DNA of 63,315 nt, filler included, from Choristocarpus tenellus KU-1152 (taxonomy: Eukaryota > Protista > Phaeophyceae), in the NCBI GenBank assembly GCA_964200185.2. It is 10 parts of 10 records of this genome, joined end to end, with 100 filler letters (N's around TTAATTAATTAA, not from the genome) between each part and the next. Parts side by side here need not be neighbours in the genome. Positions count along the whole stretch, not along the records: positions 16,620 to 22,600 come from CAXNAD020009250.1; 9 more parts are not named here. One strand, written 5' to 3'. Below the pieces are notes generated by a model. The model was not told the origin of the DNA and did no database searches. It worked only from the letters and a program-made list of their open reading frames with translations. The translations under genes and the position numbers were made by a program. Every line of letters begins with the position of its first letter. The first letter of the stretch is position 1. Below are positions 1 through 63,315 of this stretch, one piece after another.

Positions 1-429
1 CCCTCACAAACCACCCCCCCCCTCAAGATACTTTGATCCAGAACAGAAACAAACCACATTTCCTCATCTACCTTGCCCTGTCCTGGCAAAAATTTTGTTT
101 TTTGTACTTTTAGAAGGAGGGGTTGATGTAGAGGGCTGATGCCTAGTGAATTGTTGTTTGCAAAAAAAGGAGGGAGCTTTTGTTTCACCCTCCCTTGATA
201 ACATACCACTTTCTTCTGATTAAATCGAACTTTAACTCAGTAATCAGTGGAACACCCCACCCTCTCGGGATTTGCCTTCCTCTTTAGACAAACGTGGCGA
301 TTTGTTCATAATGGTACTACAATTACCGCTCGTATTAGTAAAACTTAGAGATATACTCGTCGTGCAATACAAACGCGCCTATTTATCCGCTATCGTCGAC
401 ACTCAGCACCAGGAACCACTACAATTTTG

Positions 430-1000
430 TACAGAGCACTCTTCACCTCCTACCATTACATATGTTGCCCTCCCACCTTGCAAGTTTGCGTGTGAATGCT
501 CATGCTCTTGCCTTCACTCAGGGATTTAGGGGCATTATTGTCTGTTGGCCCTCTCCACACAACAGACTGACTATAAAATTTGACGAGTCCTCTTCTACCT
601 ATTTGATATCCATGCATGTTGTACCTTCTCCCCGTACATACATTCTCGCACACATATTGCAGAGTGTATTCAAAAATAGCGTATGCCTCAACTTGGCTAA
701 CTTCCTGGTCATAGCTGCAGTTGTTTCGGGTACCTGCTCTACTCACTAGCATAATATAGTCTGGACTAATTGCTTTATTTCTGGTGAGCACAGTACACTT
801 GCCGCAACTTCTATGGACCAACTCCCCTCAACTTGCATTTTTTTGTACCCTGCCCTAATGACGTCTGTTCTCGGAGAGAAGCCAAACTCTTCAGGGCGAT
901 AATCGTGACTTGTCACCCCTACCCATCAAGGGAGGTGCTGTATTCTCTGCATATAGTAGTGAGGCCACTCTCAGGAAAATGAAGCGCTTAGGAGGCGATG
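430..1000 (-). mobile_element. Possible highly decayed Ty1/copia RT-RNaseH 3' remnant
   Basis: Fragmentary resemblance across frames (YAIFE..., MDIK, VVWRGPTDNNAPKSL) to the copia RNase H tail (IFEDN / HIDIK / CPT.DN.AD..TK.L). Many stops and frameshifts. Confidence 0.25.
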
Positions 1001-1606
1001 ATTTCTTTGACAAGTGAGAGTACAAAATCTTCAGACAGACAAGTTAGTAGCCGAGTTTGAGAAATGTTATGATGCCTGGTAGCTTTGTCCGGGTATAATC
1101 GCAACCCACGTCGTGTTCCGCCTCACAACACGCAGACATTAAAGTTGAAAAAACGCTTTTTCTCTTCTTGTTTTGCGAAATTCGACCAGAGCTGCAGCCT
1201 CTCTCTCCAATGGCATCAATTGAATACTCTTGGCCAGTGTTTCGGAATATGATTGTTTATTATATTGACTGCGGTTGAGCATAGTGTATATTCTTGATCA
1301 GAACATCCTGAATCATTATTGGGGACAACATTGGTTTCGATGTCTGACAATGAGAAGGGGCGTGTGCGTAAGATTTGTTTTTAGCTGGCTAAAGTATATT
1401 TTTGCAAATGGTATATTAACTCTTCAGTTCCCCCCCCTCCCTGCGCAGAAACCCTGCACATATTATCATTGTAGAGGATTGCAGAACAAGAACGGTCTTA
1501 GAAAATACTATGTGTTGTGAATATGAACCCTTGCAAACGTCCAGAGAACAAACCCTTACTAACCACATTAGACCATTTCGTAGACACGACATGGATAAGG
1601 TTATCA

Positions 1607-1787
1607 CAGGCTCAAAGTATCTAGGGGGGGTGGCGGCTGTCCATTCGGGGCCCATTTTTACATGTCGCAATTTTTGGGTGGTGTGGTTGCATACGTCGGA
1701 TGGATAATATAAGTGCTCATTTCCTGGTTACGGTCCGAATGGACACCCTAGTGTAGATCCCCCCCCCTCCTCAGATAATTTCAGTCA
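1607..1787. mobile_element. MITE family B copy (GGCTCAAAGTATCT + G-run terminal inverted repeat)
   Basis: Starts CAGGCTCAAAGTATCTAGGGGGGGTGGCGG and ends C-run+TCAGATAATTTCAGTC. Aligns by eye to 58596-58767. Confidence 0.65.
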
Positions 1788-3199
1788 CGTCCTGTCCTCC
1801 ATTGATCATACCATATCCACTGCGGCACAAAAGGTGCTACTTGAGTAGCGAGGATGAGAGGGAGGCAGAGGAAAGGGGAGCATGGGCACTTTCTCCGTCA
1901 GATATTCCAGCTACTTCCAAGACCTACTCCAAGAAGCAACGAACGAGTGTCAGCAGTTGCCTCCAGCCCACAGGTGAGCTTTCAACCCAGCACAAATATT
2001 ATAATACACACAGAAGGATGGGATACAGTCTAGTGCTATAGTCAGGGTATTTCTTCTATTGCATTCCTTGTGTTACCTACTTGACTTCTGGTATTATTTT
2101 TGATCAATCTATCAGAAAACACCATCGCAATTTTGATATGGGACATAGTCGGAGGAACAACATAATTCACACTTGTTAACAAGAGACGATATTAGACGAG
2201 TCCAGACTCCTGTAAGTATTGAAGTGTAAGTTATATATATATGCCAGGCTGACTAAGATTGGAGGGCCTGTAGGAGGTCGAGAAAGAACACAACACCGCC
2301 TACCTGATGAAGTGTATGCTGTAGCCATTCTCTTCTGAACAGGATCTACTCACACTTGTCTCATCAAACATTATACCCGTATCTCTCCCCTAATCTCTAG
2401 AAACAAAAGCAATTATTATCCTTCTCAATTCAACCCATTCATTCATTGCTCCTGTGGGCAGGGGAAAGAAAACTGTCCAAGAAGTCGTCTGCAAGCAGAA
2501 CAGGTGGCTCCAAGACTCTCTTCCCTATTTGGAGTGACAAAGAAGACAACGACGACTTGGAGGAGGAGATGGAGTCGGATAATAATCTGGTGTGTGTGAC
2601 TGAGAGAAGTGTGATGTGAAACGGCTTTTTAAAACTATTTGATCAGCGCTAGCGCGAGATGAGCTCCAATTGATCAACTAGGAATGCCTCATCTAGCATA
2701 TCCCAGATCATTGTGAGCCACTGGTTAAATTTAACAAACACGTTTTTTCCACTATGTTTTGTGGCGACGTCTACGCATTTACCTTCTTGTTTATTGCCGT
2801 TACCGAGTGTTGATTATTTGTTCATGTTAATTTTCATATGGAGTACTCCCTGCTCTCCGGCATACACGACATCAGGACATTCTGTTCACACAAACGGAAT
2901 ATAATATTGTATGCCCAACTACAATATTATTAGAGGTATATATATCATGTACACCAAAAAATATTATTATAAAAGGTGTTTTGTGTCAAAGAAAAAACTT
3001 CAGTGTCAAATGGTAACAAAACTATTATGGTTAAGATTTTGAGGTAGATGTCACAAGTCATATATGCAATATCAATAGAGATGAATTGGTACCATATATA
3101 TATTCATCCCTACACAACAGTTTCACACGAAAATATAAGGCATTTGAGCAATCTAAAGATCGAAGTATATGATATATCGTGATTTTCGAGTTGTACGGA

Positions 3200-4470
3200 C
3201 TTCAGAGTCCACCATATAATTTGCGATTGGGAGAGCCTTCAATGAATCACAGGATTACGGAAAGCAAATGTGATGCAGATTATATGTTTATGCTTGGGAG
3301 CAATGGTTTGGAAAAGTACTTTAGTGCATCGCCGCAAAATGATTCATAGACAAGTCGGACAAATAATTATTTAACTTAGGGTTACTGCCGTCACAAACGA
3401 GCGGACTAAAAATACCTACAAATATTTATCTCTCAAGGTTGACGTAGTGGTGAACATGTACAGTTCATATCTACAACACAAGAGTCTTATGGCACAGACA
3501 GATCATAAACTGAGTGCAAGTTCATGTTTAACAATGATAGACAAATAAATTAATCCGGGTTTCTTCGATATAACCTGTTGGTTAGCATGTTCACACACAG
3601 GATTTGTAGATATCTCTCATCATTTTATCAACATGTAGAAACGGTTTGTCCTTATAATAAGTGTTGAGAAAAGAAATGTAATTGTGTATTGGTGATCTGT
3701 CCCTACTTCATCTTCATACACAAATAATACCACCTTATAATAAATAGGAAGCAAGAATTGTCGTGTCCAAAACTTTTGTTGTGACTTATTATGGCAAACA
3801 ATTAAAAATGTACATACATATCTTACGTAGTATTACTGTTGTAATTATGTACAATACTTGGTTCCATTGGTGTTTCATGATAGTATAAATAACATCACCA
3901 TCTTTCATAACGGGCACGTTATGGAAACCCCATTAGTGTTTTACTGGTGATATTCCAGTATCTACTGTGGTGGGATCACCCTTTACCTTTCAACTCGATA
4001 AAGTTCGTTGGCATATCAGTGCTCAATGCTTTCCCATATGGTTACCACTCTTGTGCAAAAACTTTTACAATTATTTGTGGGTAAGACTCATCCTCTCCGA
4101 AGCGTGTGCAGATACTTCTCATATCATTCCCCTATCTTCGAAACATGTACAAATGGTTCCATAGAACGAATATGTCAAGTTGAATCCCTCCACGATGACT
4201 TGTGCTTCGAAGTACAAGTTGTACTAATCACAGTCTGTTGATCCGTCAGCATGTCACCAAATTGTCAGAAGATTTGTCACACACCACTCTCAGAATTATG
4301 AACGGACGATTGAGTCCCACAAATGAAAGAGTTAACGCCAAGATATTCTTTGTGTTGTTAGGATGTGCTCCAACATGCATATTCAGATTTATCACAAGAG
4401 AGGCCATTGATTTGTCATAAATTGATTTGTACGCCATATATAATTTATTATGATTAAGCACAAACAACCA
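3200..4470 (-). mobile_element. Decayed MULE/Mutator (FAR1-type) transposase with SWIM finger
   Basis: Across frames and in the expected order: QFGDMLTD..YNLYFEAQVIVEGFNLT (cf. FGDV..FD.T...NxYNLPL...VGVD), DESYPQIIVKVF, KFWTRQF, and NCTCS...ICRYF (SWIM-like CxC..CxH). Multiple stops. Confidence 0.5.
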
Positions 4471-4679
4471 AATTATTTATGATCCGACAAGTAAAAAATA
4501 GTCTGATATAATTACTTCCTTAACTCATTTTTCAACAAAAGGCACCTCGCTTGACAGCCAAGACTGCTCCCCAACCTGGCAGCAAGGGGAAGGGGAACCC
4601 TGCGATGTCTAGGAAGGACAAGGGCAAGGGCAAGGGCGCCACAACAAGAAATTATAACAGCAAGAGTAAGGTAATGACT

Positions 4680-6400
4680 GCTAGTCTTGGGGGACCAGGA
4701 GTGACTTAGGAGCACTTTAGACCAAAAAAATCTAACTAAAGAAGAGAGGATGTCAGCCCTTAGGTTAATGCAACCTTTAAATCTTACCACAGTTCTCTTT
4801 TTTTTAGTTGCTAAGTGATTATATATTATACAACTTCCGATATATTTCACCTCCACTGGGCGTGATTTCCAGCCAGAGATTGATTTTTCCCTATAAAGGG
4901 AGACTTCGGACAACTGTAGACCCCTACTGTACTGTGTAGACCTACTCAACGACGTTGACTTAGAGCTCCAAAGTCAATCAGACATTAATAGAACAGCAAT
5001 ACTGCTATAACATTTCATCCCTCTATACACACTACATAGCCTTGGTTTGCTCTGAATGCATAGTCCACAGTCTATGTAGTGTGCTAACATGACTGCAACA
5101 TGAGGATATTCAATTTTCCCAAGGTGATAATGAATGGTCCAAGAACGAAGAACATCCCCTGAACAAAACGTTTTTTGTGTACCAGAATATCCACTCTGAG
5201 TCTACTGTTGCCTGTTGTGGATGTGCTACATGATACGCTTGTGTTTGCATTATGCAGTGTTTCCCACACCTCCCAGGAATAAGACAAGTAGAAAAACATA
5301 ATGAATTCATGACAATTACAGCAATACAGTAGACATATTGTGCTCCACATCGTCTGAACAGTTTGGTTCCCTTTTGTACTACGTAGTAGGATTCTAACAG
5401 TCTTGCAATTAACACCAAGTAGTATGCAGGGGCAAAGGTTACAAATATCCTCTTTGTACAGTGGTATCTGTATGTCCACGAAGATCAGTACCACTAATAC
5501 CTTGAGATGCAAGTGTAATGCAAGGGCAGCATAGACCACCCAAGACCTCTTTATCCCTTCCTCGTTCTTTAGTCAACCATTGCTCCTTGATGTACACACT
5601 CTTGTGCCTCTCTTAGGCATAACCTACCAACAATGGAAACATACTGCAGTTTTGATTCATATGGAGGAGGATGTCTACCTAGCAGATCCTCTGTCCCTGA
5701 AGCATCCCTGACAATGATGGACCAAAGATGTTATGATGTGTGAATGGTTTCCCTGAGACGACTTTCCTTGTTTAGCCCATCTCCCTGCATCTTAAAAATG
5801 ATCATCAGGAGCCAACACTCCTTATTAGTGTATCAGTAGGAGAGGATAGGACACACCATTTATGTTGGTGGATACATAGCCATGTCTGGGTATGACAGCC
5901 CTGGACAGTCTAAGCCCCTTGTGACTGGGAAGTTTGTTGCACATAGTCACACTCTGCACTCACCACTTTTCCTTTGTGGCACCCTCAACAATCCATCATC
6001 TTTAGAGGGAAGCAGTGAGATATAGATCGGGCAGTGAAAGGGACAGACGAGTGCAATACCATTGAGAATGTTTGTTGCTGTTGCAACCCTAGGGCCCTGG
6101 ACACTCCTAGTCAATACAGAGAACTGAACATAGATAAAGTCGCCATTGAGTCAGATGAAACCTTTCTGTACTTCAGGTTTTGGACTTCATATTTCTGTCC
6201 CTGGGTGAATGATGAGATGAATAGTTCATACTGTTCAAAAAAATATTCATTATATAGAATCAGGCACAATAGAGGAGCTGGAAAGTGTCATCCTCATGGC
6301 AATATAAAGAGTCAGAGGGGGATGGGGAACTTCAGAGAGAGATACTTAGGAGCCGTGTTCGGAGGAACAGTTGATCCTGCAGAGCATTCCCCAGTCTCTA
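4680..6400 (-). mobile_element. Decayed Ty1/copia RT-RNaseH remnant
   Basis: Ordered degenerate motifs: VATATNILNG (DVKTAFLNG), CNKLPSHKGLRLS (CKL.KSLYGLKQS), RILLRSTKG (RILRYLKG), KSRPVEVKY...NLRADIL (RSRHIDVKY...ADILTK). Confidence 0.5.
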
Positions 6401-7108
6401 CCTCAGCTTTAATGTGACTACCACTGCAGGAGGGGAGATATATATTGCAGGGGACACTTAGCCCACGTAACATCCCAGGCTCTGACTTTGACCATACAAT
6501 GAGCGGAGCCGGTTACCAAAGGGGCAACAGCGTTTCTCTGGAACAACACTCATCACCTTTCATTTGGAAGAATTGCAAACAGCATTTGCTCACATACGCA
6601 TGTGCTCAAAAATAGAGTAATCCAAGCAGCATAGGTGCAAAATACTTCAATATATTGTGCACTTGATGGATTACTTGGGAGCAGTAGTGTTTATTGGGTA
6701 ACACACCTCCACTTTCTCAATACAAGAGCAAAAAGCTAGGGTGGAGCTAGGGTGTATGTAGCACTATATGCTCCAGTATCTTTCACACTCTATAAAATTT
6801 ACAAACAAAGTAGCTTCCAGCTGGAGCTGTGCTTGAAGGAAGCATAAACAACTATCAACAATGAAAAAGCTTCCAACACCTACAATGATTTGAGAAGAGA
6901 TGGCATACAATACAATTGCATTATCCATCCATCCAAATACACAAGAATCTAACACACACAGGACAACAAGTAGCCAAAGGCACCCTGCAATCAGTAATCT
7001 TCATCCTTTGATATATTACAATAGTTCCACCCTCTCTGTACTTCATAAGCTACCCTCCCTTGTACAAGTAGCCAGAAATTTGTACCAATACCTTCCCATG
7101 CTCCAGTA

Positions 7109-10100
7109 TCAATACATGTTGGCTATAGCTGCTAGACCACCCTCACCCACCCCTACATCAACAGCACTCGTGTTATCAACCTCCTTCCTCTTCTTCCTTT
7201 GTCCCATAGCTACCAATGGACCCATCACCCCCACTGATCGACCTTCCCGTCCATCAACTCTAGCCGCCCCCTCTGCTACCTTGCCACCAGACAGTCCCAC
7301 TGGTACTCTTGAGCTTGTTCCAGATCCCAGTCCATCCATAACACGCATGCCCTTAATCTTGATGCCCCTCCTTGCTCCCTTGACTAGCAAAGCCTGCTTT
7401 CTTGCTTGCTCCTGTGATTCTTTCCCAAATATTGATTCTCCTGAGATGGAGGCCATCTTCTCTCTCTCAGACCTTCGGAATCCAGTGTATTTACTGCGAT
7501 ACCGAATTTTTCCTGCTGAGATATCATCTGTAGGACTCGGGCTTGCCAGATGAATTCCCAGACCCTTTGCCTGTACTTTGTTTTGTGCAATATGAGACAA
7601 GAGAAGACATTTGGGAGGGGGAGGGGGGAGAAGGCACAGTGTAAAACAGGCGATGTAGCAGATTGTTTGGGACAGCAAATGAATCCTCTCCCTACTCCTG
7701 CGAATTTCAGAGGTTGAAAAGTTGACCAGGGAAGACACTTGTGATAGGCCATTGGAAAAATATTATACACGACATAATCTGATACAATCCTTCCATGTAG
7801 GAGTCCCATGCTGGGAATTGTCCTCCCTGACACACTGTGCAACATGTTGTCACAACTTCCTGTAGTCTACAGGTGCAGATGGGGTATCCATATCCTTCAC
7901 AACACAAAAAAATACTCCCTGCCTGGAAGAGGTGCCTACATGGTACACCCAACACATCAGTTTTTCAGGGCTGTCTGCTACATATTCTATCAAAATTTCA
8001 CGCTCACTCCAAACAATGCAAGACCACACTGCTGTGTTCCTTGAAAACAACGGGTCTTGATACCTATCCAAAGACCTTCAAACTATATGCACACCCATAA
8101 TAAACAAACACTGCTACAGAAGAATGTGTGTCATCAAGCCTAGCAAGTGCACCCTAAGTCACTGAGAGCCTTGTCGCAGTCCCTAGAAATAGTAACATTT
8201 GTCAGTTGGCCTACTTTCACCTATTGCAGAACATCCACATTTGCACACAAACCTTAATCAACCACAAAGAAGAAAGAACATACTTTGAGGTGCATGGATT
8301 CACAAGTGGGGACAGGAGGCAAGGGGAAATGAGTCTACTGCTTCTTGCGTATCACTCAGCTAGGGCGCTATCAATTGCAGCTATACATGGCTCAGAGAGG
8401 AAAGGAAAATACTCTATGCTTGTGGAGCACCAGTGCAAGATGGCTTGCCTTCGCTTCACGTTCCCGTTCCTTCTCTGTCTTCCTCCGCGACCGCATTGTT
8501 CGCCGCAAGTTTGCATTGGCAGAGTAATCGTCACCCCATTGGGCCTCAGAAAGCTCAGTCAGACGAGTAAGGGCTGTTTTTCTAGTTGCTGCACGTCGCT
8601 TATCTTCCTGCTCATGCTCCAAGCGAAACAGGGGGTCGACTGGGCGAGGGCGAGGGGATAGAAATGGGCGGGTGGGTGGGCAGGGGGAAATATCTCATAA
8701 TAAAGGTTATATGGTAGGGAAAGGAAGGGTCATCTTGCACTAGCTGATGGCTTCCTGATTGTTGCAAAAAAGGATACCCACATGTGGAAGCTGTGGGGAT
8801 TATAGGATTAGGGCAACTAGTTATGGAGCAGCCTTACATTGATGACAGTGTCTGACTGAATAAGGGGAGGAGGAAGCTCTTGGGAGATGTCAAGGGGTTT
8901 TTGTATCTTGGAGATGTGACTGACTGTGAAGTACAGGCAAGGCAAGACAAAAACGGTGACAGCAGTTGGTCCTGGAATATGATAGCTGTCCTCAATCCCT
9001 CATCCACATAAAAACTTCACACAATGTAGCAACACATCAACGCCCTAATGGTCTCAGGTGTGTAAATATGCCATTTTAGTCTGATGTGGCTCACCAAGAG
9101 TCTAGGCAAAGGAAATAGAAGGGGTGTATGTTGGAGTGTATCCATTCAAAGCATACTTTCAGTATACACAATAAATGTATTGAAAAAATACATTAGAGAC
9201 AGGAATCACATCGTGCTTGGTTAAACACAGGAGCTGTGCAGCAACTTGGCTTATATGAAGCTTCAAATCGGCCGGGTTAAACCCACTTGGATCACATCTC
9301 TACCCTAATTCCTACCACATGCTCTGAAAACTTCGAATGTGACTAGGGTAAAGAAAATACACCAAGGTATGAAGGCCTAACTTCAATGGGAGTTGATACA
9401 AAAACGTTTCACCACAGCTCGAAGAAAATAAATTTTAAGTATAGTTAAAAGGCTCTATATCGTGCAGTTAAAACAGAAAAAAACTAACCATGCATGATAT
9501 AATTGATTGGAGTGAATCGTGGGCACAATAAATAACCCCTCATTTTGACTGTAAAGTATAACTGAAAGCCCCCCCAAAAGGTAGGAATAACGACAATATG
9601 ATCCCAAACCAAAACTCCAAACAGTAATCAGAAAATAAAAACCTCCCCTCCCTGGCAAGGAAAGAAACATACCTTACTTCTCCTGCGTTGAACGTCAACA
9701 GCGAACAGAACCATGTTAGAGATAACGAACTATTGCGAGCATGGACATATTTTCATCACCGTTACACAAACTTTGATGAAACAGACCATGAATTGAATCT
9801 CATAATCACAGGCCTGGGTCTTATCCTTTCAAGTAACAACTCGAGTAATCTCTCGCGCCAACCTATGTGCTCCTAACACTATAGACCAATACCTGCCACC
9901 CTGATAGAAGCAAAAAAACCTAGAGAGTTACAAACTAGAGGGCTATGGATGTTGAATCTTGGCTTACTGGAGACAATCTCAGTTTTAAATTCCTTTATAA
10001 AGTTACCTGTAGGAACTATATGTAGACGAGACAGTTGCTCTTACCGGCAAGCTTGGCAGACACATCGTCATCTTGCACCCTCTCCGTCTGGACTTCTTCG

Positions 10101-10462
10101 GCATCAAAGGCTGTTTCTTTTTTACGTATACCCTCGACATACTCGTAGTCTGTGTTCTTGGGGTCGGTTCTTATCACCATTACGTTGCTGCAAGAAGGGC
10201 ACTTCATCGAGAATTGCCATATTTTTGTAGTGAAGTATTTTCCAGCAAGGTCTTTCTTCGCGTTAAACCTCGTACCCCTTCCCAGATGACGCTGGCAGCC
10301 TAGACACCAACCATGCACCGGAAGCTCGAATCGGATAACCCCATTCTGCTCGTATTGATTTGAACCCTTGCTTCCCTGAAACTTCGACACAGACCCCATC
10401 TCTGGAGTCCATTCTGGCGGGTAGTACATATTGTCCGCCCTCGCGGCAGCAAGACTCGACAT
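7109..10462 (-). CDS. YJU2B: CCDC130/YJU2B-type splicing factor (Saf4/Yju2 family); exons 10462-10045, 8639-8449, 7570-7109
   Basis: MSSLAAARADNMYYPP..IRFELP..WCLGC..GTRFNAKK..YFTTKIW.F.MKCPSC..IRTDPKNTDY, then DPLFRLEH..ANANLRR. Exon phases are compatible with one GT-AG and one GC-AG intron. Confidence 0.9.
7890..8010 (-). mobile_element. Possible SWIM-finger (MULE) fragment in YJU2B intron 2
   Basis: ICS...LGVPCRHLF resembles the SWIM C-terminal G.PCxH motif. Short and interrupted. Confidence 0.2.
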
Positions 10463-10712
10463 CTTTTTCGCTCTCTTGTCTGATTTTTTCTACGATAGCC
10501 AAGTCGTTGGAGTCGTAAGTTCACTAATTTCGATTGTAGGTGCACTACTACTCGAGGTCGAAGTCGGTTTAGTTTATGGAGACAGGTGTGGGTGTGGTTA
10601 ATTTTAGGAGTCGTTTAATTTTAGGAGTTGAATTTGGGTGTTTTAATTAAACCTTAATTAAATCGAAACCAGAAATATTGGCACCGATTTAATATATATA
10701 TTTCTACTTTTT

Positions 10713-10781
10713 TGTGGAAAGCATGTTTGTCTGTTATTATACCGTATTGCTCGTATGCCATATACCGTTATACCGTGGTAC
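10713..10781. repeat. LTR-like repeat family C, left end, truncated by contig end
   Basis: TGTGGAAAGCATGTTTGTCTGTTATTATACC matches the starts at 58047 and 54548. Confidence 0.7.
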
Positions 10782-10881
10782 NNNNNNNNNNNNNNNNNNN
10801 NNNNNNNNNNNNNNNNNNNNNNNNNTTAATTAATTAANNNNNNNNNNNNNNNNNNNNNNNNNNNNNNNNNNNNNNNNNNNN
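10782..10881. other. Artificial contig linker (N44-TTAATTAATTAA-N44)
   Basis: Six-frame-stop spacer, identical at nine positions. Confidence 0.99.
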
Positions 10882-11334
10882 TTTTTATGGCTTAAACTTG
10901 GGTGATGGCTTCTACTATATATTCGGTCTTCAGCCCCCCCCCCCCCTCAACAGAGACAAAGCTCCCGTATGGTGCATTCTCTCTGTGCAAAATGTGTTGA
11001 TCACATCTAGTGTTATCCAAATTCGTATCAACCCCACTACAGTCCAATCCTCGACCAGGACATGTCTCTTCCATCATTGGGTGGGCAAAAGCAAATCTTT
11101 GATGGCGTCCTCAGCAGCAAGCTCTCTACCCTCTTCCGAAACTTCTTGGAGTTGGAACAAACATAGATTGGCTGTGTCAGCACGACTCTTAGAACCACCG
11201 ACCTGTCTGTAACCCCCTCCACTCTATTTTCTGTTACTCTGAAGTCCCAGCTTGATGACAGCTCTTTCATGATTCGTCACCTTCGCTATGACTGGAGTAA
11301 ACCTAGGGGAGACTTCATTCCCTTTCCCACACAG

Positions 11335-14300
11335 GGTGCACCCAGGGGAGACTCCATCACAATTTGTTATCCATGGAGTGATTGACTTTCTCGTGGGAAA
11401 TTCACAACGTGCTCGAGCACTCCGCAACAAAGTTATGTTTAAGATCATTCCCATGCTAAATCCTGATGGTGAGTGGGTCGAATGCAAAGCCAAGATCATC
11501 TGCTGACCTCTCTCTCGGAAATCTGCCTCTCTCTCGGAAAGGGGGTCATGCTAAGTGTGTAAAACATGTCACGTTTTTTTTATATATTTTCTGTACTCCA
11601 GCAATATAGGTTACAGTCGGTCTTGATGCAAAACAGCTTGTCCTTTTTTAACCTGAGCGGAGAGGTATCTTGAATCGGCCGCAGGAGGCCAGGTGATTTA
11701 TTGCATTAAGGTATCATTCGCTGTTGACTGAGTGCATTGGAGAGGGGATGGGGAACACCATTTTTTGTATTTTGTTGGTGTCATTGTGTGCATCTTGCAC
11801 TGAAGCCTAACCCTAGCCCTAAGTGCAAAACATGTGTGCAGGAATGAATTTTGCTTGGCAGGGTTGGTGCACTTGTCTCACTGTTTCAAAGAAATACGAT
11901 TTTTTACCCTAACCCTGAGTTATATATATCCCTAGGCTTAATATCAACCCTGCACTACCTTAAACCATGTGGTCATCGCATCACCTCTGAAATGAAGAAG
12001 TTAAAGCTGAGATGCACGTATATGCTGCTTAGCCCAGTAATTCTGTCCTTGCTGTACAATCAATGCGAACCAGTTGGGATGTTGATTCTCCAGACAATAT
12101 TTTGTCGCCTCGTTTTTTACTTTTGGCAACGCTGCACACACTAAAACAGTAATATAATTCAGTGCTATCCCAGCTACGAGTACATAGTATGCCCCTATAT
12201 GTAGTACTTGGGACTCCGGAGGACATAATCGTGATAGATGATTAAAACATTTACAAGTTAATGACTCTACACAAACATACTACAGAGCCAAAGTATCTTA
12301 GAGGGTAGAACTGCGTCCATTTGGGGACCAAATCCAATGTTGTGCTTTTGATGTAATAATGTCTATTGCGTTTGTTAGTAAGTGTCCATATCTTTGTTTG
12401 AGTGAAAGTACCTTAGAGGGTAGAGCTGCGTCCATTTGGGGCCAAAATCCAATGTCGCAATTTTGATGTAATTTTGGCTATCATATTTATTAGGAGATGC
12501 CAATATCCTTGTTCCAGAGACTCCTTTTCATAACGTTTACATTTTACCTGCACCAAACCATTTTGGAGTAGGAACAATGTCATTAAAAATCCGTGGGAAG
12601 CCAAACCCCAAATGGACAAACAGGGAAAAACTCATACCCTGTAAGATACTTTCAATCTTTCAGACACACCTTTTCATAATGTATACATTTATGTACTCTT
12701 ACACATTTCGGAGTAGGTAAATGTCACAAAAAAAAACATGAGAAGCCAAGTCCCAAATGGACAAACAGGGAAAAACTCTTACCCTCTAAGATACTTTCAC
12801 TCACACATTGTGCTTCCTATACTTCAAACATGCAACCAAATCACTACTAAGAAGCAGATTAGGGGGGTAAGAGGGGAGATATATCTAGAGCTTAGTATAA
12901 GAACCAAAGGGATACCTATATGTTTTATTGATCCCACAGTGGCTTGCATTTTTCCCGAACAACAACCCCTACCCACTGATCTTCATATGCATTCCATTAT
13001 ATGCGTTTTTTTGAAGTACAAGAGGGCGGCCTTACAGCATGTAACTCCCATCCAATGCAACAGGTCAAGGCACACCTCCTTTTTTCACCCCTACCTGTAC
13101 AATCCCATACATTTCCTCCCTCTTGGAAGCTTCAACTTGAAAAAAGAGCCAAAGCATCTTAGAGGGTAGAGTCGCGTCCATTTGGGGGCCAAAATCCAAT
13201 GTTGCACTTTGGATGTAATTTTGGCCATCATGTTTGTTAGGAAGTGTCAATATCAATGTTCTGGACACACCTTTTCATAATGTATACATTTTACCTACTC
13301 CGAAATGTTTCAGAGTAGGTAAAATATCATTAAAAAAAACTGTGGGAAGCGAAGCCCCAAATGGACAAACAGGGCAAAATTCGTACCCTCTAAGATACTT
13401 TCACTCTATATATCTATTCGTGTGGGCTCAGAACAGCACACAACCATGGAAAATATATATTTTATGCTGGGCCCCACCAGCAAAACTCAACGGAGTATGG
13501 TAGTGTTCAATTTTCTGCGCGATCAGCCATTCATTTCTACAACAAACATAATTCTATCCTACCTACCCCTTCCTCCCAACGGGCAGCACATTTCATCCTT
13601 TCCTTACTTGTTCTTACTTTCCTCTGAAAGGTGTGTTCAACGGAAATTACCGCTCCTCTTATCTTGGGTTTGACCTCAATCGGCATTGGCTCAACCCTTC
13701 TTCCTGGGCACAGCCAGAGATTTTTTCTGTCAAGCAAGTTGTGACCAAGATGTACGAGGACCCAGCTGTCAACCTGGACTTCTACATTGGTACATGCTCT
13801 CATATGTACATCCATCTTGTGAACATAAAAAAACACACTCACACAGTGTTGAGTTTTATTCTAGTACCATTACAACAGTAAAAATGTACTACATTCAAAG
13901 TGGAAACTTCTTCTCTTCGGTAAGTGGCGCAAGACAGGGCAATGGAAGGATACCCCCATCCCCCGTCCCACAAATGTCTATCTAAAGCACTGTTAACCAC
14001 TTCAGAACCTCCGATTTTGATACCCTTACTCTCTAATTCCGCAACCTTGAAGTGCGTCATGTCGACCAGACACCTTGCCCTTGGATTACTGCAGCATGAT
14101 ATTAGAGTGTAGATATCTTCCCCCATAAAGCAGAACAACTACTGGAATGAAACATGTATTGTGCTCCCCTGTACACGAGTGAAAGCATCTTAGAGGGTTG
14201 GCGCCCTAATGGACGCGGCTCTACCCTCTAAGATACTTTGGCTCACACCACCATATATAATATAATAATACTTCTCATTCAACACCACACCAATTACACC

Positions 14301-15900
14301 TTCCTCCCCTCTCCACCCCGAATTGTCCTTTGACCTTCCACAATAAGACATACATGCCCATAGCATTGGGACGAACTCCTTCATGTATGGAAACAATGTG
14401 CCAACAAGGAGATGTTTACAGATAGAGGAGCCTGGGCCCCATGGGAGAGAGACAGCCCTCGAATCGGAGTGGGGATTGAAGTTAAGACCAAACTCGAGAC
14501 TCAATGACTCCCATTCAGAGATTACGGAAAAGCTTGATCAGCAGCAGCAGCAGCAGCTGAGGGAAGAACAAGAGGTCAGGGACGTAGAATGGCCAGGTCA
14601 AGGGGGTGAAGGGAACAAGTCGACTCAGGGGAAGCACAAGGGAGAAGATGCAGTGCATGGTGTTGAGGCGTTTCCTCTTATGCTGGCCGCCAGGGCATCA
14701 GATTTTTCGTTTGGGCAGTCTCGGTTTAATGACGACCCAAGTGAGTACCACAAGAACAAGTAGAGTGGGTTGGAGTCTACAAAATTAAGTTTTGTCAAAC
14801 ATTTTTGATCGAGCTTTCCATTCTATGCTCCCAGTGCAATTTCGTAGGAGATGAAAGCGGGCCTGTATTCCCTGGACAAAAAAAAATGGCAAGCTATTGA
14901 CCCTTCTGGGTCTTACAACATGCTAATTGAGTGTTGTATTTGTATTTTATATACTTCAAAGTATATATATTCCCCTGTGCAATGTCCCACATCAGCAGTA
15001 CATACTACATAATTCTTCATAGTCCAGATGTGCACCCAGTGTGTGACAACTCCGGATCTCTCTTCTCCCCTACCAAAAATGCCAGTTTGACTTGGGGGAT
15101 GGGGGGAGGGAAGGGAGAGTGTGTCACATGTTTTTTCATGATCGCCCTTGTTGAGTTGACAGATTTCTTATGGAAACAGCACATGAAATGTTTGCTGCAG
15201 CAGTGAAGAGTTCACACCCAGAGATTGAGTTGAACCATCTGGATATCTCAAGCAGATTACACATCGCAACACCTATATCGCTCCCTGTTCCAAGCAGTTT
15301 TTAGTCAGGGTGTACATCAACAATCCCAAAACGTTAGAGTGCATAGGCAGCCAGCAGACTGCTCACCAGGACCATGTTATTGACACTAGTACACACAACA
15401 GAACAGTACATAGTGTCAGCTCAGAGTCAAAGGTGTTTTGAAATCGTGAGTAAAAAATTGAAATCAAACATGTGTTCCCCACAGCATGTTGGCAAGAAGG
15501 ACAGGCTCTCCTCATCCGTGCAATACTCAAAGAACGCGAGAACTGTTTTTCTATCCACAAGTCCAGAACGAACCATGGAAACAAAAATAAGAAGGACATC
15601 CAATATATTTCTACAAAAAAGAAAGGGGGCAAGCATACTAGAAAATATTGAGCGCTCATCTTTCATCCCCCTTGACTTAGTGCTTGTTGATGACAGGTGT
15701 TTACCTGTATCCCCATGCCACCATTTTTCAAACCCTGATCGACTGATCCCAGGTAAAGAAGGAACGGGAAGGCAAGTGCTTGGACACCTTTTATCTCCAG
15801 ACGTTTTGTGCTACACATTGGAGGTTTCATTCTACGCATCTCGACACCCTAAGACAGGATTGACGCCCTACACTAGGGAAGGATATATGGAACTGGGAAG
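11335..15900 (+). CDS. AGBL4: Cytosolic carboxypeptidase (M14D, AGBL4/CCP6-like tubulin deglutamylase), partial; exons 11335-11468, 13631-13789, 14348-14740, 15753-15900
   Basis: RVHPGETPS, FKIIPMLNPDGV..GNYR..GFDLNRHW, DIHAHS, KEGTGR, CYTLEVSFY. Zinc ligands and catalytic Glu present; all four exons are phase-compatible GT-AG. Confidence 0.88.
12283..12802. mobile_element. MITE family A, nested or tandem partial copies
   Basis: TA|CAGAGCCAAAGTATCTTAGAGGGTAG start, a second start near 12401, and right ends near 12636-12655 and 12781-12802 (ACCCTCTAAGATACTTTCACTC). Confidence 0.75.
13146..13407. mobile_element. MITE family A full copy (~260 bp)
   Basis: GAGCCAAAGCATCTTAGAGGGTA ... TACCCTCTAAGATACTTTCACTCT terminal inverted repeat; non-coding interior shared with other copies. 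Confidence 0.8.
14177..14244. mobile_element. MITE family A mini copy (ends only, 68 bp)
   Basis: GAGTGAAAGCATCTTAGAGGGT...ACCCTCTAAGATACTTTGGCTC. Confidence 0.75.
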
Positions 15901-16455
15901 GTGATGCTCTTTCCTGAAGGATGTTATTGCCAGTGTGGGTTCTCTGTTCAGTTGTATGTTTTTTTTGTACTCTCCTTTCAATTTACCCCTCACAAAAGGG
16001 TTTCGCAGTGAGTGAGTGCGCTGTGTGTGCCTTCCAATGATCTCACCTGTCCAAAGATATACATCGAAACACCTTCCTCTTTGCAAACTTCGCTTATAAG
16101 AAGCACCTTGAAATCACCACATTTGGTTCATGCGCATGAACCCTCCTAGCATAACGGAAATATCAAGCAGCACTTCACAATGGCACAAATCGTTCTATCT
16201 CAACATAAATACAAACAAACAAACTGTCTCCTCCAGGCTTTCCTCTAGTACAACCATTGGAGTTTTTTTTTATCATGGCATCCTCAACAATATGTCTTCG
16301 TTTCACAACTTTGATGCCCTTTGACAGATCATCTAGACTATGTTTTCCTTCAAGTCTCTGAATTGTATATTTTCGAGCTCTACTAAGAAAAAACAACAAA
16401 TGTTCACACTGGCTCTTATTGGTAACTAACTTGCGGTCATTCATTCACAGAGTGA

Positions 16456-16519
16456 CACAAAGTATCTGGGGGGGGGGGGGGGGGGGGCCTACCCCAGGTG
16501 TCCCTATTGGCCCTTGCCC
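16456..16519. mobile_element. MITE family B-like left end at contig break
   Basis: CAAAGTATCT followed by a long G-run. Confidence 0.5.
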
Positions 16520-16619
16520 NNNNNNNNNNNNNNNNNNNNNNNNNNNNNNNNNNNNNNNNNNNNTTAATTAATTAANNNNNNNNNNNNNNNNNNNNNNNNN
16601 NNNNNNNNNNNNNNNNNNN
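16520..16619. other. Artificial contig linker
   Basis: N44-TTAATTAATTAA-N44. Confidence 0.99.
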
Positions 16620-16643
16620 CCCCCTCTGGCCACTGCCACTGAC

Positions 16644-18080
16644 CTGGCAGTACTTCGCTGGTCGCATGCCCTCGAAGTTAAATTGGGGCTCTGTCATGCA
16701 GTCAGGGCCCTGACATTTGCGCTGGAGACTGACCATGTCCCCATGCCGGTGAGTGGCGCAGCGGATACGCTTGCGGTCTGACTCATAACCATAACTGGGT
16801 AGCTTCTCGCACCCCAACTCTTCGCAGGTCCGTCGTTGCACAACTGCCATCCCGTCTATTCGGTGCGCACGGCAAAACACAGGTCCCGTAGAGTCCCCTT
16901 CGAATCCGCAACGGGCACCCGCGCCGCACCCTGGGTGCTGGCAGGGCTTGGTAGACACATTGACGCAGCCCTCTGGCTTGTGGTCTTTGCAGAAGCGTCG
17001 AATGCGCTCGATTGGGTCGCCAAAGTTGGGCTGCTTACGGCACCCAGTGGCCTCGCACCTCTTCACGTGCACATTGTCCATGCCCTCCAACTTGTGGTCA
17101 CCACAAAGAATCGCCCGTCGCTGGCCAGGCCAACCCCACAGAGGCTGGCGGCGGCATCCCCCTTGCTCACAACGGCGCTGGGCCACGTTCACCATGCCTA
17201 CTTCCTTGTGTGCCAAGCAAAATTTGGCACGCTCTCCTTCAAAGCCAAAGCTGGGAATTATCTTGCAGTTAATAGCTTCGCAATGACGGTGCTGGACATC
17301 CACCATACCCTCCAGTTTATGAACCGAGCAAAACCGCATCTCTTCCCCCGAATACCCAAAGCGAGCAGGGCGCCCGCAGCCTTCCTCCTGACACAAAACG
17401 CCCACCTTGTACACCATGCCCTCCCCACGATGTTGCTTACAGAAGCGTCGGCGGTCACCCTCATTGCCGTAAAGAGGGTGACGGCAGCAGCCAGGCGCCT
17501 CACAGCGCTTACCGAGGAGGTTGATCATCTCGGGTTGCTTATGCTGGGTGCAGAATCGCAGACCCTCACCCTCGAACCCGAAGCTAGCCGTCTTCTGGCA
17601 CATAGGAACCTCGCAGTTTCGCCTTCGGAGGTCGAACATGCCTTCGACCTTGTGTTCATCGCAACCGAAGACATCGCGTGCATTGTTTCCCCAACGGGGG
17701 AATGATGTGCACCCAAACTCGATGCATTGCCTGCGTTGACGCTGCCCAGGAGGCCTAGGACTGACCAGTCGACGGCTTGTGATACGACAGCTCTCATCAC
17801 CGATCCCTGCTGGTGGCAGCGTCTCTCCCTGAGCTATAAGACTAGTAGTGGCCGGTTTTGTCCACTCCCTGATCTTGGAGAGCTCCAATTCGAGCTGGCG
17901 CTTGGTCTGCCACTTCGCCTCCAAGGCACCAGGTGTGGCCTGTTGTACATCCTCATCTGTTAGATCGGCCTCTCTACGGAAGGCCTCTGACGACATGGGA
18001 AACTCATTGTCCTTAGAGTTCGATAGATAGTGGAAGATAGAGGCATGCAGCCTCTTGCGCTGCAGCGCTGTGAGGGACAT
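16644..18080 (-). CDS. LIS1-like LisH/coiled-coil N-terminus fused to ~10 EsV-1-7 cysteine-rich repeats; 3' partial
   Basis: N-terminus MSLTALQRKRLHASIFHYL..EAFRREADL..GALEAKW..QLELEL parallels LIS1 (MVLSQRQRDELNRAIADYL..FKKEAEL..GLLEKKW). It is followed by 37-39-aa units C-x4-C-x3-P/A-x-F/Y/W-G-x(n)-C-x2-H-K/R-x2-GM-V-N/D. Probable donor CAG|GTCAGT at 16644/16643. Confidence 0.88.
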
Positions 18081-18495
18081 GGGGAATCGTTCAGTGTGTA
18101 ATCAACATTGATTGGTTAATGATGGAGGAACTGGTGTGGAATGTTGATACGTTTGTATGGGGATACGGGTAGGACTGATCTACTCACTTCAATTTAAAAA
18201 AACTCAACTCTCAACTCTCAACCAGAAGACACAGAGTAATCAGCATTGATTGAGAAGTGCAACACCAGTGGTATTTACTGATAGGCTCAAAGACGAGAGA
18301 GGAAATCACGTGACCAGCAACAACGACGGAATGGTTGAGGGTGCGGTCGAAGAGACGAAGCCTATGAGGTACCGTAGGTGGTTCGTGTAACAACACACAC
18401 CTCTATTTGGACACCATCCACGATACACCAATTCTTACCTCCTAACACGGTCCTCTGTCTGAAGACCACCAGGTTTCTTTCGGTCGGCTTTGATC
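18081..18495. promoter_or_regulatory. Putative bidirectional promoter (LisH-EsV-1-7 gene / RNASEH2A)
   Basis: Divergent start codons 415 bp apart on one contig. Confidence 0.5.
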
Positions 18496-20486
18496 ATGAG
18501 TTCTATTCCACTCCAATGCTTGCAAGATGACAAAGGTGGAGTAATTTTGGGCATTGATGAGGCAGGACGTGGCCCCGTCCTTGGGCCAATGGTATACTCA
18601 GCAGCATTCTGGGCTGACTCGGATAACGAGGAGGTGTCTGCCATGGGATTTGACGACTCGAAGGCGCTTTCTGGAGCTCGAAGGGACGATCTTTTTGAGC
18701 GTATAAAGAAGGTGGGCTGCGGTCACTGCTATATCGGAATAGGTAGGTGGACTTGGCCCCACGTTAAATGACATTAACTACAATTCTTACTTATCGCCCA
18801 CCGCTCAAGAGTGCTGTAACCCTGCTCGGAATCTCATGACTACAAATCGTCAAAACGAGGCTTCACTATCTCGTGCGAGATAGCTCTTTGAAGAGCTGGA
18901 GATGCTACAACGTGGAGGAGGGAGTGACTTAGTCGTGAATTCATAACACGCAAGTAGTGTTGGCCCCATCAAGATCCGTGGTGCACCTATTTTTCCAGTC
19001 CATCATATCCACCAATCAACCTTTGCCGTAACAGACCCCGCAGGTGGGGTGGGTGCTCCGACTTCTTTCAGCAAAGGAGCTGTCGGCCAAGATGTGCCGT
19101 AAGACGCCATACAGCCTCAATGCCATATCCCATGATGCAGCCATCGAGATGATCAGGCTCGCACAATCCGAGAACGTCAAGATCGCCAAAGTCTTTGTAG
19201 ACACTGTAGGGGACCCGTCGTCATATCAAAATAAGTTAGAGAGGTAAGGGATGCCCCTTTCCTCGTGCTACCCTCACCCTCCCCCCGCATTGGTGCTTCA
19301 AACCCTTAGCATTCTTCCAACCCTGACAGACTCAACCACTGCCACGGTTCCATAATTGATTTTACCTCGCTTTTGTTGTGTTATTAAAGAGTCCCACTGC
19401 AGACTATGGCCTTGACTGGTCGATACTGTGCATACGCTGCACTTGAGGTCAGTCAGAGCTTCGTTTCCCTTGCCCATACAACAACGTACTTCCCGTTTGG
19501 TCATTTCAGCAAAAAACTCTTCAAGAATACACATACTGAGGGATATATATAGAGAGAGATGCAGATACAGATGTATGTATGCTATATTTTTTATTTTTGG
19601 GATGTAATATCATGTTTAACCTTCGGAGTAGAGTGGCTTGTGTGATGATTACAGAACTGTGGGTACAAGCTATTGCTTACCCAGCACACCAGAGGAAGGC
19701 ACAGGAAAACCTCTCTTCATAACTACAAATGTTGGATTTTTTTTTTCTCCTTGCATGAGGCTGCCGACCTCCTTTAAAGAAAAAGAAATTTAGAAGAAAG
19801 GATATCCCTGCAGGTACAAGGTGTGATGTGGGCGGTAATTTTTTATTGGTTCTGGGATGTCAAAATATAGGTACAGACACAAACCTCCCCTACTTCCAGA
19901 ATATAGTGGTGATCCTTGGGGCTGGCATAGCTTACCTGAGTCAAACCATAAGAAATTGTTTTTTCAATTTCTCCGTCTTCATGGAAACAATGTGCACGGA
20001 GTGAGAGGGCAAGGGAAGCTGAAAATCGAAAAATGACGACGCTGTTTGAAATCAAAGTGGCAACGAGCTTGATCGTGGAAGTATGTGTGTATACTCTCCT
20101 CGGCCGCAGGGTCAATTGGTTGGGTTTGCGGGTGCATGATGTTACGATATTTGATTCAGCGGGTTGAAATTGGGGTCAAGCTGCCTGGTGGTGGAGTGCA
20201 CAGCTGAGTCTGGTGCCAGCCTTTTGTGACTGTGTTGTTAATACGATGGCCCCAAAGAAGCTGGCCACGTTAGGGAGTTGCAGAGGGTACAAGTTAAATT
20301 GGGCTGCGAGAAGAGAGAAATACGGCGTGCGAACAAGAAAGGCCTCCTTAAGTGAAATAATTGTTGGAAAAGGGCAAGCAACGGGCGTAAGCTTGAATCA
20401 GATAACGCTCTTTGAAAACATGGATGGCTACTGAAGTTATACCCGCGTTCAGTTCAACGTAGAGAGATCTTGACTCGATCAGAGTC

Positions 20487-20523
<37 letters not shown>

Positions 20524-21297
20524 GTTTTTTTTTTTTTTTTCTTGTGCCTTCATTCTTTTTTTCTTTTTTTTTCCCCCCTTCCTCTGTCCCNNNNNNNNNN
20601 GAGTGTAAAAAAAGTTAAAAGCGAGTACAATCCAACGTAAAAGAAACTTGACTCGATCAGAGTCAAGATTTTTTTTTTTTTTTTTTTTTCCCGGACAACG
20701 AGATAGTGTTGAGAATGAAATGAGCCTACATTGTGTTGTACGTCTTTGTCCCCCTCTTCCCCTGACCCACGAAGGGAAGTTAGACGCGTGAAATGTGCAG
20801 GTTCTCCCATCTCCTCCCTCCCTAGAGTTTATTAGCGTTTTCATCTTCATTTTTTTTTTTCTGAAGTACGTTCTATGTAAAGTGATTTTTTTCTTCCATT
20901 TTTCATGTTCTGAATCTTAAAGAAATATATATATATTCTATATATATATATTTATGTATATGTGTGTGTTTCTGAGGTCCCTTCATTTGACTCTTTCTCA
21001 TGTATACATAGTATGTATGTAAATAGCGTACATAAGGACGATGGCTTGTTTGTACTTAAATTGGTGTCAGCATACGCGCCTTAGATTTGCAGGTGCTCAC
21101 GTCTGGGGTCCCCTAGGCACATGTATTCCCCACAGCTCATGTCTCTCCAAACCCCAAGCTCCTGAACTGAGCCACTAGACTATACCCATGGCTTTTATCC
21201 ATTCCCCAGGGAGTTCGGCTCAAGCATCAAATTCACAGTGGCGAAGAAGGCGGACAGTCTCTATAAGACCGTTAGTGCTGCGAGCATCATCGCCAAG
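18496..21297 (+). CDS. RNASEH2A: Ribonuclease H2 subunit A, 3' partial; exons 18496-18711, 19035-19243, 21210-21297
   Basis: LGIDEAGRGPVLGPMVY, DDSK, SLNAISHDAA, VFVDTVGDP, AKKADSLYKTVSAASIIAK; phase-compatible GT-AG junctions. Confidence 0.96.
20452..20689. repeat. Duplicated hairpin (CTTGACTC-GATCA-GAGTCAAG) + poly-T either side of a 10-N gap
   Basis: Copies near 20468 and 20647; N gap at 20591-20600. Confidence 0.7.
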
Positions 21298-22600
21298 GTT
21301 GGTTTATGCTTCCTTTTTTTTGCCTGGGTTGCTTGTAGTGTGCTTACAATAGTGGAGTCGATTCTGCCCGGCTGTTCGAGATACTGTTTATACTTGATGT
21401 TGGACTAAACAGCTGATGTTATGATTGTGGTTGAAGTTGAAGTTGAAGTTGAAGTTGTTTCCTCTCAAGTCATGGCCCGTGTCCGTTTTACATCTCTTTT
21501 TTTTTTTACTGATGATACCGAGGTGGAAAGACGTAAGTATTGAGACAGGCGTTTCTTTTGCTTGATTTATTTAAATATTTTGCTAGAGCTCTCCAAGAGC
21601 TCTGTAGTGACCACTTTGTCTTTCCTTTGATGTGGAGGAAATATTATGGCTGGGGCACAGGCAAGATCTACCGTTCCCCAATGGTCAGAGCCGACTATAT
21701 CATTAGCCCTGTCCTAGTGATTGTCATGGAAGGCGTCCTCCCGGTCCAGTGTACTAGGGGTTGTGAGTGTACTCCATTGTGTTACTTCTAAAATCATTGT
21801 GCATGCAGCAGTTGAAGCATGCCATTGCTAGATGTTAGGGTTAGGGTTACATATTTCCTGCGGAGATGTGACGACTTCATCACCAGACAGACAGAGAGAG
21901 AGAGATAGAGAGAGAGAGGTACAAGTGTCTCAATCATTGTGTTCTGAAGTATGCAATTACAGACTCGATGAAGAGCATGCCTCCCATCATTGTTTAAACC
22001 ATGAACTGCTACAAACTACAGCGATAAGATTGACAGTTTCACATGTTGATAATGTTACAAATGCTGACATTGCCCATCCCCACCAAGCTCCAATGACATC
22101 AGCACAAGCATTCCTGTTTTCCTGCCCCCTCCTCCCCCCTCCCCGCACTCTCTCGTGTCATTTTAACCCTAACTCTCAGCTTAGAGAGGAAGGCGGTTTG
22201 CTCTAGCCTGCTTGAGCCTGCAACGTTCACCCTAAATCCCTCAAGTCATTCACTGTATTTACTTCTATAGCACTAATTACTTGGTATCACGTTGAGATAT
22301 TGTATATTTCGCTCCAAAACTTGTTGGTAATATTCAACTCTAGAGTACAAACAATACTGCCCTTCGATTCAAGAATACTGCCACTGTAGCGCCACTGTAA
22401 CTCCTGGGCTGCTCCTGTAGCAACCAACCCATAGAGCGAATCAAATGCCCTACACACCACCGGTGACCTTGCTCCTAGTCAATCCTCATTGTAATGCCCA
22501 TGAAAATTATATCCCTTCCTCAGACATCCCCCCCCCCCCCCCCCCCCCCCCCCGCCCCCCTCCCCCCCCCCCCCCCCCCCCCCCCCAAACCCCCCCCCCC

Positions 22601-22700
22601 NNNNNNNNNNNNNNNNNNNNNNNNNNNNNNNNNNNNNNNNNNNNTTAATTAATTAANNNNNNNNNNNNNNNNNNNNNNNNNNNNNNNNNNNNNNNNNNNN
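22601..22700. other. Artificial contig linker, preceded by a poly-C tract
   Basis: N44-TTAATTAATTAA-N44. Confidence 0.99.
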
Positions 22701-23053
22701 GGCTTTGAGTTGTGCACGCATCGACATGAGAATAGAGCCAGCTGTAACAACAACTTTGATTTCGGGGGCTTCAATTGCGGACATAGAACATGGAAATGGG
22801 GTGTACTGCACGAGGGTTAACAAAAAAAAAATACGTGAGGTGCACAGAGGTCATAACATGTGCATGTGTATCACCTCAAAGGTAGGGGTCTGACTCCAAG
22901 GCCGTGATGTTAAAGTGGCGGTTTCGGGAAAGGCTAACCCGGTTGCAGATAGCTGTTGAGCTCAGAGTTGTGATTTAAATAAGAATGACAACACCAAAAA
23001 AAAAGAAGAGAGGTTGAGTTTTTGGGGGAAGTGTGACAAACGGCCGTACCTCC

Positions 23054-23058
<5 letters not shown>

Positions 23059-23092
<34 letters not shown>
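23059..23092. repeat. (GT)n microsatellite
   Basis: Seen directly. Confidence 0.95.
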
Positions 23093-23095
<3 letters not shown>

Positions 23096-24216
23096 GAAGC
23101 CTCTTTCATTTTTTTTGCGCTTGTGCAAATGTGGGTGTCGACTCATCTAATGATGCTATGGTGCCCGACAAAAAGTTGGCCGCGAATTGAATTGTGTGTT
23201 GTGGATCTCGCTTCCAATCTGACAGCTTATTGCCATTGTTGGAATGATTATTTCAAATAGGCCTTACACCAGGATATAGCTTATTGAACTAAAATTGACT
23301 GGAACAAGGGTTAAGGGACACGGAGATCGGTGAGAACAGGGGAGGTTGCAGGTTGGTCGTACCAAATTGGAGCAATGTTATAGGTAGGCCATTATATTGG
23401 TTGAAATGTTGCTTTCCGTCCTATCTATCTTGCCCTTTGACGTTGCCGTGACTGGGTTGTGGTGGGACAAGGGTCGGAGGAGGAGCCGAGAAGGCTAGCA
23501 TCACGTTGTAGACATCCCACACAAGGAGACATTAGGTGCATGCGGAATTACAACAATTTATACATGAACACATGGGCAATTAGGCATCTATGCAAATGCT
23601 CAATGATGGTATCTATCAAGACCCTAACCAGATACAGAATACGTTTGCAACACGCCTTGAGGTAAAAGTGATTCGTGGTTCAAAATCTCCTCTCTTATCA
23701 CGAGGCTCTAGTCGAGAGGTCTCTCCTCACCCGTTCTTGTCGGAAGGAGACCCATTCGCAACTCGACTTCGCTAAACGTTTCATATCCATGACAACGGGG
23801 TTCCCTGAAACCCATAGGCAAGTTCATGATGATTATTGAGACTAGGTGGTGTTTGAAATGGAGGAGAGATGGAACTTGACTACGCGAGCGCATCCCTCGC
23901 AAATGAAACAAACCCGCCGCCTGAGACTGCTGTGGACAAAAAAAACTATAGACCAAAAGTTCTTAGGAGTATGATGGGATACCAAGTGTTTGTCTTCGAC
24001 GTTTCTTGCGCGAAAACAGAGCAGAGGGGTGACGAATTGCTTTTGTTGAGAGGGATACAATCATTTCGACAACTTGATTATAGATAACCCCGTCTCAAGC
24101 AACTTTCAGATATATCAGAGTTCATATTGGAACATACGCACTGTCCTCCACATACATGTCCAGCACAAAACAGAGATGAACGGGGTCATTAATCGTGTGT
24201 TGTGGAGAAAACTTGC

Positions 24217-24327
24217 CTGCATGTTGAAGCTCTCCTCCACCTTAGTGAAAGGGCAAAGCAAAACGTGAACGCAAACTACGATCAGTAGTATAGCCTCAGC
24301 AGCCACCCTCCAGCAAGGTTGGGACAT
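24217..24327 (-). CDS. ALG12: ALG12 alpha-1,6-mannosyltransferase, first exon only
   Basis: Hydrophobic N-terminus then CPFTKVEESFNMQ, the ALG12 signature (PYTKVEESFNLQA). The downstream DH..FPGVVPR exon was not found in this contig. Confidence 0.8.
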
Positions 24328-24848
24328 CCTGACTGAATCCTTCTCCTCCCTCTACCCTAGTGGACCCGTATGGTGCGACTAAACACTGGTTTGTTTGAGG
24401 TAAATCAAGGAACAAAGAATTAAAATTTTGAAATATATCAATGTTTGTAGTGTAGACATCGCAAGATCGAATTCTGTGCATAAGAGATCTATCAATAAAC
24501 CCATATGTAACGACAAATGGGAAATAATTGTGTGGGGGGACGAAGGCGAGGTCTTAACAATGTGAAAGTAGGACATAGGTCTAGGACCGAACGTGACGAG
24601 TAAGCATGTTCCCTATGGGGTCAATACGACGAGAAAGAAGAGTGAGGCAGGCTAGAATACGGGAGGTAGGTTCAAGTCTCGTCGTGTTGGATTCATGAGA
24701 AGAATAATGTGCCGAGGCCGCAAGTTCGAGGTAGATCTTTTAATATGTGGTCCAACTGGTTGTGGTCATCCATCCTACAAGGATCAACTCGGACATTTGC
24801 AGCAATAAGGGATACGTCCTATGGGTCTATGCAATATTTCTGCTGGTA
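24328..24848. promoter_or_regulatory. Putative bidirectional promoter (ALG12 / cyclophilin)
   Basis: Divergent starts ~520 bp apart. Confidence 0.4.
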
Positions 24849-27800
24849 ATGGCTGACGATGGGGGAAGACGGTCGTCGAAAGATCATTCATGCATTCAAA
24901 TGTACAGATCCTACTGCCCCCAACAGCAAGAAAAAGAAGACGCTGAGGATGGGGATGGCTTCCAGACTGGTGCAATACCTGTTTGTGTCCGAGTTCCTCA
25001 TATACATAGCAGCCGGGCCATTAACCCAATTGTGTACCTTGACGTGTCAATGGAGGGAGAGACTGAGCGGTTAACGGTGGAGCTGCGGAAGGACATAGTA
25101 CCCAAGACAGCTGAGAATTTCCGGGCGTTGTGCACTGGTGAAAGGTCAGACTTTTCACCCATATAAGTAGATAGAACTTTTTACTAAGGATCGTATGTAG
25201 CGATTACAGGTACGTTTTTCACAATTTTCCTTACCTTCAAGTCGCTTGGACACTTCGAAACGCACATGGGCACTGCAGCAAGTACGTATCCGTATCAAAC
25301 CAATGGAGACGTGAGTTGGTTAGGACCCTTTCACAATCCAAGTCATTCTTATTGCCCTACTCAAGACACTCTATTCCATTGCTTTATATGCACAATAGTG
25401 TTCGCAAACTTGAAGGCTCTTTCTGCAATTGTACAAAATGGCATATTTTTTCCCTTCCTCGGAACCCCTACAATGTTACCCGGCCTACCTCTCGGTTGGT
25501 TTGACTTGATTCATCCCCTCTCTTTGTACCTCCAGGTGCCTGCACATTGTGTTGCATTATACTACGAAGTGCAGTGTATTGTATTATATTGTCACTTTCG
25601 AGGCTGGGCTAGCCTGACCCGTTCTCAGAGGCAGTATAACTGCACTCATCTCTCTGAAGTAAGACTAACTTCAGCGAGACTACCTCTGCTGCGACTATGT
25701 GCACTGCCTCCGTGCGTACCTTGCTTCTGGCGTCTTGGGTACAAACCTCCCGCCACTCCTCAGCTTCCGTCCTCCCTTCAAAGTTTGGTTGTCCACTCAC
25801 CAGGCGACCTTACTCCGATGAAGCTACACCTCATTTTTTCTCAACCCCATAAGTTGCTGACGAAATCCGGAGTCAGTAATGCTTGCTACATAAAACATCG
25901 AAATTGTCAAGTCAACTGACTTGAACTCAAGCAAAGAAAAAATCGCAGGAGTGATGGGTTCTAAGCAATGAGGAGGCTCACAGTACCAATGCCAAAATCA
26001 ACAACCACAATATCTTGTGACTTCTGGGAAAAGCTGACAATTTCGTTTGATAGAAGTGCTCTCTAACCTCATGCTGACGTGTGTTCTACTAACCATTGCT
26101 CCCACAAGTAAAATAGAAACCAATCCAATTGAGAGGTAAACAAGGTTGCACTAAAACGATTCCAAGAAAGGGCAAGAAGGAACCATTTTGTACAATTTCA
26201 GAAGTAACTGCTTAATTGTGGTGTCACCTTGTGTGTGGAAAGAGGGAATATCAAGTTTGTCTACACCATTACATAGAGCAGTGAAATATAGTGTGTTGCA
26301 CAGGGTAAGAAATGTGGCGTAGAACGCAAAGGGGGTCCATACTTGTCTACCTCTAAATTGGTTTGGCCGTGGAGAACATCTGGACTCACAAATATGCTCA
26401 AACAAGCTTAACCCGATTAAGGCAATGCCCTTGATCTGTGGTGGCAGTGTGCGTCATCTCCCATTCAATGGATCCGTTTTTTAATTGATGCTCATTCTAG
26501 AACATCGATCATTCAGTACCAAAGCCCACCATCAGTTTCAAAACAACTTGGTCCTTGAATGAGACTAGAGGGAAAAATTGAGAGAGGCAACATTGATCAC
26601 TTATCGTACCTCCCATTACGAATGCTAGCATGGACGGATCACAACACTTCACGTTTCAGACAGAACAAGTCCAAAAGCAATATGTATTTGATTTTGTGGC
26701 TGGTTGGTCAGTACTCAACATATCAATATTCAACATGAACTCAATGGAGCTCGATACAGATAAAAGTGCATGGACGACCACACAGACACAGACACTGCAT
26801 TGTCCCCACTGGACCTCCCTTGTAGGGGTAAAGACAAGAATGGAATAATGCTAAGCTACAAAGGATCTACATTCCACAGGGTTGTGAAGGACTTTGCTGT
26901 TTTTGGTGGAGACATTGCGGTGAGATGTACTCCAAGTACCGAGTATTCCGTTTCAACAGGGAATACTTAACTCAATGCACTGCTGCTTTCTGTGGTGCTT
27001 CCTTTATGATCATATCTCAAACGCAGCAAGGGGTGGCATAGTTGGGGCTATTACAAAACCGGTTGCTATCAGGTCCGGACTAGATATAGCGATGGTGAGT
27101 GGTACCACCTGAAGTGATGTCGTGTAGTCGGCATGGAGGCATCAATCTCTGTTTAAAATCTCTCCTCCCCCTCTTACAAGCTGAAAACTCCTTCAAAGGA
27201 TGTGGAGATGAGAGAGGTTGGGGGTCTAGCTCATTTCTGACCTCCTTGAAGCAAGTGTCTCATCATGTAGATTGCACTTGGTAGTCACACAAGTATTGGG
27301 CAGTGAGGGATTGAAGACTTACATATCAACTCACTGTATATTCTAGATGGTACATGTAATGCGCGACTTTCCTCAGAATGTCCTCTATCATGAAAACATA
27401 GCTGAAGATGTAACATTATGTCCATGTTGGTGAATATAAAACAGAATAGTAAGGTGATTTTTTTTTATAGCCAAGTGCAAAAGGCATGACACAAAAAGTC
27501 AAAGTGTGCACCGTCCCGGAAGTCTTACTGATTCAAGGTAGTTCGAAGTCGTAAGTCTTACTGATTCAAGATAGTTCGAAGTCATAAGTCTTACTGGTTC
27601 AAGGTAGTTTCAAGTCTCAAGTCTTACTGATTCAAGATATCTCGATTTCACCGCACAATTATCTTCTCCTGCCCCCCCTTTTGTTGGCTGTCATTTCTCT
27701 GCAGCACTCCTCCTTGTCCCCGGATCAAAATTTTTCTCACAGTTTAAGAGACCCAAACAGCATGTTCCTAGAACAGCCCTTAAAAACAGAGATTAGATAT

Positions 27801-28406
27801 GAAGGCAAGGCATGGAATATAACTGAGGCCGCAGAGTGAAAGTATCTTAGAGGGAACGAGTTTTGCCCTGCTCGTTCATTCGTGACTTGGCTTTCCATGG
27901 ACTTTTTTTAATGACATTTTCCCGCTCCAAAATGTTTCGGAGTAGGTAAAATGTGTCCGGAACAGGTGTGTCTGGAACAGGGATATTGACACTTCCTAAC
28001 AAACACGATAACCAAAATTACATCAAAATCGCAACATTGGATTTTGACCCCCAAATAGAAACAGCTCCACCCTCTAAGATAATTTGGCTCCGCATGGAGT
28101 CATCACATTTTCTTGATTGAGCTAATGATGGATGGCCTTCTTGTTTTCTAATAGCTCTCGGTTGTCCTCTTCACCATTTTTTCCTTTCCTCCCGGAAAAT
28201 CCGTTGCCAACCTTTTTGCTGAACGACCACAACACACGTCGTTTAAAACCACAAAGAATGGCAACGGAACGGGCCGTGTGTCAGCATTTGGTGCTCCCTT
28301 CAAAGACGAAAATTTCATTCTGCGCCATGTGGGTCCGGGCATCCTAACTTGCTGCAACTCTGGACACAACAGCAATTGCTCAACGTTCATTATCACGACA
28401 GTGGAG
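24849..28406 (+). CDS. Divergent cyclophilin-type PPIase, 3' partial; exons ~24849-25144, 26826-26919, 28257-28406
   Basis: [72 protein letters not shown]. Start codon uncertain. Confidence 0.9.
27520..27645. repeat. 33-bp minisatellite, ~4 copies (AAGTCTTACTGATTCAAGGTAGTTCGAAGTCGT)
   Basis: Contiguous tandem units in a cyclophilin intron. Confidence 0.9.
27832..28092. mobile_element. MITE family A copy, opposite orientation
   Basis: CAGAGTGAAAGTATCTTAGAGGG ... CCCTCTAAGATAATTTGGCTCCG. Confidence 0.8.
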
Positions 28407-28544
28407 GTAGGCCAGGGGGCTGGGGCGGTTGGATTAATACTGTAATAGTATGTGGTTTAGGTAGAAAGCTCATCATTCCAAAATCATTTTTTTGGTGATG
28501 CCAAGAATATCAAGGCTCACAGTATCTGGGGGTGGGTAGCGGCT

Positions 28545-28644
28545 NNNNNNNNNNNNNNNNNNNNNNNNNNNNNNNNNNNNNNNNNNNNTTAATTAATTAA
28601 NNNNNNNNNNNNNNNNNNNNNNNNNNNNNNNNNNNNNNNNNNNN
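28545..28644. other. Artificial contig linker, preceded by a MITE-B end at 28514-28544
   Basis: N44-TTAATTAATTAA-N44. Confidence 0.99.
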
Positions 28645-29087
28645 GGGGCTTTGGGGACAGGCAGCAGTAGTGGGGGGATAGACTAGGGGAATCAGTCGCG
28701 ACAACACAGCTGTCAGTGTAGTACTCAGTAGTCTCTGACAGTGGTCCTGTGTACTGAGGTGTACCATCACACTGGACGGTATTGGCAAATCTTTGTTTAG
28801 ATTTGAGGTAATTTTTTATCGAATGGAGTTTATTTTCGTGTCAAGTACTATAATCTCGAGCTTTTGATGCACTAACTAAACAAAGATGTCAACCCCGATC
28901 TTGTATCATGACCTTGAGCAAAGATAAAGTAACAATGATGATCCCAGCGCACTTCAGAAGGTTGGTTAGGGTACAATATTGTCCACTCCTCAGAAGGAAG
29001 TGGGCTGCTCTTGTTCATGAGGACAATCTTTACCTAACTACATTGTCACAATCAGTGGCACTTAATTCTTCCTTTTGACTGTGGATT

Positions 29088-30334
29088 TCAACCACTCTCA
29101 ATATTGTACTGACAAATGACTCTTTGTCCTGTATTACTTTTTCCTACCGCTTGTATGTCCTCTCCCCCCTGGTCCCTTGGCATGCCCATCTGCTTCAAAT
29201 CAGTGTAAGGATCACTGTAGAAGACATCATGCAGACCAGCATCCCCTGTCCAGTCAGTGTTGCCCTCCAACTTTCCAAGGCCATTATATGAATGGAGCAT
29301 GTCTTGTAATATGCAACAAGTGAAAAATATGTTATCTATCTTCTTCATGTGCGAATATAGTAGTGGTAGCTTGAGGATTCTGAAATGACCCTTGACTCTA
29401 CCAAAAAAGCACTCTACATCCTAGCATAAACTCTCTACTCGTTCGCTCCACCTTGCCTGTGCCCGTGTGACAGACGCCTTGAAGGGGCATATTGTGCACC
29501 TCCACTGCAAATGCAAAGATCGGGTTGGGCAATACTATTGACTTGCTAGTTTCATGAGCACTCATTTTTACAGGAGCAATAAATAACATAGGCGTGCCCC
29601 TACAGTCACGTATTTCCTGTCACCTTTTGGTAGCCCCATCGACAAGATCATAGGCTCCTTTCTCGGTGAAATAGTTCGGGTCGGAGTTCTTAAGTTTGTA
29701 CTCCAGCTTTCTGTACGTGGGACTAGACCTTAATTTCTGGATAGCACCATCATATCGAATGGTTATCTCGTCGTTTTTGGCTCCAGAAAACCCAGCGGTC
29801 ACTCCCCGTGCAAATCCAGCATGGTCACTTCATTGGCGACCGTGGCGTAACCTATCGAGGTAGCCCTTTCACACACAAACTCTACTGGCCAGTATGCTCA
29901 CCTTCAGCTTCATGACTATGACAGGGCGTCCGGTGGCATATGCGCTTCGACAACCAAGCCAACCCTGCTTTTGTACCTCTTGCACTATATCTTCAAAGAA
30001 AACAAATAGGACACCGAACAGCCTCGTAAACTTCAGCGCCTCCCGCTAAGTGACGTCTCTCAGAGCTTCCTCTTTCCCCAGAATAATCCCCTACAAGCTC
30101 ACCAGGTAAACTGGCCGATTGTGGGGGATGCGAAACCTGCGAAATAATGGACGTTCTTCGTCCTCATCTTCCTCGTCCATCAAAGCATAGATGAGCAATA
30201 TAATAGTTTGCGTTTATCATCTACCTAGATCTCGCCTGCAACCTAAAGGTAGATTAATCGAAAGACGATGAACTAGAAGACGACGAACTGGAAGACGATG
30301 AACTCGAGGATGATGAACCTGAGGACGATGACAT
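29088..30334 (-). mobile_element. PIF/Harbinger-type transposase pseudogene
   Basis: Ser-rich start (MSSSSGSS...), GFSGAKNDEITIRYD, GAYDLVDG, VECFFGRVKGHFRILKLP, IDNIFFTCCILQDML. Frameshifts and stops. Confidence 0.8.
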
Positions 30335-32474
30335 TCGGTCTCTCTCACTCTCTTCATCCATTTTGTCCATATTGAACCAGATGTGCTATGGAGGGAAATC
30401 GAAACACCAAGAATTTCTTTCGGATTTGCCTTGAACATTGGTCGCGAATTGTCTGATCCACCCTCCATTCAGATTTGACTCGTTTAGAAATGTCTAATAT
30501 ATTTCTCACCTGTCACGATTTTCCGTTTGGAAATGCCCAAAAATGTCAAAAAGCAAAACCAAATAAGTCTGAAAACATGTGTATAGGAGATGGTCCAATA
30601 CAACGACATATGATATATATTTTTCTTGGGACTTGGGTTCAACTGTGGAGGACTAGACCGTGACACAGGACCGTGATCACGATATTGGTAATGACAGTGC
30701 AAGGGTGAGTCTCCCTCTACTTCCCTCTATGTTAAAGTGGAATATTTTTTTCTTGAACTTGAGGCCAAGGGGAAAGGGAGAGGACTAGATTGGGTCTGCC
30801 CATTGTTGTACAAGACAGAACAAATAATGGAGTTGTTGAGTAGTTTTACTACCAAACCTTCCATACAGACAGATATCAGAAAGTTCTTTGAATGATGGGT
30901 GTTGTAATAAATGTAGAGATAAGATTGGATGTGGATACAATGTGATACTCAGTGAATTATGAAAAGTGACCTTAAAAGTGGACTTCCACCAATAATAAGG
31001 CGAGTCAGTTGACAAGATGACTTTGTTTGAGGCACCATAATATTGAAAACACTATAAAAATTAAGTTTGATCCCAACTATTAGAAGTGGGATTGTTGTTG
31101 AGGAGTGATATACTAAATTAGTGTGAGTATATTAGTTTGTACGTCCACATGAAAAAATTAACGTCACCCCGATTATTTCGAAGTATCTTGATATATATAC
31201 GTATCTTACCTAGGTTGGAGCTACAGCTGGTCATTTACAACTATAGTTTCTTAGAAATTCTGACATCTGAATGGTTTTCACTGGTTATTCCCTTCACACA
31301 TCTTCAGAACGTGAAGTCATAATAATATTTGTATATATCTATCTATGTATTTATGTGTATGTCCGATATTGACTTTTGATGCATGTAAATGACGATGGTG
31401 CTTTTCAAAACATATTTGAAAAGTTGTTGTATACTCTTATTATTATACAACTATTATTTTTGTAGATGTAATGTCTAATGATTGTCCATTTTATGCAACA
31501 ACACATATAAATACCTTTGTTGACGTTGAGTTATTATGCCGCAAATTTCAAAATCGACTCTAAATATATTTTTATTTACAATTAATATGTAATGAACTAC
31601 GTTGGATGAGAGGAGTGGTAGTGAGGTATAAAAAAGATTATACGAGGCAAGTCGAACAATACAATGAAGTCAATTCCTAGTATAAACGCGGAAAACATTC
31701 TCTTACAAGTAGAACAACCATCGGGGAGCAACCTTCAGTGGAGGAGTGGTAACGGGGTCCAAGAAGATGATCTGAGGTATGTTGAACAAAACATTGACGA
31801 AGAAGAGGGGATTCCTAGGACATAAACGCGGAAACCTTTCTCTTGCAACTATATCAATCATCGGAAAGTGCGTGGGATCAACAACCCACACAGTCTAGTG
31901 TACAGATGACACCGCAACGATCCCTTACGACTGTAGAATCTCCGCTACTAGTCTGCCCCGTTAGAGTACTTTTGTTCTACACATAACTTTGCATGATGCG
32001 ATCTCGGAGTAATGCTCCAAATATATTCAACAAACAATAGAACGAGCAACAACAGAGACCCAACGGGAAACAAAGGAAGGGATAGGTTGGTAGGGTGGTC
32101 AGATAATTGATTGGTAGAACGGTGTGGTTCAGCACCTTTCCCTTATCCTTCTCCAGGCCGCAATATGCAGTTTCTTTTTGAAGGAACTTGACAGTTGGAA
32201 TTGCACTGTTCGAACAAAGAGGTAGAACTGAAAAGGTCGATTCGTGCGTTTGCTTACATGAACTGTACCACACACGATATACCCACAAAACCCATTCAGA
32301 ACTAGAAGTGATTAGTTCATTGTTGTTGTGTGAAGGTTTAAGGTTTGGAAGGGAGGAAAGAACATAGTTGTAGCCAGAAACAAAAAAAGTTGTCCATGAA
32401 CATATCAACACATGATCACTCACTTCATCAAGACACCAAATATCCAAAGATCAAAAGATAACAATAACCTAACA

Positions 32475-35400
32475 ATGGTAAAAACAAAAACAAAATCTAG
32501 CATGAAGTTTTTGGAGGTAAAGGAATTTGATTCAGACCGAAGTGGGGGGCGATGCCCCGAAGAACAGATGGCTGATCAACGGAGAAGGAGAAGCGCTAAG
32601 CAACGAAAAGTAACAGGGAAAGCACCGGTCAGTACTCTGGTTGAGGTTTCTTGGCCTCCTAGGAAGCGATCCAGGCGAGAGATTGCACCCAGTGAACCGT
32701 CTGAGCATACGCCTTGTGTAAGTGGCAGGCGACCAAGAGTTGCCGCCAAAGTTGCAAGAGAGCGCATTGAGGCCACGGAAGTTTTGTGTGATGACGTGGA
32801 CGAGGATGAGATCATGGGCTCAGATAGTATTGATGGGACTTCCGGGAGAGTGATTGTCGGTAAGAAACGAGGAAACAACGACATCAAGGGAGCCAGTCGA
32901 AAACTGTGCAGGGATGAACAGATAGGGAGATGCCAGACGCCAAAGTCCCACCTGGAGAGGTTACTCCACCCCCTCCAACAGTTTCGAAATCCTTCAAAAT
33001 ATGTTGTAGGTTCAGGGTGGATGGATGTGTGGGGCCTCATGGGCGATCAGTTCTTCCCTCATCGGACAAGGAAGTTGGCAGAAAAGCTGGACCTTCTCCT
33101 GGAACCCTTCTCATGCGAGAAGTTAAATGTTGTGGATCAGTGCATGGACGATGATAGGGAGGAAGACTCTGCTTCTTGCGCAAATGCTGGTGACTCATCA
33201 GACGGAGATTCGGCGATGAGCAACGCGGAGGCGAGTGAGCTAAACCGTTACAGTTGCCTGAACTATTGCTGGAATCATTCTCAAAGGGAAGGTTTATCCT
33301 TAGGTCGGAGAACCAACTATTTCCCAATATCGACTCCTCTTATTTACCCGAGTCCTAGTTTCGTGTATCATATATCTGATCGGGTTACCTCGTTTTGAGA
33401 ATAGGCTTGTGTGCCTAGGTGGAATTTGCGGTAGATAGAGCGAGAAGCCTCTTGCGCGAAGAGGGCAAAATCCCTTTGGTTCTGCCCTAAAAATCGTGGT
33501 ATGGATGCCCTCTAAACCACCATAATTACTCGATTCACCCCAATAGAATCAATCATCAAGCGCTAGGAGTGAGTGCCTGAAAGCGGTCGTTGCTTTATAC
33601 CGAAATGCCTCGCTCAACTTATGACCTTTGCTCTCGATCGCATGCGTCAATAGATTAATACACCTTGTAAGGCCCAACCACCGCACACTATTCCCCAGGA
33701 TGGTAGAAGCGCAAACAGGAACGGAAGCGAGGGTGGGGGGAAAGATAGGATCCGTGCCAAGGGAAAGGGAAAGGCAGGGAGCAAGAGGAAGGACCAGGTC
33801 AAAGAGACCCGCTTGGAACTGGCAAGGCTGAGGGGTGATCTGGCAGCAGTAGAAGAGAGCCTTGCGCCCACCCTTCATGAACTTGCAGCGCGACTCGGAG
33901 GAGCTTGGAGGGCCTTTGAGTCCGAGGAGGCAACGGAGGAGAGGGAGAGGGTTGTCAAGGTTCTGGAAAAGTGGCAACCGGTAAGTGCATGCATTGGGGG
34001 GTGGGGGTGGAACAGAAGGAATGGGGGTGAAGTGGAGCTATTTCAGACCTCTTGGAGTATCTCTGGAATAGGATGGAATGATACAAAAGGGTGTGACACA
34101 CTTGTCCAAAACAGTGGATGCACTAGAATATCTCTGGTGACTCTTGGCATGGCTGAATGGAGTGCAGGGGGGCGTCACCTGTATTGCGTAAAATAGGGAG
34201 TGGAGTTTCAACTTTCACAAGGGGTTCTTGAGGAAATTATTGGAGGTGGAGGGTAATGCTAAGGCATTGAGTGTGGATCAAGGAAAGAATAGGAGGGTTT
34301 GGTTTTGAGGGGCAGAAAGTCGATGGTGGATGAGTTTGTATCTAGTTTAATTGCATGTTTGTGCTGTGCCCCCATTTTTGTTGAGGTTACCTTGATTGTC
34401 TCAGTTTGATAATGTGGGCCTGCTCTCTCAGGTTGGGGGGAAAGTATCTTGAACAACAGGGGAAGGGCTCTTTTCCGAGTCAAGGTTAAATTCCAGTGTG
34501 GGGATCTTGAATTTTTTCTATTCAACCCTGATTCTATGTACTATTTGGCATTGGCACCACTGTAGGCTGTTTAGCGTATCCGTCTGATCCTGCCTACTGG
34601 ATCTTTCACCCTTCCCCTCCCCCTCCCCCTCACAATTCACATGCAACCTGTAGGAGAATGAAAAACATCATGCCGAGGCACTCACGATCATCGCCCAGCG
34701 TGAAGAGGAGCAACAGGCACTTTGCTATGTGTGCGGCTCTGGAGAAACATTACACGATGATGCAATTGTGTTCTGTGATCGATGTTCTGTTGCCGTTCAC
34801 TGCTCGTGCTACAAGGCCAAGGGAGTAAGCGCTTCTGTATCCCATGTGCTTGGTTATTTTTCTCAGATTTTGGGTGGGCTAGGGGTTGAGGTTGAGAAAG
34901 TACGTCAATTTGTGGACTTAGTTTTGTTTCGGTGTGTGTGTGCACTGACTGAACCTGGATGGCGTGCGTGGGGTTCTGGTTGTGCTCTTTCCTTTTTTCG
35001 ACTTTTGAGTATTTTGCGGAAATTTCTTGATCTGAAGAGGAAGTATAACAAGCAAAATGTATCACTTCTCAACCCTACCCCCTTCCTTGGTCGTTGGAGT
35101 ATTTTTTACTCGGGGCTTTGAAACAGCACTGATTTTGGTAGTGTTGCTATAACTCTGCTGTGCAACCCCCCCCTCCCACCCCCCCTCCCCCCTTCCCCTC
35201 CTGACAACCATGTATACAGCTAATCCTGATCCTAATCCTGCCCCCACTACACAGCTTGATGAGGAGAACTGGTTCTGTAACTTTTGTGCTGCTCACCTGG
35301 AGGAGGAGGTGATTCGTTTGGAGTTGTGTGATGAGAGTGAAATATAAAATTGCACATGAGATGTTACCTTGTTTTCCGCCTTCAAAGTGGTTTTGCTAGT

Positions 35401-36005
35401 ACAATATATATATATTTTTTGTCATGTTTTAGAGGAACACTCTGTTAGGGTAGAGAAGGAAAGAAGACTCCTTCGTGGAAAGAAGAGCAGGGATGAACAT
35501 GTGCCTGTGAATATGATGTAGGGAAGTGGTGTAAAACTCAACTGTGCTTGAGATTTCGAGGGGTGGACAAGCTGACCCCTCTGACTATGGTTTCAATGCA
35601 CCTGGTCACTTCCCCAATCCCAAACATTGTTAGCACATTGAGAAGCAGAATGAGCTTGACCAGGAGGCAACAGAGGCTGAGGGAGGCTTGGGTCAGAATG
35701 GCAAGGGGTCTAAGACACGGAGCTTCAAGGTGGTTGGCACGGAGTTTCCTGGGCACCAGAAGGGTCCTAGAGATAGGAAGGCGGTGTGTGTGCTGTGCCC
35801 AAGACAGGGGGGGGCTTTCAAGAGAGTGAACATAAGCCGCCCGAAGGAGGGGAAGGATAGGGAAAATGTAGGGACAGGGACTACTGAAGTGGGGAAGACA
35901 ATGGAGGGGTGGACAGAGGAAACTTGTGAGGAAGAGCAGGGTTGGTGCCATGTTTCATGTGCCCTGTGGCAAGGGATCCCTGTTGGCGAAGATGATATTA
36001 TTCAG
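32475..36005 (+). CDS. PHD-zinc knuckle-PHD (PZP; Jade/BRPF-like) chromatin protein, 3' partial; exons ~32475-33230, 33699-33980, 34654-34824, 35255-35308, 35634-36005
   Basis: CYVCGSG..DDAIVFCDRCSVAVHCSCY|..NWFCNFC (PHD), CVLCPRQGGAFK (knuckle), WCHVSCALW. Start codon and first donor uncertain. Confidence 0.85.
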
Positions 36006-37258
36006 GTGATCCTTTCCCCCCCCTCCCCACCCCTCACCGTCATGGTTAATAGTTCACTTGAAGGATCGGTTTGGGTTTGTGGTGCCGCTTGTTTCTTTAT
36101 TGGTAGTAGAGGACTGAAGATCTTTTGTGGAGTATTTTTGGGCAGGGGTGGGGGGTGGGATGGGGGGGCTGTGGAATATAGTGTTAATCTTGAAGTCCTT
36201 TCAATTTGTTTCGTTTGGGCAGTACATGAAGAGGGTTAAGAAGAGATTGCTAATCCTGCCTATAACCCTCACCCTAATCCTAACCCTAGCCAAAGTCTAA
36301 CCATTTTCTGTGAGTGGTATTGATGTAGTTCTGATACTGAAATGGGTTGCAGAAGTAGGGTGGTGAAAAATGCTTCCAAGTACACTGGAGAGCAAAATGA
36401 AAAAAAGAAGTTGGATGGGGGGATTCTCACTGTTGATGAATATCTCCTCACTATGCTACTTCAATAGTGTCACCCTTTCAGTTTGCTCAAGAAAGGAGAT
36501 AGCGTTTATCTATTGTACAGAATATAGAGCCAGTGTTGCTTTGCAGTTTTCTTCTGTCGCCACACTCTGTGCCTACTCAAGGTATACTGCTCGTTCCTCC
36601 CAGACCTTGGGAGCGTTTTATTGATAGAGGCAAGCAGGGTGATAGAGGTTGTAGAGTTTCTTGACAGCTCTTGTGTGATAAAATTTTTGTGCTCTCTCCC
36701 TCTTCTAAAAGAAGTAAGAGTCAAAAGACCTGACCTTGATTTTGTTCAGGGCGACATCGATTGAGACTTTTTTTTATTAAGAGTTCCTGGTGCACGTCTT
36801 GCTCTTGGGTGAGGTTATGAGGTAGAGATACTACTTACTGCCGGTAGAAGTCATATGACTCTGTCCACACCAGTTTTACATTTATTTAGTGCTCGGTGGA
36901 AATATATGCATTTTTCTCAACAATTTTATTTTTTTATGTTCCAGAGGCGAAAGAAAGGTTGGTGAAAAAAGTTGTGTCATGTGAACCGTTGGTAGGGTTA
37001 GGCAGGAGAACGTAATGAGAGTACTGGTAATAGTACTAGGTCTTTGGTCCTGCCTTTCAACACGAAAGTGTTTCATTCTGTGAGGGACGGGTGAGCTGAA
37101 CAAAACTAGTCATGGGATGAAGGTTAACCCCCAGTAGGTTTGTGTTGATTGGTGCACAGAGAGAGAGAGTGGGGGGGGGGGGCGAGGGTGAGTCCATTTA
37201 AGAACGGAATGACCTCATGTCAAACCCCCATGCCCCACATCTGGCTTGACTGTTTTTT

Positions 37259-37358
37259 NNNNNNNNNNNNNNNNNNNNNNNNNNNNNNNNNNNNNNNNNN
37301 NNTTAATTAATTAANNNNNNNNNNNNNNNNNNNNNNNNNNNNNNNNNNNNNNNNNNNN
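37259..37358. other. Artificial contig linker
   Basis: N44-TTAATTAATTAA-N44. Confidence 0.99.
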
Positions 37359-40300
37359 GCCAGCATACCATGCAATGTGGAGTGAATACGTTCACATATA
37401 CTATTGCCTTGCAATCGATATGCCATTGTCTTGGTTTTATCATATCCATACACTTTGCACAACTCAGCCAGGAGCTTATTCTCAAATTCTTTGCCTTGAT
37501 CAGAGTGGAGTGTTTCAGGAGGACCAAGATGGAAAAAATACGATCGAGAGCCTTAGCCACGGTTTTTTCTTATTTATTTGCAATACCAACCAAGATTGCG
37601 AATCTTGTAAGATGGTCTACAGCGGATAGCACATATTTAGCACCGTCTGACGAGGTCTTATTTATATTTATATTTAACTAGGTCAATAGCAAGTTGTTGA
37701 AATAGACGTGTGACAGGCGTATGCCCTGTTGGTAATGGGGTTAGAGTATGCGAGGTCTTACGTCTTTGACACGACTGGCAAGATTCACACCACTTCCTCA
37801 CATTCTTATGGAAGGTTGGCCACCAAAATCTATCGCGAACTCGGTCAAAGGTGTGTTTAAAAGCAAGATGGTCGGCAACTTTATGGTCATGTAGGGCGTG
37901 CAAAATTAAACCCTGAACCTCTGTTGGGGCTACTAACTGATCTCAAAATTATCAATTTTTTTTCGAAGGTGATCAGGTTGATACGACCGGCAGAGTAAAA
38001 GTCTATTTTCTCGTTCTTGAGTGAAAAAATATGACATGTGTAGGCCGTTTCCTTACTGGGTAATGCTGTATTGCTTGGGTCTGCCAGGTATTGAAAATAA
38101 GCTTGAAACTAATCATGTTGGGCTTTGGCTAGAACTTCCGTATCAATTACAGGAAGCACATCGATGGAGCTTGCAAAGAGCTCAGAGTCATTTGCCACTT
38201 TAGTGATTTCACCTAGTCGATCCACAGACAATTCATAGGCAGGGTATACCTTACTTGCTTGAGAACTTGCATCAGTAGTTTTTGTACCCACATTTCGACA
38301 TATAGGGATTAGGGGTGCTGGTTCAGATTCATGTTTACAGCATTCTTCCAGTTGAGGACGTGACGACATATCTGGGATGTAATGTAATCTGCTAGGCTTA
38401 AGAAGGACGGTAAAATCAAAACTTTGCAAAGCTAAGGCCCATCGAGTTAACAGATTGGACGCATCTTGCATCGTATGCAGTCACCGTAAGGCTGAGTGGT
38501 CACTAATAATTGTGAAATGTTTACCCCAAATATATGGTTTCCAATGTTGGATTGCCAGCAAGGCACTCTTTTTGTGTGGCAGAATATTTACGTTGGGAGG
38601 GGGAAAGTAAGGCACTATGGTATGCAATTATATCAAAATTGTCATCATTTTTATGTGCTAAAAACGCCACTGTCCCAACATTACTGAGATCTACATGGAT
38701 AAAAAATTCCTTAGAAAAATCAGGAAAGTGTAGCACTGGAGCCCTAGATAACAGTCGTTTGCATTTGTCAAAAGCAGTGTGCTATGGTTGATTCCATCTA
38801 GATGAGATATGATGAGATAGCCTTGTGGACTTTCTTTGCTCGTTTGACTGAGGTGGTCTCTTTTTTTGAATTTCCTTTCTGTGTATGGCGAATCAATTCA
38901 ACCTACGGTTCTGTTGCTGTTGCTAGGTGAGGAATATACTTCCTAACAAAGTTCATTGAACCTAAAAACGATTGTAAGCCTTTCACAGTTTGAGGAGGAT
39001 GCATTTCTAATATAGCTTCCATACGAGCTTGGGATACAGCAATTCCTTGTGGGCTAACATCATGTCCCAAATAATGGATTTGTTGTTAGCCAAATTGAGC
39101 CTTGGATGGCTTTAATGTAATCCCTACATCTTGCAACATTGACAAAACTGCAGTGATCAACTGTTTATGGTGTGTCCATGATGGAGAGGCCGAAACGATA
39201 TCGTCTAAATATACCACCAACCCTGAGCTAGGATTGATACTGGAAAAGGTTTCTGACATAAAGCGTTGGAAGATCCAAAGTGCATTTTGTACTCCAAAGG
39301 TAACCTCTGAAACTCACATTTCCCATCCGGCGTGATGAAGGCGGTTTTTTGTCTTTCGCATTCATCAGTTATAGGTAGTTGACAGTAGGCTGATTGGATA
39401 TCTAAACAAGATAAATACTTTGAACCCCCCAACACGGATAAGCACTCATCCATGGATGGTAATGGCCATGAATTATTTATCAGATGTTTATTTATGGTTC
39501 CTCTAAAATCCACACAGAATCGAGGTGATCCATCAGGTTTGACAACAATGGTAACAAGGGATGCCCATGGGCTAGATGAGGGTTTCATAATACCCTGATT
39601 CTCCATATCAGTTACACATTGTTGAATAGTGTCGAATATGTTTTGTGCCACACAATACGTTGGTCTTCTAACAGGTTTAGTGCCTGGTTGTAGTGGAAAG
39701 TTAACAGAAGTAGTGGTGCAGCAACCTAATTCTTTTTTGGACAATGAAAAGACTGGTCTGAATTTAGCCACTATATCTAGTAATTCCTCTTGTTCAGACA
39801 GTGTCAGTTGAGTATTTGTAAAAGCCTTCTTAGAAAAAACCAACTTCAATTCCTCCCTAGCCTGTTTCAGTTCTTCAGGGGTAGGTGGTATGGCTGCAAC
39901 TGCACTTACTGCAGTGTCTGACAGGGTGTATGTTTTTGAAACAGGGGAAACATGACCAAATACAAACTCTGCTGGTAACTTGATCCCTTTTTGTGACAAA
40001 TTGGCAATTATGACTAGACATCCTCCATCTTCTTCCCAAACAGAGAGGGTTCGACTGACCATCATGTTGCCAGTGGTCATGTATGTCGTCCTCATGCTGG
40101 AGGTCTGTGCCAGTGTAAATGATAGGTTCCACCACTGCATCGGTAGCTGTTCCTCGGAGTGCCTGAGAACAATCTGGGACAAGCGTTTCCGTGCCAGGGG
40201 GAAGGAATATATTTTTTTATGTGTGCACTGGTGTAGTGAATTCAGATGTGATTACTGAAATTGAAACATGAGATGCATTTTCAGTCTAGCAAAAATCTTT

Positions 40301-41703
40301 TGGGGGGGAACAGATGAGAAGGGGTACGATTTTTTGTTTTGCTGGGATGCATTGATCACTGTCTTTGAATGACATCTCCTCTCTATCTCAATCTAGCACT
40401 GCCCCAAATGCCGATATAATGCTGTTATCCAACAAAATTTTATCTACTCCCAGATTAGGTATGACCACTGCTTGGACAGGCATTGATATGTCACCAAGTT
40501 GTAGTGTAAATAGAATGAAACCAGTTACAGAGAGAGGTCTACCACCTGCTCCTTTCAAATTCAGAGCGCCTGCTGGAATCTCCCGAATGGGTGCCTTGCA
40601 AAGTGTTGGGTGGGCTTCAATGTGTCTGAGAGATATTACTGGAATGTCAATAGCAGTTTCAACAGTAATACTCGTTAAAGGTTCGTTTTCGACATACCCA
40701 GGAATTCTTACGCGGTGAGATGAAACATTTAGTACGAGAGGGGAGTTAAGAGTAGTGTTGGATTGCTGATGTGGGCCAATAGTATGAAAAAGTGGAACAA
40801 CACATTTGAGGTGTAAAAGACATGTCACCCACGCCCAAAATTGGATGTGGGGAAAAAGAAAGAGCAGATGCAACAGTTGTTACATGTCCTTCTTGTGGCA
40901 ACTTTTGGTGTGCTGACCTTGAGTATTTAATGTGTTGGGTCTTATTCACTCTCTCCCACATCTGAGTCTGCCCAAAACACTAAGTCACTAGTTTTCTTTG
41001 ACTTCCTAACCCTATAGATTCCGGGGAAACATAATCAGCAGGGCATCTCTATATTCTCTCATTTCTCACTCTCTCTCCTCCTGTGGTTCTATGTTACCCT
41101 GCAGGGGTTCCTTGGAGGAATAATAGAGATTTCTGACAGGCAGTACCTGTTTTGATCACTAATAGTAGCTGACAAACTGAACGCTTCTTGTGGTTGTTGT
41201 AGATACACATGAGGGAAAGGTCTAACCCTTTTTTGAAATTTAGCAACAGGGGAATAGTACAAAGCCTGTGCTCCAGAACTCATGGGGTAAGTCTTTCTTT
41301 GTGAAGATGTATCATGATCAAGGATTAAGTACCTAGCCCCAGTGAATATGGTCGAGGTAGGGTGGGACAATATACTCACCTTTATATTTAAAGTTTGCAT
41401 GGCCGCTGCCACCAAACCTTGGTCATGTGGAGTCCCTTCCATCGCCTCATCGACAATCTTCTTGGCCTAGCCGAGTTGGTGATTAATGTACTTCTGGATA
41501 TCGAATGTCGCCACCGCACTGTGTTCGCCTTTTTCTTCGTGATCTTCGCCCAGCACGCTGTAAAGGTTCAGGCCCGGATTACGGGCAGGGCCTTCCCTCA
41601 GCCTCTGCGCCGCCATCCCTTCCTGCTCTGGTGAGTCACCAGGGATGCCTCTGTCTAAAGACGTAGACGAGGGACTTGGTTGAGGTTGGGTGTTTATACT
41701 ACC
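37359..41703 (-). mobile_element. Degenerate Ty3/gypsy LTR retrotransposon internal region (gag?-PR-RT-RH-INT)
   Basis: Protease-like region (40388-40720), RT (SSPWAS..VKPDGSPRFCVDFR, LDIQSAY, KTAFITPDG, YLDD), RNase H (FFIHVD, YSATQKECLA, LTRWALALQ), integrase HHCC (HDH..DH..FWWP..CESCQ). Order is diagnostic of gypsy; many stops and frameshifts. Confidence 0.93.
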
Positions 41704-41803
41704 NNNNNNNNNNNNNNNNNNNNNNNNNNNNNNNNNNNNNNNNNNNNTTAATTAATTAANNNNNNNNNNNNNNNNNNNNNNNNNNNNNNNNNNNNNNNNN
41801 NNN
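41704..41803. other. Artificial contig linker
   Basis: N44-TTAATTAATTAA-N44. Confidence 0.99.
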
Positions 41804-41874
41804 TCTTGCCCGGTGATTCTCTTCGCCACCCTTGGCTGAGTGAACCAAGCCGCCACAGAATCACACTATTCACA
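41804..41874. repeat. LTR-like repeat family C, right end
   Basis: TCTTGCCCGGTGATTCTCTTCGCC...ATTCACA matches 58425-58498 and 60918-60988. Confidence 0.75.
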
Positions 41875-42289
41875 GATGCTTTTTCTCAAAACAATTTACA
41901 AAAAAAAATTAGAATTCTATGGAAATGCTTATTCGAGGTCTTTAATTCCTAATTCATTATTTTGTTAAAAATTACTAGAATATTTTAATTAAAAAAACAA
42001 AAATAGAAGTCATTTCAGTATTCCTATATTAAGAATTTATAAGAAATTCTAAATCAGATCGATTTTAAGATATAAGAAAAAATATATACTCCAAAAGAAT
42101 CATACAATTCTCAAAATTCAGGAACATTCAACAAATTTAAAATCAAACAAAAGAAACATTTATAATGGATGTTACTTTTCAAATTCAAGATATGAACATT
42201 AATAAAAAAAAATGTAATGATATTCAAACTTAGTTTCCTCTTTGATCTATTTGATAACAATTTCAAGATAAAATATGACTTAGTGCCGT

Positions 42290-43140
42290 CACCCATCCAG
42301 CCCTTACGCTCGTTTCACTCGTTGCTCCTACATACAAGCAAGTTCCACCTTCACCCTTATGTCATAACACTGATGCACTTCAGATCAAAGGCGTTGGATA
42401 CCACCATCCTCCATTACTCCCTGCTGATCTTTCTGCACATCAAGTTCCGCCCTCTCCCAGAACATATGGCTCTCCAACAGACAGTTTTTTGGCTGCTTGA
42501 CGAGCAGGAACAATGTTGCCCTACGCAATTGCCTTGGTGTACTCCTTAACCACAACCATCCTTGCCTTCTTCTCAAGACTTCCCCATGGATGGTCTACTC
42601 CATCCTGTTGAGCTCCATGCTGTTTTTCATGCGTAGGTTGGTTCGTCACTTGATAGGTACTGTATTGTTGTCAAGGTCCCATTCTGTGGCGACATGTATA
42701 TCACTTGACCCGCCATCGCCATTATGCTTTCACTTGCCGATGATCTCCAGTCCCCCTTGATCTTGAAGGTCTTTCTTTCAGGATGCACCCTCTTCATCTC
42801 AGCGACGGCATACCCGTCTTTGCTTTGGTTGCAAGTTAGGGCTCTTCTCTCAATCGAATATCATCCACCCCCATCATTCTTGAGGACTAGTCAAGATCAC
42901 CAATCCATACGTCCTCCCTCTCCTCTCACACTGACACCGGTAATACTCCAGTGATGAAGACAGAGAGCACTTCAATATGCCAACATCCTTGTCTTTCAGA
43001 AGGTTCATCATTTCCGGCACCAAATTAGTTCCCATCATGAACCAGGAGGGAAAAATTCTGATCTTACCACAAACAAAGTTAAATATCAAGATTGTTGGTG
43101 GACTGCGTCAAGATTGTGGTTTTAATTCGTTTGTAAAAGT
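42290..43140 (-). mobile_element. Possible decayed piggyBac-like transposase
   Basis: Ordered degenerate motifs KGDWRSSASESIMAMA..DNN, VVKEYTKAI and WWYP (cf. W.DN, VV..YN..MGGVD, K.WW.P). Confidence 0.35.
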
Positions 43141-43999
43141 AGATTATGTAGGTAGGAAATAATCAGTTGATGGAAGAGAAGTTTGTGTGCTGAAGAATAG
43201 AAGTGTGGGACAATGAGGTAGAATATGGAAAAGTTCAGGAATAGGCAACATTTTAACAAGAAATCATTGATTTGGTGACAAGTGCGTTTCTTTATTTTTT
43301 TATTTTCAGGACTTTCCATTGATCTGACCAGTTAGCATGTCCACCGTTGGCCATATGACCCCGGACTGGCCCCCACACCAGCCCTATTGAAACAGTTGAT
43401 GGCCATGAAGTCGGTCATGTACATTGTTGATTGTACAAGGCTGACCGGCAGTCATGGTCATGTTCCAACTTGATTGTTAATGACTGGTGCCCCCAGTCAG
43501 GTTGAGTATTGACAGCCATAGACTGGGCCACGAAGTTAGCACATTTAATCTATGGCCGGCCACGTTGTATTTTTTTTACACTCGGACCAACCACGTCTAA
43601 GGCATGCTTCCCAATTTACTATTCACTCTACGAAGTACTAAATATAATATGAAATATATGTATGTACATATTTCTGTTTTCCATTTTACAAACTACTAAA
43701 AATTCAAAATTGAATACAATTACATCGTTGTTTAGTGTGTGGGTAATTGAGGTAATTTGTGACTTAGAGATGTATTTTGACGCAATACACCATTTTCACA
43801 CTCATTGTGGATGGTGAAATGTGAAAATAGTACAAAAGTAATAAAAAAAAATTCCACCCACATACTTACCTCTTGACGTTCTCACCACACACATGATTAC
43901 GTTCATGATTTCGAACCAAGAAAGTCCAGGAAGGGTTTGAAAGAGTACTATCTATACTCACATACGGAAGAATAAATGAACCTTTGACGTGGTACAAGT

Positions 44000-44290
44000 A
44001 GTGGACATGATCCGAGCATGCCAGGAAGAAAATAGACTGGCTGGTGACCATGGTCCGGACATGCAAGAACAAAGTTAGACTGGGCGACTGGCGGACACGG
44101 ACTGGTGCAATTGCCCGCTGGACATAGTCCAGGACATACTAGGAATGCTAAACCCGGTCCAGCCTGGGACAAGGACTGGTACAATATCCAACAGACATGG
44201 TCCAGAGACGATAGAGAATGTTTGACCTGGTGTGCTAGGGGACATGGACTGGGATACATTCAATAATAGTGGGATCGGTCTGACTGGCAG
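44000..44290. repeat. Interspersed repeat D (inverted homologue at ~57790-57980)
   Basis: The reverse complement of 44081-44170 aligns by eye with 57841-57920. Confidence 0.6.
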
Positions 44291-44860
44291 ACGGGACAAT
44301 TTTAGTGGTAGTGGTAGTAATAGTAAAAAGAGAAGAAAAATTAGTGATAGATGGAACCAAATTGTTTTTGTTGGCCCAGTGAAAAGCCTGCATATTTCAT
44401 CTACATCTTGTACAATCCAGGAAACAAAAATCAATAGATTCATACATGTAAGTCTTGGGAAACAACTTCTTTAACAGACCCCACATCGCTCTTGATTCTA
44501 CTTGAGATGTTGCCTCACAAAAATGATCAACGAATAGTAAACAAGACGGAAGAGGATCGCCCTAGGATCCCTAATTCACAAACGTACCTGTTTGAAACTT
44601 CTGTATAGACCTCAGCATCCCAAATTCCACTGAATCATTTTCAGAGTTATACCGAACTGAAAATGCAGACAATCAAGCGCCATTAGATATATTTTCAACG
44701 TAAAAATTATTTTCAAAAAGCAGACACAAGGAGATTTGATTTGATGCATTGCTTGTGGATCCATTTTGTAAGCCAACCTTACCAATCACACCATCTTGGC
44801 ATAACCCCCAATGGAAGTATTTAAATGTATACCAAAACGCATAGACTATAACCACGCACT

Positions 44861-45127
44861 AGAGTGAAAGTCTCTTATTAAGAGAGGGTACGAGCTTTTC
44901 CCTGTTTGTCCATTTGGGGCTTGACTTCCCACGGGTTTTGTATGACATGTGCCAACTCCAAGATGTTTTGGAGTAGGTAAAATATATACGTTATGAAAAG
45001 GTGTGTCCGGAACAAGGATATTGACATCTCCTAACAAACACGATAGCCAGAATTACATCAAAATTGCAACATTGGATTTTGACCTCCAAATGGACGCAGC
45101 TATACCCTCTAAGTTACTTTGACTCAG
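44861..45127. mobile_element. MITE family A copy
   Basis: AGAGTGAAAGTCTCTT...AGAGGGTA ... TACCCTCTAAGTTACTTTGACTCAG|TA. Confidence 0.8.
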
Positions 45128-45895
45128 TAAGGTCTTGACAACTTGCACAACAGAGGATTGGGCATCCTGGAAAAATTCTGTTATTGAGAGAAGGAACTTC
45201 GAGAATTGTCCTGGGCACTACAAAAAGAACCTTAAAATAAAGGAATAGAGACTGATCGATGTCCATGGAAAACATCCTTATAATAGAGGAAACAGGCTCC
45301 AAGAGCTGTTATTGTGGATATGTTAATAGCCTGTATGTTTCTTACAGGGGGTGTGAGCTCCAAGCCATGCCCTGGATAAAGTATGTTGAGCAAACCAGAC
45401 TCCCTAGAGATGTGCAACAGTCCAACCGTGGGCACCAGCCACACCTTCAGAAATACAATGTAAGCAGTAGAACAACTTGCTGCAATGAAAAACAAATGAT
45501 TCTACTTCTCTGTGGTTCTCCTATCACACTGGCTACTTCAACACAAGGACATGCCTTGTTGTAATTCTGTAATTCTATATTATTTATAATATAGTACAAA
45601 ACTAGATGCTACTACTCTTTTTATTTTTTTCACGGGAAGCAAATACATACCCTGTAGAACTACTTACTAAGGGCAGAAAATCATGGTCACCACATGCACA
45701 AAAAGAGATAGAAAAATCTATACAAAACCTTTCACCCCCCTCTTTTCACATCTACCTTCTTATTCAAACATATAGGTAAGACTCTACAACCAGGACGAAA
45801 CCAATATATTCCACTCCAGCATCAGACAGCTCGAGCTTTACCACTCCACTCCTAAAGAAAAACAGGCTGGGGGCAAAGGATCCCTGGCTCACCCT

Positions 45896-46002
45896 ACAAC
45901 AAAAGACTGTTTCTTTGCTCTAACTCCACACACAGCAACAACAAAAGACTGTTTCTTTGCTCTAACTCCACACACAGCAACAACAAAAGACTGTTTCTTT
46001 GC
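45896..46002. repeat. 42-bp tandem repeat, ~2.5 copies
   Basis: ACAACAAAAGACTGTTTCTTTGCTCTAACTCCACACACAGCA repeated. Confidence 0.9.
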
Positions 46003-46300
46003 CCCAAAGTTCCTCCGCCCCCGGGGGGGGGGAGCAAACCCCTGACCAAACCCACGGCATAGATCACTCTAATGTCACAACTCTGGTAATGGTTCTTATT
46101 CACACGCGAGCTGAAGCATCACATCTCCCCCCCCCAAAAAAAAAAAAAAAAAGAAAAAGAAAAAGAAAGAAAAAAAGAGACCTTAATATTCCACAATAAT
46201 GGACGCAACAAAAAATAAATTCTATCCGTTCCACACGCACTTTCATGCTCATACTCGATGCACAGCCATTACTTCCTTCCACCTATACCCTACTCCACTG

Positions 46301-49300
46301 TTAGCGGTTGCTGAAGGGACGAGGACGACTCAGCCGTACTGGCTCCCAGTTGTAAGTGAAGTCCCGATCCCCCAACCCCCTGTTCTGCTGGCTGTGCCCT
46401 AACCCTTCATCGCCAGTCCCTCCCGCAGCACCCACGCCCTTTGTGAATCGTGTCCTAGCCCGTCTTGCAACGAAGTCGATGTCCCCCTGCAGCATCGCAC
46501 ACCTGTCTACTCGAGCCTCGTCATACTCCCTCAGCGCTTCCTTCACCTGAACAAGTGGCGATGGAGGCCGAGCGTTGAAGGACATACGGACGGACGGGGT
46601 CGAACTTATACTTTTGGGTGCAGAATGCAACAGAGCATGGAGCTTTCGGCACAGGTCTTTTTGGGGGGGTGGGGTGGAGTGGGGTGGGGTGTGCTCATGG
46701 TCAATATTTTCCAAGACAATGCGAGCTATTCACAGACATTGCACTCTGCCTCCACGCTCACACCCCTTCTGTATATGATTGATTTTTTTAGTTACTGCGA
46801 CGCTGTGTACTGGCGAGCGTGTGAGAGATTCAACGAAAGAAAGCCTGACCAAGTCACTCGAGTGCCTGAGCTGGATGCCTCTTGCTTCTTACAGGCATTT
46901 CAGGAGAACAAGTAAGTTAAATAAACCATCAGGTTCTAGAAGACAACTCTAAAACTGTACGGAGAGAGAGGTGGGACGAACAGAGCTCCATCGACATGAT
47001 GTTCATATTTACATACAGAATAATTTTGTCACCTCCTGTGCTTACAATTTCAGAATTATTACCACCACAAGCAGTCTTAAAGTTCAGATCAGAAAATTTC
47101 TTTTAAAATTATGTTCCGGCTGATACCGGAGGCAGGCGAATTGAAGAGAACGACAATCGCGCATGGTCTGCACGATGCACTTACCTTTCAATACCCGACG
47201 GAATACCTCACCACTTCTAATACTACCCATTTCAACAACAAACAACAAACAACAAACAACAACAACAAAGGAACGTGGGTATCGTAGATTTCCTTTTTTC
47301 CCTGCAAATACTCCTGTTCGCTGCACACGGAGATCAAGAAACATCTATCCCGCTAGTGTCTTCACCGAATCTGCATCCCTTAGCAGTAGGGCCAGCTGTA
47401 CTGCATCCTCCAGTGCCAAGTTGGCTCCTTGTCCCAAGGACGGCCTCCCTGGGTGTGCTGCATCCCCAACAAGCACAATCGGGGCCTCCCCAGGTCGGGA
47501 CCCCTGTACAAAGGACTCCAAGGCTGGACGGTCCTAGAAAATTGGTACACAAGGGCATGGCGAGGACCATGCGTGCACAGCATTGAGACCAGAAGTACCA
47601 CCAATCGGGACTGGTACAAGCCTATGTCAGGGCGACAACGAACAACCAGAAGAGCCTGTACCGCTATTGAAAAAATTGCCACATTGGCCACGAAGATTTG
47701 AGACAAAAAGACTCGGCATCATAACAACACAACATCATCTGCTAGTCTATATATAGACAAGAATGCGCTAAGGGCAGGGGCAAAACAAACACAGCACACA
47801 CCCTGCCAGACCTCCCAAAACATACGCGGCCATCATACACGCGCTCCCTCCCCCTCCAGAGGACGAGTCCGAACAGCAGAACATCTACACACATTGCCCC
47901 GGAAATAAATAAATAAATAAATAAAATAAGAGAGAGAGAGAGTGAGAGAGAGAGAAAGGAATGACAGAACAATTTCACAGACTCCGACTTGCATATACAC
48001 ACAAACTCAACATGGCCAACCACCCATCAAAGAAGTCGCTCGCCCTTACTTTCTCACAGAGTAGTACCTGATTTTGACACAGTACCTGAATTTGATGACG
48101 CCTTATTCGCTTCGACGGCGTGGCCCGCACCATCTCAACCAGAACCTTGCACTCTCCAAACTTGTGTTCCAGGTATCCGCGCATTGCCACGCCACTGTTT
48201 TCCACCGTCATCGCCTCCTGCGCGAGAAAACGGCAACGCGTCGCGTGTTGACCACAGAGTGTATCCTGGGGCGCCACAGGGCACCCCCGCACCCGATACA
48301 AGTAGTAGACCACACTCGTTGTACTCGAAGGTACTCTGCAAGTAGTAGACCACACTCGTTGTACTCGAAGGTACTCTGCTGTAGTGCATGTTTGAGTGTG
48401 TGCGGAGAGCAATGAATGTGTGAATGTACCCTGCTGCATCAAATCGCACAAAAAATATATATTCCCACGTCCGAGGTCACCGGAAATGCAGCAGGGGTTT
48501 TGATGCAGACTACATGTGTGCTGGGGTGGTCAAAACTGGGCAAGATGGAGGAGGGGCGGGGGGGGGGTTAGGGTGAGAGGAGAATGCATTGCAGGACATG
48601 AATGACAAGCTAGTAAAGGATTCTGTAGAGCAAGGTGGCCGGACTGCTGGAGCAGGAACGGTATGTGATCTTTCAACTCCTTCAGTCCAGTGGGAGGAAA
48701 TCAGCCAGTCCAGGCATTAAAAACAAACAAATGTACCATATTTGAACACCAAGACGTGAGAGAAAATTGTTAAAGGCAAAAATTCGCAAAGGAACATCTG
48801 TAAATTCACAGTTACATACACACACACACAATCACTTTTAAATGTGGAACTGTATCTTGCATCTTCATAGTTGTTTTTTCCCAAGGGGAGTTGCTATATG
48901 CAGCACCTGTCAGGGTTTGGACCACATAGGAAGGATTCCTAACCCTCGACACATGTGTGAGTTGAAAAGAGAGAACCACATTCACAGGTGATGCCTTCAA
49001 TAATCGCAAGAGTTGCATGCATTCCAACACCGTTCCCATTCACCTAATCGACTCCAGCACAGACCGTCTAGTAGAATGCATTCCACATCAGGACTAAGGT
49101 CATCAGTCATCAGAGGGTGACTGTCCTTCATATCATTCCCTCTCAGAATTTCTATAATAAAACGCGCCACAAAAGAAAGCAATCGTAAACTCTTCCCTCT
49201 TTTTTTTTTCCAGACATATCTTGTGAAGCAAACAGCTCACTCTCACGCCGGACAAAAAATTGTGAATTGGGTATTACACACACGCCTACACACATATCGC

Positions 49301-51256
49301 CACAACCCTTCACTCGTGTCCGAAAGCAAACTTGCCCAGTACTATTGCACAGTGTCTTAGGTGTCCTACTCACATACTGGTCGGGCCCAGCCAGTGCCAC
49401 TGCCCAATAGGTGTAGTTACCCACAGGCATGAGGAATGCAACATTGCCGGGGTCCTGCATCAAGAACTGGTGCAATCGAGACCGCATGAGGAGGGGGCAT
49501 GCTTTATGTGAGACTGTGCCCACAAACCACACCACCTCTGCATCCCTTGGGGGATCCAAGTCTGCCCAAGTAGGGTTGTGTAGAGTCGGGTCAAGTGGGG
49601 GCAGGAAGGGGGAGGGCATTAACCATGGTTTGAGCCTGGGGCGACGGTGCTCAATCGCCACTATTAAATACCAACGATGAGCTCAGAGTTGGACCTATTA
49701 TTTTTGTCAAATCTTTGGGTCGGTACAATACATATATATATACATACACATCAAGCTTGGTGAGGGCTTGGGCTAGGTTGTTAGGGAAGTGTTAGGGTGC
49801 AGAGAGGGCTATCACGTTACATTGCACTGTATCGGCTACTCAATCAAGTGCGTATTCATTCCAAGTGGGCATGGCAGTTTATGGTGAAAAAATGGAGATA
49901 AAACAGGGGATTTGAGGACCGCTCGACTAATGGCTGTAGACTGCACCTATCAACTCACCACCAAGCTGCTTTCGAACCACACTCCTTAGTCCATCAGCCC
50001 CAATCACCAGTCCAGCAGTCACCACCTCTCCCTCTCCCTCTTCCCCTTTCAAGTTCAGGTGCAGCTCAACACGCCCTCCATTGACATTAACACCACTGCT
50101 ACCGCCTCCAACCCCACGAGAAAAAGTGGTGGAGCTGCTGCCACCCTGGGGAGCAGGGGAAGGACGGACTCCCTTGCAGAGGGTTCCTGTTGATATGGTG
50201 CAGTCGTGCCGAAGGACACTCCTCCTGAGCGCGTTATGAAGGCTGGAGGATCGCAGGCATAGCAGTGGGTGCCCATACTCAGCCCGCTCATCACAGTAGT
50301 TAATGTGAGTGGCCTCGCATGTTGTGAACAAAGTTTCCTTGACCGCACTACGGGGATGACGTTGAGGGGGAAGGACGGGTTGGATGGGTAAGGGTTGTGT
50401 GTGTGAGGGGGAGATGGATTAGGTCCATTTATTCACTTTCGATCGCTCTTGTGCCACAGAATTTTTCCAGACGTACACAGGTGGTCATTTTTTCATGACC
50501 ACAAGAGCTCAGATAGTGGAAATAACTTTCCGAAGGCGATAACTGCCTGCGGTGTAGATGAACATCGCCCACCTAGATATCTAAATTTGGCGTTAGTCCT
50601 GTGCCGAGGTAGCAGTACAGGATGAAATGGAACAGGGGCTTTCCTTCCTACTATCGGAAATTTACAGTTAGCAAAACTTCAGTCTGAGCACATCTCATGC
50701 TCACACTTTTCTTCTGGTGCATGTACCAACCAACCCTACGATTCCAGATGGGAGCTTACCTCCCAGCCCGGACCACCTCATCGTGCAAGTCAACATCCAT
50801 ACACCGCAATGCTCTCATCCCATTAGGCCACAGTGAGAGACCGAAATCTCCCTTCCCGATCCCCGACTCGGCCTCGTAAACAGTGGAGCTTACACCTGCT
50901 AGGGTCTGCAAGGCGAGGGCTGTGGCCATGCCCGCAACTCCTCCTCCCACTATGGCAACATCAAGCTGGGAAGTGCAAGACCGAACGAAAAATGAGCGAG
51001 ACAGAAGCGTCCAGGACTCAGTGTTCCTGTAGAAAGCGGTATGGCCGCAACAAAAGGAGTCCGTGCCGCAGATGGTGAAGCTTCCCTGTTAGTGGAATGT
51101 CCTACGCACGTAACCTAACTGATACAACTGTTGCAGTTGCATAATCTTACGATCACTCACCCCCTGCAGATGAGGCGGCGGCTTGGCTAGCGGAAAGGCA
51201 AGCGTTGGCACGAAGGCCGACGACATTATTGTGGCGAGTGCGAGCGTAGAAGTCAT
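46301..51256 (-). CDS. FAD-dependent monooxygenase (group A / FAD_binding_3), ~8 exons, likely plastid-targeted
   Basis: VAIVGGGVAG..YE (Rossmann), LWPNGMRAL, LVIGADGLRSVVR (DG motif), Q|DRP..IVLVGDAAHPGRPSLGQGANLALEDA (GD motif), ALREYDEARVDR. Exon 1 (51256-51161) encodes MTSTLALATIMSSAFVP. Confidence 0.88.
48299..48378. repeat. Perfect 40-bp tandem duplication in an intron
   Basis: CAAGTAGTAGACCACACTCGTTGTACTCGAAGGTACTCTG x2. Confidence 0.9.
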
Positions 51257-51590
51257 ATCCAGAACCTAGTATTGACCTTCTCGATTCCCAAGCTTGTATT
51301 AGCGAAACCCTCAGGTCCCCCCCTGCGTCCTCCCAACCTTTAAGGCACCACTCCTCAAATGCTCATGTAGTGCCTAATGTGGAAAATGGGCTCCTGTCTG
51401 CAAACTCCGTGTGATGGTCCTGACCCTTTCTCGAACTCCCTGAGATGCACACTATTTGTTTTGTTTGACCTCAACATCAACACTCAACAATGAACATGTC
51501 AACTAAGGTTAGGGTTTGATGAAAATAGGTTGGTGTCCAACTCAACCTCAAACACCACGACCTCGCCATACAAAGAGTCTCGACGGCTGG
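51257..51590. promoter_or_regulatory. Putative bidirectional promoter (monooxygenase / Tab2)
   Basis: Divergent ATGs ~335 bp apart. Confidence 0.5.
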
Positions 51591-53402
51591 ATGAAGCCGA
51601 AGCAAGCCCTCGTGCTGGGGTGCACCGTGGTACTGGCCTATACCCCCTACGTAGAAGCCTTTCTGAAATCCTTCAGCTTTGGAACACCTGGAACCTCATG
51701 TCGTCGGTGTAAACTTTCAATGAGACCGTCAGGGTTGACACAGGTTGCGGTGCGGAGAGCTCTTTCTAATGGCATGCATATGACATCTTCGGATGACAAT
51801 CCTACTGTAGTGCCAGCTCCTCCATCGGAGGAGTCGATTACAAAGCCAACAGCGCCGAAATCATTAGATTTACTGAAGGGGGAAACAACTGTTGTTCCTG
51901 GGGCGCAGATCAGCACAAATTGGGAACTTGATGTCTATTCCCGACCCGTGGTAGGAGCAGATGGAAAGAAACTGTGGGAACTACTGTTGTGTGACTCGTC
52001 GGGAAACTTTCGGCATGTGTCGCCAATCATGAGCAACATGGTCAACTCGCGAGAGGTGCGAAAGATCATCGAAGAAGTGATTGAGTCTGCGCCTGGGGGC
52101 AAGCGCCCAACAGTCATCCGATTCTTCCGTAATGCCATGTTCAACATGATGGCCATCGCCCTGGAAAATGTAGACGTTGGCGTGAAGCCCTGCCGAACGA
52201 CGTACGCGATGTACCAGTGGCTCGAAGAGCGCGAGAGGGAGGTTTACCCTACCATGCCAGGGTACAAGCCAAGCATGAAGCAACCGTCCATCTTCGACAT
52301 CAGAGTGAGCACTGCATTTCATGTGACTGCATCCTTATTAGAAAAGAAGTATATGAGTTTTGGAAAGCACTGACTACAAGTATATGAGTTGCTGGTGGGC
52401 TCGTGAGTCAGTCCTGGTGTTGGCCTAGAGGCATCGTCGATTTGGATAGACTGAACAGGACGTATGCTGTTGACTAAGTGTTAAAGCATTACCTTGTGTA
52501 GAATACACAACAATACCTGTCTCGAATCCCGATGTAGTTTCCAATTTTTCATACCGCGTACATGCCATGTATCTCTCAGACACCGATGCCGCTACCAGAT
52601 GCTCTACGAGGCGAGAAGTATGCCTTTGTCTCGCTTCCTGTGTCAGAGTTCCGCCAAGGCAACATAAATGACGAAAACATTGGTGTTGGCAGGTGAGGAT
52701 TTGCTGTACTGTATGAAGTGTTCATTTTGCGCCTCTTGACATGGTAGCGTAATTAGTTCAAGAAGACAAATCGTCTCCCTGACAATTAAAGGAGCTGGGG
52801 ATATGGAGGCAATATATTGATTGGGATTAGCAAGTCCCTCAACTGAATGCGACATCATTTGCTGCGCAAGAATAGAGACAATTTTCCAGGGAGCCCCTCC
52901 CCCACAAAATATCCTGTTCATTAGCCTTGGAACCCATTGTTGTGTGCTTAAGGTTTGTGACGGCATACAACTCACTGATGATGAGTTAGTCCATCATGTT
53001 CATCCATGAGGGCTCAAAGTATAAGTGCCTTATTGGTGCAGGTTTTACAATGACTGTGTAGTGCATTGCTCTGTCCAAATTTTTCTAGTGTAGTGTAGGC
53101 TATTTAAACTATAAATACTGTGCGCTGTTTTGTTCCACTCAAATCCTGGGTCAATATCAGCTTGCTTCCAGAGTACGCCCAGTACCCTTGGTGTGTGACC
53201 TATATCATTGTGTGCAGAGCCCTTCCCTGTGTCAAGTAAAATATCCAAGCAACTAACCAGCTCAGACGAAGGAGTAACTTTTTACTCTCTACCCATATAT
53301 ATCTATGCCCCCCTCACTGCACTTTGAGCACAGGGTCATCCTGCTTACCCCCCCCCCCCCGTTCATACCTTTATTCCTTGCAGGCTGTGCCCACTGGATA
53401 AG
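51591..53402 (+). CDS. TAB2: Tab2/ATAB2 plastid RNA-binding protein, 3' partial; exons 51591-52304, 52580-52692, 53384-53402
   Basis: WELDVYSRPV..GKKLWELLLCD..VNS..IRFFR..WLEEREREVYP.MPGY|P.PLPDALRGEKYAFVSLP; signal peptide ending VEA-F followed by a transit-like peptide. Confidence 0.93.
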
Positions 53403-53502
53403 NNNNNNNNNNNNNNNNNNNNNNNNNNNNNNNNNNNNNNNNNNNNTTAATTAATTAANNNNNNNNNNNNNNNNNNNNNNNNNNNNNNNNNNNNNNNNNN
53501 NN
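53403..53502. other. Artificial contig linker
   Basis: N44-TTAATTAATTAA-N44. Confidence 0.99.
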
Positions 53503-54547
53503 CCTAAAGAAATAAAATATCCTAAACGTGAGAACACTATAAAACACTCTAAGTGTGGAAACCACTAATCTATCAAATTGTTACTTGTGAAATGATTCAG
53601 CTTCAGTTATGACAATAGCTAATTGAAATTGAACCAATATTTCGAAACAAGTGTATAATTTCTATAATTGATACAATAAATGACAGAAGTACATATTTCA
53701 AGATAAGTTTTATTTTACTATGTTATACTACAATACCATACAACACTTGAAAAAGTTGAGGCCATTTGTGAACCTAAAATGTTTATTATTGCCTTGTATC
53801 ATATATGCACCTGATTTTTTATTCCTCGTCCGATTTGCTGAATTGATTGTGTGAATAGCATCTTCCTCTCGTCATCTATGGTATAGGTCCAAGTATATTT
53901 TAACTTTAAGAAAAAATATTAAAAAATGCTGTTTATAACGGTTTGTATAGTTCTAGTTGTATTTTATTATTATGCTCTCTGACATTTTGTAGATGTGTCA
54001 GGGGAAAAACCAATGAAAATTATTCGCATGTCTGAAAAATCCCTAAAAAAGTAACAGTTGTCATAAATGTGAAAAAAAAATGATCAATTTACTGTTTTAC
54101 TACCACGTATGCTGTACCACTGACTTCCTACGGTTGTATTCTTATTATTATGCCCTCTGATATTTTGGAGATGTGCCAGGGGAAAACTACTGAAAACTAT
54201 TCACATGCCTGAAAAATCCCTAAAGATGTAACAGTTGCCACAAATGTGAAAAATATTAATCTATTTCCTATTTTACTACTATATATGTTGTACTACTGCC
54301 TTCCTGTATATCTAACCTATTCCTGCACCCCAGGGTGAGGACCTAGGTAAGCATCCCAAGAATCTAACAAGCCCCTCCTTGCCCATCTCCCTGGTGACTC
54401 CAGGTTAAAACGTATCACCCGTCTAGATAGGGCTACTTGCGTTGTGACTGACACTATCTGGCATAGGCGGGATTTGACGACTCCTTCTCTGCTGTAGCCT
54501 CCAGTTCTTCTCCCCCCTACCACGTGTGTAGCTAGCTCTAAATGTAT

Positions 54548-54770
54548 TGTGGGAAGCACGTTAGTAAGTTATTATACCGTTATTTCTGTATACCATATAC
54601 CGGTATACCGATTGAGGTTCCTTGTCAAGAATCCATCATTCCAGTGGGGAATCTTCCGTGAGAATGTATCCATGGAATCTCTTCAAGAGACCAGTTTCAC
54701 AGATATGGGACTGCTCTTCTTTCAGGGTGTCGAACATGAAAGATTCACTTCGTTCTCACGTCTAGACTTT
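54548..54770. repeat. LTR-like repeat family C, left half
   Basis: Aligns with 58047-58285. Confidence 0.75.
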
Positions 54771-54839
54771 ACACGATTCATAGTATCACATTTTCAGTTG
54801 GTGATAGCATGAGTACTAATACTAGATAAAACGTATAAA

Positions 54840-55680
54840 TACCTGGTAATTCTTCTCTTTACTTTTTCCGACCCTTTTCCGCATGTCCGATGATGTTCCT
54901 CCTACAATTAACGATATTTTGGCATGCTGATATCCGATATTATTACTTACCATGATTCCGTAAGACGTATCAAATTTATGTGATGAAGTGGGCATACTTC
55001 ATGTAACTATTGGAGAATACTTAAACAGCTATAACAATAGAAAACCAGTTTGAAACAGCACCACCTCACATTTTTTGACAATCCACTTTCAGAAAAATGT
55101 GGATATCAACGCAGCCAAGAAAGCTCCCAATACACAAGATGAACACATTGTAATCATAACGAGCCAAAGCAACTGAAGAGGTAGGCAGGTTTGGACCCTT
55201 TTACATTCTAAGTCATCTCTCTTTCCCTGTGCAATACACTCTATTTCATTGCACATGCGCTCAATAGTGTACACAATATTGATTTTGCTCCTTTCCAAAC
55301 ACAATGTGACACCACAACTCATCAATGGCTCCTTCTGCAATTGTATAATATGACATATTTTTCCCTTTCTCAGGATCCTTAAAATGCAACCCTGCCTACC
55401 TCTCAATTGGCTCAACAATAAAATATATAGCGCAAATGCCTCGTCTGATGTATAAACATGTATATGTAGATTTTTACAAGGAGTTGAATTGATCATATTT
55501 TACAAGAACTGTAACAGCAGACAATTAGAAAATATTGAATTGGTAACGAATAATCAAATAGTCACTTTTCTCTGACAACAGAACCTACCTATTCCACCAA
55601 TCCCAGTCATGGACATCGAAAACTCAAGTAGTTTGACAACCATGTTAAAAAGATACTACGAGTACCACAGTAAGATTCCT
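54840..55680 (-). pseudogene. Possible decayed Harbinger-like transposase
   Basis: Ordered fragments DWDWW, TSDEAFALYIL, EGAIDE..CHI, IGSFLGCVDIHIF and NCRRNIIGHA (cf. S.EE.LA, GAIDG.HI, GS.HD..IF, R..IE.AFG). Confidence 0.4.
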
Positions 55681-57401
55681 CACAGTTAAGTTTCATGGAG
55701 ATCGGGTTACAGTCCAAGGTACCATGGGTTGTTTTCATGATACAACTTCTCGATTGGACAGTACAATTAATGCATGCCTAAATATCTGCCCGGGATATTG
55801 CATGCACTATGGAGGACGGTATACTCAAAAATAGGTATACAAGCCCCCCAAAATTATATTATCACAAAGACGTATATTAACTGAGTTGGCTACACATGCA
55901 GTAGGGGGTAGAGGGGCGGGAGGTTTAAGCAAGAACGGGGTTATCAAATCCCACTTATGACAGATAGTGTCTGTCATTGCACAAGTGACTCTCTCAAGAC
56001 GTGTCATGTGTTTCAAGCTGGAGACACCTGGCAGATGGGCAAGGAGTAGGCTATCAGATAGTTGGGATGCTTCCCTAGCTCCTCAACCAGTAGTTGTGTA
56101 GGACTAAGCTAGGTTGGAGGCATATCATCAGTGTACACGTAACATTGCAATTTCCAAGCTTTAGTGGAGAGTTTGTAGTATAGCTGATATTCAAATAGAA
56201 AATAGATTTTAGAGAGATATCTTTCACATTTGCGACAAATGTTCCCCTTACAGGGGTCTTGTCATATTGGTTTGACTTTTTCCCTGACACATCTGCAAAA
56301 TGTCATGTCAGAGGGCATAATAATATGTATGGACTGGGTTTATCATATGCTCGCATGTGTAGATGTTGAATTTGGAATGCAACTCCTCATTACTACTATA
56401 ATAAATAGTAGAATTATATCGTGTGAAAAATTGTTGTACTACTGACTGTATGTAGTTGTTCGTTGTGAGCATCTGACTTTATATAGCATAACAGTATGTA
56501 ATGCTTATGTAAGATCATCACCAGAAGAAGTGGTGATATGTAAAGTACATTGAAAGCTAGTTGTGACAGAGTTTCAGAATTTCCTGCAAACATGAATCAT
56601 AATACATCCAATGTTTCTCCCCTCCTTACACCATCCTGGTATAATAGGTAAATTGGGAAGGGGGACATTGGATCCAGGGTAGGAGTTTATTTAAATTATG
56701 TAATAGGAGGGGAAGGAGGAGGAGAGTAGTAGGTGGAGTCGTAGTAGCAGTAGTAGTAGTATGGGAACTACAGGGTATTTGTGTGGCGTTAGGTAGTGGT
56801 ATGTCGTGATATGTGTCTTGTGTAGTTTTCTTATTCGAATTACTAAGAACTAATAATGTCAATAAACAGATAACCATGGAAATTTACGACAAAATTTACG
56901 ACAAATGTTACTTTTACAGGGGTCTGTATCATTTTGGTTTGACTTTTTCCCTGACACATCTAGAAAATGATAGAGGGGATAATAATATATAATTATGGGA
57001 AGGGCGTGTTGAGGGGGTAAATTTTGAAATTGGATTTAGAAATATGGTACAATGTTTTGTAATTGAGCGGAATATTTTGTATCAAACTTGAAAGGTATAC
57101 TAATAGATGATACAATGTCTTGTCCTTGAACAACGTGTTTCGTATTGGACTTAATGAGAAAAGGTATACTAATTATTTGTGTTGTGAAACAGGAGAAAGA
57201 ATCTGTCAATTTAATGTTAACAATAATAACCGTGGATTTTAAAATTGAGGATGGAGCGTATACTATTGAGGATGGTTTTGACCGAAAATGGTGCGGAAAA
57301 AGTGCCGATAAGTTTTTTTTTGTAAATGTTGCGGCACTTTTTAAGGAACCCCTTTTTGAATGGGAACCCGTGCCGGATGTGGTAGTAGTACAGTGTGTGG
57401 G

Positions 57402-57501
57402 NNNNNNNNNNNNNNNNNNNNNNNNNNNNNNNNNNNNNNNNNNNNTTAATTAATTAANNNNNNNNNNNNNNNNNNNNNNNNNNNNNNNNNNNNNNNNNNN
57501 N
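57402..57501. other. Artificial contig linker
   Basis: N44-TTAATTAATTAA-N44. Confidence 0.99.
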
Positions 57502-57578
57502 TACATCCAGATTATATATGGAATTTGTTTATTATTATTCATTCCCTTTCGCTATTTTGAAATAGATAGCGAAAACAC

Positions 57579-57648
<70 letters not shown>
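57579..57648. repeat. (AAT)n microsatellite
   Basis: Seen directly. Confidence 0.97.
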
Positions 57649-57650
<2 letters not shown>

Positions 57651-58046
57651 CAATGAGAAGACATCCCACAAAGGACACTCTTCTAATTTCAACCATCCAT
57701 TCTTTTCACGTTCAGCGAAAGGGGTCGTGTGAGGCTTCACACCTTATCTTCACTACTACTGACAAATAGCATTATTACCTCCCAAGGTAATTTGCACAAT
57801 GTCCACTGGGTAATTTTACCGGTCCGAGTTCGAATCCGTCAGCCAGACCCGGTCTAGCATACTCTAACATGTCCAGACCATATCCAGTGGGTAATTGTAC
57901 CAGTCTGAGTCCGCCAGCCGAACACTAACATTTTTTTCTGGCTTGTCCAGACTATACCATCCCTATCGTACTAGTCCAACAGTGAAAAGTATGTACTTGC
58001 ACATGTTGGAGGACAAGCTATACTCTAGTATGTAAGTAATAAATAC

Positions 58047-58498
58047 TGTGGAAAGCACATTTGTCTGTTATTATACTGTCATTGCCCTATGCCATACATC
58101 GTTATATTGATATACTGCTATTATGGTTGAGGTTCCTTGTCAGGAATCCGTGATTCCAGTGAGGCATCTTCCATGAGAATGACTCCATGGAACCTCTTCG
58201 AGAGACCAGTTCCACAAATATGGGACTACTCTTCATTCAGAGCTGTTAAACATGAAATATTCACTTTGTTCTCACATCTTGACATTTGTGATGATCCCCT
58301 CTCACAAAAACCTCAGTCAACCAGTCAGTCTCCACAGTTTTTGTTCAAGTCCTTGCAGTCTTATACTTGTCCAACCTTAACCTCGTCCTCTCAGTTACAG
58401 TTCATCTTGGCCCATCTGGGCCGTCTTGCCCGGTGATTCTCTTCACCTCCCTTCCTTGCCTGAGTGAACCACAACGCCACAGAATCATACCATTCATA
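58047..58498. mobile_element. Full-length (~450 bp) family C copy; probable solo LTR
   Basis: Starts TGTGG. Ends TTCATA here and TTCACA in other copies (TG..CA termini). No clean TSD seen. Confidence 0.6.
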
Positions 58499-58595
58499 AT
58501 GCCACTAATTCAAATCATCTTTGCACTTCCTTAGTTTGAAATCATGAACATATAATGCAAGGAAACATACATGCATGTAATTTTTTTTTGTATTA

Positions 58596-58767
58596 CGGCT
58601 CAAAGTATCTGGTGGGGGGGTGGCGGGTGTCCATTTCGAGTCCATTTTTCCATATCTTGATTTTTGTGTGATTTGGTTGCATGCGTCACTTCTCCTGGTC
58701 AATGCCCGAATGGGCAACCCTGATGTAGTCCCCCCTCCCCCTCCCCCCTTCCAGATACTTTGAGCCT
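58596..58767. mobile_element. MITE family B full copy (~170 bp), TA-flanked
   Basis: TA|CGGCTCAAAGTATCTGG...CCAGATACTTTGAGCCT|TA. Confidence 0.8.
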
Positions 58768-59667
58768 TACTATTTACTATTTGCACATTTTATTCTTGAT
58801 GAATGAGTGTCAAAATACAGTTTATGGTGCCATAATACATCTTGCAGTCACAAATCACCTCAGCCACCCAAACACCAAACACACAACAATGAAATTCTGT
58901 TCGTTGAATTTTTGAAATGGTCTATCCAAAATATTTTCTCTGTTGGGAATTAGAATAACAGTACTTTCGGAAGCTCCGTTCTTGGCTGGGAATGACCCAC
59001 GTGATAAACACTCTTGGCGAGGCATAGTTCTCATATAAATTGGGGGGCGTGCAAAGTTTGAGATTGTGGACTGTCATGACTGTTGACGACCACCAGTGCA
59101 GAGTCAGTCAAGTCACATTTGACGGGGTTCATGTTCGTGGGTAGTGCTGCTGATACACTATAGACACCACCAGTGGAGTAGATAATAGGATGGAGAGCCA
59201 GTGATAGATATACCATATATGTATTGACTCACTAGTGTCCATTGATTTGTGTCATGTTCAAGATACGCTTACTATACTGAAGACAAGTAAATCAGTGATT
59301 CATAGTAATTTGTGTGGACGATTGCAAACCCCATACTATAGGAATAGTAATGGGCGCCACCAGTTTTGAGCCCCATGAGTTCAGTCAGCGGAATTGAGAC
59401 CATTAGCCCCTTGTAACATTAATATTATATTTTTTCACCAAGCCACGTATTGTCCTCTACCAAGGCACACAACCGCGAGTCCAGTGAGGAATATTTCAAC
59501 AGTTCAAAACTCGTGAAACTGTCTAAGCTGGTGTTTATTGGGATGCTTAGGACAAAGGCTCATCGTTATTTGAACGGCTCACTCATCCTATCATCACCTG
59601 TCGATCCCAATTCTTCGGCCCAGAAGTCTGTCCGGTTCCAGACTCAAACACCCTGACAAAAAACAGC

Positions 59668-60631
59668 ATGGTAGCTCAATGCCTGGAGGCCAAAGAAGGG
59701 TGCAAGACTCGGATGCCTCGGGGGACAGCAGTGTTCATTACAGAGGACTTCGGAATTTCCCAAATCACCGTGTTGAGTCATCTGAAGGAGTATGACCGCC
59801 AGATCGCACGGGGTGAATGCATAGACCTTGTACAACTTAGCAAGGGGCGATGTGGTCACTGTACAAGTATCCTCAATCTTTGGTATATCCCATCGGCACA
59901 CCGCACATCCTTTCACAAATGGGCGGCCAAAGCTGGGGTCTCCCTTGCATCATTGTGGGATCTGTGTAAGTACGAGAAGGTGAAGAAGATCAAGCGGTCG
60001 ATTAAACCAGTCCTCTCATACCGGCAGAAAATCAACAGGGTGGGTTACATCATCAGTCAAAAGCACAGGAGGGGGGGGAGTGGACGATCTATATGACCGA
60101 GGTGCATGTGGACAAGAAGTGGCATTACATCCCTCTAAGATGGGCGAGGTGTGTATCTACACCCCACTGAGGAACCCCCCAATCCCCCACGGGCACAAAA
60201 TAAGTGTTACATTACAAAGGTGATGATCCTTGCAGCTGTGGACCGCCCTTGGGAACTTTCCAACGGGGTGTGTTTTGATGGGGAAATCGGGATCTGGCCA
60301 ATCGTGGACACCAATGTTGCCAACGCTTCAGCAAACACCACACCCCAAGGGTATCAAGGTGCTTGTGCCAGCCATGGTCGACGAAGAGAGGTAGAAGAAG
60401 CTCATGATCGAGGACGCCATCCCAGCAATCCAGACCCCCATACCTAGGTCGGAAGGACACACCATCTTCATGCAGCAGGGCGGGACAAAGCCACACACCA
60501 AGGGGGGAGACAATATTGTCATAGAGACCCAGCCAGCCAATTCACCTGACCTCAATGTCAACGGCGTGGGATTCATTTATTCCATCTAGCTACTCAAAGA
60601 ATACATGGGGGTGACCAACGCAGAGGAACTG
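59668..60631 (+). mobile_element. Plant-type mariner (DD39D-like) transposase pseudogene, truncated by contig end
   Basis: IKPVLS, VHVDKKW (VHIDEKW), ITKVMILAAVDRP, FDGEIGIWP, IFMQQGGTKPH (QQDNA.PH), QPANSPDLNV. Frameshifts present. Confidence 0.88.
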
Positions 60632-60731
60632 NNNNNNNNNNNNNNNNNNNNNNNNNNNNNNNNNNNNNNNNNNNNTTAATTAATTAANNNNNNNNNNNNN
60701 NNNNNNNNNNNNNNNNNNNNNNNNNNNNNNN
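60632..60731. other. Artificial contig linker
   Basis: N44-TTAATTAATTAA-N44. Confidence 0.99.
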
Positions 60732-60769
60732 CAATACCATAGACTTGGGACAACTTGTCATTCAAGTTG

Positions 60770-60988
60770 TCACACATGGAAGATCCGCTTTGTTCTCACG
60801 TCTTGACAGATGATGAAGCCCCATATTTGATGTTGCTCATCACTCCTAAGTTTGTACTTCTTGTCCAACCTTAACCTCGTACCCTCGATCACGGTTCGTC
60901 CTTGTTCGTGTGGTCCGTCTTGCCCGGTGATTCTCTTCGCCACCCTTGCCTGAGTGAACCACGCCGCCACAAAATCACACGATTCACA
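60770..60988. repeat. LTR-like repeat family C, right half
   Basis: Aligns with 58248-58498; ends TTCACA. Confidence 0.75.
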
Positions 60989-63272
60989 CGTTTGACTTAT
61001 TCAATATAGAATGTAAAACGCAAAAGTTGGAAGAGAGGGACATAAAATGGATCAGTTTTAAGGTTCTCACATAAAAAGATATTCTTGTAGCTGACTTCTT
61101 CTTGCTGATGGTATTAGATGTGGGAATAGTAGGTGTGGGGGTGGTAATGTCAGACATAATGTGGCGTGAGTTAGCCCCTTCAACTCTCGGCGTGAATAAC
61201 ACTGTGGAAGTGTCAAGGCGCCAAAGCCCTCTGGACAAGGGGGCAATCACAATCATCAGACTGAACTCTTCTACCTCAGAGGGTAAGACCGAGTTTCAAA
61301 GGTCTTGGCCCAGCATCTCAGATCAGTTGAGAAATCCAGAACAGAACAAAAACTGAAAGCACAACAGATATCCCAGATGACTAAGCAACATCACAGCAGA
61401 GAAATGGATCGTTCAGAATCGGAATGGATCTTCGTTCTGATACTTTTGGGTGTTTGGTCAAATCCGGATCTCATGGATCTGGTTGATTTTTATGAACTGG
61501 TCGGTATGGGCTAGTTCCAATTACGTGGATAGCGCGCGCAAATATATATGACCGCGCGTCTTATCCACAAATGTGTGTTTCCCAGATCCAAAAAAAGGAA
61601 CCTGTCCCAGACACATTTATTTTTTTGGAACACGAAAATATGAAGAGGAGCTTACAGACGTTGTAGATATTGTAAGTAATATTCACAGAATGCTAAAGGT
61701 AGTGAGGTTCAACATAGGGCAAAAATCAAATTTTAGTACTGTATTAAATGAGAAGAAATAGTCGATTGTGAGCTCTTGATTGATCAAAGTGAAGTGTCTT
61801 GAATTGTGATGAAGGTATTGGTAGTGATTGGTAGATCTGACTACACTATTCCTACATAATGATAGGCAATGCCCCTTGTGATTACAAGGTAGTTTACTAT
61901 GGTTTGTTATTCTGGGAGGAATGTTTGTCGGAACTATATTAACAAATAAACAATACCAGTTCTTCATCAAACTTTAAACAAGAAGGAAAAACAGAGAGTA
62001 AGAAATGAGAATCTTAGGTTCTGGTCCGAACTTATCTTTATTGAGTAAAAGTATGCGAAAGGTATCCAGATTGCATTTTAAGGATGTCAGCAATATGTGT
62101 CAAATTCGTTTTTTTTCAAGTTTATATAGGATATTTTCCGAATTATGTCGAGATATTTCAAATAATAAAGAATTAACCCTCTGAACTTAAAGTTGCCACA
62201 TCCATAGAAATATGTGTGAGTTGCAGAAGATTGAAAAACTAATAAATAATACAAAACGTCCCAAAAACTGGGTACCTCTCATTTACTTTGTCTCACAGAC
62301 CCCCCCTCAGCCTCCCCTGACCCTTTCTCCTAGTGATCCTGGAGCACCGTGGCTGCTTGCGGATGGAGCTTCTCCTCCTACTTTTTCCTCTCTTCCTACT
62401 TTCCCCTCTCCTTCAATACTACTTTCCCCCACAGAGCACAGCCCACAAATTACCCCCATAAGACTTTTCTCTGGTGCTGCTGGAGCACAATGACTGCTAA
62501 CCGGTTAATCTCCTCTTGTCCCCCCAGCAACACACAAGCCCTCACTGTTCCTTCCCTCGATGAGGTGCTGGAGTGGGGTGGCTCTAACTGGCAGAGCTTC
62601 CCCCCTTGTTGCCCATACACGCTCTGTACGTCTGAGAGGCCTGCAATACCTCGTTCTGGTCATGGAAGGTCGATATTAGCCCATTATTGTTGTTACATGT
62701 GAGGTATAGAGTACTCACTCGACAGGATTATCGCTCAGCACCATTCTCGGGATATTTAATTTAATCTAAGCATGTTTAATAATACCTTTAGTAGGTGAGA
62801 TCTTGTAGACGAAACATAAAGAAATTTATTACCACGTGTGGTGCAGGTACCAAGCACAGAAGAGGATGCTGCAAGGGACACTCAGGAGAGAAAGGGAAAA
62901 GCGTTTTTGGCACATGTTAGTTGGAGGAACAGATACGAACGCAGCAACACAGATGGAGTGCAGGTCACACACTACCTACCACCTCAGTCGGTCCCTCTTG
63001 TTGCTTTTATTGGAGGGTGGATCCCGCAGCTCCCTCTACCAACGTTTTTCAAGTGTCAGAGATTCCAATGAATGGAATTCCTTATCTCCAAGGGTCCACA
63101 TAGGCCTTGAACGACACCCTCACATTGTCTAGTTTGGGTGGGAGGAAGAAAATTATAGTAGCAGTTTTCGTGTTGATGAGAGTTAACAAATCCCATTTTC
63201 TGCCGCCTAGAGAGGTACTGGAAACAGTGAATAAGAACTCACGGTCAAAGAGTGACAGACTGCTAACAAATG

Positions 63273-63315
63273 ACCCAAAGTATCTGGGGGGGGGGGGTGT
63301 CTACACCGAGGTGTC
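63273..63315. mobile_element. MITE family B-like left end at the window edge (a right end lies at ~13-38)
   Basis: CCAAAGTATCTGGGGGGGGGGGG. Confidence 0.5.

Follow-up and report, generated by a model that had tools for sequence, protein, structure and literature searches.

In Choristocarpus tenellus we found a gene whose product joins an N-terminal LisH module of the LIS1 type to a tandem array of EsV-1-7 Cys3His repeats, an architecture that is a new combination of known parts as far as the searched literature and proteins show. Its first exon lies in the window, by which we mean the whole stretch of DNA analysed, 63,315 nucleotides assembled from ten pieces of the genome. It is a nuclear gene of a brown alga or a near relative, it is transcribed and spliced, and it has been conserved. 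Our working model, which we hold to be probably correct, is that the product acts as a regulator in the form of a homodimeric scaffold of zinc-finger-like repeats, with two arrays joined at their N-termini and binding a partner. The features of the locus are listed in Table 1.

Table 1. Features of the LisH-EsV-1-7 locus and its divergent neighbour, in positions of the window.
Feature	Positions	Strand	Evidence
First coding exon of the LisH-EsV-1-7 gene	16644..18080	-	ORF; transcript contig; orthologous exons in L001-L006
LIS1/PAC1-type LisH, G.LE.KW turn and short coiled-coil helix, residues 1-75 (putative)	17856..18080	-	Pfam, PDB profile, AF2, Foldseek, VIA, dimer test
LisH_PAC1 Pfam match, residues 7-43	17952-18062	-	Pfam
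Pro/Gly-rich linker, residues 76-112, variable in length and sequence	17745..17855	-	Alignment
EsV-1-7 Cys3His array, residues 119-479; 9 complete repeats, the 10th cut after its third Cys by an intron	16644..17726	-	Pfam PF19114, repeat table
Splice donor GTCAGT (5' splice site); its intron splits repeat 10 (FCQ / KH...)	16638..16643	-	Sequence and transcript contig
Region between the divergent genes	18081..18287	.	ATG 18080 on the minus strand; RNase H2A contig start 18288
RNase H2A (RNase HII family) gene, 5' part	18288..18711	+	Pfam RNase_HII, spliced transcript contig

The exon comprises 479 codons and its reading frame is unbroken from the ATG to the edge of the piece. At its end the sequence reads CAG/GTCAGT, which makes 16644 the final exon base, and an assembled transcript contig confirms this boundary: it is collinear with positions 18016-16644 without a gap, covering the LisH part as well as the repeats, departs from the genome exactly at 16644 and continues into letters that read KHKADGMVDV. 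This one assembled contig constitutes the evidence for transcription and reports presence, not level or stage. The coordinates and the content given in the original prediction were correct, its start coordinate coinciding with the last base of the exon. Since LisH and repeats lie in one exon and in one transcript contig, a transcript joining the two parts is present, and the outcome that would have spoken against a fusion, a failure of transcripts to join them, did not arise. The intron in repeat 10 has an identical position in all orthologues, and no intron was found between the module and the repeats that might serve as a trace of shuffling. The piece contains exon 1 only, the downstream exons of the window copy falling outside it, and the exons of the orthologues were compared singly, by reference. 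We rejected a gene-prediction artefact and a pseudogene in view of the transcript, the conservation and the low dN/dS. An Rfam scan of the piece returned no RNA family.

At least seven orthologues with the LisH-EsV-1-7 architecture were recovered from seven other sources, Ascophyllum nodosum among them; public gene models miss the gene, and the A. nodosum annotation breaks it into two. Repeats 1-5 share 67-90% amino-acid identity among the orthologues with dN of 0.06-0.27, and dN/dS amounts to 0.03-0.07 for the repeats, where dS could be estimated, and to 0.02-0.2 for the N-terminus, dS being saturated between deeply diverged orthologues. Judged by these substitution rates the gene is under purifying selection. 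Features of individual repeats are kept between species position by position. The gene occurs as one copy per contig, adjoining RNase H2A and outside any tandem array. On the plus strand of the window this neighbour consists of a leader exon (18288-18366), an intron bounded by GT and AG (18367-18462), a first coding exon extending to about 18711 and a further exon near 19044-19247; Pfam RNase_HII matches it with E-values of 1.2e-17 and 2.5e-6, and its transcript contig has its 5' end at or before 18288. The same neighbour is common to three orthologous loci (L001, L004, L005), and since the neighbour matches that of the orthologues a retrocopy was rejected. The short region between the two genes presumably combines a bidirectional promoter with the 5' leaders.

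Among the 95 proteins compared, the N-terminal module is confined to orthologues of this gene. An exhaustive representative search of a library of 1.8 billion with the 110-aa N-terminus returned three orthologue clusters and one spurious repeat protein (P0077). A search with residues 1-80 of the orthologue P0005 returned only seven Logan orthologues; it covered proteins of 190-607 aa, shorter than correctly spliced models of about 750 aa, and so bears little on annotated proteomes. A word-index search with residues 1-115 listed 346 candidates, none of them significant, which reflects a limit of the tool since other searches recover the orthologues. No full-length annotated protein carrying the module was found in the protein collections searched, and an alignment scan of viral and JGI metagenome contigs with the N-terminus gave no match. 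In the literature we found neither a paper nor an annotated protein family combining LisH with EsV-1-7, and the Phaeoexplorer supplements yielded nothing relevant for the peptide motifs; the supposition that the architecture had not been described before therefore stands for the literature and annotated proteins searched.

Pfam recognised the N-terminus of the window protein through a single family, LisH_PAC1 (PF24951), no other family appearing up to an E-value of 10. The match scored 26.6 bits (E 4.8e-6) on residues 1-110, with a gathering cut-off of 27, and 23.1 bits on the whole window protein. All 10 orthologues tested match LisH_PAC1 (best E 1.1e-7) and none of them matches the generic LisH family (PF08513) at E up to 0.1; precomputed Pfam annotation gives PF24951 for the orthologues P0007 and P0011. 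In a phmmer search of the PDB the LIS1 N-terminal domain (1uuj) was the top match of the window N-terminus (E 0.0098, residues 2-71 aligned), it was again on top when a profile of 10 orthologous N-termini was used (E 7.9e-4), and LIS1 was the sole LisH protein found in the PDB sequence searches. The profile alignment places Met1 on Met1 and runs through the G.LE.KW motif (G51, L53, E54, K56, W57) into the coiled coil, and this layout of a LisH motif starting at Met1, the G.LE.KW turn and a coiled coil is one that we take to be specific to LIS1. The orthologues share 25 invariant positions within residues 1-67, and 16 of these carry the same residue in human LIS1 in the profile-consensus alignment (M1, L3, Q7, R8, L11, I15, Y18, L19, F34, L40, G51, L53, E54, K56, W57 and L63); overall, human LIS1 and the module share about 33% identity over 66 residues. 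As the search of the library of 1.8 billion with the 110-aa N-terminus returned no LIS1 at E 0.001, support for the LIS1 likeness from the single sequence is weak, and the case is carried by profiles and fold.

The AF2 model of the N-terminus (pLDDT 76) predicts helices at residues 5-21, 28-37, 42-47 and 52-74. Foldseek ranked LIS1 N-termini at positions 1-7 with probabilities of 0.95-1.0 and E-values of 0.015-0.12, which lie above the 0.001 mark. In the VIA fold comparison 1uuj_D was matched with a Z of 7.5, a range that according to the tool is common for helical models, and an rmsd of 3.9 Å over 76 of 79 residues; the runner-up was the TBL1 LisH domain (Z 6.1), and the LisH folds of TBL1 and SSBP (Z 5.6-6.1) lie within 1.5-2 Z of LIS1. 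In fold the predicted module agrees with the solved N-terminal domain of LIS1, by a small margin over other LisH folds. A feature search of the protein atlas pointed to LisH-type families (LisH, BRWD1_N, LisH_PAC1), every score being below 0.9. We regard the LIS1 likeness of the N-terminus, which the original prediction had recognised, as real and of moderate statistical strength.

The N-terminal module of LIS1 homodimerises, and LisH domains are known to pair homotypically. When residues 1-85 were modelled as a homodimer, the prediction yielded an ipSAE of 0.37 in each of three runs, compared with 0.00 for the best control, so that the expected dimerising N-terminus is borne out at the level of modelling. 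In a microbial benchmark 21 of 30 proteins solved as pairs of one chain attain the ipSAE mark, but none of the 23 solved as single chains; in a eukaryotic benchmark the counts are 17 of 29 and 0 of 30. Contacts agreed to at least 74% between the three runs, and the pLDDT of the partner was at least 64 (64-65). The predicted interface is symmetric and comprises helix 1 (residues 3, 7, 11, 15 and 19), helix 2 (residues 26-38) and residues 53-58; 11 of its 21 residues are invariant among the orthologues, with about 8 expected, so that there is no clear enrichment. The performance of the model may stem from the predictor's memory of LIS1. Most likely the protein is an obligate and symmetric homodimer held together by residues 1-75, as LIS1 is by this module.

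The linker that follows the module is disordered and fast-evolving: across the orthologues it is 39-119 aa long and 26-31% identical to the window copy. Behind it, EsV_1_7_cys (PF19114) matches 10 stretches with 310.6 bits (cut-off 25; E 9.1e-95), placing beyond doubt the proposal that about ten tandem C3H repeats stand where LIS1 has its WD40 propeller. The pattern C-x4-C-x15-17-C-x2-H detects 9 complete units with a period of 37-39 aa and a 10th split at the splice site, and the three Cys and the His are invariant in an alignment of 58 four-repeat segments. The array is basic (pI 8.9), and AF2 predicts the repeats as compact beta-hairpin beads (pLDDT 84). No solved relative of this fold was found in the PDB (E of 2 or more in Foldseek, Z of no more than 2.5 in VIA); similarity to RING, B-box, LIM and nsp13 zinc modules was at chance level and led to no family assignment. 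As no solved relative turned up, zinc and ligand binding by the repeats are putative. In the orthologues, later exons add an 11th EsV-1-7 repeat followed by about 160-190 aa of acidic tail rich in Gly, Leu and Asp (pI 4.6-5.0). A WD40 propeller is absent: behind the LisH module EsV_1_7_cys is the sole Pfam match, and none was found in the later exons of the orthologues.

Comparison with known systems delimits what the protein is. With LIS1 (PAFAH1B1, PAC1, NudF) it shares the position of the module at the extreme N-terminus and an equal helix layout consisting of the two-helix LisH motif, the G.LE.KW turn and a long helix; LIS1 is its best match by profile and fold, and the predicted symmetric homodimer would use equivalent elements. 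LIS1, however, continues into a WD40 propeller, whereas the window protein has a linker and EsV-1-7 repeats instead. As the propeller is lacking, the window protein is not a LIS1 orthologue, and none of our data connect it with dynein. N-terminal LisH oligomerisers followed by a partner-binding repeat domain are also found in TBL1/TBLR1, LEUNIG and TOPLESS, LisH-plus-repeat scaffolds that work in transcription, and the LisH module of TBL1, the second-best fold match, tetramerises. The analogy with them is functional. Their repeat domains are WD40 propellers, and Pfam and PDB searches gave no match to them at the sequence level.

With the EsV-1-7 family (PF19114; brown algae and Nucleocytoviricota) the window protein shares the tandem Cys3His repeat and its location in a brown-algal host gene, but it differs in bearing a recognisable second domain, the LisH module; according to a 2026 preprint no Ectocarpus EsV-1-7 gene contains any other Pfam domain (10.64898/2026.04.27.720984). 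The family is greatly expanded, occurs in tandem arrays and is shared with Nucleocytoviricota, EsV-1-7 is a possible new zinc finger, and the developmental regulator IMMEDIATE UPRIGHT (IMM) consists of a unique N-terminal domain and five EsV-1-7 repeats (10.1101/2024.02.19.579948). Compared with this published description of IMM, the window gene has a LisH N-terminus and 11 repeats when the later exons of the orthologues are counted, so that it is unlikely to be an orthologue of IMM. An EsV-1-7 array fused to another small interaction module, Tudor/Agenet, is present in P0015 from a JGI metagenome; this protein is non-orthologous, its partner domain is of the chromatin-reader type, and to current knowledge it does not come from a brown alga. 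The fusion hints at a chromatin context for the EsV-1-7 family.

The module might be a generic LisH dimeriser of independent origin, its likeness to LIS1 reflecting constraints shared by LisH domains. The TBL1 and SSBP folds following closely behind LIS1, the several LisH-type families of the atlas search and the moderate E-values to LIS1 throughout agree with such an origin, yet all orthologues tested match LisH_PAC1 and never the generic family, the LIS1 alignment extends from Met1 past the LisH motif into the coiled coil, and the PDB sequence searches return LIS1 as the only LisH protein; we consider a generic origin unlikely, if worth keeping in mind. It has also been proposed that the N-terminus pairs with the LIS1 of the alga, the heterodimers either poisoning LIS1-dynein or tethering the zinc-finger array to dynein. 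That nothing known is closer to the module than LIS1 in sequence and fold, and that the core residues invariant among orthologues are largely identical in human LIS1, would suit this proposal, but the identity to human LIS1 is low, LisH domains are known to pair with their own kind, and the module's own conservation between deeply diverged orthologues requires no LIS1 partner. Such a decoy or tether is improbable in our view, and it is more doubtful still that the module was captured from the dimerisation domain of the alga's own LIS1 and has kept the ability to pair with it.

The repeats themselves invite two further explanations. The original prediction had considered a variable-repeat receptor, in which the array would provide a diversifying dimeric recognition surface, for instance for sensing viruses or self and non-self. 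It could appeal to the expansion of the EsV-1-7 family, its tandem arrays and its presence in Nucleocytoviricota, but fits poorly with this gene: repeat number and sequence are conserved, individual repeats retain their particular features from species to species, and the gene stands alone on each contig beside RNase H2A. Because the repeats are conserved we regard a variable receptor as very unlikely. Even less credence is due to an integrated gene of a giant virus (phaeovirus) in place of a host gene. EsV-1-7 repeats do occur in EsV-1 and many Nucleocytoviricota, and the top non-orthologous matches come from Logan, ENA and JGI assembly contigs; the gene, however, is transcribed, has spliceosomal introns at conserved positions and a housekeeping neighbour kept in three other sources, and is thus not an intron-less gene inside a viral gene block, and a pattern scan found the module in no viral or JGI metagenome contig.

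The evidence favours the LisH adaptor or scaffold that had been named among the possibilities. In this homodimeric scaffold residues 1-75 would pair two chains symmetrically, and the disordered linker would connect the dimeriser to the basic EsV-1-7 array, of which exon 1 encodes 10 repeats. Every repeat is likely to coordinate a single zinc ion via its C, C, C and H, forming a small beta-hairpin knuckle. Two arrays tethered at their N-termini could bind a partner avidly, be it nucleic acid, chromatin or a protein, and the acidic tails, as encoded by the later exons of the orthologues, might recruit further factors. By analogy, the logic would be that of LIS1, TBL1 and LEUNIG/TOPLESS with EsV-1-7 repeats replacing the WD40 propeller. 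The data establish the architecture, its conservation, transcription and splicing, while the fold and the homodimer are predictions; what we infer beyond this is that the repeats bind zinc, which kind of ligand they take, that the protein acts in the nucleus or as a regulator, and that the module descends from LIS1.

In this gene a LIS1-type LisH module has been put to use outside the LIS1 family. If the module still paired with LIS1, it would link the EsV-1-7 array physically to the LIS1-dynein machinery, and repeats shared with viruses and expanded in brown algae would be tied to nuclear positioning or cell polarity in development. No orthogroup of brown-algal genomes is larger than that of the EsV-1-7 proteins, which can reach hundreds of genes and is shared with giant viruses; one member, IMM, controls development, yet to our knowledge nothing is known about the mode of action of any of them. 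The present gene offers a tractable entry for biochemistry and for the CRISPR tools that brown algae now have (PMC12853178): its N-terminal domain is small and soluble, and the gene occurs once per contig. A conserved, syntenic and expressed EsV-1-7 member with a well-understood dimeriser suggests a testable mode of action, that of a dimeric scaffold, and would make the EsV-1-7 family accessible to biochemistry for the first time.

The LisH-EsV-1-7 gene is encoded on the minus strand, and its first coding exon comprises 479 codons without an internal intron. The original prediction had placed this feature at 16644-18080, which agrees with an exon running from the ATG to the donor site (see table). 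A Pfam search with the exon product yielded ten stretches of EsV_1_7_cys (PF19114, E 9.1e-95), as expected from the roughly ten tandem C3H repeats proposed to follow the LisH head, and LisH_PAC1 (PF24951, residues 7-43) as the sole other family. A regular-expression scan located nine full C-x4-C-x15-17-C-x2-H units that recur every 37-39 residues, the first one at residue 119, and a tenth unit broken off at the splice site after its third cysteine. The protein consists of a LisH/coiled-coil head joined by a flexible linker to a basic Cys3His array that is conserved (pI 8.9 in the window copy); orthologues add an acidic tail.

Features of the locus and its orthologues
Feature	Position	Strand	Remark
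LisH-EsV-1-7 ORF start	ATG 18080	-	open up to piece edge
End of coding part, first exon	last exon base 16644	-	donor CAG/GTCAGT
RNase H2A (RNase_HII) gene	18288-19247	+	several introns; Pfam, X3 contig
RNase H2A leader intron, 96 nt	18367-18462	+	GT..AG; skipped in second X3 contig
Last exon of orthologues	L001 5502-6125; L002 14392-15069; L004 5265-5936
22-nt palindrome, then long T run	20469-20490; 20647-20668		~180 bp apart, flanking 10-N gap 20591-20600
Poly-C run, ~73 bases, at piece end	22528-22600		poly-Pro ORF when translated

We compared three runs containing the locus DNA with window positions 16620-18600. In one of them, X3, a 2911-nt contig runs collinearly with the genome from 18016 to 16644 and departs from it exactly there, so that a single transcript contig carries the LisH part from residue 22 on together with every repeat, and the two parts are indeed joined as predicted. 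Past 16644 the contig reads KHKADGMVDV, completing the C-x2-H of repeat 10 (FCQ/KH) and agreeing with what the orthologues encode in their next exon (KHKADGMMDVVSRKC). Run X3 carries no label of its kind, and none of the runs containing this DNA is registered as RNA, yet the X3 contigs are spliced, as in an RNA (transcriptome) run.

Orthologues with both the N-terminus and the repeats were found in five Logan assemblies (P0003-P0007), two more such assemblies (P0009, P0011), one ENA assembly (L006) and Ascophyllum nodosum (P0075, CAN0141375.1). The public A. nodosum annotation (GCA_964200345.2; L002 10001-15069) cuts the gene into a partial product of 129 aa, the LisH part, and one of 621 aa, separated by linker sequence that includes a long poly-Ala stretch. 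Where an estimate of dS was possible, dN/dS was 0.02-0.2 for the N-terminus and 0.03-0.07 for repeats 1-5 (67-90% amino-acid identity); for the linker, which varies from 39 to 119 aa and is 26-31% identical to that of the window, it was 0.14-0.18 in two pairs only. In all other comparisons dS is saturated. The repeat-10 intron is the only one common to the window and all orthologues; in the latter, repeat 5 is interrupted after NCK by an intron absent from the window (about 17258; L001 3950-4600, L002 11110-12893, 13100-13560), and A. nodosum has an extra one after HVKR. The exons were examined one by one. The last exon of the orthologues, whose window counterpart lies beyond the piece, encodes an 11th repeat, beyond which Pfam gave no match; the tail that follows it is conserved and acidic (pI 4.6-5.0), contains G-L-D/E motifs in several copies and includes one short basic patch (KR). 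N-terminal identity is 56-60% between the window and the others and 70-93% among the others, and this divergence of the window copy, the largest in the set, suggests that it belongs to an earlier-branching lineage. LisH-EsV-1-7 is a real, expressed and conserved host gene.

An RNase H2A gene is its head-to-head partner in the window, where ~200 bp separate the two transcripts, and in loci L001, L004 and L005. A viral insert is ruled out by the introns, by this synteny and by the absence of the N-terminal module from the viral contigs scanned. Elsewhere on the piece, the palindrome pair around the gap could represent either a small repeated element or a duplication in the assembly, and the poly-Pro ORF was rejected as a gene, being low-complexity sequence.

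The N-terminus had been expected to be a LisH domain with LIS1 as best match. Residues 1-110 alone matched LisH_PAC1 with E 4.8e-6 and 26.6 bits (gathering score 27) and no other Pfam family up to E 10; all ten orthologues matched LisH_PAC1 (best E 1.1e-7) and none the generic LisH family at E up to 0.1. In a single-sequence phmmer search of all PDB sequences the LIS1 N-terminal domain (1uuj) ranked first (E 0.0098), followed by full-length LIS1 chains, and a profile from the ten aligned orthologue N-termini improved 1uuj to E 7.9e-4, with an alignment that pairs the two Met1 residues, spans the LisH motif as well as the G.LE.KW turn and extends into the next helix. Among residues 1-67 the orthologues share 25 invariant positions, and by manual count in the alignment to the profile consensus 16 of these carry the same residue in human LIS1. 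The AF2 model of residues 1-80 (pLDDT 76; helices 5-21, 28-37, 42-47, 52-74) returned LIS1 N-termini as all top seven Foldseek matches in the PDB (prob 0.95-1.0, E 0.015-0.12), with the TBL1 LisH domain after them. VIA-align gave Z 7.5 for 1uuj (rmsd 3.9 Å, 76 residues), 6.1 for TBL1 and 5.6-5.7 for SSBP, values in a range that the tool rates common. Exhaustive phmmer comparison of the single N-terminal sequence to 1.8 billion representatives found orthologues only, so the link to LIS1 rests on profiles and fold. These lines of evidence are individually moderate and all point to one family, suggesting a LIS1-like N-terminus.

Residues 1-85 were modelled as a pair alongside controls, and each of three runs gave a homodimer score of 0.37 (best control 0.00). 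Of 30 microbial proteins solved as pairs of one chain, 21 reached the mark, compared with 0 of 23 solved as single chains; for eukaryotic proteins the counts were 17 of 29 and 0 of 30, but just 1 of 7 when no older solved relative existed. The runs share at least 74% of contacts (partner pLDDT at least 64), and the predicted interface is symmetric, involving helix 1 (3, 7, 11, 15, 19), helix 2 (26-38) and residues 53-58. The protein is thus predicted to pair as a homodimer via its head; since the LIS1 dimer is already solved, the pass may reflect model memory of that structure, and the score indicates likeness, not proof of binding.

An alignment of 58 segments of four repeats each, drawn from the window and 45 relatives, shows no invariant residues besides the C, C, C and H of each unit. 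AF2 modelled repeats 2-5 as short β-hairpins without helices (pLDDT 84), for which neither Foldseek (E at least 2; nsp13 zinc-binding domain, LIM, B-box, RING) nor VIA-wide (Z at most 2.5) revealed a solved relative, and a search of the ESM Atlas gave only other EsV-1-7 clusters, mostly from Nucleocytoviricota. Among the proteins collected, the EsV-1-7 array P0001 has a C-terminal region of ~250 aa without Pfam match, and the metagenome protein P0015 combines EsV-1-7 with a PTM/DIR17-type Tudor domain (E 1.7e-8) and weak Agenet and LBR-Tudor matches.

LIS1, TBL1 and LEUNIG/TOPLESS are LisH-plus-repeat scaffolds, and by analogy with them we infer a regulatory role. Each EsV-1-7 repeat would hold one zinc ion, and the protein would bind its partner (nucleic acid, chromatin or another protein) bivalently. 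The developmental role of IMMEDIATE UPRIGHT, a brown-algal EsV-1-7 protein, and the view of EsV-1-7 as a possible zinc finger (10.1101/2024.02.19.579948) support such a role, and the Tudor fusion is a weak hint in its favour. The variable-repeat receptor also proposed originally fits poorly, as the repeats are conserved.

LisH and EsV-1-7 are each known; their combination is not. No paper in our literature search mentions both, neither LisH nor motifs of the N-terminal module occur in the Phaeoexplorer supplements, and according to a 2026 preprint Ectocarpus EsV-1-7 genes carry no other Pfam domain (10.64898/2026.04.27.720984). In the protein collections searched, the module is confined to fragments of this gene and to ORFs called on it in prokaryote style, and no full-length annotated model carries it, in line with the proposal of a previously undescribed architecture. 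The LisH-EsV-1-7 gene is not a new kind of system; it offers a useful and testable starting point for working out the mechanism of a large family.
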